Shown: positions 1 to 64,000, counted from the first letter of the stretch. The stretch: 64,000 bases of DNA from Lachnospiraceae bacterium (GCA_030538915.1 JAUNTC010000001.1:9256-73255); one strand, 5' to 3'. The notes: generated by a model from the letters alone, not told the origin. A program made the numbers and translations.

Positions 1-307
1 CTACGATGATCTGTCCTTCTGAAACATACGGTTTCATATTGCGGGCTGTACCTCTTGTGAACTTAGACGGAACGGCAAGTACTAAAAAGTCTTTTCCTTT
101 GATCGCACTTTCCATATCTGAAGTAAAAGCCATATCTTCCGGCAGTTTTACACCCGGCAGTTTTGACTCATGCACTCTTTTTTCTGAGAGCATCTTTACT
201 TCTTCCTCACTGATCGACCATACCGTTACCTCATGTCCATTGGAATGAAGTAAAAGCGCCAGAGCAGTTCCCCAGCTTCCTGCTCCCATAATACCTACTT
301 TTGCCAT
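1..307 (-). CDS. gpsA: NAD(P)H-dependent glycerol-3-phosphate dehydrogenase (5' part; runs off the window)
   Basis: Not in ORF track. Manual translation MAKVGIMGAGSWGTALA (Rossmann GxGxxG); AGGAGGAGG RBS; follows der-plsY. Confidence 0.93.
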   Translation of the reverse strand, partial: MAKVGIMGAGSWGTALALLLHSNGHEVTVWSISEEEVKMLSEKRVHESKLPGVKLPEDMAFTSDMESAIKGKDFLVLAVPSKFTRGTARNMKPYVSEGQIIV

Positions 308-325
308 AATACCTCCTCCTAACAT

Positions 326-970
326 CTATTTATTTTTTCCGACACTGAGTTTATTCTCTGTACCGTTTAACAAACGTTTAATATTCGCTTTATGCTTATA
401 AAATGCAGAAATCATCAACAATGCTGCAATCACGTACATCTCGATCAAAGGGCCACCGGAAACACCAAAACCACCCATCTGTCCATACACAATAATCTCA
501 ATGAGATAAATCACAACGAGTGTCAATGAACCTAAAGAAACATATCTGGTCACTGCTACAATCACCAAAAATGTTCCAATGCAAATGAGTGACATCCACA
601 CATTCGTAGTGCTTATCAAAAGTCCTGCCGTAGCTGCAATCCCTTTCCCACCTTTAAAATGCATGTAAAACGGATAATTATGTCCTAAAACCGCACCCAT
701 TCCTGCATACATTGCCAAAACCGGCATAATGTCTGCATGGCTCTTTGCAAAAATAAGACGCACAAGCGCAACTGCCAATATACACTTAAAGCAGTCTCCT
801 ACGAATGTAATAAATCCGGCTTTCCATCCCATTGTACGAAGCGCATTCGTAGTGCCGGCGTTGCCGCTTCCTTTCTTACGAATGTCTACATGGTGTACTT
901 TTCCATAAAGATAACCGGTCTGAAACAATCCAAATATATACCCAATGATCAAACAAATGACGCGTTCCAT
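326..970 (-). CDS. plsY: Glycerol-3-phosphate acyltransferase PlsY
   Basis: GSGNAGTTN, GHNYP and FKGGKG motifs; membrane protein; der-plsY-gpsA synteny. Confidence 0.95.
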   Translation of the reverse strand: MERVICLIIGYIFGLFQTGYLYGKVHHVDIRKKGSGNAGTTNALRTMGWKAGFITFVGDCFKCILAVALVRLIFAKSHADIMPVLAMYAGMGAVLGHNYPFYMHFKGGKGIAATAGLLISTTNVWMSLICIGTFLVIVAVTRYVSLGSLTLVVIYLIEIIVYGQMGGFGVSGGPLIEMYVIAALLMISAFYKHKANIKRLLNGTENKLSVGKNK

Positions 971-972
971 AG

Positions 973-2301
973 TTAACGATCCTTCTCCTTTCGCTCACGG
1001 ATAAAGAACTTTAAGGAAGTTCCTTTAAATCCAAATGCTTCTCGAATCTTATTTTCAAGGTATCTGGTATATGAAAAATGCATTAATTCCTTGTCATTGA
1101 CAAAGATTACAAAACTCGGCGGTTTCACCGCAACCTGTGTAATATAGTAAAGCTTTAAGCGCTTTCCTTTATCTGACGGCGGCTGCTGCATAGCTACTGC
1201 CTCTGACATGATCTCATTAAGTACTCCGGTAGCAACACGAAGTGTCTGGTTTTCGATTACCATATCAATCATATCAAAAAGCTTCGGAAGTCTCTGTCCT
1301 GTCTTGGCAGACACATACATAATCTCTGCGTAAGGCATGAAGGAAAGGACTCTGCGCACTTCATTCTCATATTCACGCATTGTCTTATCATTTTTCTCAA
1401 TCGCATCCCACTTGTTGACTACGATAATGATTCCTTTTCCACGCTCATGCGCGATTCCGGCGATCTTCGCATCCTGCTCTGTAACGCCTTCTGCCGCATC
1501 AATAACGATAAGCACCACATCTGCACGCTCCACCGCTGTTACTGTACGGATAATACTATAGCGTTCCAGCTCTTCTTTGATCTTGTTCTTTCTACGAAGT
1601 CCGGCTGTATCGATGAAAACATATTCTCTTCCATTATGGATAATATCCGTATCGATGGCATCTCTCGTTGTACCGGCAATATTCGATACGATCACGCGAT
1701 CCTCTCCGACCAGTTTATTAATAATAGAGGATTTTCCTACATTCGGTTTACCTACGATCGCAATTCTAGGACGCTCATCTTCCTCCGACTCTTCATTGCT
1801 TTCCGGAAAATGCTCGATCACAGCGTCAAGCATATCTCCGATACCAAGACGGGAAGAAGCAGAAACCGGATGCGGATCTCCAATACCCAAATTATAAAAT
1901 TCATAGACGTCCGGCATAAACTTCTGGAAGCTGTCAACTTTATTAACAACCAGAACAACCGGTTTTCCAGATCTTCTAAGCATGTCAGCTACCTTTGAAT
2001 CTGCGTCCACAAGCCCCTGTCTTACGTCTGTGATAAATACGATCACATCTGCAGTATCGATTGCGATCTGCGCCTGCTCTCTCATCTGAGAAATAATAAT
2101 ATCTTTGCTCTCCGGCTCAATACCACCGGTATCGATCAACGTAAAATCTCTGTCAAGCCAGCTGGTATCTGCATAGATTCGATCTCTTGTCACTCCAGGA
2201 GTATCTTTAACGATCGAGATCTTCTCTCCCGCCAGCACATTGAAAAGCGTTGACTTTCCTACATTTGGCCTTCCTACGATGGCCACTACTGGTTTACTCA
2301 T
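973..2301 (-). CDS. der: Ribosome biogenesis GTPase Der/EngA
   Basis: Two G domains ([16 protein letters not shown]; DTGG/DTAG; NKVD/NKWD). Confidence 0.98.
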
Positions 2302-2329
2302 ATTCTATCTCCTATACTAAATCTTGTTA

Positions 2330-3652
2330 TCAGTTCTCTTTTTCGACTTGCAAAATTGCTTCAATAAAATCTTGTCCGCTTGATTTTACAATATCTGTCT
2401 CTACTTGTAAAGCATCTTCTACCTGTTCTCTCGTCATATCATCCAGAAAATCCTGTTCCTGGGTCCGCACCATATTACATGGTAGCAAAAGACGATTTCC
2501 TAATGGTCTTCCCTTAAGCTGTCCAACAAGGTCCTGTCCGGTGATCAGACCGGAAACTGTGATCTTCTCTCCAAAAAAATCATTTTTGATTCCGTAAACA
2601 TGGATCTTCGTATTCGGATACTTTTCCTCCAGTCTTTCGGACATGCTTTTGATCAGTGGATAAGACAACAATCCGGTAGCTACAGAAACTTCACGTTCCT
2701 TATCGTCACCAGAAAGTGTATCGTATGCCTCTTTAAATTCATTCTGCAACAAACGCATCATGCCGACGCCATTTTCCAGCTGAAGATATCCATCGTAGCG
2801 TTCCTCTTCCGGAACCTCTTCCTCTGCCAGAATATACCACTCATCTCCTGCATGAATGAAATGATAGCCGTACTCATCATATGCTTTCTGCTGCCACTTA
2901 TGAATGATAGCCAGCACTTCCTTTGCATCTTCTTTTGTAAACGACTCCAGTGGATACAATCCTTCTCTATACTTTGTAAGCCCAACCGGAACGACGGACA
3001 CACTTTGAAGGCATGGAAGATAGTTCATCATATCACGTATACTTCTTTCCAGTTCTTCTCCGTCATTCACACCCTTGCAGAGCACGATCTGACCGTTCAT
3101 TGTAATTCCGCCTTCATACAAACGATCGATCTTCTTAAGCGCCTCGCCTGCAAATCGGTTGTGCAGCATCTTGCAGCGAAGCTCCGGATTCGTTGTATGA
3201 AAAGATATGTTGATTGGCTCTAAATGGTACCGCACAATACGATCCACATCGTAATCACTCATATTTGTCAACGTAATATAATTTCCCTGCAGAAACGAAA
3301 GTCTGGAATCATCATCTTTGAAATACAATGTTTCGCGCATTCCCTTTGGCATCTGATCTATAAAACAAAACATGCATTTGTTACGACAAGAACGATACTC
3401 ATCCATAAGACCCTGACCAAATTCAATTCCCAGATCATCCTCATAATCCTTCTCGATCTCAAGCTCCCACTGTTCCCCATCTGGTTTCTCGATCAAAACA
3501 TTCAGATAATCATCATTTACAAGAAAATGATAATCAAACACATCCCCAATCTCTTGTCCATTAATGGAGAGCAGGCGGTCCCCCTTTTCGATTTCCAATT
3601 CTTCCGCTATGCTTCCCGGAAGCACTCTATCAATAATATGTACATGCTTCAT
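2330..3652 (-). CDS. PDZ-like/radical-SAM Fe-S protein (DUF512 type)
   Basis: N-terminal PDZ-like segment; CRNKCMFC CxxxCxxC; QLENGVG; usual neighbour of der. Confidence 0.85.
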   Translation of the reverse strand: MKHVHIIDRVLPGSIAEELEIEKGDRLLSINGQEIGDVFDYHFLVNDDYLNVLIEKPDGEQWELEIEKDYEDDLGIEFGQGLMDEYRSCRNKCMFCFIDQMPKGMRETLYFKDDDSRLSFLQGNYITLTNMSDYDVDRIVRYHLEPINISFHTTNPELRCKMLHNRFAGEALKKIDRLYEGGITMNGQIVLCKGVNDGEELERSIRDMMNYLPCLQSVSVVPVGLTKYREGLYPLESFTKEDAKEVLAIIHKWQQKAYDEYGYHFIHAGDEWYILAEEEVPEEERYDGYLQLENGVGMMRLLQNEFKEAYDTLSGDDKEREVSVATGLLSYPLIKSMSERLEEKYPNTKIHVYGIKNDFFGEKITVSGLITGQDLVGQLKGRPLGNRLLLPCNMVRTQEQDFLDDMTREQVEDALQVETDIVKSSGQDFIEAILQVEKEN

Positions 3653-3684
3653 ATATGCCTGTTTCCTTTCTCTTTAACTATATT

Positions 3685-3713
3685 ATTATAACTTACATAG
3701 CGCAAATTGACAA
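3685..3713 (-). promoter_or_regulatory. Sigma-A promoter of the radical-SAM/der/plsY/gpsA operon
   Basis: TTGTCA-17 nt-TATAAT on minus strand. Confidence 0.65.
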
Positions 3714-3809
3714 GAACATCAAAATAGTCGGTCAGAAAGATTGACCTTTCCCTATAAATAGTGCTATAAATAAATAAGACCTATAAAATAATTTAGTTAG
3801 GAGATTGTT

Positions 3810-5003
3810 ATGCCAAACATAAAATTAATGGAATCCTCTTTACCAGTAGCGCCTCTTAAAATTGCCGCACTGGAAAGTTGTAGCGATCTTGGCAAGAAGG
3901 TAAATGATTATATTGTATCTTTTCGCCAGAATGCACTCACGGAGAATCATACTTCTCCACTGTATCGTGCGTACAGCACAGATAACTATCTGATCGGTTG
4001 CGATTGTCCTCGTTTTGGAAGCGGAGAAGCCAAAGGACTGTTGGGAGAGTCCATCCGTGGAAAAGACCTTTTCGTAATGGTCGATGTATGTAATTACAGT
4101 TTAACTTACACAGTGAACGGACACTTGAACCACATGTCTCCGGATGACCATTACCAGGATCTGAAACGTATCATTTCCGCTGCAAATGGTAAAGCACACC
4201 GCGTAAATGTTATTATGCCATTCCTTTACGAAAGCAGACAACACAAGCGTACAAAGAGAGAATCTTTAGACTGTGCACTTGCATTGCAAGAGCTTGTAGA
4301 TATGGGAGTCAACAATATTATCACATTTGATGCCCACGATCCACGTGTACAGAATTCAATCCCGTTACATGGATTTGATAACTTCAATCCACCGTATCAG
4401 TTTATGAAAGCACTTCTTCATGCAGAACCGGATCTTCTTGTGGACAAAGAGCATTTGATGATCATAAGCCCGGATGAAGGCGCTATGCACCGTGCAGTAT
4501 ATTTTTCAAATGTACTTGGTGTGGACATGGGTGTGTTCTACAAACGTCGCGATTATTCTACGATCGTCAATGGTAAAAATCCGATCGTAGCTCACGAATT
4601 CCTTGGCACTGACCTGAAGGGCAAAAATGTTATCATCATTGATGATATGATCTCTTCCGGTGAAAGTATGTTAGATGTTGCAAAACAGATCAAGGATCGT
4701 GGTGCAGCCCGCGTATTTGTATGCACCACTTTCGGATTATTCACAGACGGATTTGATAAGTTTGATGAATATTATGAGGCAGGATATATTGACCGTGTCA
4801 TCACAACAAACCTTACTTACCTTCCGGAAGTAGTAAAAGAAAAACCTTATTTTGTAGTCGCAGACATGAGCAAATTTATTGCACTGATCATTGATTCCTT
4901 CAATCATGATATTACAATGAGCTCTGTTTTAGTTCCGACAGATAAGATTCATAAACTTTTAGATAAACACAAAGCAGATCTTGCAGCAAGACACATCATT
5001 TAA
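3810..5003 (+). CDS. prs: Ribose-phosphate pyrophosphokinase (long clostridial form)
   Basis: RFGSGEA, YESRQ, DAHDP, SPDEGA and IIIDDMISSGES PRPP-binding motifs. Confidence 0.92.
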   Translation: MPNIKLMESSLPVAPLKIAALESCSDLGKKVNDYIVSFRQNALTENHTSPLYRAYSTDNYLIGCDCPRFGSGEAKGLLGESIRGKDLFVMVDVCNYSLTYTVNGHLNHMSPDDHYQDLKRIISAANGKAHRVNVIMPFLYESRQHKRTKRESLDCALALQELVDMGVNNIITFDAHDPRVQNSIPLHGFDNFNPPYQFMKALLHAEPDLLVDKEHLMIISPDEGAMHRAVYFSNVLGVDMGVFYKRRDYSTIVNGKNPIVAHEFLGTDLKGKNVIIIDDMISSGESMLDVAKQIKDRGAARVFVCTTFGLFTDGFDKFDEYYEAGYIDRVITTNLTYLPEVVKEKPYFVVADMSKFIALIIDSFNHDITMSSVLVPTDKIHKLLDKHKADLAARHII

Positions 5004-5015
5004 TTTCATTGTTTT

Positions 5016-5066
5016 AAAAAACGCTGTTTCATACCAGTCACCTGATACGAAACAGCGTTTCTTTTT
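5016..5066. terminator. Bidirectional intrinsic terminator
   Basis: AAACGCTGTTTC...GAAACAGCGTTT inverted repeat flanked by A and T runs between convergent genes. Confidence 0.8.
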
Positions 5067-5079
5067 GCTTTTATTTTCT

Positions 5080-6573
5080 TTAATCTTCTTTGTCTTTTGC
5101 AGCCTCTTCTTTGGCACGTTCTACTGTACGATCTGTGAAATCACAATACTTCACGCCGCTCTCTAATTTCATACCTTTTGCCTCTGCCATCTCGGAAACT
5201 GTAACAAGCTGATACCCTTCTTTCTCAAGCATCGGGATCAATTTCAATGCTGCATCGACACTTTCTGTATGAATGTCATGCATCAAGATCACATCTCCAT
5301 CACCGACATTGTTCATAACTGTCTCAATTGTCTTCTTTGCATTTCTCGTCTTCCAGTCCAGTGTATCAATGTTCCAAAGGATCATTGGCATCTTGACCTT
5401 TTCATGCATGACACCACCGATTGCTCCGTATGGCGGACGAAGAACTGTTGCGCCTCTTCCTACAACATCTTTGATCAATTCGTTCGTTTTCTGGACCTGA
5501 CCTTTCAATCCCTTCTCATCCAATGTAGCAAGATTTGCATGATTATAAGAATGATTTCCTAATTCACAGCCAATCTCCTGCATCTTCTTAAGAGCATCTT
5601 TATGAGCAGATACGTTCTGTCCAACCATAAAGAATGTTGCATGCGCATTATATTTTTCAAGTTTTTTCAAAAGCTCAACTGTACGTGGTCCCGGTCCATC
5701 ATCAAATGTAAGTGCGACCATCGGCTTCTTCGGATCTACAGATCCAGCTTTTTTAGAAACAAGCTTTCCGTTTTTATCAAATTTGCACTTGGACAATCCG
5801 ATATTCACTTCACCTGTAACCATCTTACCGTCAGACTCAAAATAATACGTAGTTTTACCGATCTTCTGCCAGCCTGTCACTGCTCCGCCGGATTTCGCCA
5901 TGTAATATTTGTCAGCTCCACGTTTCTGCCAACCGGTCTGCATAATTCCTTTTTTGTTAAAGTAATGGGTTGTGCTGTTGATCGTATGCCAGCCTGTTGC
6001 CATATTACCCTTGCTGTCAAAGTAATAAGGCTGTCCCTTAGATACAACAAACTCATCTTTTACGTAAGAACCATCATAACGTTTAAATTTCTTTCCATCC
6101 CATGTTCCGACTTTATTCTTAACACGTACTTTTCCGTTTTTAACAGTAAGATCGACTTTTTTCTTCCAGTCATCATCCAGTTTTTTCTGTAAAGATGGAT
6201 TTAACTTGATCGTTGCCTTGTAGCTTCCCTCTGTCTTTGGATCTACTTTACAGATGATCTTATATCCTTTTCCGTTCTTCAGATCTTTAATAAACTCTTT
6301 TGACGTATACTTACTTTTCTTATCAAGCTTCGGACCATCATCCTTCTCAACTTTGACAGATGCTTTCAGCTCCGGCACATTCTCTTCCTGTAAGATCGCC
6401 ACATTATCAAACTGCAAGGTCAATACTACTTTTTTACGTAATACGCCTGCCAGTACATATGCTAAAATCAGTACAATACAAACCGCCGCAACTGCAATAA
6501 GCTTCCACATTGCCTGGTTTCTCTTTTTTCTTCTTTCATGCATCTTTATTCCATTTTGTCTTGTACTGCCCAT
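5080..6573 (-). CDS. Membrane-anchored CE4 polysaccharide (peptidoglycan) deacetylase with cell-wall-binding repeats
   Basis: N-terminal TM helix; several TGW/YYF repeats; NodB motifs TFDDGP, HSYNH, RPPYG, DTLDW, LMHD. Confidence 0.9.
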   Translation of the reverse strand: MGSTRQNGIKMHERRKKRNQAMWKLIAVAAVCIVLILAYVLAGVLRKKVVLTLQFDNVAILQEENVPELKASVKVEKDDGPKLDKKSKYTSKEFIKDLKNGKGYKIICKVDPKTEGSYKATIKLNPSLQKKLDDDWKKKVDLTVKNGKVRVKNKVGTWDGKKFKRYDGSYVKDEFVVSKGQPYYFDSKGNMATGWHTINSTTHYFNKKGIMQTGWQKRGADKYYMAKSGGAVTGWQKIGKTTYYFESDGKMVTGEVNIGLSKCKFDKNGKLVSKKAGSVDPKKPMVALTFDDGPGPRTVELLKKLEKYNAHATFFMVGQNVSAHKDALKKMQEIGCELGNHSYNHANLATLDEKGLKGQVQKTNELIKDVVGRGATVLRPPYGAIGGVMHEKVKMPMILWNIDTLDWKTRNAKKTIETVMNNVGDGDVILMHDIHTESVDAALKLIPMLEKEGYQLVTVSEMAEAKGMKLESGVKYCDFTDRTVERAKEEAAKDKED

Positions 6574-6689
6574 GTTATCTCCCTCTCATCTTATAATTAT
6601 CTTCATCACCAACTTAGTATACTATCCTTCTCGCTAATAAGCAACGAAAGTATCATTACTTTTTTATTAAGAATATTTTAAGATTGTTA

Positions 6690-6731
6690 CAAAAAATCTC
6701 AGATTCTCATTAAAAATGAAAACCTGAGATT
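6690..6731 (-). terminator. Intrinsic terminator after serA
   Basis: Imperfect inverted repeat AATCTCAG...CTGAGATT with U-tract on minus strand. Confidence 0.65.
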
Positions 6732-6758
6732 CCACGCTTATTTATCAGACACACCTTG

Positions 6759-7922
6759 CTATCCAAGCACACGAACGCGAAGTACATCACCTACACTCTT
6801 TAATTCTTCCACTACATTTTCCGGAAGCGGAGAATCAATATCGATCATCGTATAAGCGTATTTTCCTTTACTTTTATTCGTAAGATCTGCAATGTTGATG
6901 TTATCCTTCGCCAATATTGTTGTAAACTGTCCGATCATATTCGGAATGTTGTGGTGAAGGAGTACAAGTCTTGTATTATCGTTGCGTCTTCCCATGTCGC
7001 AATCCGGATAATTTACAGAATTTTTAATATTTCCATTTTCCAGATAATTACGTAACTGTTTTGCTGCCATGACTGCACAGTTATCTTCTGCTTCTTCAGT
7101 GGAAGCACCTAGATGTGGGATTACAATCGCTCCTTTAACGCCTGTGATAGCAGGTGTCGGGAAATCAGTCACGTAATGTTTAACATGTCCGGATACGAGA
7201 GCATCAACCATAGCCTCTTCTTATACAAGCACATCTCTTGCAAAATTGAGAACGACTACACCATCCTTCATAAGACTGATTGCATTTTTATCGATCATCC
7301 CTTTTGTACTATCTAAAGCTGGTACATGGATCGTAATGTAATCACAGTCATTATATATTTCATCGACCGTCTTTGCATGATGAATGCTTCTTGAAAGTCT
7401 CCATGCAGAATCTACGGAAACATACGGATCATATCCATACACATCCATACCAAGATGGGTTGCTGCATTGGCAACTAACACTCCGATCGCGCCAAGTCCG
7501 ATCACACCAAGCTTCTTTCCTTCTAACTCACAGCCTGCAAACGCTTTCTTCGCCTTTTCTGCATCTTTTGCAATATTGCCGTCTTCTTCGTTTTCCTGCA
7601 CCCAGTTAATACCACCGATAATGTCTCTGGATGCAAGGAGCATACCTGCAAGCACAAGCTCTTTTACACCATTTGCATTGGCTCCCGGTGTGTTAAATAC
7701 AACGATACCTTCCTCGGCACAGCGATCCAGTGGAATGTTATTAACACCGGCTCCGGCTCTTGCAATTGCTTTTAACTCTTTAGAGAATTCCATATCATGC
7801 ATTTTCGTACTTCTTACTAAAATTGCATCTGCGTCATTCACTTCATTTACAGCTGCATATTTGTCGTTTAATTGATCCAGTCCCACGGAAGAGATTGGAT
7901 TCAGGCAATGATATTTATACAT
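6759..7922 (-). pseudogene. serA: D-3-phosphoglycerate dehydrogenase with C-terminal ACT domain, interrupted by an in-frame TAA at 7221-7223
   Basis: ORFs 7221..7961 and 6759..7211 share one frame: NFARDVLV*EEAMVDAL; GLGAIG, PHLGASTEEA, ACT domain; directly after serC. Confidence 0.85.
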
Positions 7923-7923
7923 A

Positions 7924-9006
7924 TTACAAGTTCTCCTTTTCGAATTTTCGCATAAATGCAACTAATGCTTCCACACCTTCGATCGGCATCGCATTGTAAA
8001 TGCTTGCTCGCATTCCACCAACCGTTCTGTGTCCTTTTAAATTCTCAAATCCGGCTTCTTTTGCTTCTTTGACAAATTTGGCATCCAACTCTTCGTTTCC
8101 TGTTACAAACGGAACATTCATCAAAGAACGGTCTTCTTTGACAACCGTTCCTTTAAAGAGTTTACTCTCATCAAGATAATCGTAAAGGATCTTTGCCTTC
8201 TTTTCATTTTTCTCTTTCATAGCAGATAAACCGCCCTGTTTTTTCAGCCATTTAAATACTTTCCCGCAAATGTAGATTCCATAAGCCGGTGGTGTATTGT
8301 AAAGAGAATTTGCATCTGCATGTGTCTTATAAGTAAGCATCGTCGGCGTTCCCGGCAACACATCTTCACGGATCAGATCTTCTCTTATAATAACGATCAC
8401 TACACCGGCAGGTCCGATATTTTTCTGAACACCGCCGTAGATCACACCATATTTGCTTACGTCTACCGGCTCAGACAGGAAACAGGAGGATACGTCTGCT
8501 ACCAGTGTCTTACCTTTTGTATTCGGCAATGTCTTATATTTTGTTCCATAAATCGTATTATTTTCACAAATATATACATAATCTGCATTTTCAGAAATCG
8601 GAAGATCACTGCAATCCGGTATATAAGAAAATGTCTTGTCTGCGGAAGATGCTACGCGATTTACTTTTCCATATTTTTCTGCCTCTGCTGCTGCCTTTTT
8701 GGCCCACTGTCCTGTAATAATATAATCTGCCTCTTTATTCTTCATGAGGTTCATAGGGATCATAGCGAACTGCTGGGATGCTCCTCCCTGTAAGAAAAGC
8801 ACCTTGTAATTATCCGGAATACCCATAAGCTCCCTGATATCTGCCTCAGCAGTTTCGATGATCTCCTGGTACGACTTTGAGCGGTGACTCATTTCCATTA
8901 CCGACATGCCGCTACCATTGTAGTCAAGCATCTCTGCTGCCGCTTCTTTTAATACTTCCTCCGGCAATACGGCCGGCCCTGCTGAAAAATTATACACTCT
9001 GCTCAT
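7924..9006 (-). CDS. serC: Phosphoserine aminotransferase
   Basis: YNFSAGPA, SHRS, QKNIGPAG, GHRTVGGMRASIYNA; start chosen by RBS spacing. Confidence 0.97.
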   Translation of the reverse strand: MSRVYNFSAGPAVLPEEVLKEAAAEMLDYNGSGMSVMEMSHRSKSYQEIIETAEADIRELMGIPDNYKVLFLQGGASQQFAMIPMNLMKNKEADYIITGQWAKKAAAEAEKYGKVNRVASSADKTFSYIPDCSDLPISENADYVYICENNTIYGTKYKTLPNTKGKTLVADVSSCFLSEPVDVSKYGVIYGGVQKNIGPAGVVIVIIREDLIREDVLPGTPTMLTYKTHADANSLYNTPPAYGIYICGKVFKWLKKQGGLSAMKEKNEKKAKILYDYLDESKLFKGTVVKEDRSLMNVPFVTGNEELDAKFVKEAKEAGFENLKGHRTVGGMRASIYNAMPIEGVEALVAFMRKFEKENL

Positions 9007-9034
9007 TGTCATTTCCTCCTCGTTGTCTCTGTTA

Positions 9035-10714
9035 CTATGATGTTGCTTTCACGTCATTCTCATCAAATGCTTCGCTGATCGCAGCTCCCGGAGCTACCAT
9101 CGGCCATACTTTGTCATCCTGATCGATCTGACAATCGATCACATATGGCTCTCCTGATGCAAGTGCATCTTTGAATGCTGCTTTGAATTCTTCCTGTGTC
9201 GTGGCACGCACAGCTTTTGCGCCCATCGCTTCTGAAAGCTTCACAAAATCGACGGCGTCATTTAATACTGTTGCAGAATAACGCTGTTCGTAAAACAGAT
9301 TCTGCCACTGGCGTACCATGCCGAGCACATGGTTATTTATTACAACCTGAATCACCGGGATGTTATGGCGAGTCGCTGTTGCGATCTCATTCATATTCAT
9401 ACGGAAGCATCCATCTCCCGCAATATTTACAACCGTCTTATCCGGTCGTCCCGTTTTTGCTCCAAGGGCTGCTCCGAGTCCATAACCCATTGTTCCAAGT
9501 CCACCGGATGTAAGCAGTGTTCTTGGCTTTTTATATTTATAATACTGGGCTGCCCACATCTGATGCTGACCAACCTCTGTAGAAATGATTGCATCTCCCT
9601 TTGTCTGGCGATAGATCTCTTCTACTACAAATGGACCACACAGCGCATCTTTATGATAAGTAAGTGGATACGCCTCTTTGTATTCCATAATTTTTTTCAT
9701 CCATTCCGGATGGCTCTGCTGATCTAATCTTTCATTTAACTTCTCAAGGATGACTTTAATATCACCAACCACTCCTTCTGTGATCAGCACATTTTTATTC
9801 ATCTCTGCCGCATCGACATCAAGCTGTAAAATTTTTGCATTCTTTGCAAATTTTTTCGTATTTCCAGTAACACGGTCACTGAATCTTGCACCAACTACGA
9901 TCAGTAGATCGCATTCACTTACACCAAAGTTTGATGTCTTCGTTCCGTGCATACCAAGCATTCCTGTGTATGCCGGATCATCTCCCGGAAAAGCTCCTTT
10001 TCCCATAAGCGAATCTGTAACAGGTGCGTCTACTTTTTTTGCAAATGTATATAATTCTTCACTTGCATCAGAAAGAACCGCTCCTCCACCGACAAATATA
10101 TATGGTCTCTTTGCCTTTTTAATAAGCTTTAATGCTTTTTCGATATCTTCCGTGCAAAGATCTCTCGATGGCTCTACCGGTTTGATCTCCTGTCTTTCAT
10201 AATCTGCTTTGTTTGCCGTCACATCTTTTGGAATATCAATAAGGACCGGACCCGGCCTTCCTCTTTTGGCAATAACAAACGCTTTACGTATCGTATCTGC
10301 AAGGTCATTTACATCTTTTACGATATAATTATGTTTTGTGATCGGCATCGTAATACCGGTAATATCGATTTCCTGAAAACTATCCTTTCCAAGAAGTGAT
10401 ACACCTACGTTACATGTAATTGCAACAACCGGAATTGAATCCATATATGCGGTTGCAATTCCTGTTACAAGGTTTGTTGCACCTGGTCCACTTGTTGCAA
10501 AACAGACGCCTACCTTACCGGTCGCTCTCGCATAACCATCTGCTGCGTGAGCAGCCCCCTGTTCATGGGAAGTTAAAATATGTGTGATCTCATCACTGTG
10601 TTTATATAATTCGTCATAGACATTTAAAATCGCTCCGCCCGGATAGCCAAAAACAGTATCCACACCCTGCTCTTTCAGACATTCGATGACGATTTCTGAT
10701 CCTGTTAACTGCAT
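9035..10714 (-). CDS. ilvB: Acetolactate synthase large subunit
   Basis: FGYPGG, TSGPGATN, GQHQMWAAQ and GDG...NN ThDP motif. Confidence 0.96.
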   Translation of the reverse strand: MQLTGSEIVIECLKEQGVDTVFGYPGGAILNVYDELYKHSDEITHILTSHEQGAAHAADGYARATGKVGVCFATSGPGATNLVTGIATAYMDSIPVVAITCNVGVSLLGKDSFQEIDITGITMPITKHNYIVKDVNDLADTIRKAFVIAKRGRPGPVLIDIPKDVTANKADYERQEIKPVEPSRDLCTEDIEKALKLIKKAKRPYIFVGGGAVLSDASEELYTFAKKVDAPVTDSLMGKGAFPGDDPAYTGMLGMHGTKTSNFGVSECDLLIVVGARFSDRVTGNTKKFAKNAKILQLDVDAAEMNKNVLITEGVVGDIKVILEKLNERLDQQSHPEWMKKIMEYKEAYPLTYHKDALCGPFVVEEIYRQTKGDAIISTEVGQHQMWAAQYYKYKKPRTLLTSGGLGTMGYGLGAALGAKTGRPDKTVVNIAGDGCFRMNMNEIATATRHNIPVIQVVINNHVLGMVRQWQNLFYEQRYSATVLNDAVDFVKLSEAMGAKAVRATTQEEFKAAFKDALASGEPYVIDCQIDQDDKVWPMVAPGAAISEAFDENDVKATS

Positions 10715-10742
10715 ACCTGTCTCTCCTGTTCAAATAGATTTT

Positions 10743-12416
10743 TTAAACCTGTTTTGGAACTTCAAGGATTGCTCCTCTGTTTCCGGATGTTACCATAGAA
10801 GCATATCTTGCAAGATAACCTGTTGTAACCTTTGGTTCTCTCGGTGTCCATGCCTCTTTTCTCTTAGAAAGCTCTTCCTCTGATACATCCAGCTCCAGTT
10901 TGAGATTTGGAATATCAATTTTAATAATATCTCCTTCTTCTACAAGTGCGATCGGTCCGCCGACTGCCGCCTCCGGTGAGACATGTCCGATAGATGCACC
11001 TCTGGATGCACCGCTGAAACGTCCGTCTGTAATCAGGGCAACGCTAGATCCGAGTCCCATACCAGCGATTGCAGAAGTCGGATTTAACATCTCTCGCATA
11101 CCAGGACCGCCTTTTGGTCCTTCGTAGCGGATCACAACGACATCTCCCTCTACGATCTTGCCGCCTTTGATTGCTGCGATAGCATCTTCCTCACAGTCAA
11201 AAACTCTGGCCGGTCCTTCATGAACAAGCATCTCATCTACAACTGCAGAACGTTTTACTACACTTCCATCCGGTGCTAAATTTCCTTTTAAAACTGCAAG
11301 ACCGCCGGTCGGTGTATATGGATTGTCAATTGGACGAATGACTTCCGGATTTTTATTTACTGCATCTTTAATATTCTCGCCTACTGTTTTTCCTGTAGCT
11401 GTCATGCACTCTGTATGAAGAAGTCCTTTTTTATTCAGCTCATTCATAACAGCGTACACTCCACCAGCCTCATTTAAATCTTCCATATAAGTTGGACCTG
11501 CCGGTGCCAGATGACAAAGGTTTGGTGTCTTTTCGCTAATACCATTTGCAAAATCAATTTCAAAATCCATTCCAATCTCATGAGCGATCGCCGGAAGATG
11601 AAGCATACTATTTGTGGAACATCCAAGTGCCATATCTACCGTCAGTGCATTTAAAATTGCTTCTTTTGTCATAATATCTCTTGGACGAATATCACGCTCT
11701 AGCATCTCCATCACTTTCATACCTGCATGCTTTGCAAGGCGGATCCTCTCTGAATAAACTGCTGGGATCGTACCATTTCCGCGAAGTCCCATTCCAAGAA
11801 CCTCTGTCAGACAGTTCATACTGTTAGCTGTATACATACCGGAACAGGATCCACAAGTCGGACACACTTTATTTTCAAATTCACACAATTCTTCATCTGT
11901 GATCGTTCCTGCCGCATTCGCTCCTACTGCTTCAAACATACTGGAAAGACTTCTCTTTTGTCCTTTTACATGTCCTGCAAGCATTGGACCACCGCTTACA
12001 AATACAGTCGGTACGTTAATTCTTGCCGCTGCCATCAAAAGTCCCGGTACATTTTTATCGCAGTTTGGTACCATGACAAGTGCATCAAACTGGTGTGCCA
12101 TTGCCATCGCTTCCGTAGAATCTGCGATGAGATCTCTCGTTACAAGCGAATATTTCATTCCGATATGTCCCATAGCAATTCCGTCACACACAGCAATTGC
12201 CGGAAATACGATTGGTGTTCCACCTGCCATTGCAACACCTTGTTTTACTGCATTTACAATCTTATCGAGGTTCATATGCCCCGGCACAATCTCATTGTAG
12301 GAGCTTACGATACCTACGAGCGGTCTTTGCATCTCCTCTTCTGTAAGTCCAAGCGCATGAAATAAAGAACGATGCGGCGCCTGCTGTTTTCCTTTTGTTA
12401 CTGTATCACTTCTCAT
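10743..12416 (-). CDS. ilvD: Dihydroxy-acid dehydratase
   Basis: [28 protein letters not shown]. Confidence 0.97.
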
Positions 12417-12454
12417 GTTATCTCCTCCTGTAGCTCTATATTTTCAATGTCAGA

Positions 12455-13540
12455 TTATTCGATATATCCTGCGATGAGATCACCCATCTTCTCTGTTCCT
12501 ACCTGTGTTTTTCCTTCCGACATAATATCGATTGTCCGGAAGCCTTCCTTTAACACTTTCTCAACTGCCTGCTCAATCGCATCTGCCTCTTTATCAAGAT
12601 CAAAGCTGAACCTTAACATCATAGCAGCTGAAAGAATGGTTGCGATTGGATTGGCAATTCCTTTCCCCGCAATATCTGGTGCCGATCCGCCACTTGGCTC
12701 ATATAATCCAAATTTTGTCTCATTAAGACTTGCACTGGCTAACATTCCAATGGAACCTGTCACCATGCTCGCTTCATCAGATAGAATATCTCCAAACATA
12801 TTTTCCGTCAGTACTACATCAAACTGCTTCGGATCTTTCACTAACTGCATTGCACAATTGTCAACAAGCATATGCTCTAATGTCACTTCCGGATAATCCT
12901 TTGCAACCTCTTCTACTACTTTTCTCCAAAGTCTGGAAGAATCCAGAACGTTTGCTTTATCCACACTTGTCACTTTTCCTCGTCTCTTCATTGCAATATC
13001 AAATCCGCGTTTTGCAATTCTTCGAATCTCATTTTCATTGTAAGTAAGGGAATCATGAGCTGTCAGCACACCGTCTTCTTCTACGGTCTGTCTTTTTCCG
13101 AAATAAAGGCCTCCGGTGAGCTCACGCATGATCATCAGGTCAAATCCACCTTCTGTAATCTCTTCTTTTAAAGGACATGCACCTTTTAATTCATCGTAAA
13201 GAATCGCTGGTCTTAAATTTGCGAAAAGATTTAATTCTTTACGGATTTTAAGAAGTCCGGCTTCCGGTCTCTTAGATGGCTCCAGTTGATACCATGGTGA
13301 AGTTTTTGCATCTCCTCCGATGGAACCCATCAGGATTGCATCACTTTTTTTTGCCTGCAAAATAGTCTCGTCTGTAAGAGGGATTCCATTCACATTAATA
13401 GATGCACCGCCCATAAGCAGTTGTGTATAATTGCAAGTATGCCCATAAACTCCTGCAACTTTATCAAGGACCTTCATCGCTTCCGTCACGATCTCCGGTC
13501 CGATCCCATCACCTTTGATCACACCTATATTCAGCTTCAT
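12455..13540 (-). CDS. leuB: 3-isopropylmalate dehydrogenase
   Basis: GDGIGPE, VDKANVL, NMFGDILSDEAS, YEPSGGSAPDIAG; start chosen by RBS spacing. Confidence 0.96.
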   Translation of the reverse strand: MKLNIGVIKGDGIGPEIVTEAMKVLDKVAGVYGHTCNYTQLLMGGASINVNGIPLTDETILQAKKSDAILMGSIGGDAKTSPWYQLEPSKRPEAGLLKIRKELNLFANLRPAILYDELKGACPLKEEITEGGFDLMIMRELTGGLYFGKRQTVEEDGVLTAHDSLTYNENEIRRIAKRGFDIAMKRRGKVTSVDKANVLDSSRLWRKVVEEVAKDYPEVTLEHMLVDNCAMQLVKDPKQFDVVLTENMFGDILSDEASMVTGSIGMLASASLNETKFGLYEPSGGSAPDIAGKGIANPIATILSAAMMLRFSFDLDKEADAIEQAVEKVLKEGFRTIDIMSEGKTQVGTEKMGDLIAGYIE

Positions 13541-13561
13541 AATCATCAACCTTCCTTTATA

Positions 13562-13666
13562 AATTTAAGAGTGCTTTCGGGTATCAACATCTTATATATG
13601 AAGTCTCCTACACATTCAGCTTGCAAAGATGTTCTACCGCAAAAACAGAGTACACTCCATTAAATT
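13562..13666 (-). promoter_or_regulatory. Structured 5' leader of leuB-ilvD-ilvB (putative cis-regulatory RNA)
   Basis: Nested inverted repeats 13562-13573/13653-13666 and 13580-13593/13626-13638 between promoter and RBS. Confidence 0.5.
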
Positions 13667-13682
13667 GAGTAATATACAACAT

Positions 13683-13711
13683 ATAATATCTTATTTTTAT
13701 TCAGGTTTCAA
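13683..13711 (-). promoter_or_regulatory. Sigma-A promoter of the leuB operon
   Basis: TTGAAA-17 nt-TATTAT. Confidence 0.6.
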
Positions 13712-13729
13712 GACTTTAATACGCTAAAT

Positions 13730-14800
13730 TTACAAATCATCTGCTCCAAATCCTGCCGGAAACAGTTCTGACAATGTGTAAACCCTGTATTCTTCAACAC
13801 TTTTCGCAAGAATCACTTCGAATTTATCCGGATCTGTAAATTCCTGCATAACCTGTCGGCACACGCCACACGGTGGGCAATATGCATGCATTCCATCTGT
13901 ATTTTCATTCACTATGCAGATTTTTGAAAATGCTCTTTCTCCCTCGCTGATAGCTTTGAAAAATGCTGTCCGTTCCGCACAGTTGCTCGGCGAATACGCT
14001 GCATTTTCAATGTTACATCCGGTATAAATTTCCCCTTTATCCGTCTGAAGCGCAGCTGCAACTTTAAATCCGGAATACGGAGAATAAGAATATTTCAAAG
14101 TGGAAAATGCTTTCTCGATCAGCTGCTTCATTTCCTTGTTCTCATCATTTTTCGGCTCTTTGACCAGCTTGATGATACGGCTTGTTCCAAGTCTGTCCGC
14201 ACCTAGCTCTATAAATTTTTCAGCGTCTTCCAATGACTGTATACCGCCGGCTGCTTTAATCTTCACATTTTCACCAACATGCGTTTTAAAAAGACGGATA
14301 TCTTCAAATGTTGCACCGCCTCCGGCAAACCCAGTGGAAGTTTTAATGAAATCTGCTCCGGCAGCCGTAACACATTCACACATTTTTATTTTTTCTTCTT
14401 CTGTCAGAAGGCAGGTCTCGATGATGACTTTTAAAATATGTGTACCAATTGCTTCTTTTATTTCTTTTATCTCATTTTCGATTTTCTCATAATATCCATC
14501 TTTTACCCAGCCGACATTGATAACCATATCAATCTCATCTGCACCGTTGGCTACTGCATCTTTCGCCTCTTCTATTTTTATCTTTGTGGTGCTATATCCA
14601 TTCGGAAATCCAATCACCGTACAGACAGCCATGTCCGTTTGCACATATTCTTTTGCTTTTTTTACATAGCATGCCGGTATGCATACCGACGCGGTTTTAT
14701 ATTTTATCGCATCATCACATATGTTTCTTATCTCTTCCCATGTCGCACTCTGCTTAAGAAGTGTATGATCGACTTTGCTAAGTATCTGTTTTATATCCAT
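13730..14800 (-). CDS. deoC-cdd: Fusion of deoxyribose-phosphate aldolase (DeoC) and cytidine deaminase (Cdd)
   Basis: N-terminal [33 protein letters not shown]; C-terminal YSPYS, NIENAAY, CAERTA, PCGVCRQ. Confidence 0.93.
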
Positions 14801-14815
14801 CTGCTTCGCTCCTTT

Positions 14816-15592
14816 TTATTTTTGATCCTGTTGAATCAGCTCTCGTATTGCTGACACTGCTACACGAATTGGAAGTTCCGTGTCATGAACGACTGGATTA
14901 TCTAATCCTTCTTTTGCTCGTTCCTGGTTCGCCATTACTAAAAGCACCGTCCCGACGCGTACATGCAAATATCCTCCTACTATATATAATGCTGCCGATT
15001 CCATCTCAGAAGCCAGACATCCCATCCGTTTCCAAGCTTCCCATTTATTCGTCAATTCGTAGCTGACTGGTTTGATATCCGGAGAATGCTGACCATAAAA
15101 AGAGTCTTTGCATTCCACAACACCAACATGATACGGAAGTTCCATTTTCTTTGCCGCCTGAAGCAGTGCGTTTGTCACTTCAATATCTGCCACTGCCGGG
15201 TACTCGATCGGTGCATATTCCTTACTTGTTCCCTCCATACGGATTGCACCGGTTGCGATGACAAGATCTCCGCTTTTCACAGAAAGATCCATTCCACCAC
15301 TTGTGCCGACACGGATAAATGTGTCTGCTCCGGCTTTCACAAGCTCCTCCATAGCGATCGCAGCTGACGGACCACCAATCCCTGTAGATGTCACGCTTAC
15401 TTTCACTCCGTCAACGGTACCTGTATATGTCACAAATTCTCTACTGTCTGCAATCAATTTTGCATTATCTAAATGCTTGGCAATCTTTTCACAGCGCTTC
15501 GGGTCTCCTGGAAGGATCACATATTTCCCCACTTCTCCCGGTGCAACCTGGATATGATACTGTCTATTTGGATCTTCTGAATAATTGATCAT
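14816..15592 (-). CDS. udp: Uridine phosphorylase
   Basis: [33 protein letters not shown]; start MINYSED after GGAGG RBS. Confidence 0.93.
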
Positions 15593-15698
15593 AGAAAAAA
15601 CCTCCTTTTTTCCATCTGTAATGTATGCCACTACTTTATTTCCCCCATTATAGCACTTTTTCCTCTGTCCCTCTACAATCATCATTTTCTCTAAAACT

Positions 15699-15775
15699 AA
15701 AAAAGGTCCACCGGACCTTTTTGTCGTATGCTTGGCAACAAAAAAGCGAGATACGATTCAAAAATCATATCCCGC
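15699..15775 (-). terminator. Two hairpins after pflA (terminators)
   Basis: AAAAAGGTCC-ACC-GGACCTTTTT at 15699-15722, plus an imperfect stem at 15740-15775 with U-tract on minus strand. Confidence 0.7.
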
Positions 15776-15782
15776 AAAAAAT

Positions 15783-16526
15783 CTACGATATACTGTATTT
15801 GGAAGTTTCCAAAATCTCATTGGCATTTTTAATTCGCTCCTGCGAAGGTGGATTAATTCCTTTCAGTTCGTAAGGAATTCCAAGTTCTTCCCACTTATAC
15901 ATACCAAGCGTATGATATGGCAGAACCTCTACACGCTCCACGTGATCTAGTCCTTCGATAAAATCATGCAGTCTGCGCAAATACTCATCCTTGTCACTTC
16001 GCTCAGGCACAAGCACGTGACGGATCCACATCGATTTTCCAGTATCAGACAAATATTTTGCCATATCTAGAATATTCTTATTCGTATGACCGGTAAGGAT
16101 CTTATGCTGCTCCTCATCTATATGTTTGATATCCAGCATAACAAGGTCTGTTACTTCCATTAATTTTTTAAATTTTGAAAAGAACGGTTCCGTTCTTGTA
16201 AATGGGTTTCCACAAGTATCAAGCGTTGTATGGACCCCTTTTTCTTTTGCTTTTGTAAAGAGCTCAAGCAGAAAATCAATCTGCAATAAAGGCTCTCCTC
16301 CACTGACGGTAATACCGCCCTTACTTCCCCAGTAAGAGCTGTATCTCAATGCTTTTTCAAGCAGTTCATCTGCTTCATAAGGCGTTCCCGCCTGCATATT
16401 CCAGGTGTCCGGATTGTGACAGAACTGGCAGCGCATTGCGCAGCCGGACATAAAGATCACATAACGCACTCCCGGTCCGTCAACGGAGCCAAAACTTTCC
16501 AGAGAATGGATATATCCTTTCGTCAT
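15783..16526 (-). CDS. pflA: Pyruvate formate-lyase activating enzyme
   Basis: ESFGSVDGPG, CAMRCQFCHNPD, SGGEP; follows pflB. Confidence 0.97.
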   Translation of the reverse strand: MTKGYIHSLESFGSVDGPGVRYVIFMSGCAMRCQFCHNPDTWNMQAGTPYEADELLEKALRYSSYWGSKGGITVSGGEPLLQIDFLLELFTKAKEKGVHTTLDTCGNPFTRTEPFFSKFKKLMEVTDLVMLDIKHIDEEQHKILTGHTNKNILDMAKYLSDTGKSMWIRHVLVPERSDKDEYLRRLHDFIEGLDHVERVEVLPYHTLGMYKWEELGIPYELKGINPPSQERIKNANEILETSKYSIS

Positions 16527-16566
16527 CGTTTTTGCTCCTTAAATATCGTTAAAATTGGTTTTTAAA

Positions 16567-18819
16567 TTACATCTGCTCGTGGCATGTTCTTGAAATTACA
16601 TCAAGCTGCTGCTCGCGAGTCAGGTCGATGAATTTTACTGCATAACCAGATACACGGATTGTAAAGTTTGCATATTCTGGTTTCTCTGGGTGCTCCATAG
16701 CGTCACGCAGTTTCTCAACACCAAATACGTTTACGTTCAGGTGGTGTGCTCCTCTGTCGAAGTAACCATCCATTACGTGTACAAGGTTTTCTTTTCTCTC
16801 CTCATCACTGTGTCCGAGTGCACCTGGGTTGATTGTCTGTGTATTAGAAATACCGTCAAGTGCCAGCTCGTAAGGAAGTTTAGCAACAGAGTTAAGAGAA
16901 GCTAAAAGTCCGCTCTTCTCTGCGCCGTATGATGGGTTTGCACCTGGAGATAATGGTTCTCCAGCCTTTCTTCCATCCGGAAGAGATCCTGTTGCTTTAC
17001 CATATACAACGTTTGAAGTAATAGTAAGGATTGATGTTGTCGGCATAGAATTTCTATATGTATGGCATTTGTTTAATTTGTGCATAAATGTTTTCAGAAG
17101 CCAGATTGCCATATCATCTGCACGGTCATCATCGTTACCGTATTTCGGGAAGTCTCCTTCGATTTCGAAATCTGTTGTAACGCCGTCTTCATCACGGATT
17201 GCTTTTACTTTCGCATATTTGATCGCGCAAAGTGAATCTACTACGTGAGAGAATCCTGCGATACCTGTTGCGAAAGAACGTTTTACATCTGTGTCGATAA
17301 GAGACATCTGTGCAGCTTCATAATAATATTTGTCATGCATGTAGTGGATCATGTTCAATGTATCTACGTACAGTTTACTTAACCACTCCATCATTTCGTC
17401 ATATCTTTCCATTACTTCATCGAAGTCAAGATATTCAGATGTGATCGGTCTGTAAGCCGGTGCCACCTGTACTTTGCTCTTCTCATCAATACCACCATTG
17501 ATTGCGTATAACAGACACTTAGCAAGGTTTGCACGTGCTCCGAAGAACTGCATCTCTTTTCCTGTCTCTGTTGCAGATACGCAGCAGCAGATTGAATAGT
17601 CATCGCCCCATACCGGACGCATAACATCATCGTTCTCATACTGGATAGAACTTGTCTCTACAGAAATTAATGCCGCAAATTTCTTGAAGTTCTCTGGCAG
17701 TCTTGATGAATATAATACTGTAAGGTTCGGCTCTGGTGAAGGTCCCATGTTCTTTAATGTATGTAAGAAACGATAGTCGTTCTTTGTTACCATAGAACGT
17801 CCATCCTGTCCAAGTCCTGCCACTTCCAGAGTTGCCCATGTCGGATCTCCTGAGAATAACTCGTTGTAAGATGGGATTCTTGCAAACTTAACCATACGGA
17901 ATTTCATTACCATGTGGTCAATAAGCTCCTGAGCTTCTTTCTCTGTAAGTGTTCCGTTTTTAAGATCTCTATCAATATAAATGTCAAGGAATGTAGAAAT
18001 ACGTCCAACACTCATTGCAGCACCGTTCTGAGTCTTGATTGCTGCAAGGTATCCAAAGTACAGCCACTGTACTGCTTCTCTTGCATCTTTCGCCGGCTCA
18101 GAAATATCAAATCCGTATACAGCTGCCATCTCTTTCATTTCTTTCAGAGCTTTGATCTGATCTGCAAGCTCTTCACGAAGACGGAAATCTGTTCCTTTCA
18201 TACCATGTCTTGCATAACGCTCGAAGTCATACTGTTTTCTCTCGATAAGGAAATCAATACCATAAAGAGCGATACGACGGTAATCGCCTACGATACGTCC
18301 TCTTCCGTATGTATCCGGAAGACCTGTAATGATCTTATTGTGTCTTGCTTTCTTCATCTCAGGTGTATAGATATCGAATACTCCCTGGTTGTGTGTTTTA
18401 TGATATTTTGTAAAGATTTCGTGCAATTTTTCGCTTGGCTGGTATCCATAAGTTGTACAAGCCTGCTCAGCCATCTTAATTCCACCGTAAGGCATAAATG
18501 CTCTCTTAAGCGGTTTGTCTGTCTGAAGTCCAACTACTTTCTCAAGATCCTTTGTCTCCTCACTGATATATCCCGGGCCATAAGCTGTAAGTCCGGATAC
18601 AACTTCTGTTTCCATATCAAGGACGCCACCTTTTGCACGCTCCTCTTTCTGTAACTCCTGAAGTTTTCCCCATAAGGTATTTGTTGCTTCTGTAGGATCT
18701 TCCAGGAAGGACTCATCTCCTTCATACGGTGTATAGTTTTCCTGAATAAAATCTCTTACATCTACGGAATGTCTCCAATTCTCTCCTGAGAATCCTTCCC
18801 ACTGTTTACGCTGTGTCAT
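16567..18819 (-). CDS. pflB: Pyruvate formate-lyase (glycyl radical enzyme)
   Basis: SICCCVS active-site cysteines; IRVSGYAV glycyl radical motif. Confidence 0.98.
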
Positions 18820-18863
18820 TGCACATACTCCTTTCATCCTTTATTATCTCTTTGTCGTTGCCA

Positions 18864-18892
18864 AGTATATCATCTAGTGAATAAAATAGCAA
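18864..18892 (-). promoter_or_regulatory. pflB promoter with overlapping Rex-like site (18875-18892)
   Basis: TTGCTA-17 nt-TATACT; TAGTGAATAAAATAGCAA resembles TTGTGAA-N4-TTCACAA with mismatches. Confidence 0.5.
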
Positions 18893-18901
18893 GCGTATAA
18901 T

Positions 18902-18916
18902 TGATAATCGTTCTCA
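18902..18916. promoter_or_regulatory. Fur-family 7-1-7 box upstream of pflB
   Basis: TGATAATCGTTCTCA vs TGATAATnATTATCA (2 mismatches). Confidence 0.5.
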
Positions 18917-18986
18917 GAATATACGATGTATCTCATTTTGTGCAATTATGCCTATTTTTCGGGCAATAATTGTATTTTGAGCAATA

Positions 18987-19013
18987 CAAAAGGACGTCTT
19001 TTTAGACGTCCTT
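18987..19013 (-). terminator. Terminator after yajC
   Basis: AAGGACGTCT...AGACGTCCTT with U-tract on minus strand. Confidence 0.8.
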
Positions 19014-19027
19014 AACAAAATTCATTA

Positions 19028-19333
19028 TTATTCAGCAGTAACTTTTTCAACCTGTGCGATTGCTGCTTTCTGCATTGGAATACGGCAGTTCTTGTTATTA
19101 CCAAATTCTACGATAAGATCATCATCACTGATATCAATGATTGTTCCGTAGAAACCGCTTGTTGTAAGAACTGTATCTCCTACTTCCATATCTGCGATCA
19201 TAGACTGTACTCTCTTCTGCTCTTTCTTCTGTGGTCTGATGAATAAAAACCAGAATCCACCAAAGATCAGTGCATATATTAAAATCAGTACACCCCAGTT
19301 TGCCTGTGAACTCTGTGCTGCTAATGTAAACAT
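19028..19333 (-). CDS. yajC: Preprotein translocase subunit YajC
   Basis: Single TM followed by IRPQKK and GDTVLTTSGFYG; follows tgt. Confidence 0.92.
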   Translation of the reverse strand: MFTLAAQSSQANWGVLILIYALIFGGFWFLFIRPQKKEQKRVQSMIADMEVGDTVLTTSGFYGTIIDISDDDLIVEFGNNKNCRIPMQKAAIAQVEKVTAE

Positions 19334-19405
19334 ATCTTTTCCTCCTAATATTTTCAAACACTATTGCTATCATACACAATAATGCAGGCTCTAGCAAGTT
19401 TTTTT

Positions 19406-20557
19406 CTATATTTTCATAGATTTTTTACAATTTTTTCCTGTCACTGCCGCAAGCTTCCATTCCTTGTATTCTTTGTATCTGCCCTCATCGATAGCTGCTC
19501 TGATTTCTTCCATCATATTATTATAAAAATACAGATTATGAAGAACACAAAGACGCATGCCAAGCATCTCTTTCGCTTTCAGAAGATGACGGATATATGC
19601 TCTTGAATAAGAACGACATGCCGGACACTGGCATCCTTCTTCAATTGGTCTGTCGTCTAATTCAAATTTTGCATTGAATAGATTCAACTTACCATGATTT
19701 GTATACACATGCCCATGTCTTCCATTACGGCTTGGATATACGCAGTCAAAGAAATCTACACCACGATCGACTGCTTCTAATATATTCGCCGGTGTTCCAA
19801 CTCCCATAAGATAAGTTGGCTTGTTCTCCGGAAGATGTGGTACAACTGCATCTAAGATGCGATACATCTCTTCATGAGACTCACCTACAGCCAGTCCACC
19901 GATCGCATATCCGTCCAGATCAAGTTTTGAAATTTCCTCTGCATGACGAATTCGAATATCTTCATAGATACCACCCTGATTAATTCCAAAAAGCATCTGC
20001 TTTTTGTTGATCGTATCCGGAAGACTGTTCAACCTCTCCATCTCAGCCTTGCAGCGTTTCAGCCATCTCGTCGTACGGTCAACAGAATTTTCCATATACG
20101 CTCGATCTGCCACACTTGGTGGACACTCGTCAAACGCCATAGCGATAGTGGATGCAAGATTGGACTGGATCTGCATACTCTCTTCCGGGCCCATGAAAAT
20201 CTTCTTTCCATCAATATGGGAATTGAAGTAAACGCCTTCTTCTTTAATTCTTCTAAGTCCTGCCAGAGAAAAAACCTGGAATCCGCCAGAGTCCGTAAGG
20301 ATTGGCTTGTCCCAGACCATAAATTTGTGAAGACCTCCCATTTTCTTTACAACCTCATCCCCTGGTCGCACATGAAGATGGTAAGTATTCGAAAGTTCCA
20401 CTTGTGTCTTGATCTGCTGCAGATCATCTGTAGAAACTGCGCCCTTAATTGCAGCTGCTGTTCCTACATTCATAAATACAGGGGTCTCAATGACCCCATG
20501 TACTGTATGAAACCTTCCTCTTTTGGCAAGACCATCTTTTTTTACTAATTCATACAT
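19406..20557 (-). CDS. tgt: tRNA-guanine transglycosylase
   Basis: TPVFM, LTDSGGFQVFS, YLMGVG, CQCPAC zinc site, HNL. Confidence 0.98.
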   Translation of the reverse strand: MYELVKKDGLAKRGRFHTVHGVIETPVFMNVGTAAAIKGAVSTDDLQQIKTQVELSNTYHLHVRPGDEVVKKMGGLHKFMVWDKPILTDSGGFQVFSLAGLRRIKEEGVYFNSHIDGKKIFMGPEESMQIQSNLASTIAMAFDECPPSVADRAYMENSVDRTTRWLKRCKAEMERLNSLPDTINKKQMLFGINQGGIYEDIRIRHAEEISKLDLDGYAIGGLAVGESHEEMYRILDAVVPHLPENKPTYLMGVGTPANILEAVDRGVDFFDCVYPSRNGRHGHVYTNHGKLNLFNAKFELDDRPIEEGCQCPACRSYSRAYIRHLLKAKEMLGMRLCVLHNLYFYNNMMEEIRAAIDEGRYKEYKEWKLAAVTGKNCKKSMKI

Positions 20558-20593
20558 GATCTTATCCTCTTTATTTTCTATTTCTATATTATT

Positions 20594-22213
20594 TTAATTG
20601 TGGCACACAACCGGCACTCCCTGATAAACAAGGTCATACATCTTCGCTGCTGCAGATGTCGGCATATTTACACATCCGTGTGAACCATGTCCTTTATACC
20701 AGGAACCACCAAATGTCGGCTGCCATGAAGCATCATGGAATCCGATGCCTCCATTAAATGGCATCCAGTACTTAACCGGTGCTTCGTAGGAATACGTTCC
20801 ATCCGCTCTTCGTTCACCGCGCAAAACAGCATCTTTCGTCTTATAAGTCAAAGAATATACTCCAGGCGGTGTCTCGTGACCGAGGTTTGGATTACCTGTA
20901 ACAACGTCACTTTTCAGTACAACTTCTCCATTTTTAATAAAATATGCTCTCTGATTTGTCAAATCAACTTCTGCGTAAGTATCTCCGACATCCTGTGAAC
21001 CATGAGAAGCTGCCTTGCTTAAATACTTCGGCTCTCTCTTAACTTCTTTCCCGCTTTCGATATCTTTGATCAGCTCTGCATACTCACTGTCCTGAGCAAT
21101 ACACCATCCATAATCACCACCGGATACTTTTACTCGTTTTCCCGTAGCAGTCTTAATAGTACGTGTCTTTCCTCTTGTATTATACTCATTGGCAAGCTTC
21201 TGAATGTATGCTTTTACTTCCTCTTTATCAAAGGTAACATTCATCTTCTTATCAACTTTGACCCATCCGGAAATTACAGAAGAATCTACAACTTCTGTCT
21301 TTGGACTCATCTTATAAGTAATCTTTGCACCGAGGTAGCTGTTCATCTTCTCCGCTGCCTTTTTTACCTTTGCAGAATCTTTCGTATACTTTGGTGCGAT
21401 ATAACAGCCTGCTTCTTTAAGATCCAATTCTTCAATAAATCCATCCAACGCCTCTGCAACAGCCTCGTTAAACTTCTTTTCATTAATCTCTGTACCGATC
21501 ACTTCCGGCTGCACTTCAAACTTTGGATCAACAAACTTTGGATATGCATTTTTCGATTTGACCTGATTCTTTTTATCCATACAATCAAGATCTTTTAATT
21601 CCTCTGAAAGCTCATCTTCATCGTACTTTACACCTATCTCTGCCTCGATCGTTGGATGATCCCATAAAGATGTGATCCAGAGATAATTATTCTGTTTTTT
21701 TGCACATTTTTTTAACTCATCTGTCTGTACATATTCCAGCGAAATATCAGATCCTTCGATTACTTCTTTGTCGCCATCCGACTCTTTCAGTGTCAATGTA
21801 TAATTATCCACTTCTTTTTTGAAGTTGCTCTCTACCTGACTGACACTTTTCAAAGCCACCTTATTCCCGTTAATCTTTGTATTAAACATAAAATGGTTGC
21901 TAAAATAGAAAGCAAAACCTGCATAGATCACGATTAGAATTCCAACAAGAATTCCTATTACTTTTCCTGCCTGCTTCTTTCTCTTACGTCTCTTGTGTCC
22001 ATTATCAGCAGCCTCGGATACATCATCGTCATCATCCTCATACTCCTCATAAGTCTGATAATCCGCTTCATCCTCACACTCCTCATACGCATCTTCGTCC
22101 TCATACTCCGGCTCATCTACTGCATCACGAACTTTGGACTTTTCAATATCATCATATAATTCACGCATTGTCTCTTCGATGATTTCATCGGCTCTCTTGT
22201 CATTCCTACTCAT
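20594..22213 (-). CDS. Membrane-anchored L,D-transpeptidase (YkuD domain with peptidoglycan-binding domains)
   Basis: Acidic N-terminus, TM helix, C-terminal GIGFHDA...GSHGCVN catalytic motif. Confidence 0.9.
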   Translation of the reverse strand: MSRNDKRADEIIEETMRELYDDIEKSKVRDAVDEPEYEDEDAYEECEDEADYQTYEEYEDDDDDVSEAADNGHKRRKRKKQAGKVIGILVGILIVIYAGFAFYFSNHFMFNTKINGNKVALKSVSQVESNFKKEVDNYTLTLKESDGDKEVIEGSDISLEYVQTDELKKCAKKQNNYLWITSLWDHPTIEAEIGVKYDEDELSEELKDLDCMDKKNQVKSKNAYPKFVDPKFEVQPEVIGTEINEKKFNEAVAEALDGFIEELDLKEAGCYIAPKYTKDSAKVKKAAEKMNSYLGAKITYKMSPKTEVVDSSVISGWVKVDKKMNVTFDKEEVKAYIQKLANEYNTRGKTRTIKTATGKRVKVSGGDYGWCIAQDSEYAELIKDIESGKEVKREPKYLSKAASHGSQDVGDTYAEVDLTNQRAYFIKNGEVVLKSDVVTGNPNLGHETPPGVYSLTYKTKDAVLRGERRADGTYSYEAPVKYWMPFNGGIGFHDASWQPTFGGSWYKGHGSHGCVNMPTSAAAKMYDLVYQGVPVVCHN

Positions 22214-22393
22214 AAGCGCTATCTCCCTTTTTTATTCACACGTCCCATTATAATATGCATATCAGCAAAAGTACAGACCAAATTTCAAGGAAACTGGAAG
22301 ATTCTTTGAAGATTGCATCCATTTCCTCCATTGCGTATTTAAAATACTTCCTTTATAATAGGAGCTATCATAAAAAAGAATGGAGTACATCTT

Positions 22394-23506
22394 ATGGCAG
22401 GTTCAACTTTAGGAGACTTATTTACAATTACAACATGGGGCGAATCACATGGAGCTGCGATTGGAGTAGTCATAGACGGATGTCCGGCAGGATTATCTTT
22501 AGACGAGACTGATATTCAAATCTTTTTAGACCGTAGGAAACCTGGGCAGAGCAGATTCACAACCGCACGAAAAGAGGCCGACCAGGCACGCATTCTATCT
22601 GGTGTTTTTGAAGGAAAGACGACTGGCACACCGATCTCTATCATGATTGAAAATACAGATCATCATTCCGCAGATTACAGTGCGATCAAGGATGTTTATC
22701 GTCCAGGCCATGCAGATTATACATTTGACGCCAAATACGGGTTCCGCGATTATCGAGGTGGTGGACGTTCTTCCGGCCGCGAAACGATCGGCCGTGTCGC
22801 AGCCGGTTCGGTTGCCGCTAAGATTTTAAAAGAGCTTGGAATATCTGTCCACGCCTACACTCGTTCCATTGGAAAAATTGTGATTCCGGAATCCGAATAT
22901 CATTATAGTGAAATAGAAGAAAACAAGCTCTATATGCCAAACAACGAATATGCGCAAAAAGCTTCTGCTTATCTGGATGAATGCATACACAGCCAGGATT
23001 CTTCCGGCGGCACGATCGAATGCATCGTCACAGGCATGCCTGCCGGTATCGGAGAACCGGTATTTCACAAGCTGGACGCCGCACTTGCCGGTGCCATCAT
23101 GTCTGTAGGTGCAGTAAAAGGTGTAGAGATCGGAGACGGTTTTTTGGCATCTTTATCAAAAGGAAGCAAGAACAATGACCCTTTCTATATGAATGGCACA
23201 ACTATCGAAAAGGCTTCGAACCATTCCGGCGGAATTTTAGGTGGCATGAGTGACGGCAGCAAGATTGTTATCCGTGCTGCCATCAAGCCGACACCATCGA
23301 TATCGCAAGGTCAAGAAACCGTGAAAAAAAGCGATACATCTTCCTTAGAAAATACAACTATTTCAATTAAAGGTCGACATGATCCTGTCATTGTACCACG
23401 GGCCGTTGTCGTCATAGAAGCAATGACGGCTGTCACAATACTGGATCTGATCATGCATAACATGACTTCCCGTATGGACAGCCTCATCAAATTCTATCAA
23501 TGTTAA
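22394..23506 (+). CDS. aroC: Chorismate synthase
   Basis: WGESHG, RPGHAD, GGGRSSGRET, GRHDP. Confidence 0.97.
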   Translation: MAGSTLGDLFTITTWGESHGAAIGVVIDGCPAGLSLDETDIQIFLDRRKPGQSRFTTARKEADQARILSGVFEGKTTGTPISIMIENTDHHSADYSAIKDVYRPGHADYTFDAKYGFRDYRGGGRSSGRETIGRVAAGSVAAKILKELGISVHAYTRSIGKIVIPESEYHYSEIEENKLYMPNNEYAQKASAYLDECIHSQDSSGGTIECIVTGMPAGIGEPVFHKLDAALAGAIMSVGAVKGVEIGDGFLASLSKGSKNNDPFYMNGTTIEKASNHSGGILGGMSDGSKIVIRAAIKPTPSISQGQETVKKSDTSSLENTTISIKGRHDPVIVPRAVVVIEAMTAVTILDLIMHNMTSRMDSLIKFYQC

Positions 23507-23510
23507 ACTA

Positions 23511-25166
23511 TTAAATTTGGAAACATCCACCTCCAATGAATTCCCGAAGCAGGGAATTCATTGGAACATTTTCACTTCCAATTCCCACAAAGTAATCTAA
23601 AAACTTTAACAAACGTTTTGCTTCTATATATTCCGGTGCCTTTCGATCAATTCCAAAAAGCAATGCCTCCACATAAGGTTTTAAAACAGCAAGTTCGTAG
23701 ATCAAAGCAGAGTTAAACATAACATCTGCTTCTTCCTGATATGGGAAAATGTTTTTTTCTTCCCCATTTTGCACCGACGGCCACATATTGATCGTACGCG
23801 CTACCGATGCCCCTCGTGTTCTTGCATCTCTTACAATTCTTCGAAGCAGACGGCCGTCTGTTGTCGGAATTCGATTGTGTTCATCAATATTAAGCTGCGT
23901 CAATGCACTGATGTATATCTTAAACTTATTTTCATCCGGCAGATTCAATGTCAGTTTCGGATTCAGGCAATGGATTCCTTCAATTACAAGCACATCGTTT
24001 TCTCCAAGTTTCTTCGTCTCATGTCCATATTCTTTATGACCGGTGACAAAATTAAATCTAGGGATCACAACTTCTTTTCCTGCCAGCAAATCTCCCAGCT
24101 GCTTATTAAACAGTGCAACATCAACCGCCTCTAAGCATTCAAAATCAAAATTGCCATTCTCATCCCTCGGATTTTCCTCTCGCTCGACGAAATAATTATC
24201 TACTGCGATTGGATGTGGTACAAGTCCACAGGCACGAAGCTGTACAGAAAGTCTGTGCGAAAATGTCGTCTTACCGGAAGAAGACGGCCCTGCAATAAGA
24301 ATAAACTTTAATTCCGGTCTGGATGCGATCGTCGCAGCGATCTCTGCGATTTTCTTCTCCTGCAAAGCTTCCTGCACTAATACCGTCTCTCGAACGTCTC
24401 CTTTTGTGATCTTATCATTGAGCGCCCCAACCGTTTCAATGCCCTGCATATCTCCCCAGCTTGTTGACTCTTTCAACACATGGAACAGCTTGTTCTGGGG
24501 TTCAAATGGCGGCACAGCTGTCGGATTTTTCTGTTCCGGCATCTGGATCACAAATCCTTCGTCATACAGATACAATTCAAAATATTTTAAATATCCGGTA
24601 CTCGGCACCATGTATCCATAATAGTAATCTTCGAACTCATTAATACTGTAAATATTTACCTTCGAAACTCTTCGGTATGTAAACAGTTTTTCTTTATCAT
24701 GCATACCATGCTTTGCAAATGTTGCGATGGCATCATCTGTATTGACTGATTTTTTATTGATTGGAAGATCGGCATCTGCCATCTTTCGCATCTGCATTTC
24801 AACCTGATTTAAAAACTCCTGGTTGAGTACTACATTTCCTTCAACTGTACAATAGTATCCTTTGCTCACCGAATAATGAATGCGCACTTTGTCTACATTT
24901 TCATGCTGTGCTGCATCGTAAATTGCCTTTACAAGCATTAAACTCATGCTTCGCTTATAAGTTTTATGTCCGATATCTCCTGCTGTCGTTTCAAACGTCA
25001 AGGTGCAGTCTTTTTTAATTCTTTTATTTAATTCCTGCAGCTTACCGTCAACCATCACTAAAACAATATCATTTTCATAATCCTTCTGATATTCTTTTGC
25101 AATGTCAAGGTAAGTCGTTCCTTCTTCATATTGTCTGATTTCATTATTGATCTTAATCTGATACAT
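23511..25166 (-). CDS. Uridine/nucleoside kinase family protein with ThrRS-like N-terminal domains
   Basis: TGS/ThrRS-N-like N-terminus; AGPSSSGKTT P-loop; IEGIH; RRIVRD. Confidence 0.85.
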   Translation of the reverse strand: MYQIKINNEIRQYEEGTTYLDIAKEYQKDYENDIVLVMVDGKLQELNKRIKKDCTLTFETTAGDIGHKTYKRSMSLMLVKAIYDAAQHENVDKVRIHYSVSKGYYCTVEGNVVLNQEFLNQVEMQMRKMADADLPINKKSVNTDDAIATFAKHGMHDKEKLFTYRRVSKVNIYSINEFEDYYYGYMVPSTGYLKYFELYLYDEGFVIQMPEQKNPTAVPPFEPQNKLFHVLKESTSWGDMQGIETVGALNDKITKGDVRETVLVQEALQEKKIAEIAATIASRPELKFILIAGPSSSGKTTFSHRLSVQLRACGLVPHPIAVDNYFVEREENPRDENGNFDFECLEAVDVALFNKQLGDLLAGKEVVIPRFNFVTGHKEYGHETKKLGENDVLVIEGIHCLNPKLTLNLPDENKFKIYISALTQLNIDEHNRIPTTDGRLLRRIVRDARTRGASVARTINMWPSVQNGEEKNIFPYQEEADVMFNSALIYELAVLKPYVEALLFGIDRKAPEYIEAKRLLKFLDYFVGIGSENVPMNSLLREFIGGGCFQI

Positions 25167-25212
25167 TACACATCATCCTCTCTTATAGCTGTCTGAAATC
25201 GACTCTTATTTT

Positions 25213-26007
25213 CTATAATACAGTAAATGGAAAGCTTAATGGTGCACATGTGATATCTACATCGAAAATTCTTCTTTCAAAGAACTGCTTCATATCTTCG
25301 ATAAAGATATGTTCCACTCCATAGTGCCCGGCATCAATAATGGAAAGCCCCTGAGCGATTGCATCGATGCCTTCGTGATGTCCGATATCTCCGGTGATCA
25401 ATACATCTGCTCCTTTTTCAAGAGCCGGTGTGATCACACTCTTTCCTGAACCTGGGCAAAGTGCTACTCTTCCAATCATTTGCTCCGGGTCTCCAAATAC
25501 TTTCACATGTGCAACGTGATATGCATTTTTCACCTTTTCACAACAGTCGCCCAGAGTGATCGGCGCACTTAAATTTCCAATCTCACCAATTCCTTCCGGA
25601 TATTCGCCGTCTTCGCCTTGACGCATCTTCGTCACTTCCAGTACTTGTGTATTCTTTAAATTCAAAAGATTTCCTGCAAGCTGCGCCATTCTGCACACAT
25701 CATAATTCGTATGCATTGCGTAATAAGAAATATCCTTTCTGATCAGGCGAAGTAATCGTTTTCCTATAAAATTCTGATTATTAATCTTTTTCATACCACT
25801 GAAAATAAGTGGATGATGGGTAATTAGAAGATCTGTGTCCTGACAGATTGCATCCTCTACTACCTCATCTGTGGCGTCCAGTGCGATATAAATTTTCTTT
25901 ACTTCCTTATCGTCTCTTCCTGCGAGCAATCCTACATTGTCCCAGGAAAGCGCTGCATCCTGCGGAAATGTTTCTTCTATTACAGAAATAATCTCTTTAC
26001 AGAGCAT
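25213..26007 (-). CDS. Nif3-like dinuclear metal protein
   Basis: WDNVGL, ITHHPL, HTNYD, DAGHY; start by RBS; overlaps trmK end. Confidence 0.92.
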   Translation of the reverse strand: MLCKEIISVIEETFPQDAALSWDNVGLLAGRDDKEVKKIYIALDATDEVVEDAICQDTDLLITHHPLIFSGMKKINNQNFIGKRLLRLIRKDISYYAMHTNYDVCRMAQLAGNLLNLKNTQVLEVTKMRQGEDGEYPEGIGEIGNLSAPITLGDCCEKVKNAYHVAHVKVFGDPEQMIGRVALCPGSGKSVITPALEKGADVLITGDIGHHEGIDAIAQGLSIIDAGHYGVEHIFIEDMKQFFERRIFDVDITCAPLSFPFTVL

Positions 26008-26719
26008 TTTCATCGCCTCCTTTTGTCTCGTAACACTGCAGAGCTTTTTTTGTACGTAAGATTTCTTTTTCCAGTTCTGCTTTTCGAAGGCGAATACTTT
26101 CACCGTCCATCTGCTCATCTAATCGTTTCTGTATACTATCCTGAAGCGTTCTCTCCCTTATAAGAAATTCCTTCAAAATCGGATGTTTCTTCTCCAGAAG
26201 TCGTCTTCCATAATAATACTCATATTCTTTGTACACTTCTTCTCTTCCATGTGCTACTTTGAGGATTGGATAATACTTCCCATCTTCTTCTACCATATCT
26301 TCATCCACAATGCAAAACTGTTCATTTTCCAGATATCTGCGCACTTTGTCGATCTCTGACTGTGGCTGTAAAATACAGTATTTTATCTGTTCAATTACTT
26401 TCTTTCCTTCTTCAAGGATGTGTATCACAAGCGCTCCGCCCATTCCGGCTGTGATCACTACATCAACTTCTCCAGGCTCCAGTGCTTTTGTTCCATCCGA
26501 AAGTCTCGTTTCAATCTTATCTTCCAGCCCATAGCTTTTGATATGTATTCTTGCCCTCTCAAGCGGTCCTTTATTGATGTCCATTGCAATCACCTTTGGT
26601 GCGATCTTTTCCTGCACAAGGTAGATTGGAATGTATCCATGATCAGTCCCAACATCTGCAACAGAGGCGCCCTCTGTCACAAAAGCTGCAACTGCGTACA
26701 GTCTTTTTGATAGTTCCAT
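25997..26719 (-). CDS. trmK: tRNA (adenine22-N1)-methyltransferase
   Basis: ADVGTDHGY, AGMGG, LQPQS; rpoD-trmK-nif3 synteny. Confidence 0.93.
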   Translation of the reverse strand: MELSKRLYAVAAFVTEGASVADVGTDHGYIPIYLVQEKIAPKVIAMDINKGPLERARIHIKSYGLEDKIETRLSDGTKALEPGEVDVVITAGMGGALVIHILEEGKKVIEQIKYCILQPQSEIDKVRRYLENEQFCIVDEDMVEEDGKYYPILKVAHGREEVYKEYEYYYGRRLLEKKHPILKEFLIRERTLQDSIQKRLDEQMDGESIRLRKAELEKEILRTKKALQCYETKGGDENAL

Positions 26720-26732
26720 AGGCGCCTCTTTC

Positions 26733-27848
26733 TTAATCTAAATAATCTCTTAATTTTCTGCTGCGGCTTGGATGACGAAGCTTACGCAATGCTTTTGCTT
26801 CAATCTGTCTGATACGCTCACGCGTAACATCAAATTCCTTACCAACCTCTTCCAGTGTACGAGCACGTCCGTCATTCATACCGAAACGCAGTCTTAATAC
26901 TTTCTGTTCTCTCTCTGTCAGTGTGTCGAGCACTTCATCTAACTGTTCTTTCAAAAGTGTCTGCGCTGCTGCCTCAGCCGGTACCGGTACATTGTCGTCC
27001 TGGATGAAATCACCAAGGTGACTGTCTTCCTCTTCTCCGATCGGAGTCTCTAGAGAAACCGGTTCCTGGGAAATCTTTAAGATCTCACGCACTCTGTCTA
27101 CCGGCATATCAAGCTCTGCTGCAATCTCTTCCGGCGTAGGTTCACGTCCAAGCTCCTGCAGTAACTGTCTGGAAACGCGGATCAGCTTGTTAATCGTCTC
27201 AACCATGTGAACCGGAATACGGATTGTTCTTGCCTGGTCAGCGATCGCTCTTGTGATTGCCTGACGGATCCACCACGTTGCATATGTACTAAACTTAAAT
27301 CCTTTCTGGTAATCAAATTTTTCAACCGCTTTGATAAGACCTAAGTTACCTTCCTGGATAAGATCAAGGAAAAGCATTCCACGTCCAACATATCTCTTTG
27401 CAATACTTACAACAAGTCGAAGGTTTGCCTCTGCCAGTCTCTTCTTGGCACTCTCATCACCTTCTGCCATACGTTTCGCAAGATCGATCTCCTCTTCTGC
27501 TGTAAGAAGCGGAACCTTTCCAATTTCTTTCAGATACATTCTGACCGGATCTTCAATACTGACGCCATCCGGAACAGACAGATCAATCTTCTCCACATCC
27601 ACATCATCTTCATCTGAGAGCATAATATCAGAATCATCGATATCGTCATCATCATCTGAGCTGATTCTCAGCACATCGATATTCTGTCCCTCAAGATATT
27701 CAAATACCTTCTCCATCTGCTCTGAATCAAGATCGATGTCACGGAAAAAGTCATTGATCTCCTGAATCTCAAGAATTCCTTTTTTCTTCTTTCCAAGCTT
27801 GACAAGTTCTCTTAATTTTTCTTCAAATTTCGCCATGTTTTCATCCAT
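26733..27848 (-). CDS. rpoD: Primary sigma factor RpoD/SigA
   Basis: [37 protein letters not shown]. Confidence 0.98.
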
Positions 27849-27884
27849 AAATTTTTCGTCCTCTCATTAATTCATTATTTATTG

Positions 27885-29660
27885 TTATCCCTGTTGAATG
27901 GAAATGTGCAATTTTTCCAGATCCTGCAGCTGTCTTTTTGCTTCCATAAGCTTCTGCAGCCCCGCAATATCTGTCGGAGCAAGATTTCTTGCCGCTTCCT
28001 CAATGCTGTGATTTTTCACACGGATCACCGTCTCCTTAAGCGCCTTTTCCTGCTCTCCCAGTGTCGTCAATTCCTTGATCTTTGTATGGAACAGACCTGC
28101 CACCTGCCGATGCTCTTCCTCATCGGTAAAATGATTCATGATCTGTGCCGGATTCACCTGGTGATTGTCATGCTGCTCGTAAAGCAGCGATGCAACGGTG
28201 CGATACAGATCTCCGGTGAAATCTTCCGGTGATATATATTTACAAATCTGTGCATATATACTCTCATCTTCGATCATCCATGTCAGTAATATTTTCTGCG
28301 ATGTAACATTGCCATCTTCCTTCTTCTGCTTTCCGGACTGCTTTGGTCTCGACACTGGTTTTGCAAGTCCCTGCTGTACCGCCATCTTGACGACAAGCTT
28401 TCGCAGTTCTTCATAACCTGTATGATAGCACTGTGCCACCGCTTCTATATAATTGTTACGCTCGATCTCTTCCTCGAACTCGCCAAGTCTCTTAGCAGCT
28501 TCCCTCATAAATTCGGTCTTCCCTTCTGGAGAATTCATATCATATTCTCTTTCCAGTACTTCCAGGCTGAACATAAATCCATTCCTTGCCTTGTTGATCC
28601 GCTCTTCAAAAGCCTCAGCTCCTAAATTTTTAATAAACTCATCCGGGTCTTTATAAGGATCCATTCGAATGATCTTTGCTGTAATCCCAACCTCTTTGAG
28701 AATCGGAATTGCTCTTAACGCTGCCTTCGTTCCGGCTTCGTCACTGTCATAAGTCAAATAAACTTCCTTCACATATCGCTTGATCAAAGCCGCATGTCCA
28801 GCTGTCAAAGACGTTCCAAGTGACGCAACTGCATTCGTAAATCCAGCCTGGTGTAAAGAGATCACATCCATATATCCTTCACACAAAAGAAAATATGGCT
28901 TTCTCGAACTTCTTGCACGGTTAAGCCCGTACAGATTACGACTCTTATCAAAAATCAACGTCTCCGGTGAATTAAGATACTTTGGCTTTGCATCGCCCAT
29001 CACACGGCCTCCAAAACCGATCACCCGGCTGTTGCTGTCCATGATTGGAAACATGACACGATTCCAGAACTTATCATGTGCCCCGAATCGCTCATCCACT
29101 GAAATCAGACCGGCTTTCATAAGTACATCGTCCTTGTATCCCTTTTCCTTAAGATAACGATATAAGTCATCACTGTATTTGTTCGAATATCCCAAACCAA
29201 ACGCCTTGATCGTATCGTCAGAAAGTCCACGATTTTTCAAATACTCAAGACCTGTCTGTCCTTTTGGACTTTTCAGCTGTACATAAAAATACTGTGCTGC
29301 GATCTTGTTAATTTCCAGTAAAATCGCCTTCAGATCCGCGCGCTCCTTTGCCTGTGCTGAAAACTCCTGCTCCGGAAGCTCAATTCCCGCTCTGTCTGCC
29401 AGATACTTTAATGCTTCCTGAAATGTATAATTTTCATATTCCATCAGGAACGTAAATACATTGCCACCGGCTCCGCATCCGAAACAGTAATACATCTGTT
29501 TATCCCGGCTTACTGAAAAAGAAGGTGACTTTTCATTGTGAAAAGGACAAAGACCAAAATAAGAGCTTCCTTTTTTTTGTAATTTTACATAGCTGGAAAT
29601 CACATCCACAATATCATTACGTGATCTGACTTCCTCTATAATCTCATCAGAATAATACAT
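27885..29660 (-). CDS. dnaG: DNA primase
   Basis: CPFH...CFGC zinc finger, KYLNSPET, EGYMD, YDSDEAG TOPRIM. Confidence 0.98.
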   Translation of the reverse strand: MYYSDEIIEEVRSRNDIVDVISSYVKLQKKGSSYFGLCPFHNEKSPSFSVSRDKQMYYCFGCGAGGNVFTFLMEYENYTFQEALKYLADRAGIELPEQEFSAQAKERADLKAILLEINKIAAQYFYVQLKSPKGQTGLEYLKNRGLSDDTIKAFGLGYSNKYSDDLYRYLKEKGYKDDVLMKAGLISVDERFGAHDKFWNRVMFPIMDSNSRVIGFGGRVMGDAKPKYLNSPETLIFDKSRNLYGLNRARSSRKPYFLLCEGYMDVISLHQAGFTNAVASLGTSLTAGHAALIKRYVKEVYLTYDSDEAGTKAALRAIPILKEVGITAKIIRMDPYKDPDEFIKNLGAEAFEERINKARNGFMFSLEVLEREYDMNSPEGKTEFMREAAKRLGEFEEEIERNNYIEAVAQCYHTGYEELRKLVVKMAVQQGLAKPVSRPKQSGKQKKEDGNVTSQKILLTWMIEDESIYAQICKYISPEDFTGDLYRTVASLLYEQHDNHQVNPAQIMNHFTDEEEHRQVAGLFHTKIKELTTLGEQEKALKETVIRVKNHSIEEAARNLAPTDIAGLQKLMEAKRQLQDLEKLHISIQQG

Positions 29661-29730
29661 ATACTCCGCCTTTTCTTTATTTAAAAATGTCCCTATATTT
29701 ATATATTCTATAAGCCTATGGAATTTCCTT

Positions 29731-30738
29731 TTAATATTTCCACGATTTTGGTATGAAATATTCCTGAAATTTTTTCACAGCATAATTATCTGTCATGCCG
29801 GCGATATAATCACAAACAATCATCTCTTCTGGTTCTCCACGCTCTTCTAATATATTTAAAAATTCCTCCGGCATTGCCTCTAAATGTTCCATATAATATT
29901 GATACAGACTCGTGATCATATGGATTGCCTTTCCTTCTTCCCCTTTGGCATCCTGATTTGTATATACGCGTTCAAACATAAATTTTCTCAGACCGCTCAT
30001 TGCATCCTTAATCTTTGCAGACATGACAATTTCATCCTTATCCATGCTTGAAATAATCACATCGTGGACCATTGTATTCAGTCTTTCCCTCGTCGTAGTT
30101 CCCAGTACATCTGCATATTCTTTCGGGATATCTTCGGCTCTTAAAATGCCGCCACGTATTGCATCATCGATATCGTGATTCACATAGGCAATCTTATCAG
30201 ACAGTCTTACGATCTGCCCTTCCAGTGTATGCGGATTGCCGCTTGTCTTGTGGTTTCGGATTCCATCTATAACTTCCCACGTAAGATTGAGTCCCTTTCC
30301 CTGTTTTTCCAGATATTCTACAACACGCACACTCTGTATGTTGTGGGAAAATCCGGAAGGACTGACGCTTGCAAGTGCTCTCTCACCGGCATGGCCGAAA
30401 GGGGTATGACCAAGATCATGCCCAAGTGCAATAGCCTCCACAAGATCTTCATTCAATCGAAGTGCTTTCGCAATCGTTCTTGCATTTTGTGAAACTTCCA
30501 GTGTATGTGTCAGTCGCGTACGATAATGATCACCCTTTGGGTATAAAAACACCTGCGTCTTCTGTTTTAATCTACGAAAAGCCTTGCAATGTAAAATGCG
30601 ATCTCTGTCTCTTTGAAATACCGGTCTGAGATCACACTGTGGTTCATCCACTTTTCTTCCTCGCGATGCAATACTCTTCGCCGCGTAACGACTTAAATAT
30701 TCTAATTCTCGTTGTTCTAGCTGTTCTCTGATCGTCAT
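29731..30738 (-). CDS. dgt: dGTP triphosphohydrolase-like HD protein
   Basis: FQRDRDRI, RTRLTHT, GHDLGHTPFGHAGE, DYIAGMTD. Confidence 0.93.
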   Translation of the reverse strand: MTIREQLEQRELEYLSRYAAKSIASRGRKVDEPQCDLRPVFQRDRDRILHCKAFRRLKQKTQVFLYPKGDHYRTRLTHTLEVSQNARTIAKALRLNEDLVEAIALGHDLGHTPFGHAGERALASVSPSGFSHNIQSVRVVEYLEKQGKGLNLTWEVIDGIRNHKTSGNPHTLEGQIVRLSDKIAYVNHDIDDAIRGGILRAEDIPKEYADVLGTTTRERLNTMVHDVIISSMDKDEIVMSAKIKDAMSGLRKFMFERVYTNQDAKGEEGKAIHMITSLYQYYMEHLEAMPEEFLNILEERGEPEEMIVCDYIAGMTDNYAVKKFQEYFIPKSWKY

Positions 30739-30832
30739 CTAGGTACCTCCATTCTTATTGCGCTTTTTTTATGTCAGCCTGCGCTTATTTTAATTTATAA
30801 GTACCATTTTATCACATCTTATTATCTCAGTC

Positions 30833-30865
30833 GAGAAGACTCCCACCTCTTTCAGGTGGTGAGTA
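30833..30865. mobile_element. Possible solitary IS200/IS605-type terminal hairpin (remnant)
   Basis: CTCCCACCT-CTTTC-AGGTGGTGAG imperfect GC hairpin with GAGAAGA flank and no U-tract; resemblance to IS200/605 ends is from memory. Confidence 0.4.
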
Positions 30866-30886
30866 ACAGCATTCCATAAAAAACGC

Positions 30887-30924
30887 AAAAAAAGAACACT
30901 GATGATTTCTCACCAGTGCTTTTC
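30887..30924 (-). terminator. Terminator after tRNA-Leu
   Basis: Minus-strand GCACTGGTGAG...ATCAGTGT stem followed by TCTTTTTTT. Confidence 0.7.
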
Positions 30925-30929
30925 TCTTA

Positions 30930-31014
30930 TGCGGAAGATGGGACTTGAACCCACACAAGCGCAATGCTTACAAGATCCTTAGTCTTGCTCGTCTGCCAGT
31001 TCCGACACTTCCGC
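30930..31014 (-). tRNA. tRNA-Leu, anticodon AAG (CCA not encoded)
   Basis: GCGGAAG/CTTCCGC acceptor stem with A discriminator, TGGCAGAC D-arm, CAAGA-CTAAGGA-TCTTG anticodon arm, long variable arm, GTTCAAGTC T-loop. Confidence 0.95.
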
Positions 31015-31067
31015 GTACCTCAGTGCGATTTGTTTTTTGTTTTGTTGTCATCGCCCTGACAAATAGT

Positions 31068-31096
31068 ATAATACTACACCGCCAACTGAATGTCAA
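31068..31096 (-). promoter_or_regulatory. Promoter of tRNA-Leu
   Basis: TTGACA-17 nt-TATTAT with AT-rich UP-like tract upstream. Confidence 0.7.
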
Positions 31097-31152
31097 CATA
31101 TTTTTCAAATTTTTTTAATTTTTTTAAATCTTTTTTCAAACGTGACATTTTC

Positions 31153-31707
31153 CTATACTAAATGTTGTTTTTTTAAGTCCATCACCTGCGCTCTTACATA
31201 CTTAAATGTTTTGCGTTCTCCCTGCGTTGCAAGCATCACTAAAAGCCTATGCAATGTGGCAGCAGTCTCCGGGTGGATCATATTTCCAAGTTTGGCAGCA
31301 CCCTTCTCATAATAATCAAGCGGCGCCTGATCTGTATAGTTCTTGCCCATGTAAGTTTTGGACGCTGCAATCCTGTCCATAAGCATCTCATATACATACT
31401 TCATCGGCATCTTCTGCCCTACGATTCCCTCTCCCGGATTCTCACTGTAGTCGATCCAGTATTCATAGTGGTGTTTGTTGCGGCCCTTATGATGAAGCCA
31501 TGCGGTTGAATATCCGGTTGCTTCTCTCTCCGCATTGTTGGGACTCCGTGTTCCCTGATAATACTTGCATCCGACACGAAACTCCGTCGGTGAATACTTA
31601 GACAGATCATGAAGAAGACCTTGTTTGTATAATCCAACTTTAAAACAATGTCTCATAACAAGAAATTTATGATGATTAATCGTTCGTAAATGATTTAATG
31701 CTTTCAT
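31153..31707 (-). CDS. HD-like hypothetical protein (DUF5662-like)
   Basis: HHK, LLHDLSKYS, WLHHKGRNKHHYEYW, MDRIAA. Confidence 0.75.
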   Translation of the reverse strand: MKALNHLRTINHHKFLVMRHCFKVGLYKQGLLHDLSKYSPTEFRVGCKYYQGTRSPNNAEREATGYSTAWLHHKGRNKHHYEYWIDYSENPGEGIVGQKMPMKYVYEMLMDRIAASKTYMGKNYTDQAPLDYYEKGAAKLGNMIHPETAATLHRLLVMLATQGERKTFKYVRAQVMDLKKQHLV

Positions 31708-31816
31708 AGCCGTCTCTCCATTCTTCTTCAATGATCATACTTTGTGATTTCTTTCACATTCACCATTTCACATTATGCACGTTTTTTCACTAATTTTCAA
31801 GAGAATCTTTTTATTT

Positions 31817-33466
31817 TTATTTAGCAACTAAAACAACAATCGTTCGTTCATCGATTTCGATTGCTTTTTGCTCCTCAAGAGGAATCTCTTTCTTAAAAAT
31901 TCCAACCTGTGTAGATGCAGCCATGTGCCATTTTTTCTTTTTCGGCAAAGCCGGCAGTGCAAATGTATGTGGAATCCAGTGCATATTATATGCGACATAG
32001 CAATCCTGCGCCTGCAAGGATGCTCCACTATAATAAACGCCTAGCTGTCTGCTTGCGACTTCTTTTTCTATTCTCCATGCAAATTCTCCATGATAGGAAA
32101 CATCCGGAACTCCACACTTCATCATGTCCATGCCTGTAAATTCACGTGATGGATGAAAAACTTTATATTTTTTACGGAAAGCAATAAGCGCCTTTACAAA
32201 ATCGTGCAGTTCCTGCTGTGTAGAAAGCTTTTTCCAATTCACCCATCCGGTTGGATTATCCTGACAATACACATTATTATTGCCTTTCTGAGAATTGCCA
32301 AACTCATCTCCCGCAAGGAGACAAGGCGTTCCCTGTGCTAAAAATACAAGGAACAGAGCGTTTCTTAACTGCCCTTTTCGAAGATTTAAGACCGCTTTCT
32401 TCCTAGATGGTCCCTCCGCTCCGCAGTTCCAACTGTAATTGTAATCTGGACCATCCTGGTTATTTTCTCCATTGGCCTCATTGTGTTTACTTTCATATGA
32501 TACAAGGTCGTTCAATGTAAACCCATTATGACCGGCAATGTAATTAAAGATGCCTTCTTCGCCGGACAGATGACGCAGCCAATAAGTCACTGCTTCCACC
32601 ATACCTTCATCACCTTTTAGAAACCTCCGCATGATAGTCTGAAAATCCGCGCGGTGCACCATTAATTTACACCCTTTTAAATATGGATCCTCGTATGCCG
32701 CTTTTGTCGATACTGCTGCCGGATTGAGTATAAATCCATCAATATGGAACTCTCTTCTATAATAACGAAGACATTCGATCACCTGATAGATCGGCGTCTT
32801 CTCATAAAATGGCATCTCAAGCACTACTTCGATTTCTTCTCTATGACAGGCTTTCACCATATTTTTTAACGATCGCACCCCATCATTTACAGCCGAGTAT
32901 TCATTTTTCGGCGCAAAATAATACCCCGGGCCATACCCCCAATAGTTCGGCTTATTCTCTCCATCCATGAAGGAATAGACTGGCATGCACTGAATCTGAT
33001 TGATCCCCAGATCTTTTAAATATGGTAATTTTTCTACTACACCTTCAAATGTTCCTCTGTCTGCGACTTTGGAATAACCGTCCTGTGTGAACCCACGTAC
33101 GTGAAGACTGTATGCAATCACATCATCATATGCATGGGATGGATATACATCCTTCTCCCAGTCATATGGTTCTATCAATATCTTACTTTTGTGATCCTTC
33201 GTAAACGCTCTCGTATAAGGATCTGTAAATAAGACCTTATCATCGATCAGATATTCGTATGCTTCTGCATCCACATCCGACACTTTGACAGAATACACTG
33301 CCCCTTCACTTTTTTGCATCGGATATGTGACAGATGGTTCTTTCTCTCCTTTACAATACAGGAGAAGACTACACGTCTCCCCCTTCTCTACTGCAACTGA
33401 AAAACAGGTTCCATCTTCTTGTACCGTTACGCCTAACGGTAAGTGCTGTCCCTGTATACTTTTCAT
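31817..33466 (-). CDS. GlgX/isoamylase-like GH13 protein with degenerate catalytic residues
   Basis: PLG...CBM48-like N-terminus, HVRGFT, NYWGY, GFTLNDLVSY, SWNCG, GDEFGNSQKGNNNVYCQD; catalytic motifs altered. Confidence 0.85.
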   Translation of the reverse strand: MKSIQGQHLPLGVTVQEDGTCFSVAVEKGETCSLLLYCKGEKEPSVTYPMQKSEGAVYSVKVSDVDAEAYEYLIDDKVLFTDPYTRAFTKDHKSKILIEPYDWEKDVYPSHAYDDVIAYSLHVRGFTQDGYSKVADRGTFEGVVEKLPYLKDLGINQIQCMPVYSFMDGENKPNYWGYGPGYYFAPKNEYSAVNDGVRSLKNMVKACHREEIEVVLEMPFYEKTPIYQVIECLRYYRREFHIDGFILNPAAVSTKAAYEDPYLKGCKLMVHRADFQTIMRRFLKGDEGMVEAVTYWLRHLSGEEGIFNYIAGHNGFTLNDLVSYESKHNEANGENNQDGPDYNYSWNCGAEGPSRKKAVLNLRKGQLRNALFLVFLAQGTPCLLAGDEFGNSQKGNNNVYCQDNPTGWVNWKKLSTQQELHDFVKALIAFRKKYKVFHPSREFTGMDMMKCGVPDVSYHGEFAWRIEKEVASRQLGVYYSGASLQAQDCYVAYNMHWIPHTFALPALPKKKKWHMAASTQVGIFKKEIPLEEQKAIEIDERTIVVLVAK

Positions 33467-33486
33467 TCTCTGTATCCTTTCTGTGC

Positions 33487-34494
33487 CTATTGCCAGCCGT
33501 CTGTTCCGTACATATCGACATTATCCTTGTTGATCATAAAGACATCTTCATAGACTTCCTTTTCATAATCTTTGCCATCTAAAATATCTACCGCTGTTTT
33601 GCCGGCCTGTTTTCCCATATTGATCGGTGACTGCGCTGCAGTTCCTGCGATCTGATTCTCACGTTTTTTCAATTCCTTCTTAATATCCGGGGAACCATCT
33701 ACTCCGTAAATGATCACTTTGTCATTGCCTGCTACATTCACTGCAGTCTTTGCTGCCACTGCAACCTGGTCATTGCCGCACATAATTGCTGTCAGCTTCG
33801 GATGCTTCTTTAAGATTGCTTCGATTTCTTTCAGCGCCTTGTTAAATTCGCCATTCGTATCTGCACGTTCTACTACTTCAAACCCTTTCTCTGCTTTGGA
33901 AATGGCTTCTTCAAACCCTGTAATACGATCATTCATGGAATTCTGTGTCGGACACTCTAAAATTGCAACAGTACCTCCATTCGGACACTTCTCTATCAAA
34001 TCTTCTCCACAAATATATCCTGCATTTTTATTATCAGAGCCTACATAGGCATCCACATAAGACATCTCTTTCACCTGTGTATCCACATTGATGATCTTGA
34101 CACCTGCCTCTTTCAGTTTTTTCAAAGACGGTGTGATCTTCTCCCAGTCTACCGGGCTTAAAACAATTGCATCAATTCCTTCCTTGATCATCTCCTCAAT
34201 CTGAGAAGCCTGTTTTTTCGGATCACTTCCTGGATTTTTTGTGATGAGTTTTGAATCTTCTGCCTCAACAGCTTCTCTTGTTGCACTCTCAAGCGTAATA
34301 AAATAAGGGTTTTCCATGTCTATTCCCGAGAAGCCGATCACATACTTTTCCTGTTCTTCCTCATTTCCATCTTCATCTGTATCTTCTGTCTTTGCATTAT
34401 CTTCCGGTGTTCCTACATTCTTCTTGCATGCTGTCATGCCAAGCATGCAGACAAGTAAGACTGCCAAAAGGACCGCTACTTTTTTTCTAAACAT
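33487..34494 (-). CDS. RbsB-type sugar-binding lipoprotein (no permease in window)
   Basis: Lipobox MTAC; NPYF, VGSDN, RITGF, GND, GVDG, AQSP. Confidence 0.88.
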   Translation of the reverse strand: MFRKKVAVLLAVLLVCMLGMTACKKNVGTPEDNAKTEDTDEDGNEEEQEKYVIGFSGIDMENPYFITLESATREAVEAEDSKLITKNPGSDPKKQASQIEEMIKEGIDAIVLSPVDWEKITPSLKKLKEAGVKIINVDTQVKEMSYVDAYVGSDNKNAGYICGEDLIEKCPNGGTVAILECPTQNSMNDRITGFEEAISKAEKGFEVVERADTNGEFNKALKEIEAILKKHPKLTAIMCGNDQVAVAAKTAVNVAGNDKVIIYGVDGSPDIKKELKKRENQIAGTAAQSPINMGKQAGKTAVDILDGKDYEKEVYEDVFMINKDNVDMYGTDGWQ

Positions 34495-34624
34495 TCTATG
34501 TTCTCCTCCTTATGTACACGTAAATTTATTTTACAACATTTTTTTTATTTTGGCTACTATATCCTTGCTTTTTACCTGTTCCTTTGTTAGAGTTAAGATA
34601 TCTTATGAAAAGGAGAATTATATT

Positions 34625-34924
34625 ATGAGCGAACAGAATAATAACCTGGATGAGGCACAGATCACAGTAACTCTCACTCTTGAAAATGATGAGGAGATCG
34701 ATTGTGCAGTTTTAACTACATATTCCGTAAATGGAAGAGATTACATCGCACTTCTTCCGCTCGATGAAGATGGCGAAAGCGCAGATGGAGATGTTTTCCT
34801 CTATCGTTACGAGGAAGTTGACGGAGAGCCGACACTTGACAACATCGAAGACGATGAAGAATATGAAATCGCAGCTGATGCATTTGACGAATGGATGGAT
34901 GAACAGGAATTCGAAGAATTATAA
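34625..34924 (+). CDS. Small acidic protein (DUF1292-like)
   Basis: MSEQ start after AAGGAG RBS; DYIALLP, IEDDEEYE. Confidence 0.8.
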   Translation: MSEQNNNLDEAQITVTLTLENDEEIDCAVLTTYSVNGRDYIALLPLDEDGESADGDVFLYRYEEVDGEPTLDNIEDDEEYEIAADAFDEWMDEQEFEEL

Positions 34925-36751
34925 AAACAGCTCTTTTACAAAACGGGAAGGACTTACGTCTTTTCCGTTTTTTTCTTTTACATAGCTGATGATAAGCATC
35001 CGTTTTGCCCGCGTCATCGCCACATAAAAGAGCCGCCGTTCTTCCTCAATTTCTTCATCCATCACTGCACGCTTATAAGGCATGCACCCTTCGTTTGCTC
35101 CAAGGATAAAGACACTGTCGTATTCTAAGCCTTTTGCTCCGTGCATCGTAAGCATCTGTACTCCGTCTATATTTTGTCTTTTTTTATTTTCCTTCAGTTT
35201 TTCCTCATACTCTGCAATATGTGCAAACCAATCTTCCATCGTTTCAAAATTTTTCGAGCGTTCCTGCAATTCTTCCAGTACTTCAAACAATTCCTCCACA
35301 CCAAGCTTCCGATATGCCGCATATTCGCGTAAAAACTCATCGTAGCCGACTTTTTTTCGAATATACTGAATCGCAGCATAAGGACTTTTTCCGGCGATCA
35401 TCTTCATATCCCATTCCAATTGGTCTACGCGGTCAACCATCCATTCTTTTTGATGATAATAGGAACGAAGTGTCTCATAATCTGTATGTGGGTCGCGCAT
35501 ACTGTCACGGCCAATGTATCGATTTGGACGATTGACAATACGCAATAGATCTGCCCGTCCCACTGTTCCCATTGCCAGTCGCATATAACTTTGCAGGTCG
35601 CAGCCGATAAAATGCTGGTAAATATTCTGCATATGTTCTTTCATCTGAAATGGGATCTTATATTCCGTAAATGTTTCTGCCAGAGTTCTTGCATCCGCTG
35701 CTGTACGATACAAAACTGCAATTTCATTGTACGGTACACTATTTTCATGAACTTCCATAACCTTCGAAAGAATATATTTGCTCTCCTCGAAAGGATCCCG
35801 TACTTCCTGTACGTGTACGCACAATTCTGCTTTCTGATCTGCCTTTATTTTCTTTGTAAATCGATTTTTGTTATTAGCGATCACACGGAGTGCGCCGTTA
35901 ACGATGTGCGCACTGGACCGGTAATTTACATCAAGAAGAATCTGTTTTGCTTCCGGATAATCTTCCATGAAATCTTTCATGATACCAGGACTTGCTCCAC
36001 GGAATCCATAGATTGACTGATCATCATCGCCGACAACGAACAGATTTTTATTTTTTCCTGCCAGCATACGAATCACATCATATTGTATCCGGTTAATGTC
36101 CTGAAATTCATCGATCAATATATAACGAAACCGCATCTGCCATTTTTCCAGAATATCCGGATGTTCTTCAAATAAAATCGCACATTCCAGAAGCATATCT
36201 TCAAAATCAAGCTTATGCAGACGTTTCTTCTCTTTTTCATAATTCATATAAATTTCCCGGAATCGCTCTGCACCGTATTTCTTTGATTCATACGCATTAA
36301 TCTTATATCTGTGATTTTTGACATTTCCAATCTCTTCCGACAGATTTTTCAGGAAGTCTTCTTCTTTTACTGTCTCCGCATCCTCTCCCCAGTCTGTCTT
36401 AGAAATAATTTCTGTAAGCAAACTTTTGCGTTCTTCATCTGACAACAGATTTGCAGAGCTGAGTCCATAGGAATATTTTAAAATACCATAATAAATTCCA
36501 TGAAAGGTTCCAAATGTGACAGCCGAAGATGGATCACCGATCACTTTCAAAAACCGTTGTTTCATCGATTCTGCCGCATACTTTGTAAAGGTAAGGACCA
36601 GAATTTCTTCTGGCCTTACCTTTGCTTTCATGATCAGATATTCTATTCTTTTTGCGATGGTAAGAGTTTTCCCGGAACCGGGACCGGCAAGGACCATACA
36701 TGGTCCTTCCTTGTGGGCGATCGCCTCTTTCTGAGCATAGTTTAATTGCAT
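34919..36751 (-). CDS. UvrD/PcrA-family SF1 helicase
   Basis: AGPGSGKT, DEFQD, VGDDDQSIYGFRG, TMHGAKGLE, EERRLFYVAMTRA. Confidence 0.95.
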   Translation of the reverse strand: MQLNYAQKEAIAHKEGPCMVLAGPGSGKTLTIAKRIEYLIMKAKVRPEEILVLTFTKYAAESMKQRFLKVIGDPSSAVTFGTFHGIYYGILKYSYGLSSANLLSDEERKSLLTEIISKTDWGEDAETVKEEDFLKNLSEEIGNVKNHRYKINAYESKKYGAERFREIYMNYEKEKKRLHKLDFEDMLLECAILFEEHPDILEKWQMRFRYILIDEFQDINRIQYDVIRMLAGKNKNLFVVGDDDQSIYGFRGASPGIMKDFMEDYPEAKQILLDVNYRSSAHIVNGALRVIANNKNRFTKKIKADQKAELCVHVQEVRDPFEESKYILSKVMEVHENSVPYNEIAVLYRTAADARTLAETFTEYKIPFQMKEHMQNIYQHFIGCDLQSYMRLAMGTVGRADLLRIVNRPNRYIGRDSMRDPHTDYETLRSYYHQKEWMVDRVDQLEWDMKMIAGKSPYAAIQYIRKKVGYDEFLREYAAYRKLGVEELFEVLEELQERSKNFETMEDWFAHIAEYEEKLKENKKRQNIDGVQMLTMHGAKGLEYDSVFILGANEGCMPYKRAVMDEEIEEERRLFYVAMTRAKRMLIISYVKEKNGKDVSPSRFVKELFL

Positions 36752-36759
36752 ATATTCCT

Positions 36760-38220
36760 CTATTTGCTTAATAATTCAATACCAGTCTTAATTCTGTTTA
36801 CAGATTCCTCTTTGCCAAGAATCTCCATAATCTCTGTAGCGCCACCTGGTGTATTCTGTTTTCCAGAAACCGCAGTACGGATTGGCCACATAACAAATCC
36901 AGTCTTCACACCTTTTTCGTCTACATATTTTTTAAGAAGTGCAAACAGTGCATCGTTGCTAAAATCATCCTGCTCCTCAAGCAGTGGTAAAACTTCTTTT
37001 AATACTTCCAAAGAGTTTTCTTCATTTGTCTTCATCTTCTTATGACAGTACATTGCTGTATCGTATTCCGGAAGCTCCTCAAAGAAATCAATCTGTTCCT
37101 TAATATCTGGAAATACTTCAATTCTTGTCTTAACTAATTTTGCGATTTTTTTAAGGTCGTAGTCTTTTGTAACCACTTCCTGGATATACGGTTTTGCCAT
37201 TTCAAAGAATTTTTCTTCATCCATAGCTTTTAAATATTCTCCGTTCATCCATTTTAACTTCACAATGTCAAATACTGCAGGTGACTTGCTCATATGGCGA
37301 TAGTCAAATGCTTTTACAAGCTCTTCCAGAGAGAAAATCTCTGTATTATCTGATGGACACCATCCAAGCAGTGCAACGTAGTTTACAACCGCCTCTTTTA
37401 CAAATCCCTGGTCGATCAGATCTTCATAAGAAGAATGTCCACATCTCTTACTCAGTTTCTTATGTGTCTCATCTGTGATCAGCGGACAGTGTACATAAGT
37501 CGGGATATCCCATCCAAATGCTTCGTAAATCTTATTGTATTTCGGTGCAGATGAAAGATACTCATTTCCACGCACAACATGTGTGATTCCCATCAGATGA
37601 TCATCGATAACATTTGCAAAATTGTATGTCGGATATCCATCTGATTTAATAAGGATGAGATCTTCCAGTTCGTTATTTGGAACTGTAATATCACCATAAA
37701 TATCATCTTCAAATGTTGTTGTGCCTTCTGTTGGCATATTAAAACGAATTACATATGGCTTTCCTGCATCCAGATTTGCCTGTACTTCTTCTTTGCTCAA
37801 TCCAAGACAATGTTTGTCATAAACAACAATCTCTGTACTTCCTTCTCCGTCAACTGTATTTTTTAAAGATTCCAGTCTCTCTTTATCACAGAAGCAATAA
37901 TAAGCATCTCCCTGCTCGATGAGCTGTTTTGCATATTTTAAATATAATCCAGATTTATTTCTCTCGCTCTGAACATACGGACCAACTCCACCATCCTTGT
38001 CCGGTCCTTCATCATGTACAAGTCCTGTCTCTTCCAGTGTATGATAAATGATTTCCAGCGCGCCTTCTACAAAACGCTCCTGGTCAGTATCTTCGATACG
38101 AAGAATGAAATCTCCACCTTCATGCTTTGCGATCAGATACGCATACAATGCGGTTCTTAAGTTGCCGACATGCATTCTTCCTGTCGGACTTGGGGCAAAT
38201 CTTGTTCTTACTTTACTCAT
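36760..38220 (-). CDS. gltX: Glutamate--tRNA ligase
   Basis: [12 protein letters not shown] (HIGH), LRIEDTD, KLSKR (KMSKS). Confidence 0.97.
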
Positions 38221-38236
38221 GGTTATTATCTCCTAA

Positions 38237-38740
38237 CTATATTATAATTTTATTACTTTTTGTTTTATCTTTTTTCTTTCTGTGATACTTCCACTGTTTC
38301 CAGTAGCCTTTCTGGAATACATCACGTGGGATAGAAAGAATGATGGCAATTCCCAGTACGATCCCAAACGATACTTTCACCGCTTCCAGACCTTTCGTGG
38401 CTGCCATACCAAGCTCATTCACAACCAAATAATAAATTGTATGATAGAGAATGGCTCCCGGTACCATAGGAATAACACCAGGTACCAAAAAAATTGTGAT
38501 CGGGCATTTCATCCGAACGGTAAGCATTCGCGCAATGAGCACTACGACCAACGTTCCAAAAAAAGATGAAATTGATGTGGATACTCCTATGTACTTATCC
38601 AAGACTAGATAAATACACCACCCGGCCGCTCCGGTTATTCCACAGCCAACATAGTAACGCTTAGGAATATTGAATAATATGCCAAATGCTGACGATCCTA
38701 TAAATGCACAGATTCCATTAATTAATAATTCTTCGATCAC
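38237..38740 (-). CDS. ThrE-family exporter, small subunit
   Basis: Hydrophobic; FGILFNIP, PGVIPMVPG; GTG start overlapping upstream stop. Confidence 0.85.
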   Translation of the reverse strand: MIEELLINGICAFIGSSAFGILFNIPKRYYVGCGITGAAGWCIYLVLDKYIGVSTSISSFFGTLVVVLIARMLTVRMKCPITIFLVPGVIPMVPGAILYHTIYYLVVNELGMAATKGLEAVKVSFGIVLGIAIILSIPRDVFQKGYWKQWKYHRKKKDKTKSNKIII

Positions 38741-39966
38741 GAAACAATTCCTCCTAACGTATGATAAATGCTAAGAGTCAGACCAACACCAATGGCAATA
38801 TATACAAACACTAACAATGTATCGATCATCCGAACTGTACCAGACAGGAAATCGCTGTCTGCAATTTCTCGAATTGAATTGACAAATGCCATTCCCGGTA
38901 CAAGCGGCATCAATGCACCTACGATCATACCATTGAGTTGCAACGACATAATACCTGAAATCTCCCTGGCTGTCAAAGCAAGGCCTGTGATAATTGCACC
39001 ACCTACAATATTGCTGACGATCTTCGTCACATGACATTTCTTTGCGAATAATATCCAACAAAATAATATACAACCGATAAAGAAGGCGATCACACTTTCT
39101 TTTGCCGATGCGCCTAACAAATATCCAAGACAGCCACTGGATGCACCTGCCCCTAGGATCTGCGCGATTGGGCGCATTGGTTCCATTTTATCAATCTCTT
39201 TCAATCTTCTTTGTGCCTCTTCCAAAGAAACTCTTCCGGAAGAAATCGCTCTTGAAAGCGCATTCACCTCCGCTACAATGCCAAGGTGCGTCCCTGACAG
39301 CGGTACATTTTTCACTTTTGTATATACTTCCTCTTCTCCGCTTTTTGCTGTAACAAAAATCGCGTGACTGAGTGTAAATATATCAACTTCATCAATATGA
39401 AATCGATTACAGATATGTGTCATTGTCTCTTCCACACGAAAGATCTCTCCTCCGTTTTTAAGAAGTATCCTTCCTGCTTCCAGCGCCACATCCACTACCT
39501 TTTTAATATCTATGTCAGATTCCAGACGCCTCTTTAAATATACCATATCCGTAAGCTGTATGCCATTGTCATAAACAGGTTCTTTATATTTTTTTAAAAA
39601 ATATCCAGCAAGAATGTGAGAATTGATGAATCCACATTTTTCAAAAAATCCAAGTATTTTTCCACAGTTTCCAAATCCTACATACAATTCATTACATCTG
39701 TCACTATAATGTTCACAGATATAGTCAACCATATATTTTCCATACCCCTGTTTTCTTGCTTCTTCTATTGTAACGATACGCTTGATCTCGCACTTCTTAT
39801 TTCTGCATACACAAACAGCGCAGGCCGTCTTAATGACGCCATCATCTGTCAGAAGGAAAAGATCAAACGTATCCAGCTTATTTTCAAACTCTTCATCTCC
39901 CGGCTCGTTAAACTTCAGGAAATCGAGATATTGTTCTTTATCTTCTATAACTTGTTGAATTCTCAT
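38737..39966 (-). CDS. GNAT acetyltransferase fused to a ThrE-family exporter subunit
   Basis: N-terminal ARKQGYGK and FFEKCGF GNAT motifs; C-terminal AGRILLKNGGEIFRVEET and PLVPG ThrE motifs. Confidence 0.85.
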   Translation of the reverse strand: MRIQQVIEDKEQYLDFLKFNEPGDEEFENKLDTFDLFLLTDDGVIKTACAVCVCRNKKCEIKRIVTIEEARKQGYGKYMVDYICEHYSDRCNELYVGFGNCGKILGFFEKCGFINSHILAGYFLKKYKEPVYDNGIQLTDMVYLKRRLESDIDIKKVVDVALEAGRILLKNGGEIFRVEETMTHICNRFHIDEVDIFTLSHAIFVTAKSGEEEVYTKVKNVPLSGTHLGIVAEVNALSRAISSGRVSLEEAQRRLKEIDKMEPMRPIAQILGAGASSGCLGYLLGASAKESVIAFFIGCILFCWILFAKKCHVTKIVSNIVGGAIITGLALTAREISGIMSLQLNGMIVGALMPLVPGMAFVNSIREIADSDFLSGTVRMIDTLLVFVYIAIGVGLTLSIYHTLGGIVS

Positions 39967-40035
39967 ATCTTGCTCCTTGTAACTAATCCAACACATTATA
40001 GCATCACATTTTCCAAATAGCAACCTCGCCAACAA

Positions 40036-40070
40036 CAAAGCGGCGTCTTGACAAAAATATCAAGACGCCA
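40036..40070 (-). terminator. Terminator of the grd operon
   Basis: GGCGTCTTGA...TCAAGACGCC inverted repeat after grdD. Confidence 0.8.
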
Positions 40071-40104
40071 CCTGGTCAGAATATAACTTTAAGGCCATCT
40101 GGGC

Positions 40105-41259
40105 TTAATTAATATATCCAGCTTTCTTTAATTCTTCTTCAGCTTTTGCAAGATTTGCATCCGATACACGGATGATCGGTCCGGTACATCCCATTCCGCT
40201 CTCTGCATAAATATTGAGTTTCCACAGGACTTTAACTGCATCCTCAAGATCCATAACTTCGATTCCTGCGATCTGGCTTGTAACGATTTCCTTCGGTGGC
40301 TCTTTTACATCTTCTTCAGCCGCTGCCGGTTTGTTCGCTGCCTTTCTTGCTTCAAGAATCGCTTTTAATCCAGCTTTGTTTGCTGCTGCAAACTCTGCTT
40401 TTGCAATATCAAATACTTTGCTTCTTACAAGCTGTGCTGCATAACGAATAGCTCCTGCGATAAGCGGTGCTCCACTTGCTCTTGATACGATCATGACTAA
40501 CTGCTCATATCCTTCTCCGATTCCAGGTCCATATCCGTATCCTGATGCTTCATAACTGCCTCCCGTTGTATATGAAGATAACATCTTGATCAGAATGTTT
40601 CCAGTCAGGGAATCTGTAACCATAATATCCGGAGTTCCCTGCAGTACGTCATTTCCTCTCATTACACATCCACCGTCTGCTCTTGCTGACTCTGCAAATG
40701 TAATATCATATCCGTTTTCTTTTAATTCTTTTAATGCTTTTTCTGTCTGGCGTGCACCGTCTACATTCAGGATTCCAACTGTAGGATTTACTTTTCCACA
40801 AGCTTTTGCTGCGATGATTCCATAAATTGTATTTTTGATCATTCCTTCGATACGGTCTGCACTAGAAGTTCCAGTTGTGTTAGCTACGAACATTTCTCTT
40901 CCTTTAGAAGGTGTGATTGCACGTCCTACTGTAGATACTCCGATTGGGAATGGGAAATGCATAGTGACTGCTCCGTCTACTTCCTTGTTTGCCAGCATTT
41001 CTTCCATCTTTTTGTGGCCTTCCTCATCATCTGCCACTTTGACGGTTGTAACGCCTTCTGCTTCCAGAGATCCGATGTAATAAACATCAATCCCTTCTTT
41101 TGCAGCCATGAGCGCTGCTTCCATTGCATTCTCTTCGCCATGCTCAGATCCCATTCCTGTAAGCGCGATCTTCGGTCTTTTACCAAAGCTTCCTGTTTCC
41201 AGTCCCTGCGCCATCTCAAGGAAGGTCTCTGCGATCATTTTTTCAATTTTATCTGCCAT
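40105..41259 (-). CDS. grdD: Glycine reductase protein C, small subunit (PlsX-like)
   Basis: GSEHG, MHFPFPIGVSTVGR, ESGMGCTGP catalytic Cys. Confidence 0.95.
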   Translation of the reverse strand: MADKIEKMIAETFLEMAQGLETGSFGKRPKIALTGMGSEHGEENAMEAALMAAKEGIDVYYIGSLEAEGVTTVKVADDEEGHKKMEEMLANKEVDGAVTMHFPFPIGVSTVGRAITPSKGREMFVANTTGTSSADRIEGMIKNTIYGIIAAKACGKVNPTVGILNVDGARQTEKALKELKENGYDITFAESARADGGCVMRGNDVLQGTPDIMVTDSLTGNILIKMLSSYTTGGSYEASGYGYGPGIGEGYEQLVMIVSRASGAPLIAGAIRYAAQLVRSKVFDIAKAEFAAANKAGLKAILEARKAANKPAAAEEDVKEPPKEIVTSQIAGIEVMDLEDAVKVLWKLNIYAESGMGCTGPIIRVSDANLAKAEEELKKAGYIN

Positions 41260-41273
41260 TATAATGTACCCCC

Positions 41274-42812
41274 TTATTCTGCCATCAGGGTCGCTGCAAA
41301 ATCTTTCATTGCTTTTGCGATTAAGCCTTTTACTTCTTCCTCTGATACTCCGGATGCTGCTTCTTCTTCAGCTGCTGTATTTCCGTGAATTACGAAAGAT
41401 ACTCCATCGAATAAGTTTGTCATACGTCCAAGGAACAGACTTCCTTTTCCGATGATCATGGCATTTTTGATCTTTCCTTCTAAGATATCTTCACGTGCAA
41501 ATCCTACAAATGGTACTCCTGACGGGATATGTCCCTGTGTCGGTGCCCATCCGGTCAGTCCGTGATCTTTTGTAAATGCTGCCAGCTCTTTTCTGTCAAG
41601 CTCGCCTCTCTTTACTGCCAGAGCAGCGATCATCTTATAGTTTGCAAGCGGTACATCTCCTGCTCCTGCCGGTTTTGTGATATCCGGGTTCTGCATCTCT
41701 GGTGAGAATTTATCGATATCAGTGATCTTCATTCCTACTCTGTCAAGCGGATCAGCTACCAGGCTTCCGATTACGTTCTGCGGTGCAGATCCAGTTCCTA
41801 CTGTATGGCGTCCTAACATGTTCAGGTCGATTTCCGGGTTTACTCCGTCGTTCTCTGCGATGATCACACAGAATCCACCCAGGCAGTCCTCTAAGATAGG
41901 AAGTTCTTTTTTCACGTGGTCTTTTCCGTTCATTCCTAATTTAGCTGTACATCCACCAGCTGTAACAGCTACGCATTTGTATGCTCCGGATTTAACGAGT
42001 GCTGCTGCTTCGATCAGTGCGTGTGTCGGTGCTGCACAAAATCCTCTTGCGTCAGATCCTGTAGCGTTAGACAGTCCAGCGATCTCAGCTGCTGCTTTAG
42101 CGAAGTTTCCTCCACCTCTCTGGTTCATATCTCCACATGCTTCCTCAGCACAGTCGATAACATACTCTACGTCAGATTTTTCGATTCCTGCATTTTTAAC
42201 TCCGTAAAGCAGTGCTAAAACACTGGATGCTTTACTCATTAAGTTTTCATGCATAACGTGAGAAGATAAGTTTACATCGATATCATGAGCTGGTTTTACA
42301 CATCCAACTAATTTGTCTTCGAAGTAAAGTGGCTCTGCGTGATCATCTTTGATCAGTGCTTCGATCTCATCGATCTCTACGCCTTCGTGTAACAGAGCTA
42401 CGATATCTTCAGTGATAACCGGATCAGCTGCAAATGCATCTTTGTGTGCTGCTACGAATGCTTTCTCCAGTCTTACTACTTCGAACATATCGCAAGCCTG
42501 AACTAAAAGAAGGAACTCTTCTTCTGGCATGATCTCACCATATTTTCCGTAACGCTCTGCGCCTTCCATCTTCTTGTCGAAGTATGGGAACTCAACCTCA
42601 GCTAACTGATCCGGGTGAGCATTTCCGATGTATGTCTGGTTTGGCCAGTAAGCTACAACGTCCTCATAAGAACGTAAGTGCTTCGGTACCTCTTTCAGAT
42701 ACTCTGATTCCGGATTAACGATTCTTTCTGTTGTCTGAGTTGTTCCATTATATAAAACCATATCTGGAGTGTGTGCTAATACGTAGCTTGCTCCCTTAAT
42801 TACACTGTTCAT
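41274..42812 (-). CDS. grdC: Glycine reductase protein C, large subunit (FabH-like)
   Basis: EEACGDMNQRGGGN, GFCAAP, QGHIPSGVP, LGRMTNLFDGVSF. Confidence 0.95.
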   Translation of the reverse strand: MNSVIKGASYVLAHTPDMVLYNGTTQTTERIVNPESEYLKEVPKHLRSYEDVVAYWPNQTYIGNAHPDQLAEVEFPYFDKKMEGAERYGKYGEIMPEEEFLLLVQACDMFEVVRLEKAFVAAHKDAFAADPVITEDIVALLHEGVEIDEIEALIKDDHAEPLYFEDKLVGCVKPAHDIDVNLSSHVMHENLMSKASSVLALLYGVKNAGIEKSDVEYVIDCAEEACGDMNQRGGGNFAKAAAEIAGLSNATGSDARGFCAAPTHALIEAAALVKSGAYKCVAVTAGGCTAKLGMNGKDHVKKELPILEDCLGGFCVIIAENDGVNPEIDLNMLGRHTVGTGSAPQNVIGSLVADPLDRVGMKITDIDKFSPEMQNPDITKPAGAGDVPLANYKMIAALAVKRGELDRKELAAFTKDHGLTGWAPTQGHIPSGVPFVGFAREDILEGKIKNAMIIGKGSLFLGRMTNLFDGVSFVIHGNTAAEEEAASGVSEEEVKGLIAKAMKDFAATLMAE

Positions 42813-42867
42813 TGGTTTTCCACCTTTCCTTTTACGTAAACTTTTCCTTTGTCGTATACAATCAAGA

Positions 42868-42915
42868 CAAAAAGAGGGCTCCCCTTATGCGGGGATCGCA
42901 CCGGGTTCGCCCTCT
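42868..42915 (-). terminator. Intra-operon stem-loop between grdA and grdC
   Basis: AGAGGGC...GCCCTCT outer stem followed by T-run on minus strand. Confidence 0.6.
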
Positions 42916-42945
42916 AAACATAACATGATTTTTAACAAAAAATGA

Positions 42946-43416
42946 TTAGTTTTCTGCTGCCTGCTCTCTGATAGCGTTCATCTCATCTACGATGTCATCT
43001 ACGTCAAGAACCATTTCCATCATGCCTACCTGTTCATCATAAACTGCTTCGTCAAATTCCTCTTTGATCTCTGGCTCACATACGTGATAAGTCGTAAGTC
43101 CAAGCTGGACTCCTGTCAATGGACCTGCGAAAGTAGGATCGCCTAACATTACAGTCTCAGCTGCAAGACCTGCAGCTTCGCCTTCTGCTGCACCAAGAAC
43201 TACTACTAAGTTCTCTGCACCATACTCCTCTGCGAACTCTTTTACTCTCTTCTGGTTTTCCAGATCCATTGCGCCTGCGCTTGTTCAGACGAAACATTCC
43301 GTTGATGAGAAAATTACTTCAGCACCAGCAGTCTTAACGCATTCAGCGATAGCTGGTCCCGGAATTCCATCACGGTCTCCGATAATTATTGCTTTTTTGC
43401 CTTCTAAAATAGCCAT
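42946..43416 (-). CDS. grdA: Glycine reductase selenoprotein A (Sec at codon 44, TGA 43285-43287)
   Basis: Manual read: [20 protein letters not shown]...[17 protein letters not shown]; AGAAAGGAG RBS; 157 codons in frame. Confidence 0.95.
43251..43264 (-). promoter_or_regulatory. Putative SECIS hairpin of grdA
   Basis: TCTGG-AAAA-CCAGA stem-loop about 20 nt 3' of the UGA. Confidence 0.7.
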
Positions 43417-43486
43417 AATTACACTTTCTCCTTTCTTGTATTGTATACTAACAACTTAATTAAACATCTATGATTATAGAAATATA

Positions 43487-43804
43487 TTAGATATATTTCT
43501 TAATCAACTCTTCGATAGACTCTGGTGTACAATCTTCTTTAACCAGTTCTTCTACTTTCTCTCCGTCTTTATAAATTGCCATAACCGGCAGACCTAAGAT
43601 TTTCTGAGAGATTGCAAGACGACGTGCCTTTGTTGTATTCAGGCATGTAAATTTCATCTTGTCACCGTATGTATCTGCAAACTCGTGTACTTTTGGCATA
43701 AGAGCCTGGCATGGAACACATCCATCTCCAAAGTAATCTACGAATACATAACCTTCTGCTTTTAATACTTCATCTTCAAATGTTTTTTTATCTACTTCTA
43801 ACAT
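43487..43804 (-). CDS. trxA: Thioredoxin, glycine-reductase type
   Basis: GCVPC active site instead of WCGPC, typical of grd-linked thioredoxins. Confidence 0.92.
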   Translation of the reverse strand: MLEVDKKTFEDEVLKAEGYVFVDYFGDGCVPCQALMPKVHEFADTYGDKMKFTCLNTTKARRLAISQKILGLPVMAIYKDGEKVEELVKEDCTPESIEELIKKYI

Positions 43805-43853
43805 TTTTATCTCTCCTTAATAAATACAAAATTTGACGAATTTATGAAAGTTT

Positions 43854-44798
43854 TTAGAAATAATCTGACATACTTCTTTCTACCTGAACAGCTGCGATAG
43901 CACCGTCAGATGCTGCAGTTACTACCTGGCGTAAGCTCTTGATGCGAACATCTCCTGCTGCATATACACCTGGGATATTTGTGTGCATGTCTTCATCAGT
44001 TTTGATGTATCCACGCTCATCCATGTCAATAATTCCTTCGAACGGTTTAGAGTTCGGTATAGTACCGATAAATCCGAATACACCAAACATTCCGTCTTCT
44101 TCATCTGCTTCAACAGTTGTAACTTCACCTGTTTTCACATTTTTAACCTTCATCCACTGAAGAATGTCATCTCCACCAACTTCTTCTACAACTGTATCCC
44201 ACATAAAGTTCAGTTTCGGGTTCTTGAAAGCCTTCTCCTGAATAGATTTAGCTGCACGAAGTTCATCGCGTCTGTGAATGATTGTAACTTTTCTTGCAAA
44301 TTTTGTAAGGTACATAGCTTCTTCTACTGCGGAATCTCCTCCACCTACTACGAAAACTTCAAAGTCTTCGAAGAAGTTAGCATCGCATGTTGCACAGTAA
44401 GAAACACCTTTGCCCATGAACTCAGCTTCACCTTTACATCCGATCGGTCTTGCATGAGCTCCTGTAGCTACGATGACATTTTTAGCTTTGTATTCAGCCT
44501 TAGCACTCTTTAACACTTTTACGTCACCTTCAAGAGAAACTTCTGTAATTGTGTCAGATACACGCTCTGCACCGAATTTTGCAGCCTGCTCTGTCATTCT
44601 TGCAATCAAGGATGGCCCAGACTCGCCTTCAACGATCTGTCCCGGGTAGTTTTCGATCTCATCTGTGATTGCAATCTGTCCTCCGTCCTGGCCTTTCTCA
44701 AGAATCAGTACAGAGAGACGGCTTCTTCCTGCGTACAGTCCTGCTGCTAAACCAGCAGGACCTGCACCCAGGACGATAACATCATAAATCTTGTCCAT
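43854..44798 (-). CDS. trxB: Thioredoxin reductase
   Basis: GAGPAG, CATCD, GGGDSA, HRR, AAGD. Confidence 0.97.
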   Translation of the reverse strand: MDKIYDVIVLGAGPAGLAAGLYAGRSRLSVLILEKGQDGGQIAITDEIENYPGQIVEGESGPSLIARMTEQAAKFGAERVSDTITEVSLEGDVKVLKSAKAEYKAKNVIVATGAHARPIGCKGEAEFMGKGVSYCATCDANFFEDFEVFVVGGGDSAVEEAMYLTKFARKVTIIHRRDELRAAKSIQEKAFKNPKLNFMWDTVVEEVGGDDILQWMKVKNVKTGEVTTVEADEEDGMFGVFGFIGTIPNSKPFEGIIDMDERGYIKTDEDMHTNIPGVYAAGDVRIKSLRQVVTAASDGAIAAVQVERSMSDYF

Positions 44799-44837
44799 GT
44801 CTGTTACGTCTCCTTTTAATTAAAAGTATTCTCAGCT

Positions 44838-46148
44838 CTACTCGAAAATAGTCTGTCCGTCAACTTCTGTTGTAAGAGCAGTAAGAGCTTTCTCTACGAT
44901 CTTACGACGAAGTTCTTTTTCCTCATCTTTATCCAGCGCTGGATTTCCAAGTGGATGAGGGATTGCGATAGCTGGAACGATTCTGTTAGCACCAACTGTC
45001 ATAGAGATTGGTGTTACTGTACAGATGTGTACTACAGGGATTCCTGCTCTCTCAATTTCTTTAACCATCGTTGCACCGCAACGTGTACAAGTACCTCAAG
45101 TAGAAGTGAGGATTACTGCATCTACTCCATCAGCTACCAGTTTCTTGGAGAATTCATCAGCAAATGCTTTTGCAGATGCAACAGCAGTACCATTTCCTGT
45201 TGTAGTATAGAATAAGTGATGTAACTCACCGATAATTCCTTCTTTTTCCATGTCACGAAGAACGTCAACCGGAAGTACACGGTCAGCGTCTTCATTTGCG
45301 TATACTGGATCATATCCACCATGAGCTGTCTCATATGTATCTTCTGTCAGATCCATAACACCTGTAATATCATACTCACCATAGTGAGAAGCACTTGAGC
45401 TTTCGATGTGATCCGGATTTCCCTTTGGAACGATTCCACCAGAAGTTACTAATGCGATCTTAGCGTGTGCAAGGTCTTTAACAGCCGGGTTAGGATCTAC
45501 TCTATCGAAGTCTGGCATTGGGAACTCTGTAACATACGGTTTTCCTGCCAGTTTCTTAATAAGCATCTTAACAGCTCTCTGAGATCCTCTCTCTGCTTCG
45601 AAGAAGTTAACACGAACACCGTTTGGCATATATCCTTCTTCTGCTGAAGATCCGATCTTTTCACCTCTACCAAGTTTAACAGCAAGAGGAGCCATTTTCT
45701 TAACAGCATCTCTCATACCTGCAGCACTGTTCTTTGTAGAAACCATGTATACCTGGTTTTTGAACATATCAGCACCTGGGTTCTCTACATACATACCAGT
45801 CAGGGACGGAATACCAAGTTCTTCCTGAACTGCTGCTGCGATAGTACCACAAGCTACTCCGTAACGTCCAGCGTTGAAAGCTGGTCCAGCGATGAATATA
45901 TCCGGAGCCTGTTCTTTAACCATTTCAAGAATCTGAGCTTTTGCTGTCTCAAGGTTCTCGTTGAAATAAGAGTCACCACAAATGATTGTAGCAACGATCT
46001 CTGCGTCATCTTTGAAATTCTGTGTCATAGCAAGACCTGGTCCAACAACTTCGCCAACACGCAGTTCAACCGGGTAATCTGCTTTTTCTTCTCCACCAAT
46101 CTGTGCAAAGAACTGATTGATGTAATGAACAACTTTTAATTTAGCCAT
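44838..46148 (-). CDS. grdB: Glycine reductase protein B, selenoprotein subunit (Sec at codon 351, TGA 45096-45098)
   Basis: Two ORF-track pieces join in frame: VILTST-U-GTCTRCGATMVKEIE (UxxCxxC). Confidence 0.95.
45069..45083 (-). promoter_or_regulatory. Putative SECIS hairpin of grdB
   Basis: CGTTGC-GGT-GCAACG perfect stem starting 13 nt after the UGA. Confidence 0.7.
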
Positions 46149-46168
46149 TATTCTATATCCTCCATTCC

Positions 46169-47449
46169 TTATCTTGCACTCAGTTTATTGAAACCAGTTT
46201 CGTTTGTTGCGCCTGTCAGAACCTGAAGCTCAACTTCAAGAGATCCATCCTCGCGCAGTGTCTCTTCACTTGCACCAGCAATCTTTGTTACATAGTCAAG
46301 AGTTCCAATTACTTTGTCAAGTTTCGGCAGGATAACTACCTGGTTTGCATTTCCGCCTGTTACTACTGCATCAGCAGCCTGATCAGCATCAGCAAGTGAC
46401 TGAGATTTTCCATCACGTCCGGCATACTCGTCTGTGATGATTACAGTCTTAACGCCTTCTGCTTCAATCTTCTTACAATTCATGATAAGGTCTGTATCCG
46501 GGTTACCGAATCCTTCCTGAGATACAATAACTCCATCCAAGTCTAACATCTTGCAAAGTTTTGCTGTCCAGTCAGAAGAACGCTGTTTATCAGCAAGATA
46601 TACGTTCTCGTTTGTGATAATCTGGCAAACAAAGTTTAATGTTTTTCCGTGCTGTTCAAATAAGTCATGTACAACCGGGTTGTTCAGATGAACATATGTA
46701 GGGTTCTTATCACATGCAGATACACAGTTACCGGAAACAATTGCTCCGTCCATGATCTCTGTAGGGCTTAAAATTGTAGGAACGATTTTCTTAGCATCTA
46801 CACCATATACATATGTGTCATGAAGAAGTCCCTGGCTCTGAAGCATCTGTACATATGCAACTCTCGGCAGGTCCGGATATTTTTCCATTCCTTCTTTGAT
46901 TGTGCATGTCTCGTAAACTTTTGTCTCATCCGGTGTCAGCTCACGAGCTAACTCACCAATGTAAGTTGCAACTCTGAATCCAGCGAAACGAACTGCTTTC
47001 TCATATTCATGCTGTTTGATACCGTCGATTGGCTCACATACCATAACAAGGTTTAATGTTTTAGAGAATGGTGTGTAATCAGCTCCTGGGCCTGTCATAT
47101 CGATGATACCTTCCTGGAATCCAACGATCTTACCAGCTGTAACAACTGCCATACCTTTTAATGCGTAAGTTTTTCCCTCTCCAACTGTGTCAACTTTGGA
47201 AATAACTCCTGGGAAGATTCCTCCTCTTCCTTCAACTTTAACTCTTGGTTCGATAACATCTTTAACTGGTGTAATTCTTACAGACTCACCCGGTTTTGCA
47301 ATGTCAAATGATACGCTCTTAATCTTCTCGTCCTCAAGAGCTACTGCCTTAACGGCTTCTTCGGATACATAAAGGATTCCGTCTTCAATCTTAGACTCAG
47401 CTGCGAACTGAATATCCTTAATGTAAATGTGTCCCATTTCTAATCTCAC
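46169..47449 (-). CDS. grdE: Glycine reductase protein B proprotein (alpha/beta, self-cleaving)
   Basis: GTG start after AAGGAGG; GIIDMTGPGA, SGNCVSACDKNPTY, EGFGNPDTD. Confidence 0.93.
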   Translation of the reverse strand: MRLEMGHIYIKDIQFAAESKIEDGILYVSEEAVKAVALEDEKIKSVSFDIAKPGESVRITPVKDVIEPRVKVEGRGGIFPGVISKVDTVGEGKTYALKGMAVVTAGKIVGFQEGIIDMTGPGADYTPFSKTLNLVMVCEPIDGIKQHEYEKAVRFAGFRVATYIGELARELTPDETKVYETCTIKEGMEKYPDLPRVAYVQMLQSQGLLHDTYVYGVDAKKIVPTILSPTEIMDGAIVSGNCVSACDKNPTYVHLNNPVVHDLFEQHGKTLNFVCQIITNENVYLADKQRSSDWTAKLCKMLDLDGVIVSQEGFGNPDTDLIMNCKKIEAEGVKTVIITDEYAGRDGKSQSLADADQAADAVVTGGNANQVVILPKLDKVIGTLDYVTKIAGASEETLREDGSLEVELQVLTGATNETGFNKLSAR

Positions 47450-47516
47450 TTTAAGTTCCCTCCTTAAAATATTTATATTGTTTAAGCTGCAACGCTCGAC
47501 AACCTCACTCAATGAC

Positions 47517-47903
47517 TTACCAAAAGTCCGCCGATGGCAGGCCGCTTTCCAGTAAAGTCCAATCTATCAGCTGGAAATCTTCCAGTACCTTTTCGCCATA
47601 CGTTCCTGTCTTGTCCTGGAATTTATGGCACGAATTAATCGCATTCTCGATGATTGCGATCGAACTTGCATCCACTTCTTCTTTCTCAGTCGAAATCAAA
47701 ACAGATTTGTACGGTGTCTCGTTCGGCTTTACGCTTCCAGATAGCGGATGTGTCAAAAGTAAATGTCCTTCGTGTATTCTATCTCTGACTTCTCTTAGAA
47801 GTCCTTCATAGGTAGTTTCCAGATATATTACTTCATGCGTCTTCTCTAGCTTATCGAAGACCAGTGGATTGTTGGTCAAGACTGTATATTTTCCCCTATT
47901 CAT
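47517..47903 (-). CDS. grdX: GrdX family protein
   Basis: TNNP, LLTHPLSGSVKPNETPYKS, DFQLID. Confidence 0.9.
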   Translation of the reverse strand: MNRGKYTVLTNNPLVFDKLEKTHEVIYLETTYEGLLREVRDRIHEGHLLLTHPLSGSVKPNETPYKSVLISTEKEEVDASSIAIIENAINSCHKFQDKTGTYGEKVLEDFQLIDWTLLESGLPSADFW

Positions 47904-47982
47904 CTCGAACCTCTTCCTCCTTTCCGGCCTGTCGCCTGGCAATGGATAAATGTAATAAAACCCGCCTATGTTTTTCTAATAA

Positions 47983-48031
47983 AAAAAGGACGACGAGACA
48001 TATGATTATATATATATCTACGGCGTCCTTC
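47983..48031 (-). terminator. Riboswitch expression-platform terminator upstream of grdX
   Basis: AAGGACGCCG...CGTCGTCCTTTTTTT on minus strand. Confidence 0.8.
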
Positions 48032-48216
48032 CTGTCTTTTGCCCTGATAAATAGAAATTCCTAACAAGTTTTATCACCCAGCACAAGATTCAGAATGTAG
48101 TCCGTTTCTCAGTCCTTTTGCCTGAAAGTTTCGTCTCTGCATATCCACCATGTATGTCAGACTTGCCTCTTCGGCGGCTGATGACATCAGCTCTCTCTTG
48201 GGAAACATCTTCCTAC
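48030..48216 (-). ncRNA. Glycine riboswitch (one canonical aptamer plus a degenerate second unit)
   Basis: Minus strand GAGAGAG...CGCCGAAGAGGCAA...GAAACTTTCAGGCAAAAGGAC; second unit keeps only TCAGGGCAAAAGACAG; upstream of the glycine reductase operon. Confidence 0.88.
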
Positions 48217-48289
48217 GAATATTCTTTATTTACAGAAAATTTATTAAAAATTCAATAGACATCTTTTATATTATTTATTGCCTACGTCT

Positions 48290-48318
48290 ATACTAACCGA
48301 TTGTAAGTTTTTTTTCAA
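48290..48318 (-). promoter_or_regulatory. Promoter of the grd operon
   Basis: TTGAAA-17 nt-TAGTAT. Confidence 0.5.
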
Positions 48319-48431
48319 CCTCTTATTGGAATTAATATGATTTTAGTTGTTTTGCACAATCCCACCCGTTATTTTTTGTAACATTTATTAGTTCCTCTTT
48401 ATTTTCTTATTGATTTTGTCTATAAAAGTAA

Positions 48432-48466
48432 ATAAGTCGAACGCCTTATACCGGCGTTCGACTTAT
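48432..48466 (-). terminator. Terminator after the symporter
   Basis: ATAAGTCGAACGCC...GGCGTTCGACTTAT perfect 14-bp stem. Confidence 0.85.
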
Positions 48467-48482
48467 AGATTATTTCTATATA

Positions 48483-49847
48483 TTACTTATTCTTTATAAA
48501 GTTCTGATAGTAGTCATCGTGGAGCTTCTTAATTGTTCCACTCAGGAAAATCAATCCGATAAAGTTCGGGATTACCATCATAGAGTTAAAGCAGTCTGCC
48601 ATGTTCCAAACAAGATCCACCTGAGCCAGTGATCCAAGCACTACACATACTGCAACCAATACAGAATAAATTTTTACCGCTTTTGGTCCGAACAGATATT
48701 TAATATTAGCCTGTCCGAAGAAGTACCATCCGATAATCGTTGAGAATGCAAAGAAGAACATACAGATTGCAATGAAGATATCTCCACCTTTACCATATAA
48801 TGTAGAGAATGCATACTGGCTAAGTTCTGCTCCTGTCTTACCGGACGGAATTGATTTTGTTGTGATGATTACTAATGCTGTAAGGTTCAATACGATAAAT
48901 GTATCGATAAATACACCGATCATTGCAACGAATCCCTGTTCAACCGGATGATCTACTTTTGCAACTGCATGTGCATGAGGTGTAGATCCCATACCAGCTT
49001 CATTTGAGAATAATCCTCTCGCAACTCCTTTTGTAAGGGCAAGTTTAATTGTTGCTCCTACTGCACCACCGGAAATTGCTGATGGATTGAATGCTCCAAC
49101 AACGATTGCATGGAATGCATATGGAATATTTTTGTAGTTGTAGAAAATAACGATCAATGCTCCAATAATATAGAACGCTGCCATAATCGGAACAATCGTT
49201 TCTGTAACTTTTGCGATACGCTGCATACCACCTACGAATACAAATAATGCGATCAATGCAACTACAACACCAACTGCTGCCTGTGGCACGCCAAATGCTG
49301 TATGGAAGGCAGCTGCGATAGAGTTAGACTGTACCGCATTACCCATAAATCCAAGAGCAAAAATGATCAAAATTGCAAATATCGCTGCAAGCACTTTTCC
49401 GAATGTTCCCTTGAATGCTGCACGGATGTAATAAACCGGTCCACCTGTAACTTCTCCGTCTGCTCCAACCTGTTTGTACTTCTGTGCAAGTACAGCTTCA
49501 CCAAAGATAGTTGCCATTCCCAGGAAGGCTGCGATCCACATCCAGAAAATAGCTCCTGGCCCACCGACTGCAATTGCTGTTGCAGCTCCGGCAATATTTC
49601 CCGTTCCTACCTGAGCTGCGATTGCAGTTGCAAGTGCCTGGAAAGATGACATTCCGTCTTTGTCCGCATTACCTTTTTTACTGAACAATCCACCAAATGT
49701 ACGACGCATTCCTTCGCCAAAACCACGCACCTGAATGAACCCGAGTCTTAACGTAAACCAGATTCCACCACCGAGCAGTGCGATGATCAGTACATAATCC
49801 GCCAGATAATGCTGAATCAACAGTACAATGTCGTTCAATGTTTTCAT
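48483..49847 (-). CDS. Alanine/glycine:cation symporter (AGCS family)
   Basis: QVGTGNIAG, GGPGAIFWMW, GGPVYY, RGLFSNEAGMGS. Confidence 0.93.
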   Translation of the reverse strand: MKTLNDIVLLIQHYLADYVLIIALLGGGIWFTLRLGFIQVRGFGEGMRRTFGGLFSKKGNADKDGMSSFQALATAIAAQVGTGNIAGAATAIAVGGPGAIFWMWIAAFLGMATIFGEAVLAQKYKQVGADGEVTGGPVYYIRAAFKGTFGKVLAAIFAILIIFALGFMGNAVQSNSIAAAFHTAFGVPQAAVGVVVALIALFVFVGGMQRIAKVTETIVPIMAAFYIIGALIVIFYNYKNIPYAFHAIVVGAFNPSAISGGAVGATIKLALTKGVARGLFSNEAGMGSTPHAHAVAKVDHPVEQGFVAMIGVFIDTFIVLNLTALVIITTKSIPSGKTGAELSQYAFSTLYGKGGDIFIAICMFFFAFSTIIGWYFFGQANIKYLFGPKAVKIYSVLVAVCVVLGSLAQVDLVWNMADCFNSMMVIPNFIGLIFLSGTIKKLHDDYYQNFIKNK

Positions 49848-49916
49848 ATGATAGTTCCCCCTTTTCCTTTTCGCATAGATATTTTTTATATATACACGAT
49901 CATATTTAACATGTCT

Positions 49917-49945
49917 ATCATACCATTTTTGCCAATACCGCGCAA
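49917..49945 (-). promoter_or_regulatory. Promoter of the symporter
   Basis: TTGCGC-17 nt-TATGAT with extended TG. Confidence 0.5.
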
Positions 49946-50017
49946 CATTTATAGTGTTTCATTTGTTTTATTTGTGCATTTTACATATAATCCACAAATT
50001 GCATATACAAATCAACG

Positions 50018-50053
50018 CAAAAAAACAGCGCAAACTCGTTTGTTTGCGCCGTT
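50018..50053 (-). terminator. Terminator after purB
   Basis: GCGCAAAC...GTTTGCGC with U-tract on minus strand. Confidence 0.75.
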
Positions 50054-50101
50054 CAATTGTCAAGCAATTTTTGAATTATTATTCTGTTTTCGTCACAATC
50101 A

Positions 50102-51535
50102 CTATACGTTGATCTCTGCTGTCATTCCAAGGATCTCTTTATTTTCTTCCAGCACCGGACGAACTACATTATTGAGGTAGTTATCTACCTGAATCGGTGC
50201 ACGGCCTACATATTTGGAAGGATCCATTGTTTTCTTCAGTTCATCCAGACTTAAATTAAATGCCGGATCAGCTGCAATCAGTTCAAGGAGATTGTTGTCC
50301 ATTCCTTTTTCTTTTACATTTTTTCCTGCTTCCATAGAAAGCTCACGGATTCTCTCGTGTAATTCCTGACGGTCTCCACCTGCTTTTACTGCATCCATCA
50401 TGATATTCTCTGTTGCCATGAATGGAAGTTCTGACATGAGACGTTTTTCAATTACTTTTGGATATACTACAAGTCCGTCAACAACATTGAGGCAAAGATC
50501 CAAAATACCGTCAATTGCCAGGAAACCTTCTGGAACACTTAAACGTTTATTAGCAGAATCATCCAATGTTCTCTCAAACCACTGTGTTGCAGATGTGATC
50601 GCCGGATTCAACGCATCAATCATCACATATCTTGACAGAGACGCAATTCTTTCACTTCTCATCGGATTACGTTTGTAAGCCATAGCAGAAGATCCAATCT
50701 GTGTCTTCTCAAACGGTTCCTCTACTTCTTTCAGATGCTGAAGCAGACGAATGTCGTTGCTGAATTTGTGTGCGCTGGCTGCAATACCCGCAAGAACATT
50801 GAGCACTCTTGTATCTACTTTTCTTGAATAAGTCTGACCAGAAACCGGGTAGCATGCTTCAAAGCCCATCTTCTGTGCGATCATCGGATCGATCTTATCG
50901 ATTGTCTCCTGATCTCCATCGAATAATTCCAGGAAGCTTGCCTGGGTACCTGTTGTTCCTTTTGATCCTAACATTTTCAAAGTACTCTTTACATAGTCAA
51001 GATCTTCTAAATCCATCATGAACTCCTGCATCCACAATGTCGCACGCTTTCCAACCGTTGTTGGCTGTGCAGGCTGGAAATGTGTAAATGCAAGTGTCGG
51101 CAGGTTCTTGTTCTCATCTGCAAATTTAGACAGTTCTGCAATTACATTGACAAGTTTTTTCTTCACAATGTCCAGAGCCTCTGCCATAAGGATCACATCT
51201 GTATTATCTCCCACATAACAAGAAGTTGCTCCAAGGTGGATAATTCCCTTTGCCTTCGGGCACTGCTGTCCATATGCATATACGTGAGACATTACATCGT
51301 GACGCACAAGTTTTTCTCTCTCTTTTGCCACATCATAATTAATGTCTTCTGCATGTGCTTTCAATTCGTCAATCTGTTCCTGGGTGATTGGAAGGCCTAA
51401 TTCCATCTCTGTCTCTGCAAGTGCGATCCAAAGTTTTCTCCATGTACGGAACTTCTTGTCCGGCGAAAAGATATACTGCATCTCCCTACTTGCATATCTT
51501 TCTGAAAGTGGACTCTGATATCTGTCGTTTGTCAT
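50102..51535 (-). CDS. purB: Adenylosuccinate lyase
   Basis: RHDVMSH, HLGATS, THFQPAQ, GSSAMAYKRNP. Confidence 0.97.
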   Translation of the reverse strand: MTNDRYQSPLSERYASREMQYIFSPDKKFRTWRKLWIALAETEMELGLPITQEQIDELKAHAEDINYDVAKEREKLVRHDVMSHVYAYGQQCPKAKGIIHLGATSCYVGDNTDVILMAEALDIVKKKLVNVIAELSKFADENKNLPTLAFTHFQPAQPTTVGKRATLWMQEFMMDLEDLDYVKSTLKMLGSKGTTGTQASFLELFDGDQETIDKIDPMIAQKMGFEACYPVSGQTYSRKVDTRVLNVLAGIAASAHKFSNDIRLLQHLKEVEEPFEKTQIGSSAMAYKRNPMRSERIASLSRYVMIDALNPAITSATQWFERTLDDSANKRLSVPEGFLAIDGILDLCLNVVDGLVVYPKVIEKRLMSELPFMATENIMMDAVKAGGDRQELHERIRELSMEAGKNVKEKGMDNNLLELIAADPAFNLSLDELKKTMDPSKYVGRAPIQVDNYLNNVVRPVLEENKEILGMTAEINV

Positions 51536-51589
51536 TGTTCTTTTTCTCCTTATCCTTAAAAAATTTAAAACATAACCAAAAACAATCTA

Positions 51590-53017
51590 TTATTCAAAAG
51601 CCAGGGATACATCTTCACCCGGAACTTCCATTGGATAGTTCCCTGTAAAGCAGGCATCACAAAAACTCAGATCCCCAACCATATTCTTCAGCTTTTCTAC
51701 TTCCATATATCCGAGGGAATCTGCTCCGATCATCTCTCGAATCTCTTCTGTTGTATGAGAATGTGCGATCAGCTGATCATCCGACGGCACATCTGTTCCA
51801 AAATAGCACGGATACAGAAACGGTGGCGAACTGATTCTTACGTGAACTTCCTTCGCTCCTGCCTTCTTGAGCATTTTTATAATGTTTGCGCTCGTTGTCC
51901 CTCTGACAATAGAGTCATCTACCATAACGATTCTCTTTCCCCGCACAACTTCTTCTATAACATTAAGCTTGATCTTTACACTGCTTTCTCTCTGGCTCTG
52001 CTTTGGCTTTATAAAAGTCCTGCCCACATAGCTGTTCTTATGAAATGCCATTCCATACGGAATGCCGGACTGTTCCGAATATCCCTTTGCTGCAACCAGT
52101 CCAGAATCCGGAACACCTACAACGAGATCCGCCTCGACAGGATAAGATTCTGCCAGTGCCTTCCCGGCAATAATACGAGAATGATACACGTTGACCTTGT
52201 CGATCGTACTGTCTGTCCGTGCAAAATAAATATATTCAAAAATACATCTCGCCTGCTTATCCGGCGAAAGTGCCATTGACCGATCGGAAGTAATTCCATC
52301 CTTCGTAATTGTTACAACCTCACCTGGCTCTACATCTCGTACAAACTCTGCATCCACTGCAGCGATCGCGCAGCTTTCAGACGCAAGAAAATACGTATGA
52401 TCCCTTTTCCCGATACAAAGCGGTTTTAATCCGAATGGATCTCTCGCTCCAATCAGTTTTCTCGGCGAACTTACAACAAGTGCATATGCACCTTTGATCT
52501 TCTTCATCGCATTTTTCACTGCATCTTCCGCACAGGATACATTCAATCTCTCCCGCGCGATATGATATGCGATTACTTCGGAATCGATTGTTGTCTGAAA
52601 AATGGCACCGGTATATTCAAGTTCTCGTCTCAGTTCGATCGCGTTCGTTAAATTACCGTTATGTGCGATCACAAGTGTACCTTTTACATACTTTAGTACA
52701 AGCGGCATCGCATTTTCCGCTCTCGACCCACCGGCCGTTGAATATCGGACATGTCCGACGCCAAGGTTTCCATCAAGATTATCAAGAACCTCTTCGTCAA
52801 AAACTTCATTAACCAGTCCCAGTCCCTTTTTAAAGTGTACTTTCTGTTCTCCGAAAGTATCCGTTACCGCAATTCCACAGCTTTCCTGTCCCCTGTGCTG
52901 CAACGCAAAAAGCCCATAGTATACAGAGGGGGCAACATTACCTCCGTCTATATCATAGGCTCCAAATACTCCGCATTCCTCACTTAAACCTGTTGTCATC
53001 TTTTCCACTTCACCCAT
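51590..53017 (-). CDS. purF: Amidophosphoribosyltransferase (Fe-S type, with propeptide)
   Basis: EECGVFG, LQHRGQE, GHVRYST, VDDSIVRGTT, CDAC. Confidence 0.97.
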   Translation of the reverse strand: MGEVEKMTTGLSEECGVFGAYDIDGGNVAPSVYYGLFALQHRGQESCGIAVTDTFGEQKVHFKKGLGLVNEVFDEEVLDNLDGNLGVGHVRYSTAGGSRAENAMPLVLKYVKGTLVIAHNGNLTNAIELRRELEYTGAIFQTTIDSEVIAYHIARERLNVSCAEDAVKNAMKKIKGAYALVVSSPRKLIGARDPFGLKPLCIGKRDHTYFLASESCAIAAVDAEFVRDVEPGEVVTITKDGITSDRSMALSPDKQARCIFEYIYFARTDSTIDKVNVYHSRIIAGKALAESYPVEADLVVGVPDSGLVAAKGYSEQSGIPYGMAFHKNSYVGRTFIKPKQSQRESSVKIKLNVIEEVVRGKRIVMVDDSIVRGTTSANIIKMLKKAGAKEVHVRISSPPFLYPCYFGTDVPSDDQLIAHSHTTEEIREMIGADSLGYMEVEKLKNMVGDLSFCDACFTGNYPMEVPGEDVSLAFE

Positions 53018-53088
53018 GAATGCAAGACTCCTTACTCTTTTTCAATTTTTCGATTACTCGATAAGTATAATACAAGGACTAAGGAAAA

Positions 53089-53775
53089 TCAACATCTTTC
53101 AATCTTCCCTAAAAACTCTTTCATTCGCTCGTGGTCAGAGCTAAACACTTCTTCCGGGGTCCCCTGCAGTGCAACGACACCGCCATCCATGAAAATAATA
53201 TGATCTGATACATTTTTTGCAAAATTCATCTCATGTGTAACGATAACCATCGTCATATGTTCCGCAGCCAGATCTTTGATGACTTTTAAAATTTCTCCTG
53301 TAAGTTCCGGATCCAGCGCCGATGTTGGCTCATCAAAAAAAAGTATATCCGGCTTCATCGCCAATGCTCTTGCAATGGAAACACGCTGTTTCTGTCCACC
53401 GGACAGCTGATAAGGATATGCATTTTCTTTATCTTCCAGGCCGATTTTCTTCAACAGTTCTCTTGCCTCCCGATATACTTCTTCCCTTTTTCTCTTCTGT
53501 ACACGAAGTGGTGCATCTACTATATTTCTAAGCACTGAAAAATGCGGAAACAGGTTGAAATTCTGAAACACAAGGCCGAACGTGCCTTCATAGTGGATCT
53601 CGCCAGAATCCGGTATCTCCAGTCCTGTCGCACAGCGAAGCAGTGTTGATTTTCCAGAACCGGACGGTCCAATAATGCCAAGCACCTCTCCTTTTTCAAC
53701 TTTCAACGAAATGCCCTTTAACACTTCTACTTCTTCGAAGCTTTTTTTCAAACGGTTTATCTCTAACAAACTCAT
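53089..53775 (-). CDS. Polar amino-acid ABC transporter ATPase
   Basis: [31 protein letters not shown]. Confidence 0.93.
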
Positions 53776-53786
53776 GACATTTCCTC

Positions 53787-54437
53787 CTATTTATAGTAAT
53801 TAAGTTTCAACTCCAACCGTTCAAGTAAGAACGCTACAACAAAGTTAAATATATAATAAAAGATTCCTGCAAACACATACGGAAGCATCGTTGTCTGGGA
53901 TGCTGCCAGCGCTTTCGATATCGTAAACATCTCCATAATACCAATCGTAAATGCAAGGGATGTATCTTTTACAAGCGTAATCGTCTCATTTGTGACCGAC
54001 GGCAGGATGATCTTTATGACCTGCGGCAAAATGATCCGCATAAAGGTCTGCGACTTGCTATAACCAAGAATCTTTGCCGCCTCATATTGTCCGCTCGGCA
54101 TCGATTCAATTCCACCTCTGTAAATCTCTGCAAAATATGCCGCATAATTCAAAACGAATCCAACTGCTACTGCTGTATTTTTCCAGGTTGGGCTGTTTGT
54201 AATACCAAAAATATAATAAGGGCCAAAATAAATAACCATAAGCTGCAACATAAGTGGTGTACCGCGCATGATTGATATATACACTTTAAAAATAGTGCGA
54301 ACGACGGGATTCTTTGCCATACGTCCAAACGACACTAGAAGCCCCAGTGGTAGAGAAAATATTAATGTCACCGCAAAAAGAATTAGTGTCACACTCATAC
54401 CTTCCCCAAGTTTTGATAACATAACTGCTACTGTCAT
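53787..54437 (-). CDS. Polar amino-acid ABC transporter permease
   Basis: [27 protein letters not shown]. Confidence 0.93.
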
Positions 54438-54456
54438 ACAATGACTCCTCTCCTAG

Positions 54457-54484
54457 AAAAACAGGCCGCCTGTAAAGGCAGCCC
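54457..54484 (-). terminator. Stem-loop between binding-protein and permease genes
   Basis: GGCTGCCT-TTAC-AGGCGGCC then TGTTTTT. Confidence 0.6.
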
Positions 54485-54501
54485 ATTTCACTCATATTTT
54501 A

Positions 54502-55320
54502 CTACTTTCCAATGATCGTAATATCTTTCTTAAACCATTTTTTTGAAATCTTCGCCATTGTTCCATCTTTGGCCATCTCTTCTAATGTTTTTTCTACCTG
54601 ATCGCGCACAGCTTCATTTCCTTTTGCGAATCCAACGCCATATTCTTCTGCAGCAATCTCATAATCTAAAATCTTGAATTTTGCTTTTCTCTTCTGAATC
54701 TGATAAGCTGCAACAACTGTATCCATTGCCACTGCATCTGTAGATCCAGATTCAAGATTCATAAGTCCTGTATTGTAATCCGGAACAACATTCAAATTAC
54801 CAAATGTAGATGAAAGCTTTGTGTTCTTTTTCAAAGCTGCCTGTGCGGAAGAATCAGTCTGCACATCTACCACTTTTACTGCCAGGTCTTTCTCTGACTT
54901 AATATCTGAGTCACTTTTCACTACAAATACTTGCTCGTTGTTAAGATATGGTTTTGACCATGTATACTTGTCTTCTCTTCCATCCATTGTGAACCCATTC
55001 CAAATGCAATCGATTCCTCCGGATTCAAGCTCTGCATCCTTTGAATCCCATGCGATCGGCTTCGCAACAAATTTCCACCCCTGTCTCTTGCACACTTCCG
55101 CAGCAAGCTCCAGATCAAATCCCGTATATTCTCCGTCATCACCGACAAATCCCATCGGCGGAAAGTCCTGGTCAAACCCTACTGTAAATTTCTGTCCGGA
55201 CTTCTTTTCTGTAAATTCCTTCTTTGTTTCTTTCTTACTATCTTCCTTACTTCCGCAGCCTGCAAATACACTTGTTGCAAGCAAGGCTACTGCAAGTACC
55301 ATTGCCAGTTTCTTCTTCAT
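54502..55320 (-). CDS. Polar amino-acid ABC substrate-binding lipoprotein
   Basis: Lipobox FAGC; FPPMGF, GFDLELA, IWNG, EEYGVGF. Confidence 0.93.
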   Translation of the reverse strand: MKKKLAMVLAVALLATSVFAGCGSKEDSKKETKKEFTEKKSGQKFTVGFDQDFPPMGFVGDDGEYTGFDLELAAEVCKRQGWKFVAKPIAWDSKDAELESGGIDCIWNGFTMDGREDKYTWSKPYLNNEQVFVVKSDSDIKSEKDLAVKVVDVQTDSSAQAALKKNTKLSSTFGNLNVVPDYNTGLMNLESGSTDAVAMDTVVAAYQIQKRKAKFKILDYEIAAEEYGVGFAKGNEAVRDQVEKTLEEMAKDGTMAKISKKWFKKDITIIGK

Positions 55321-55393
55321 GATGTGTTCCTCCTGTATTCGTGTGATAATTTTCTTCAATCCGCTCGGCATTTTATTGATTTACCAATTGATA

Positions 55394-55448
55394 ACTTTAC
55401 CACGTTAAATCGCTCTGTTATAGTATCACATAATTAATTTCTTGTCAA
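55394..55448 (-). promoter_or_regulatory. Promoter (55420-55448) with a downstream palindromic operator candidate (55394-55411)
   Basis: TTGACA-17 nt-TACTAT; ACTTTA-CCACGT-TAAATC just downstream of the predicted start site. Confidence 0.5.
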
Positions 55449-55486
55449 TCTGTATTTATTGCATCTTTTCGCCAAAATACGCAATA

Positions 55487-55514
55487 GAAAAGAGAGTGTT
55501 TGTAACACTCTCTT
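55487..55514 (-). terminator. Terminator after the three-gene unknown operon
   Basis: AAGAGAGTGTT-TGT-AACACTCTCTT inverted repeat. Confidence 0.8.
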
Positions 55515-55515
55515 C

Positions 55516-55581
55516 TCAGCCCGTGAATACCGTAGTTATACGTAAAGTCGCTGCAAGCACCATTGCCAGTTTCTTCTTCAA
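55516..55581 (-). pseudogene. Truncated duplicate of the 5' end (signal peptide) of the ABC binding-protein gene
   Basis: TTG start; (M)KKKLAMVLAATLRITTVFTG* aligns with MKKKLAMVLAVALLATSVFAGC at 55320. Confidence 0.75.
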
Positions 55582-55598
55582 ACTATATTCTTCCTTGA

Positions 55599-56369
55599 CT
55601 ATTTACTATCAATCCCACGATAACGGCGTTTTTCAGATTCCATTTCCTCATCTTCCTGGCTAATTTCAATGTCTGCACGGATATGATCTCGCTCTTCTTT
55701 TAATACTGCATCCAAATTCAGGTATTTTGTATTCCCCGAAAGCATCTTCGTGTACTCTTCCTCCGAAAGTATATGGTAATTGCAATAAAGATATGCCTTT
55801 AACACTTCTTCGTTTTCCTGCTGCTTATATGATTCTTCATAAGCCTCAGCTGCTTCTTCGTACAGAAACAGTCTTCCGTATGCACCTGCCAGACAGGCAT
55901 ATACTTTCGCATAAAACGGCTTACCGACAGAGTCATCCCGCTCGCCGTCGATGATTGAGCGATATACGATAATAGCATCCGCATATTCACCGCTTTTCAT
56001 AAGGCTGTCTGCTTTTAATTTTGCCTTCTCAACCTCTCTTTGATCCTGAAGTTTTTCTAAAATTCCCTGAATCTTAATGATCTCAGATGATGCATACATC
56101 GTAGATTGCTGCAAAATCTTAATAATAAAATCCTCTTCCGTGCAATCATTATCCAATTCATTTTGCAATACATCCGCAAGTTCATACATCAAAAGTTCCG
56201 TACGAATCCACTCACACAGCTGTTTATTGATCAGCGTATGATCGATCAAATACAGATTGTTACATATGTAATAGCATAATTCTTCCAATGTATAAATCTT
56301 AATATGACCCCTGGCAATCTCAAACGGTTGTCTGGCATGTTTTTTATGACATAGAATTAAACTGCCCAT
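55599..56369 (-). CDS. Hypothetical protein with TPR-like helices
   Basis: 256 aa; ADSLMKSGEYADAIIVY and YACLAGAYGRLFLYEEAAEAY TPR-like repeats; overlaps upstream gene by 26 nt. Confidence 0.75.
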   Translation of the reverse strand: MGSLILCHKKHARQPFEIARGHIKIYTLEELCYYICNNLYLIDHTLINKQLCEWIRTELLMYELADVLQNELDNDCTEEDFIIKILQQSTMYASSEIIKIQGILEKLQDQREVEKAKLKADSLMKSGEYADAIIVYRSIIDGERDDSVGKPFYAKVYACLAGAYGRLFLYEEAAEAYEESYKQQENEEVLKAYLYCNYHILSEEEYTKMLSGNTKYLNLDAVLKEERDHIRADIEISQEDEEMESEKRRYRGIDSK

Positions 56370-57627
56370 TGATTCCTCCTAAATGTATAACCTTCTCCGC
56401 CCGGAAATCCGACGCTTTAAAAAATTCTCCAAATCCGACGTCCTGAAAAATCATTTTACACGTCTTCTCATCTAAGAACATCACTTCTATTCGCAGACGC
56501 AACGAATAATCTCTGCGTTCTTCCAATCCCTCCAGAGAAACTTTTTCCACCTGCAGGTCATCACCCGCAAGGGTTTCTACGTGGATCTCAATATCTGATG
56601 TGTCTTCCAATATTACTTCCCACTGTCCGTCAGCTTCATACCAGTGCGTACCCCATGCAACGATCGGATACCAGCCTTCTTTTCCGCCCACGCGCATACG
56701 CAGGCTGATCTGCTCTGTCATACGCGTGTCATCCAGATAAACCGGGCCTTCATTATAATTACGATATCTGCGCATCGCTGTATAGCAGGCACCTTTACTG
56801 TAAAGATTGTTTCCGACAAATGCACGTCTTCCATTGCAAAGAACTTTCAAAGAATTTGGATACCATTTATTTTCAAATGCTGCACCGGTGAGATATACAG
56901 ATGATACGACTTTCTTTTCAAATACATTCTGAATAAATAAACGGAAGCTTTCATCTGCACTTCTTGCTTTTTCTCTATTCAGGACCGGATAGATTGCCTC
57001 CATCTCCTGGATCTTCGCACTGGCTACTTCATCTACCGTCACAAACATGTCCCGATTCTGTCCATTTGCGACATTCATTCGACGGAGCATATATGCTTTG
57101 ATCGTCTGCCCATCACAGAAAAACATTGCTGACTCGTACTGCCATAATTCTTTTGGCTGATAGAACATATACTGACAGAATCCTTCTTTATAATCCTGCA
57201 CATAAATATTCTCCTTATCAATTCCCAGATGCCTTCCGATTCCACGAAGCATCTTCGATAAATCGATCGTTGTATATGGTGTCGAAAATGTAATATAGCG
57301 GATATCTTCGAAATCTTCCAACGTAAGCCCTATAAATTTCGCCAGAAGCCATACTGCATCATGCACTTTTTCACCAATGCGAACCTTTTTCTGTGAAACT
57401 GCGCGCTTAAAAAGATCTGACACAACACAGGTGCCATCTTCAAGCTCCAGTTCCTCGGCTTCTCTTCCGTATACCCATTGTTCGTCTTTATAACCTAATT
57501 TCAGAGGGATCAGCGACTCATTCGGCGCAAACTCAAGTGTCTTAGGCTCATCATTTTTCTCATTGTAATAACTGATCTGACAAGTATTCTCATTCAGATC
57601 ATAACCAATAATACTACCTCTTTTCAC
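56344..57627 (-). CDS. Hypothetical protein with Hsp70/actin-fold-like motifs (DUF5716-like)
   Basis: GTG start; IIGYDL, VYLTG, NLYSKGAC motifs. Confidence 0.7.
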   Translation of the reverse strand: MKRGSIIGYDLNENTCQISYYNEKNDEPKTLEFAPNESLIPLKLGYKDEQWVYGREAEELELEDGTCVVSDLFKRAVSQKKVRIGEKVHDAVWLLAKFIGLTLEDFEDIRYITFSTPYTTIDLSKMLRGIGRHLGIDKENIYVQDYKEGFCQYMFYQPKELWQYESAMFFCDGQTIKAYMLRRMNVANGQNRDMFVTVDEVASAKIQEMEAIYPVLNREKARSADESFRLFIQNVFEKKVVSSVYLTGAAFENKWYPNSLKVLCNGRRAFVGNNLYSKGACYTAMRRYRNYNEGPVYLDDTRMTEQISLRMRVGGKEGWYPIVAWGTHWYEADGQWEVILEDTSDIEIHVETLAGDDLQVEKVSLEGLEERRDYSLRLRIEVMFLDEKTCKMIFQDVGFGEFFKASDFRAEKVIHLGGINGQFNSMS

Positions 57628-57644
57628 GTTATTCTTCCTCTCTG

Positions 57645-60600
57645 TTATTCATACATCGTGAAGAGATTCTCTGCCATCTTCTCTTCTTCTTCAAAGTCCA
57701 TAATCGCTTTTCTTCTGTTTGCCGGAGACATGGAGATCATCGCATCAAGTTTGCCATATTTTCCAATCTTCACTGTGTGTTCGTTCGTCAATACGCGCTT
57801 GTTCGTTGTCACAATTTCACTTCCGAAACTATCCTGGAAATAATAATGCAATTCCTCATCCTCATACAATACAAATTGCTTTACATATATATTTTCATAT
57901 GATGGAAGAAGCATCTCTGTCTTATAGCCAAGCGTCTCTTTTCCGCCTTTTCGGATCTTATAAAATAGTTTTACTTTATGCCCTGCCTCCGTGCGATAAG
58001 AAAGCATCGTGCGGTCATACAGCTGAAGCTCCGTCAGCCATTTTGCAGGATAATCCATATAGAACGGGAAAATATACTGTTTTTCCGTCAGCCTTCTCAG
58101 CTCTCTGTGGAGTACTTCTTCTAGCTCTTCCGGATATTTTTTCCCCGAATAAAATTTCAGCAGTGCGATCTTACAGATATCCGGCAGCGTTTCTTTCTTC
58201 TCACACTCATTTGCAATAATTTCAAATATGTTTGCCTTTGTCTCACGTCCGTTGATCACATACTCTCTCGCAGCATAAGTAAGATATGCCTGCTTCAGAC
58301 GAAAATAAACATTATCTGATAAATAATAATCTTCGAAAATGTCTTCCTCATCAAACATATCTTCCGAAAACAGCATCTGCGTAATGATCCGTTCACTGAT
58401 TTTGTATGATGCAACCTGATATTCGCGAAGCACTTTCCAAAGATTCTTCATATCTTTTGTTGCACCACAATAATAATTGGCAAGATAGGTAAGTGTTGCT
58501 TTATCATACTGATGTCTTCTAAACATCTCATAACACAGATAGGTCAGGAATTCATCTTCTTCGTAGTTTTCTTCTCGGATCCTGCGGCTGCAAATACAGA
58601 ACACATCTTTATCTTCGAAATAATTCAATCCCTTTGCATAAATGTTATCAAAACTCGGTGTCTCTTTCTCTTCGCTGTCTTTCCATTTTCCGACAGATGC
58701 ACCGTACTTTTTACAAATCTCCAAAAACCGTGGCTCATAAAATAACCGCTTTGTCTCATATGGAATGGAATCTGTATAATATCTTCCTTCCACAGACTCC
58801 CAGATGATCCTTGACTCTTTGTCATACAGATAGACAATGACCGGCTCCTCCTCTGTATAAGGTACACGCTGTCTGATCTCTCCGTTTTTCTCGATCACAA
58901 GGACGCAATTCATATGTGGAACCTTTGTGGAAATGGAATACGCATAACAGATATCACGCATTGCTTCCATATGTTCTGAATCCATATCCTCTGTACAGAA
59001 ACGTTTATATAAAACGCGAAGATACTCTGTAATATGACGTTTTCGAAGCTGATCCATTGCAAAATTCTTCATCTGCTCCTTATAACTGTCATAAAGTTCT
59101 TCTCCACCTACTTCATAGGTCAGAAGGTTCGCATAAAGGAACGCAATTTTCTCATATCCCAATGTATTTCCATGCATGAAATAAAGGAAAATGGATTTCG
59201 GAAGTGGTCCTTTCACATTAGACGGATCCAGTGTATTCATATAATACTCATAAAGCTGGGCAATCTTAAGTTCGGAATCAACTGCTTCTTGGTACCAATG
59301 AAAATATTTCTTCTGGCACTTATTTCCCTTGATCAGCAAAATACAGATTGTATTAAGGATCATCGGTTCTTTGTACACTTTATAAATACGCTCCAGTATG
59401 CGAAACAAAAGATCACTATAGGACTTATGCTGGCTTGCAAAATTGGCCAGGTACAGTGCTAATTCCTTTGTCATCAGCCGATACTTTGCAGCAAAGTTCA
59501 TAACTTGCAATTCGAATTTTCCAAGCTTTTTAAGAAGCGTCGGTTTTGCCTGATAGCAAAGATATGCCTCCAGATAGAACATCACTCCATGTGTCTCGAA
59601 TTCAAACTGCTGCTCTAACACTTCCAGTCGTTTATACGGATTTTTATAGCGGTCATCAATCTGCAAGATCATATAAAGAAGCAGCCAGGAATCCTGATGA
59701 CGCATATAGGTCTTGCCAATCTCATCTAATACACGCTCCATATGGCTGTCATTTTCACGAATCATCGCTGTCAAAAACAGATAATAGCAATTTGTGATTG
59801 GGTCTTTTCCGATTGCGAATCGATTGTAATTATAGTTTTCAAGGATCCACTTTGCATCATCGATTCTTTTACCGATAATGTAAACATGAGCCTGTAAGAG
59901 CTGATAAAATTCACTCATCGGCTTAATCCGTCGGATGGCAGCTACATTCTCAATTGCATTCTCTACCCATGTATCAAGATCAATACGGCCCGCCATATAT
60001 CCGACATATTCTTTCAAAGACTGCGCATACAATAGTTCCGGCATATAATGTTCTTCATCATATTCCTGATTCTGCAACACTTCAATCTCATAAGATAATG
60101 TCTCATACGGTGTAATGAAACGGATCGTTCCATAGTTTTTTCCACCATGCAGAAACTCCGGACGTACAAGGTATTCCATCTCATAACTGTTACCGATGAA
60201 ATCTTCTGTCGTCAGATCTGGCTTTGATACACGAAGGAAATCTCCTTCTGTCTCGATATGGATCGGCATGAATCCCCATGTATTTTTCATGATGGTGATT
60301 GTTCCCTTATTCGACTCCTTAATATCTTCAAAAAGCATTCCTTCACCCTGGAGGGTAAGGAAAATACATTCTTTCTGCTTAATGCCGACAAGGAATTCTT
60401 CCATTGCCTGTTCTCCGAGTGACCATTTTCTCATATTGTCATAAAGATAGAAAATGCGTTCATTCTCATACTTGACGATTTCGTAAAATTCTCTTGAGCG
60501 GAACAGTCTTCCCGCCTCGGAAAAATCTTTGATCGCAAGTTTACGAAAATCATCTGTGCTCTGCACTTTACCATAGGTCGTCATAACATATGGCTTCTCA

Positions 60601-60935
60601 ATGATTGCTGTAAAGGCAAGTTCATATTCTCCTCCGGAACATACAACTGTGATTTTTCCGCGTTCTACGTGTCCTGGCTTTAGCCCTTTACCATCATAAG
60701 TAAATTCAATTCTAGTGGAAACTCCTTCGAATCCTTGATCTTTAAAATGAAGACGAAAAGAAGACGGGTACAAGATCCCCCGTATCTTTCTGTCGTTATT
60801 ACTTTTTATTTGGAAACTTCCTCTGTATACTTCACCTTCGCCAATGATCATGACAAGATTGGTCTCTTCGAACACAACCTCCGGCTGTTCTACACCGAAA
60901 TCTCCTTTTGAAAATCTTTGTATTTTATTTTTCAA
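57645..60935 (-). CDS. Large hypothetical protein (DUF5717-like)
   Basis: 1096-aa uninterrupted ORF, TTG start; beta-rich N-terminus, Tyr/Leu-rich helical middle; no signal peptide. Confidence 0.75.
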   Translation of the reverse strand: MKNKIQRFSKGDFGVEQPEVVFEETNLVMIIGEGEVYRGSFQIKSNNDRKIRGILYPSSFRLHFKDQGFEGVSTRIEFTYDGKGLKPGHVERGKITVVCSGGEYELAFTAIIEKPYVMTTYGKVQSTDDFRKLAIKDFSEAGRLFRSREFYEIVKYENERIFYLYDNMRKWSLGEQAMEEFLVGIKQKECIFLTLQGEGMLFEDIKESNKGTITIMKNTWGFMPIHIETEGDFLRVSKPDLTTEDFIGNSYEMEYLVRPEFLHGGKNYGTIRFITPYETLSYEIEVLQNQEYDEEHYMPELLYAQSLKEYVGYMAGRIDLDTWVENAIENVAAIRRIKPMSEFYQLLQAHVYIIGKRIDDAKWILENYNYNRFAIGKDPITNCYYLFLTAMIRENDSHMERVLDEIGKTYMRHQDSWLLLYMILQIDDRYKNPYKRLEVLEQQFEFETHGVMFYLEAYLCYQAKPTLLKKLGKFELQVMNFAAKYRLMTKELALYLANFASQHKSYSDLLFRILERIYKVYKEPMILNTICILLIKGNKCQKKYFHWYQEAVDSELKIAQLYEYYMNTLDPSNVKGPLPKSIFLYFMHGNTLGYEKIAFLYANLLTYEVGGEELYDSYKEQMKNFAMDQLRKRHITEYLRVLYKRFCTEDMDSEHMEAMRDICYAYSISTKVPHMNCVLVIEKNGEIRQRVPYTEEEPVIVYLYDKESRIIWESVEGRYYTDSIPYETKRLFYEPRFLEICKKYGASVGKWKDSEEKETPSFDNIYAKGLNYFEDKDVFCICSRRIREENYEEDEFLTYLCYEMFRRHQYDKATLTYLANYYCGATKDMKNLWKVLREYQVASYKISERIITQMLFSEDMFDEEDIFEDYYLSDNVYFRLKQAYLTYAAREYVINGRETKANIFEIIANECEKKETLPDICKIALLKFYSGKKYPEELEEVLHRELRRLTEKQYIFPFYMDYPAKWLTELQLYDRTMLSYRTEAGHKVKLFYKIRKGGKETLGYKTEMLLPSYENIYVKQFVLYEDEELHYYFQDSFGSEIVTTNKRVLTNEHTVKIGKYGKLDAMISMSPANRRKAIMDFEEEEKMAENLFTMYE

Positions 60936-61063
60936 GACTTACACCTGCATCTTTCGTTGCTTTTTGTAGAAAACATACTATAATGAATTATAGCATTGTT
61001 TGTTCGGTAATTGCAATGCCGTAAGAATAAAATCTAAGCATAACCTTAGAAAGGAGCATTGAT

Positions 61064-62152
61064 ATGGATAAAAAACCCGAATTTCATGGAAGTGATCTAG
61101 AACAGATCGAAGCTTATTATCACATTCCAAAAGAAGAAATTGTCTCTTTCGGAGCCAATGTAAATCCCCTTGGATTGTCTAAAAAATTAAAGAATGACCT
61201 GGCTTCACACCTTGACATTATTACCCGCTACCCGGACCGTGACTACAAAGATTTAAAAAAAGCGATCAGCACTTATACTGGTGTAGCAAGTAAACACATC
61301 GTAATCGGAAACGGATCAACAGAATTGATCTCTCTGCTTATTTCTACACGCGCCCCTAAAAAAACTTTAGTTCTTGGGCCTACTTATTCCGAATACGCAA
61401 GAGAGTTGTCATTGAACGGTGGATCTATGGATTTTTACAATCTAAAAAAGGAGCAGGGCTTCCAACTCGATGTAGACGATTTTATCCACACATTAAAAGG
61501 GGATTATGAGTTGGCGATCATCTGCAATCCAAACAATCCGACCTCTTCTGCCCTTACAACAGATGAAATGGAACGAATCCTTGCCGCATGCAAAGAAAAC
61601 AATATCTTCGTCATGATCGACGAAACATATGTAGAATTTGCACCGGATATTGACGCGATCAGTGCAGTCAGCCTGATTCCGGCCTATAATAATTTTATGA
61701 TCATCCGCGGTGTATCTAAATTTTATGCAGCACCGGGGCTTCGTTTCGGCTATGGCATGACAAGCAATGAAGCATTTTTAAAAGACCTGCTTCTCTATCA
61801 GAATCCGTGGAGTCTCAATAGCGTTGCAGCTTACGCCGGCGAGCGCATGTTCTCCGACAAAGATTATTATAAGAAAACTCGGGATTTGATCTGTTCGGAA
61901 CGGACATACATGTTTAATGAGTTAAAGAAAAACAGCAACTTTAAGCCATATGAAGCTTATGGAAATTTTATTCTCGTAGAGATTTTAAAAGAAGGCGTTA
62001 CATCATTTGATGTTTTTGAGGCAGCAATTAAAAACCGGCTTATGATTCGTGACTGCTCTTCCTTCGAATCATTAGCCGGTGAATTCTTCCGTTTCTGCAT
62101 CATGGATCCTGCCGACAACCGCCGTCTCCTTGATGTTTTAAATCAGATTTAA
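61064..62152 (+). CDS. PLP-dependent class I/II enzyme, CobD (threonine-phosphate decarboxylase)/HisC-like
   Basis: FHGSD, ANVNPLG, GNGSTE, CNPNNPT, DETY, SKFYAAPGLRFGY. Confidence 0.85.
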   Translation: MDKKPEFHGSDLEQIEAYYHIPKEEIVSFGANVNPLGLSKKLKNDLASHLDIITRYPDRDYKDLKKAISTYTGVASKHIVIGNGSTELISLLISTRAPKKTLVLGPTYSEYARELSLNGGSMDFYNLKKEQGFQLDVDDFIHTLKGDYELAIICNPNNPTSSALTTDEMERILAACKENNIFVMIDETYVEFAPDIDAISAVSLIPAYNNFMIIRGVSKFYAAPGLRFGYGMTSNEAFLKDLLLYQNPWSLNSVAAYAGERMFSDKDYYKKTRDLICSERTYMFNELKKNSNFKPYEAYGNFILVEILKEGVTSFDVFEAAIKNRLMIRDCSSFESLAGEFFRFCIMDPADNRRLLDVLNQI

Positions 62153-62154
62153 TA

Positions 62155-63156
62155 TTATACAACTTCATTTAAGTATATTTTTGAAAGAGGGATGATTTTT
62201 TTCATTTCCTCTTTCATTCTTTCTGTCATATGAACGCCTTCTTCTTTACAGATCTCATCTACATTCTTTGCACCGAACACGAGACTCGTAAGCGCTCCAA
62301 TTGTAATTTCTCCTTCTGCATTTTCCATTTTACCGTCCATAAGCATAGAACCGGAATTCTCCGTTCCTGTCAAAACAAGGCAGCGATTGTTATCTTCGAT
62401 GATTGGATCGGTCACCCGAAAGCATACACAGAGAAGTTCTCTCAGCCTAAGAGACATTAGCATTCTGCGTACATCTAAGATTCTTGTCATAATCTTTGCG
62501 CCTTCCTCATTTTCACCTGGAAACCATACTCTAAAATCTGAGATTCCATTTTCATTCTCAAGCAGCATCAGCTTTCCACCATCACTTCTACATTCTTTTA
62601 TCCATCTGCGATAATAATCTCCATCTCGCTTTACATACACATCCATGCTTTTTGCAAGTGTATCCTCCGCCCATGCGGCAAGCACATCACAATCTTCATC
62701 CTGAAGCGCACGCACTTTAAGCTTTTCATCAGCTTCGCATTTGTCCGAATCATAGTAAGAAATTTTTTGTTCATAGACAGTGCGAAAATCATAAGGCGCG
62801 TAGATTGCCTCTGCCGCCGGCATTAAAAATGTAAAATTTTCTCCATCCACATACATATCATTAAGTGCTCGCTTTAGAAGCGATGCCATAAATCCTCGCC
62901 CACGATATTCTTTTCTTGTAGCCACTGCAACAATATAGTGTGCCTTTTTTTCCACACCATTTACCATTACCGTATATGGATTTAAATGGAGCATTGCCTG
63001 GATTTCCCCCTCATCTTCTACTACATAGATAACATTATCCTTCGTTTTTTCCGAAAAATAATAATCTACGAATCCTTTACTGTCTTCATTGAAAACCTCT
63101 TCATACAACGCACGTGTTTTTAAATGTTCTTCTTTTTTCAGTTTTCGGATTTCCAT
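62155..63156 (-). CDS. Eis-like GNAT acetyltransferase
   Basis: VATRKEYRGRGFM acetyl-CoA motif, FLMPAAEAIY, C-terminal SCP2-like region. Confidence 0.8.
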   Translation of the reverse strand: MEIRKLKKEEHLKTRALYEEVFNEDSKGFVDYYFSEKTKDNVIYVVEDEGEIQAMLHLNPYTVMVNGVEKKAHYIVAVATRKEYRGRGFMASLLKRALNDMYVDGENFTFLMPAAEAIYAPYDFRTVYEQKISYYDSDKCEADEKLKVRALQDEDCDVLAAWAEDTLAKSMDVYVKRDGDYYRRWIKECRSDGGKLMLLENENGISDFRVWFPGENEEGAKIMTRILDVRRMLMSLRLRELLCVCFRVTDPIIEDNNRCLVLTGTENSGSMLMDGKMENAEGEITIGALTSLVFGAKNVDEICKEEGVHMTERMKEEMKKIIPLSKIYLNEVV

Positions 63157-63168
63157 CTGTCTTTCCTC

Positions 63169-63717
63169 TTATTCTCTTGCACTCTGGCATCCGCCACATC
63201 CTGCACAGCCGCCGGCCTGTGGTCCTACTTCGTAACTATAGTTGGCAATTGTCTCTAAAGATGCGATTGCCTGGGAAGAAATTCCTTCTCCGGTTCCGGT
63301 AAATCCAAGTCCTTCTTCTGTTGTTGCCTTAATATTGACCTGATCGATATCAATACCAAGTGCTGCTGCTACATTTTCACGCATCTTCTCAATGTGTGGC
63401 GCCATCTTCGGTCTCTGTGCAATGATTGTTGCATCAATGTTTCCGATTACATATAGTTTTTCGTCAATCAGTTTACCAACATGTTTCAAAAGTTCAATGC
63501 TGGAAGCTCCTTTGTACGCCGGATCGGTATCTGGAAAATGCTTTCCAATATCCCCAAGCGCTGCCGCACCAAGAAGGGCATCCATGATCGCATGTAACAA
63601 CACATCTGCATCTGAATGTCCAAGCAATCCTTTCTCGTACGGAATCTTAACACCACCAAGAATAAGATCTCTTTCTTCTACTAATTTATGGACATCATAT
63701 CCCATTCCAACTCTCAT
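63169..63717 (-). CDS. ispF: 2-C-methyl-D-erythritol 2,4-cyclodiphosphate synthase with a Cys-containing tail
   Basis: [39 protein letters not shown]. Confidence 0.96.
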
Positions 63718-63752
63718 ACTGTTATTCTTCCTTTCTTGCATCTTATATGCAT

Positions 63753-64000
63753 TTACATATCATCTTCATTCTTATCCGATTCTTCTTCATTCCCGAGCAA
63801 TTCATCTCGATTTAATGTATCCCCGGTGTTTTCTTCATATTCATGTTTTGCGATCATAACAGCCGCTTTTACACACCAGAAGCCTCCGATAATAATAAAC
63901 GCAGCTCCAACTGCAAAATATAACATTCTATTTTCAGGGGAATGATTTATGACTTTCTGAATCAGATCAAATCCTAAATATCCTAGATATCCTCCTGCAA
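63753..64000 (-). CDS. Small two-TM membrane protein with acidic tail (3' part; start outside window)
   Basis: Manual translation ...[15 protein letters not shown]...[15 protein letters not shown]...[11 protein letters not shown]. Confidence 0.65.

Follow-up and report, generated by a model that had tools for sequence, protein, structure and literature searches.

Hsp70 proteins do not all act as cycling chaperones: Ssz1 and Sse1/Hsp110 are precedents for an Hsp70 that works as a partner instead, Ssz1 being the inactive Hsp70 of the eukaryotic ribosome-associated complex and Hsp110 working on Hsp70 through its lid helices. In DnaK, subdomain IIB is the part that contacts GrpE. Among bacteria, the accessible parts of a survey of GAP1-N2 systems describe firmicute and actinobacterial neighbourhoods that hold Hsp70, GrpE, a truncated second Hsp70 and Ig-like repeats in fusion with DnaJ or TPR (Kaur et al. 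2020, PMC7159879). The entries closest to the locus described here are the Pfam families DUF5717_N, DUF5717 and DUF5716_C, which as returned give no function, Hsp70 origin, third gene or longer operon. The first two proteins of our three-gene operon are direct members, far over the curated cut-offs: the large scaffold-like protein matches DUF5717_N (PF18984) at E 6e-207 (690 bits against a cut-off of 25) and DUF5717 (PF18983) at E 4e-92 (309 bits against 25), and the middle protein matches DUF5716_C (PF18980) at E 4e-102 (342 bits against 34.7); an NCBIfam search of the three proteins returned nothing beyond Pfam. A preliminary description of this DNA had called the ORFs unannotatable, which does not hold for these two, and its labels DUF5716 and DUF5717 are right. 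The families are known already. No published description of the operon was found in the literature searched, in which preprint supplements were incompletely covered, in line with the earlier statement that no described function was known. A literature match to DUF5716/DUF5717 was a spurious motif match on human MAX in the accessible part of its source, and PMC8115291 and PMC8195603 are, in their accessible parts, unrelated to the operon.

Within the window, a 64,000-nucleotide stretch of a Lachnospiraceae bacterium assembly (GCA_030538915.1, JAUNTC010000001.1:9256-73255), the operon spans 5.3 kb of the minus strand. It encodes the scaffold-like DUF5717 protein (57645-60935, 1096 aa, TTG start), the DUF5716 protein (56344-57627, 427 aa, GTG start) and a TPR protein (55599-56369, 256 aa, ATG start); all three ORFs are intact, the first two are separated by 17 nt and the last two overlap by 26 nt, exactly as first described. 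The names carried by close homologues (Dorea, Lachnospiraceae) likewise point to Lachnospiraceae as the family of the organism. Purine-rich, ribosome-binding-like stretches lie ahead of the DUF5716 and TPR starts. At the operon end a strong terminator-like hairpin of intrinsic type occupies approximately 55487-55517 on the minus strand (-21.3 kcal/mol, z = -5.4, equalled by 0 of 200 shuffles), where a terminator had been placed at 55487-55514; it is absent from the output of a simple terminator scan. The candidate sigma-70-like promoter (60987-61016, minus strand, TTGCAA-18-TATAAT) has an extended -10, with TG ahead of the hexamer, and 10 of 12 matches to sigma-70, but one such site is weak evidence since the region holds 45 of them against 34 +/- 5 by chance. 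Operon GC is genome-like (0.398 versus 0.413). Because the 19-residue mean hydropathy never exceeds 1.2 in any of the three proteins, none is predicted to contain a membrane helix, which agrees with the cytoplasmic location proposed earlier.

Judged by profile searches and its predicted structure, the middle protein is genuinely derived from DnaK, as a predicted pseudo-Hsp70. A PDB search with the single DUF5716 sequence gave no match; a profile of 119 homologues matched DnaK structures (E 1e-5), the substrate-binding domain contributing a further matched segment, and the ESM Atlas returned DUF5716 clusters followed by Hsp70 clusters at 0.85-0.87, which we treat as a lead only. The structure model (pLDDT 92.9, pTM 0.91) ends past the beta domain, and Foldseek matched it to DnaK at E 4e-18 with both domains covered. 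In a VIA comparison its top matches were Ssz1 (Z 21.8, rmsd 3.4, 266 aligned) and Sse1 (Z 21.5), and Ssz1, Sse1, Hsp110, Ssb1 and BiP (Z 19-22) rank over ParM, actin and MreB (Z 15-17). The actin/Hsp70 fold originally recognised from spaced motifs is thus recovered by profile search, Foldseek and VIA alike, and in the alignment the motifs themselves correspond to regions of DnaK, IIGYDL to phosphate-1, VYLTG to the adenosine region and NLYSKGA to connect-2. A nucleotide-binding fold without subdomain IIB (~aa 1-288) is followed by a substrate-binding beta domain (~aa 305-415) and no lid, both subdomain IIB and lid being deleted relative to DnaK in the alignment. Retention of the substrate-binding beta domain points specifically to an Hsp70, not to a generic actin-like polymer former; with that domain present and its nucleotide motifs lost, DUF5716 does not appear to be an actin-like filament protein of the MreB, ParM or FtsA kind.

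Neither does it appear to be a canonical DnaK chaperone, for which GTT, EPxAA, DxGGGT, subdomain IIB and the lid would be expected. Relative to housekeeping DnaK, GIDLGTTNS reads GYDLNENTC, EPTAAA reads DYKEGF and DLGGGTFD reads FCDGQTIK, so that GTT, DxGGGT and the catalytic Glu (EPxAA) are replaced in the window protein, as they are in the family consensus; loss of the first two loops had been noted at the outset. Since the ATP-site motifs, subdomain IIB and lid are lost, an ATPase cycle is very unlikely. Residual binding of a nucleotide, ligand or ion is possible because two phosphate-1 residues, G8 and D10, persist at 98% and 84%, and peptide binding is uncertain because the loops forming the peptide arch of DnaK are altered in the alignment. 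Invariant or near-invariant positions are glycines, aromatics, segment 248-280 and, in the beta domain, G326, W329 and DxGFG.

The origin of this protein is clarified by a longer operon in sister families of the Lachnospirales, where 55 of the 111 genomes of the order that lie outside Lachnospiraceae have the scaffold; Defluviitalea phaphyphila, Epulonipiscium and Tyzzerella are among the carriers of the longer form. The usual order in 38 loci is an optional membrane protein, the scaffold (often split into 400 and 900 aa), Hsp70-A, a helical GrpE-like protein with the GrpE domain at its C-terminus, Hsp70-B, Hsp70-C and Hsp70-D, the last fused to vWA; Hsp70 A, B, C and D were recovered in 30, 29, 28 and 23 of these loci, counts held down by the ends of the regions and by some broken loci. 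GTT, EPxAA and DxGGGT are kept at 82-100% in A, C and D, and are not kept in B or in DUF5716. Median profile scores of DUF5716 were 144 bits on B, 28 on C and approximately 0 on A and D, and in a quick tree, in which the window DUF5716 is a long branch, a branch with support of 100 splits B and DUF5716 from A, C, D and DnaK. By these comparisons DUF5716 is the orthologue of Hsp70-B, which is inactive by its motifs but, unlike DUF5716, retains subdomain IIB. The GrpE-like gene accompanies the scaffold outside Lachnospiraceae (54 of 111 genomes) and was found in 0 of 10 Lachnospiraceae. The spread of the long form over many families and the degenerate state of DUF5716 suggest that the long form is ancestral; because DUF5716 is orthologous to the one inactive Hsp70 of the longer operon, the trio would be its motorless remnant.

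The third gene is part of the same operon, lying 3' of Hsp70-D in 17 of 17 downstream regions. Its orthologues in sister families are 379-401 aa long, against 256 aa in the window, and score far over Pfam cut-offs for TPR; the window protein as a single sequence falls below them, and its family profile matched consensus TPR structures over positions 120-190, which upholds the TPR-like helices first seen in it. Its N-terminal domain is conserved; about two TPR repeats follow, and the tail is helical. Used in a 'longer' search, the TPR profile was crowded out and gave one generic TPR protein. Natural DUF5716-TPR fusions of 703-726 aa number 7 among the 150 DUF5716 representatives listed, and these together with the operon structure suggest that scaffold, DUF5716 and TPR protein form one complex. 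A predicted complex of scaffold aa 735-1096 with DUF5716 scored 0.00 in two runs, for which controls were not folded.

We propose that the trio is a binding platform, constitutive and independent of ATP, that once formed the structural core of a dedicated multi-Hsp70 machine, and put the probability of this at roughly 55%. The ancestor would have carried three lid-less active Hsp70s, a GrpE-like exchange factor and membrane coiled-coil proteins on a core of scaffold, pseudo-Hsp70 and TPR protein; in Lachnospiraceae the motors and the GrpE-like protein would then have been lost and DUF5716 would have shed subdomain IIB. The remnant trio may act through binding only, holding or organising one specific client in the cytoplasm, DUF5716 serving as a rigid adaptor to which the TPR protein is joined. 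We entertain more tentatively, and would sooner bet against, the fuller picture of a hetero-oligomeric Lachnospirales machine in which four different Hsp70 paralogues sit on a membrane Ig/solenoid scaffold, the motorless Lachnospiraceae core is a family-specific cell structure that is close to indispensable, and its pseudo-Hsp70 is purely architectural.

The same evidence could be read differently, as a co-chaperone module that recruits housekeeping DnaK in trans, in the manner of Ssz1, replacing the lost dedicated Hsp70s. The best structural matches of DUF5716 are indeed the atypical Hsp70s Ssz1 and Sse1, Hop/Sti1, Tah1 and CHIP are among the many TPR proteins matched by the TPR profile, and the ancestral operon carried its own Hsp70s and GrpE. 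The lead of Ssz1 and Sse1 over Ssb1 and BiP is, however, only 2-3 in Z, DUF5716 is without lid helices and subdomain IIB, and neither the trio nor the scanned sister-operon proteins yielded a J domain. Nor was CIRCE found upstream of the operon in any of 81 loci (best match 6-9 mismatches), although the same scan found 5 sites elsewhere in the source genome; membership of the operon in the HrcA heat-shock regulon is not supported by these sequences. A search of the source assembly, 82.5% complete, turned up no housekeeping DnaK. We consider recruitment of DnaK in trans unlikely.

The scaffold model (pLDDT 87.3, pTM 0.54) has the beta-rich ends around a long helical solenoid that the preliminary description had perceived, with structural matches to the end domains. 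An N-terminal module (aa 20-288; 60072-60878, minus strand) consists of two PapD/ASH/MSP-like Ig domains flanking a small helical domain, gives structural matches at Z 10-12 and forms its own gene in most sister families; its two Ig domains are related to one another (hhalign 96%). A modelled TPR-like alpha-solenoid follows (aa 294-969; 58029-60056, minus strand), with a beta domain inserted at aa 665-730, and is ~80 residues shorter in the source genome than in most family members owing to a loss near position 745. The C-terminal beta-sandwich (aa 976-1050; 57786-58010, minus strand), identified from the model and structural comparison, has one match, CBM56 (Z 9.1, rmsd 2.5, 78 aligned), from which function is not implied. 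The scaffold profile found repeat proteins only. As modelled, these are common interaction folds that say nothing on function. Homology between the scaffold helical domain and the N-terminal domain of the TPR protein is not established (hhalign probability 9%).

These folds do bear on a second alternative, a cell-shape or division scaffold at membrane, pole or septum, possibly polymeric, in that the N-terminal domains share the ASH/MSP fold with ciliary and centriolar scaffolds; that fold is, however, a common Ig fold. The core, single-copy and lineage-restricted character of the trio would suit such a role, as would the linkage of membrane coiled-coil genes in relatives. A two-helix gene of this kind lies directly 3' of the TPR gene in 5 of 17 downstream regions, and the linked genes of relatives have 2 and 3 predicted membrane helices. 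Strong matches to it occur in 5 of 5 sister genomes and, within Lachnospiraceae, in 18 of 46 genomes chosen by hand, 15 of which were used to build the profile, but no match was found in the source genome or in its 100% complete congener G081. By these searches the gene is dispensable, which counts against the platform proposed here as well; its loss would leave the complex in the source genus likely soluble. The weak match of the upstream membrane protein of the long operon in the source genome is a coiled-coil artefact, and the two membrane proteins and the GrpE-like protein are mutually unrelated (probability <=1%). Set against a shape or division role are also the Hsp70 fold with its substrate-binding domain, ranking at Z 19-22 over the 15-17 of ParM, MreB and actin, and the lack of any division or envelope gene recurring among operon neighbours in 81 loci. 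We regard it as quite unlikely.

DUF5716 (PF18980) is present in 197 of 200 Lachnospiraceae genomes, taken one per genus, with a single match in all but two; class-wide, it was found in 8 of 8 Lachnospiraceae genomes and 0 of 241 from other families (one genome unscored). A sister-family scaffold profile gave strong matches only in the 3 Lachnospiraceae genomes among 301 of the phylum, with 16 weak, short matches; the operon was not found in sampled genomes outside the order Lachnospirales, and a single-protein query found no relatives on viral contigs. The order scaffold-DUF5716-TPR is kept in 43 of 43 Lachnospiraceae loci, the window included, the loci having been selected through a match to one gene of the trio. 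Of the three genomes without DUF5716, two also lack scaffold and TPR orthologues, and in the third the scaffold is cut by a contig end; the three genes are co-conserved. Two near-complete Lachnospiraceae genomes therefore appear to live without the trio, which counts against the platform reading, as does the clearly lower conservation of the TPR protein, whose sequence identity to relatives is 52-57% where scaffold and DUF5716 keep ~70%. Against 4 relatives, dN was ~0.2 for scaffold and DUF5716 and 0.3-0.4 for the TPR protein, with synonymous sites near saturation; selection on the trio is, on these estimates, purifying. Flanking genes are housekeeping (purine, valS, CobD/HisC-like and ABC genes), the CobD/HisC-like gene appearing in the neighbourhoods of 31 of 81 loci; a zinc-ribbon/TPR membrane protein near valS occurs across the order (117 of 121 genomes) independently of the operon.

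Such near-universal retention, with fixed gene order and genome-like GC, is unlike patchy defence islands and so weighs against a domesticated anti-phage or conflict sensor themed like the GAP1-N2 systems with Hsp70, GrpE and FNIII-TPR. The idea draws on the Hsp70, GrpE and truncated second Hsp70 that the accessible text reports for GAP1-N2 neighbourhoods (PMC7159879), on the Hsp70s, GrpE, vWA, Ig and TPR of the ancestral operon, and on weak matches of the upstream membrane protein of that operon to ZorA (E 3e-5 and weaker), which sit within its coiled coil. No GTPase or variable effector recurs in the 81 loci, where neighbour clustering, run without a GAP1 profile, likewise gave no recurring GTPase/GAP1 cluster, and PADLOC 2023 models gave 0 families for each trio protein at E 0.001. 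We judge this reading very unlikely. A role in sporulation or in glycogen metabolism, with the degenerate GlgX of this window, is the least probable of those considered, and highly improbable: the family forms spores, some loci have spoIIA genes a short way downstream, with a few genes between, 2 of 81 loci as well as this window have a GlgX-like gene close to the operon, and the scaffold C-terminal domain resembles CBM56, but DUF5716 is kept in 58 of 59 genomes without SpoIVA. With a single-protein query, GlgX-like matches were obtained for 5 of 9 Lachnospiraceae, for 9 of 10 members of an operon-less family and for only 2 other order genomes, a distribution that differs from that of the operon. 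Of the preliminary interpretation as a whole, then, the folds, motif loss and co-conservation stand, the stoichiometric complex it put forward is a possibility suggested by the operon and the fusions, and the suggested co-occurrence with GlgX is not supported; the longer operon had gone unnoticed there.

Two trio orthologues are transcribed in vivo in Clostridium hylemonae, according to a mouse caecum data set (PMC7798349): the DUF5717 protein WP_040435173 at logCPM 9.75 and the next gene, DUF5716 by position only, at 8.05, compared with purB at 9.32, purF at 9.02 and dnaK at 10.74. By our own arithmetic these correspond to ~260 and 205 CPM per kb, levels that are alike, as expected from one transcript, and neither gene responded to berberine in the same data (q 0.66 and 0.87). 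The TPR orthologue is annotated in C. hylemonae yet missing from the available expression sheet (PMC7798349), which counts against the platform reading.

Few gut bacteria are as abundant as the Lachnospiraceae, and the presence of the operon in 197 of 200 genera marks a family-level cell function for which we found no description. Together with the longer operon it would form a clear natural series, a chaperone machine of several motors at one end and a motorless complex at the other, and DUF5716 would be an example of a bacterial pseudo-Hsp70; both operon forms are present in cultured strains. Compared with the DnaK system, DUF5716 shares a nucleotide-binding fold followed by a substrate-binding beta sandwich, and the ancestral operon shares motif-intact Hsp70s and a GrpE C-terminal domain, but structural-alignment identity is only ~11-13%, the motifs, subdomain IIB and lid are gone, and neither a J protein nor CIRCE was found with the operon. 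The resemblance to Ssz1 and Sse1/Hsp110, its top structural matches, is one of analogy, not orthology: those proteins were solved with ATP or keep subdomain IIB, are eukaryotic and have unrelated partners. The GAP1-N2 systems, as far as the accessible account extends (Kaur et al. 2020, PMC7159879), likewise bring Hsp70, GrpE, an extra Hsp70, Ig and TPR into one neighbourhood; the trio, unlike them, is core, vertically kept and invariant in its gene set.

In the window, the operon stands head-to-head with a gene for a CobD/HisC-like PLP enzyme (61064-62152, plus strand), a homologue of which lies inside the fetched region at 31 of the 81 loci compared, in Lachnospiraceae and sister families alike; this distribution suggests that the intergenic region between the two is old and shared. 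Just past the operon's terminator, a promoter-like site (TTGACA-17-TACTAT; 55420-55448, minus strand) precedes amino-acid ABC transporter genes at 53089-55371. Co-occurrence of the operon with a degenerate GlgX, raised in the preliminary description, was not borne out: order-wide, the GlgX-like gene does not track the operon. The protein in question (31817-33466, minus strand; 549 aa) is shorter than typical matches and scores far under the GlgX cut-off (316 vs 641 bits), and forms resembling it occur near the operon at two loci (L012, L015).

Neither housekeeping dnaK nor spoIVA was found in the whole assembly of the window's genome, which is 82.5% complete; the congener G081 carries both. 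Another compared genome, G089 (contamination 4%), has the operon in two copies (contigs C150, C192, C248), each with its DUF5716 match split in two pieces, and this doubling may be an assembly or binning artefact.

A conserved coiled-coil protein of ~400 aa with two central membrane helices (L002:10479-11702), without a Pfam or NCBIfam family, is the operon's fourth gene in many relatives and was not found in the window's genome. Immediately 5' of the long operon, at 17 sister loci, lies a membrane protein of three helices whose tail forms a long coiled coil (L058:12828-14150); its ZorA-like matches are weak ones only. A zinc-ribbon/TPR protein with one membrane helix (L038:16573-17955; also contig C86 of the window's genome), its gene often flanked by valS and spoIIAA, occurs in 117 of 121 genomes of the order; a family search gave it no name over cut-off, and its C-terminal TPR part is CpoB/YbgF-like.
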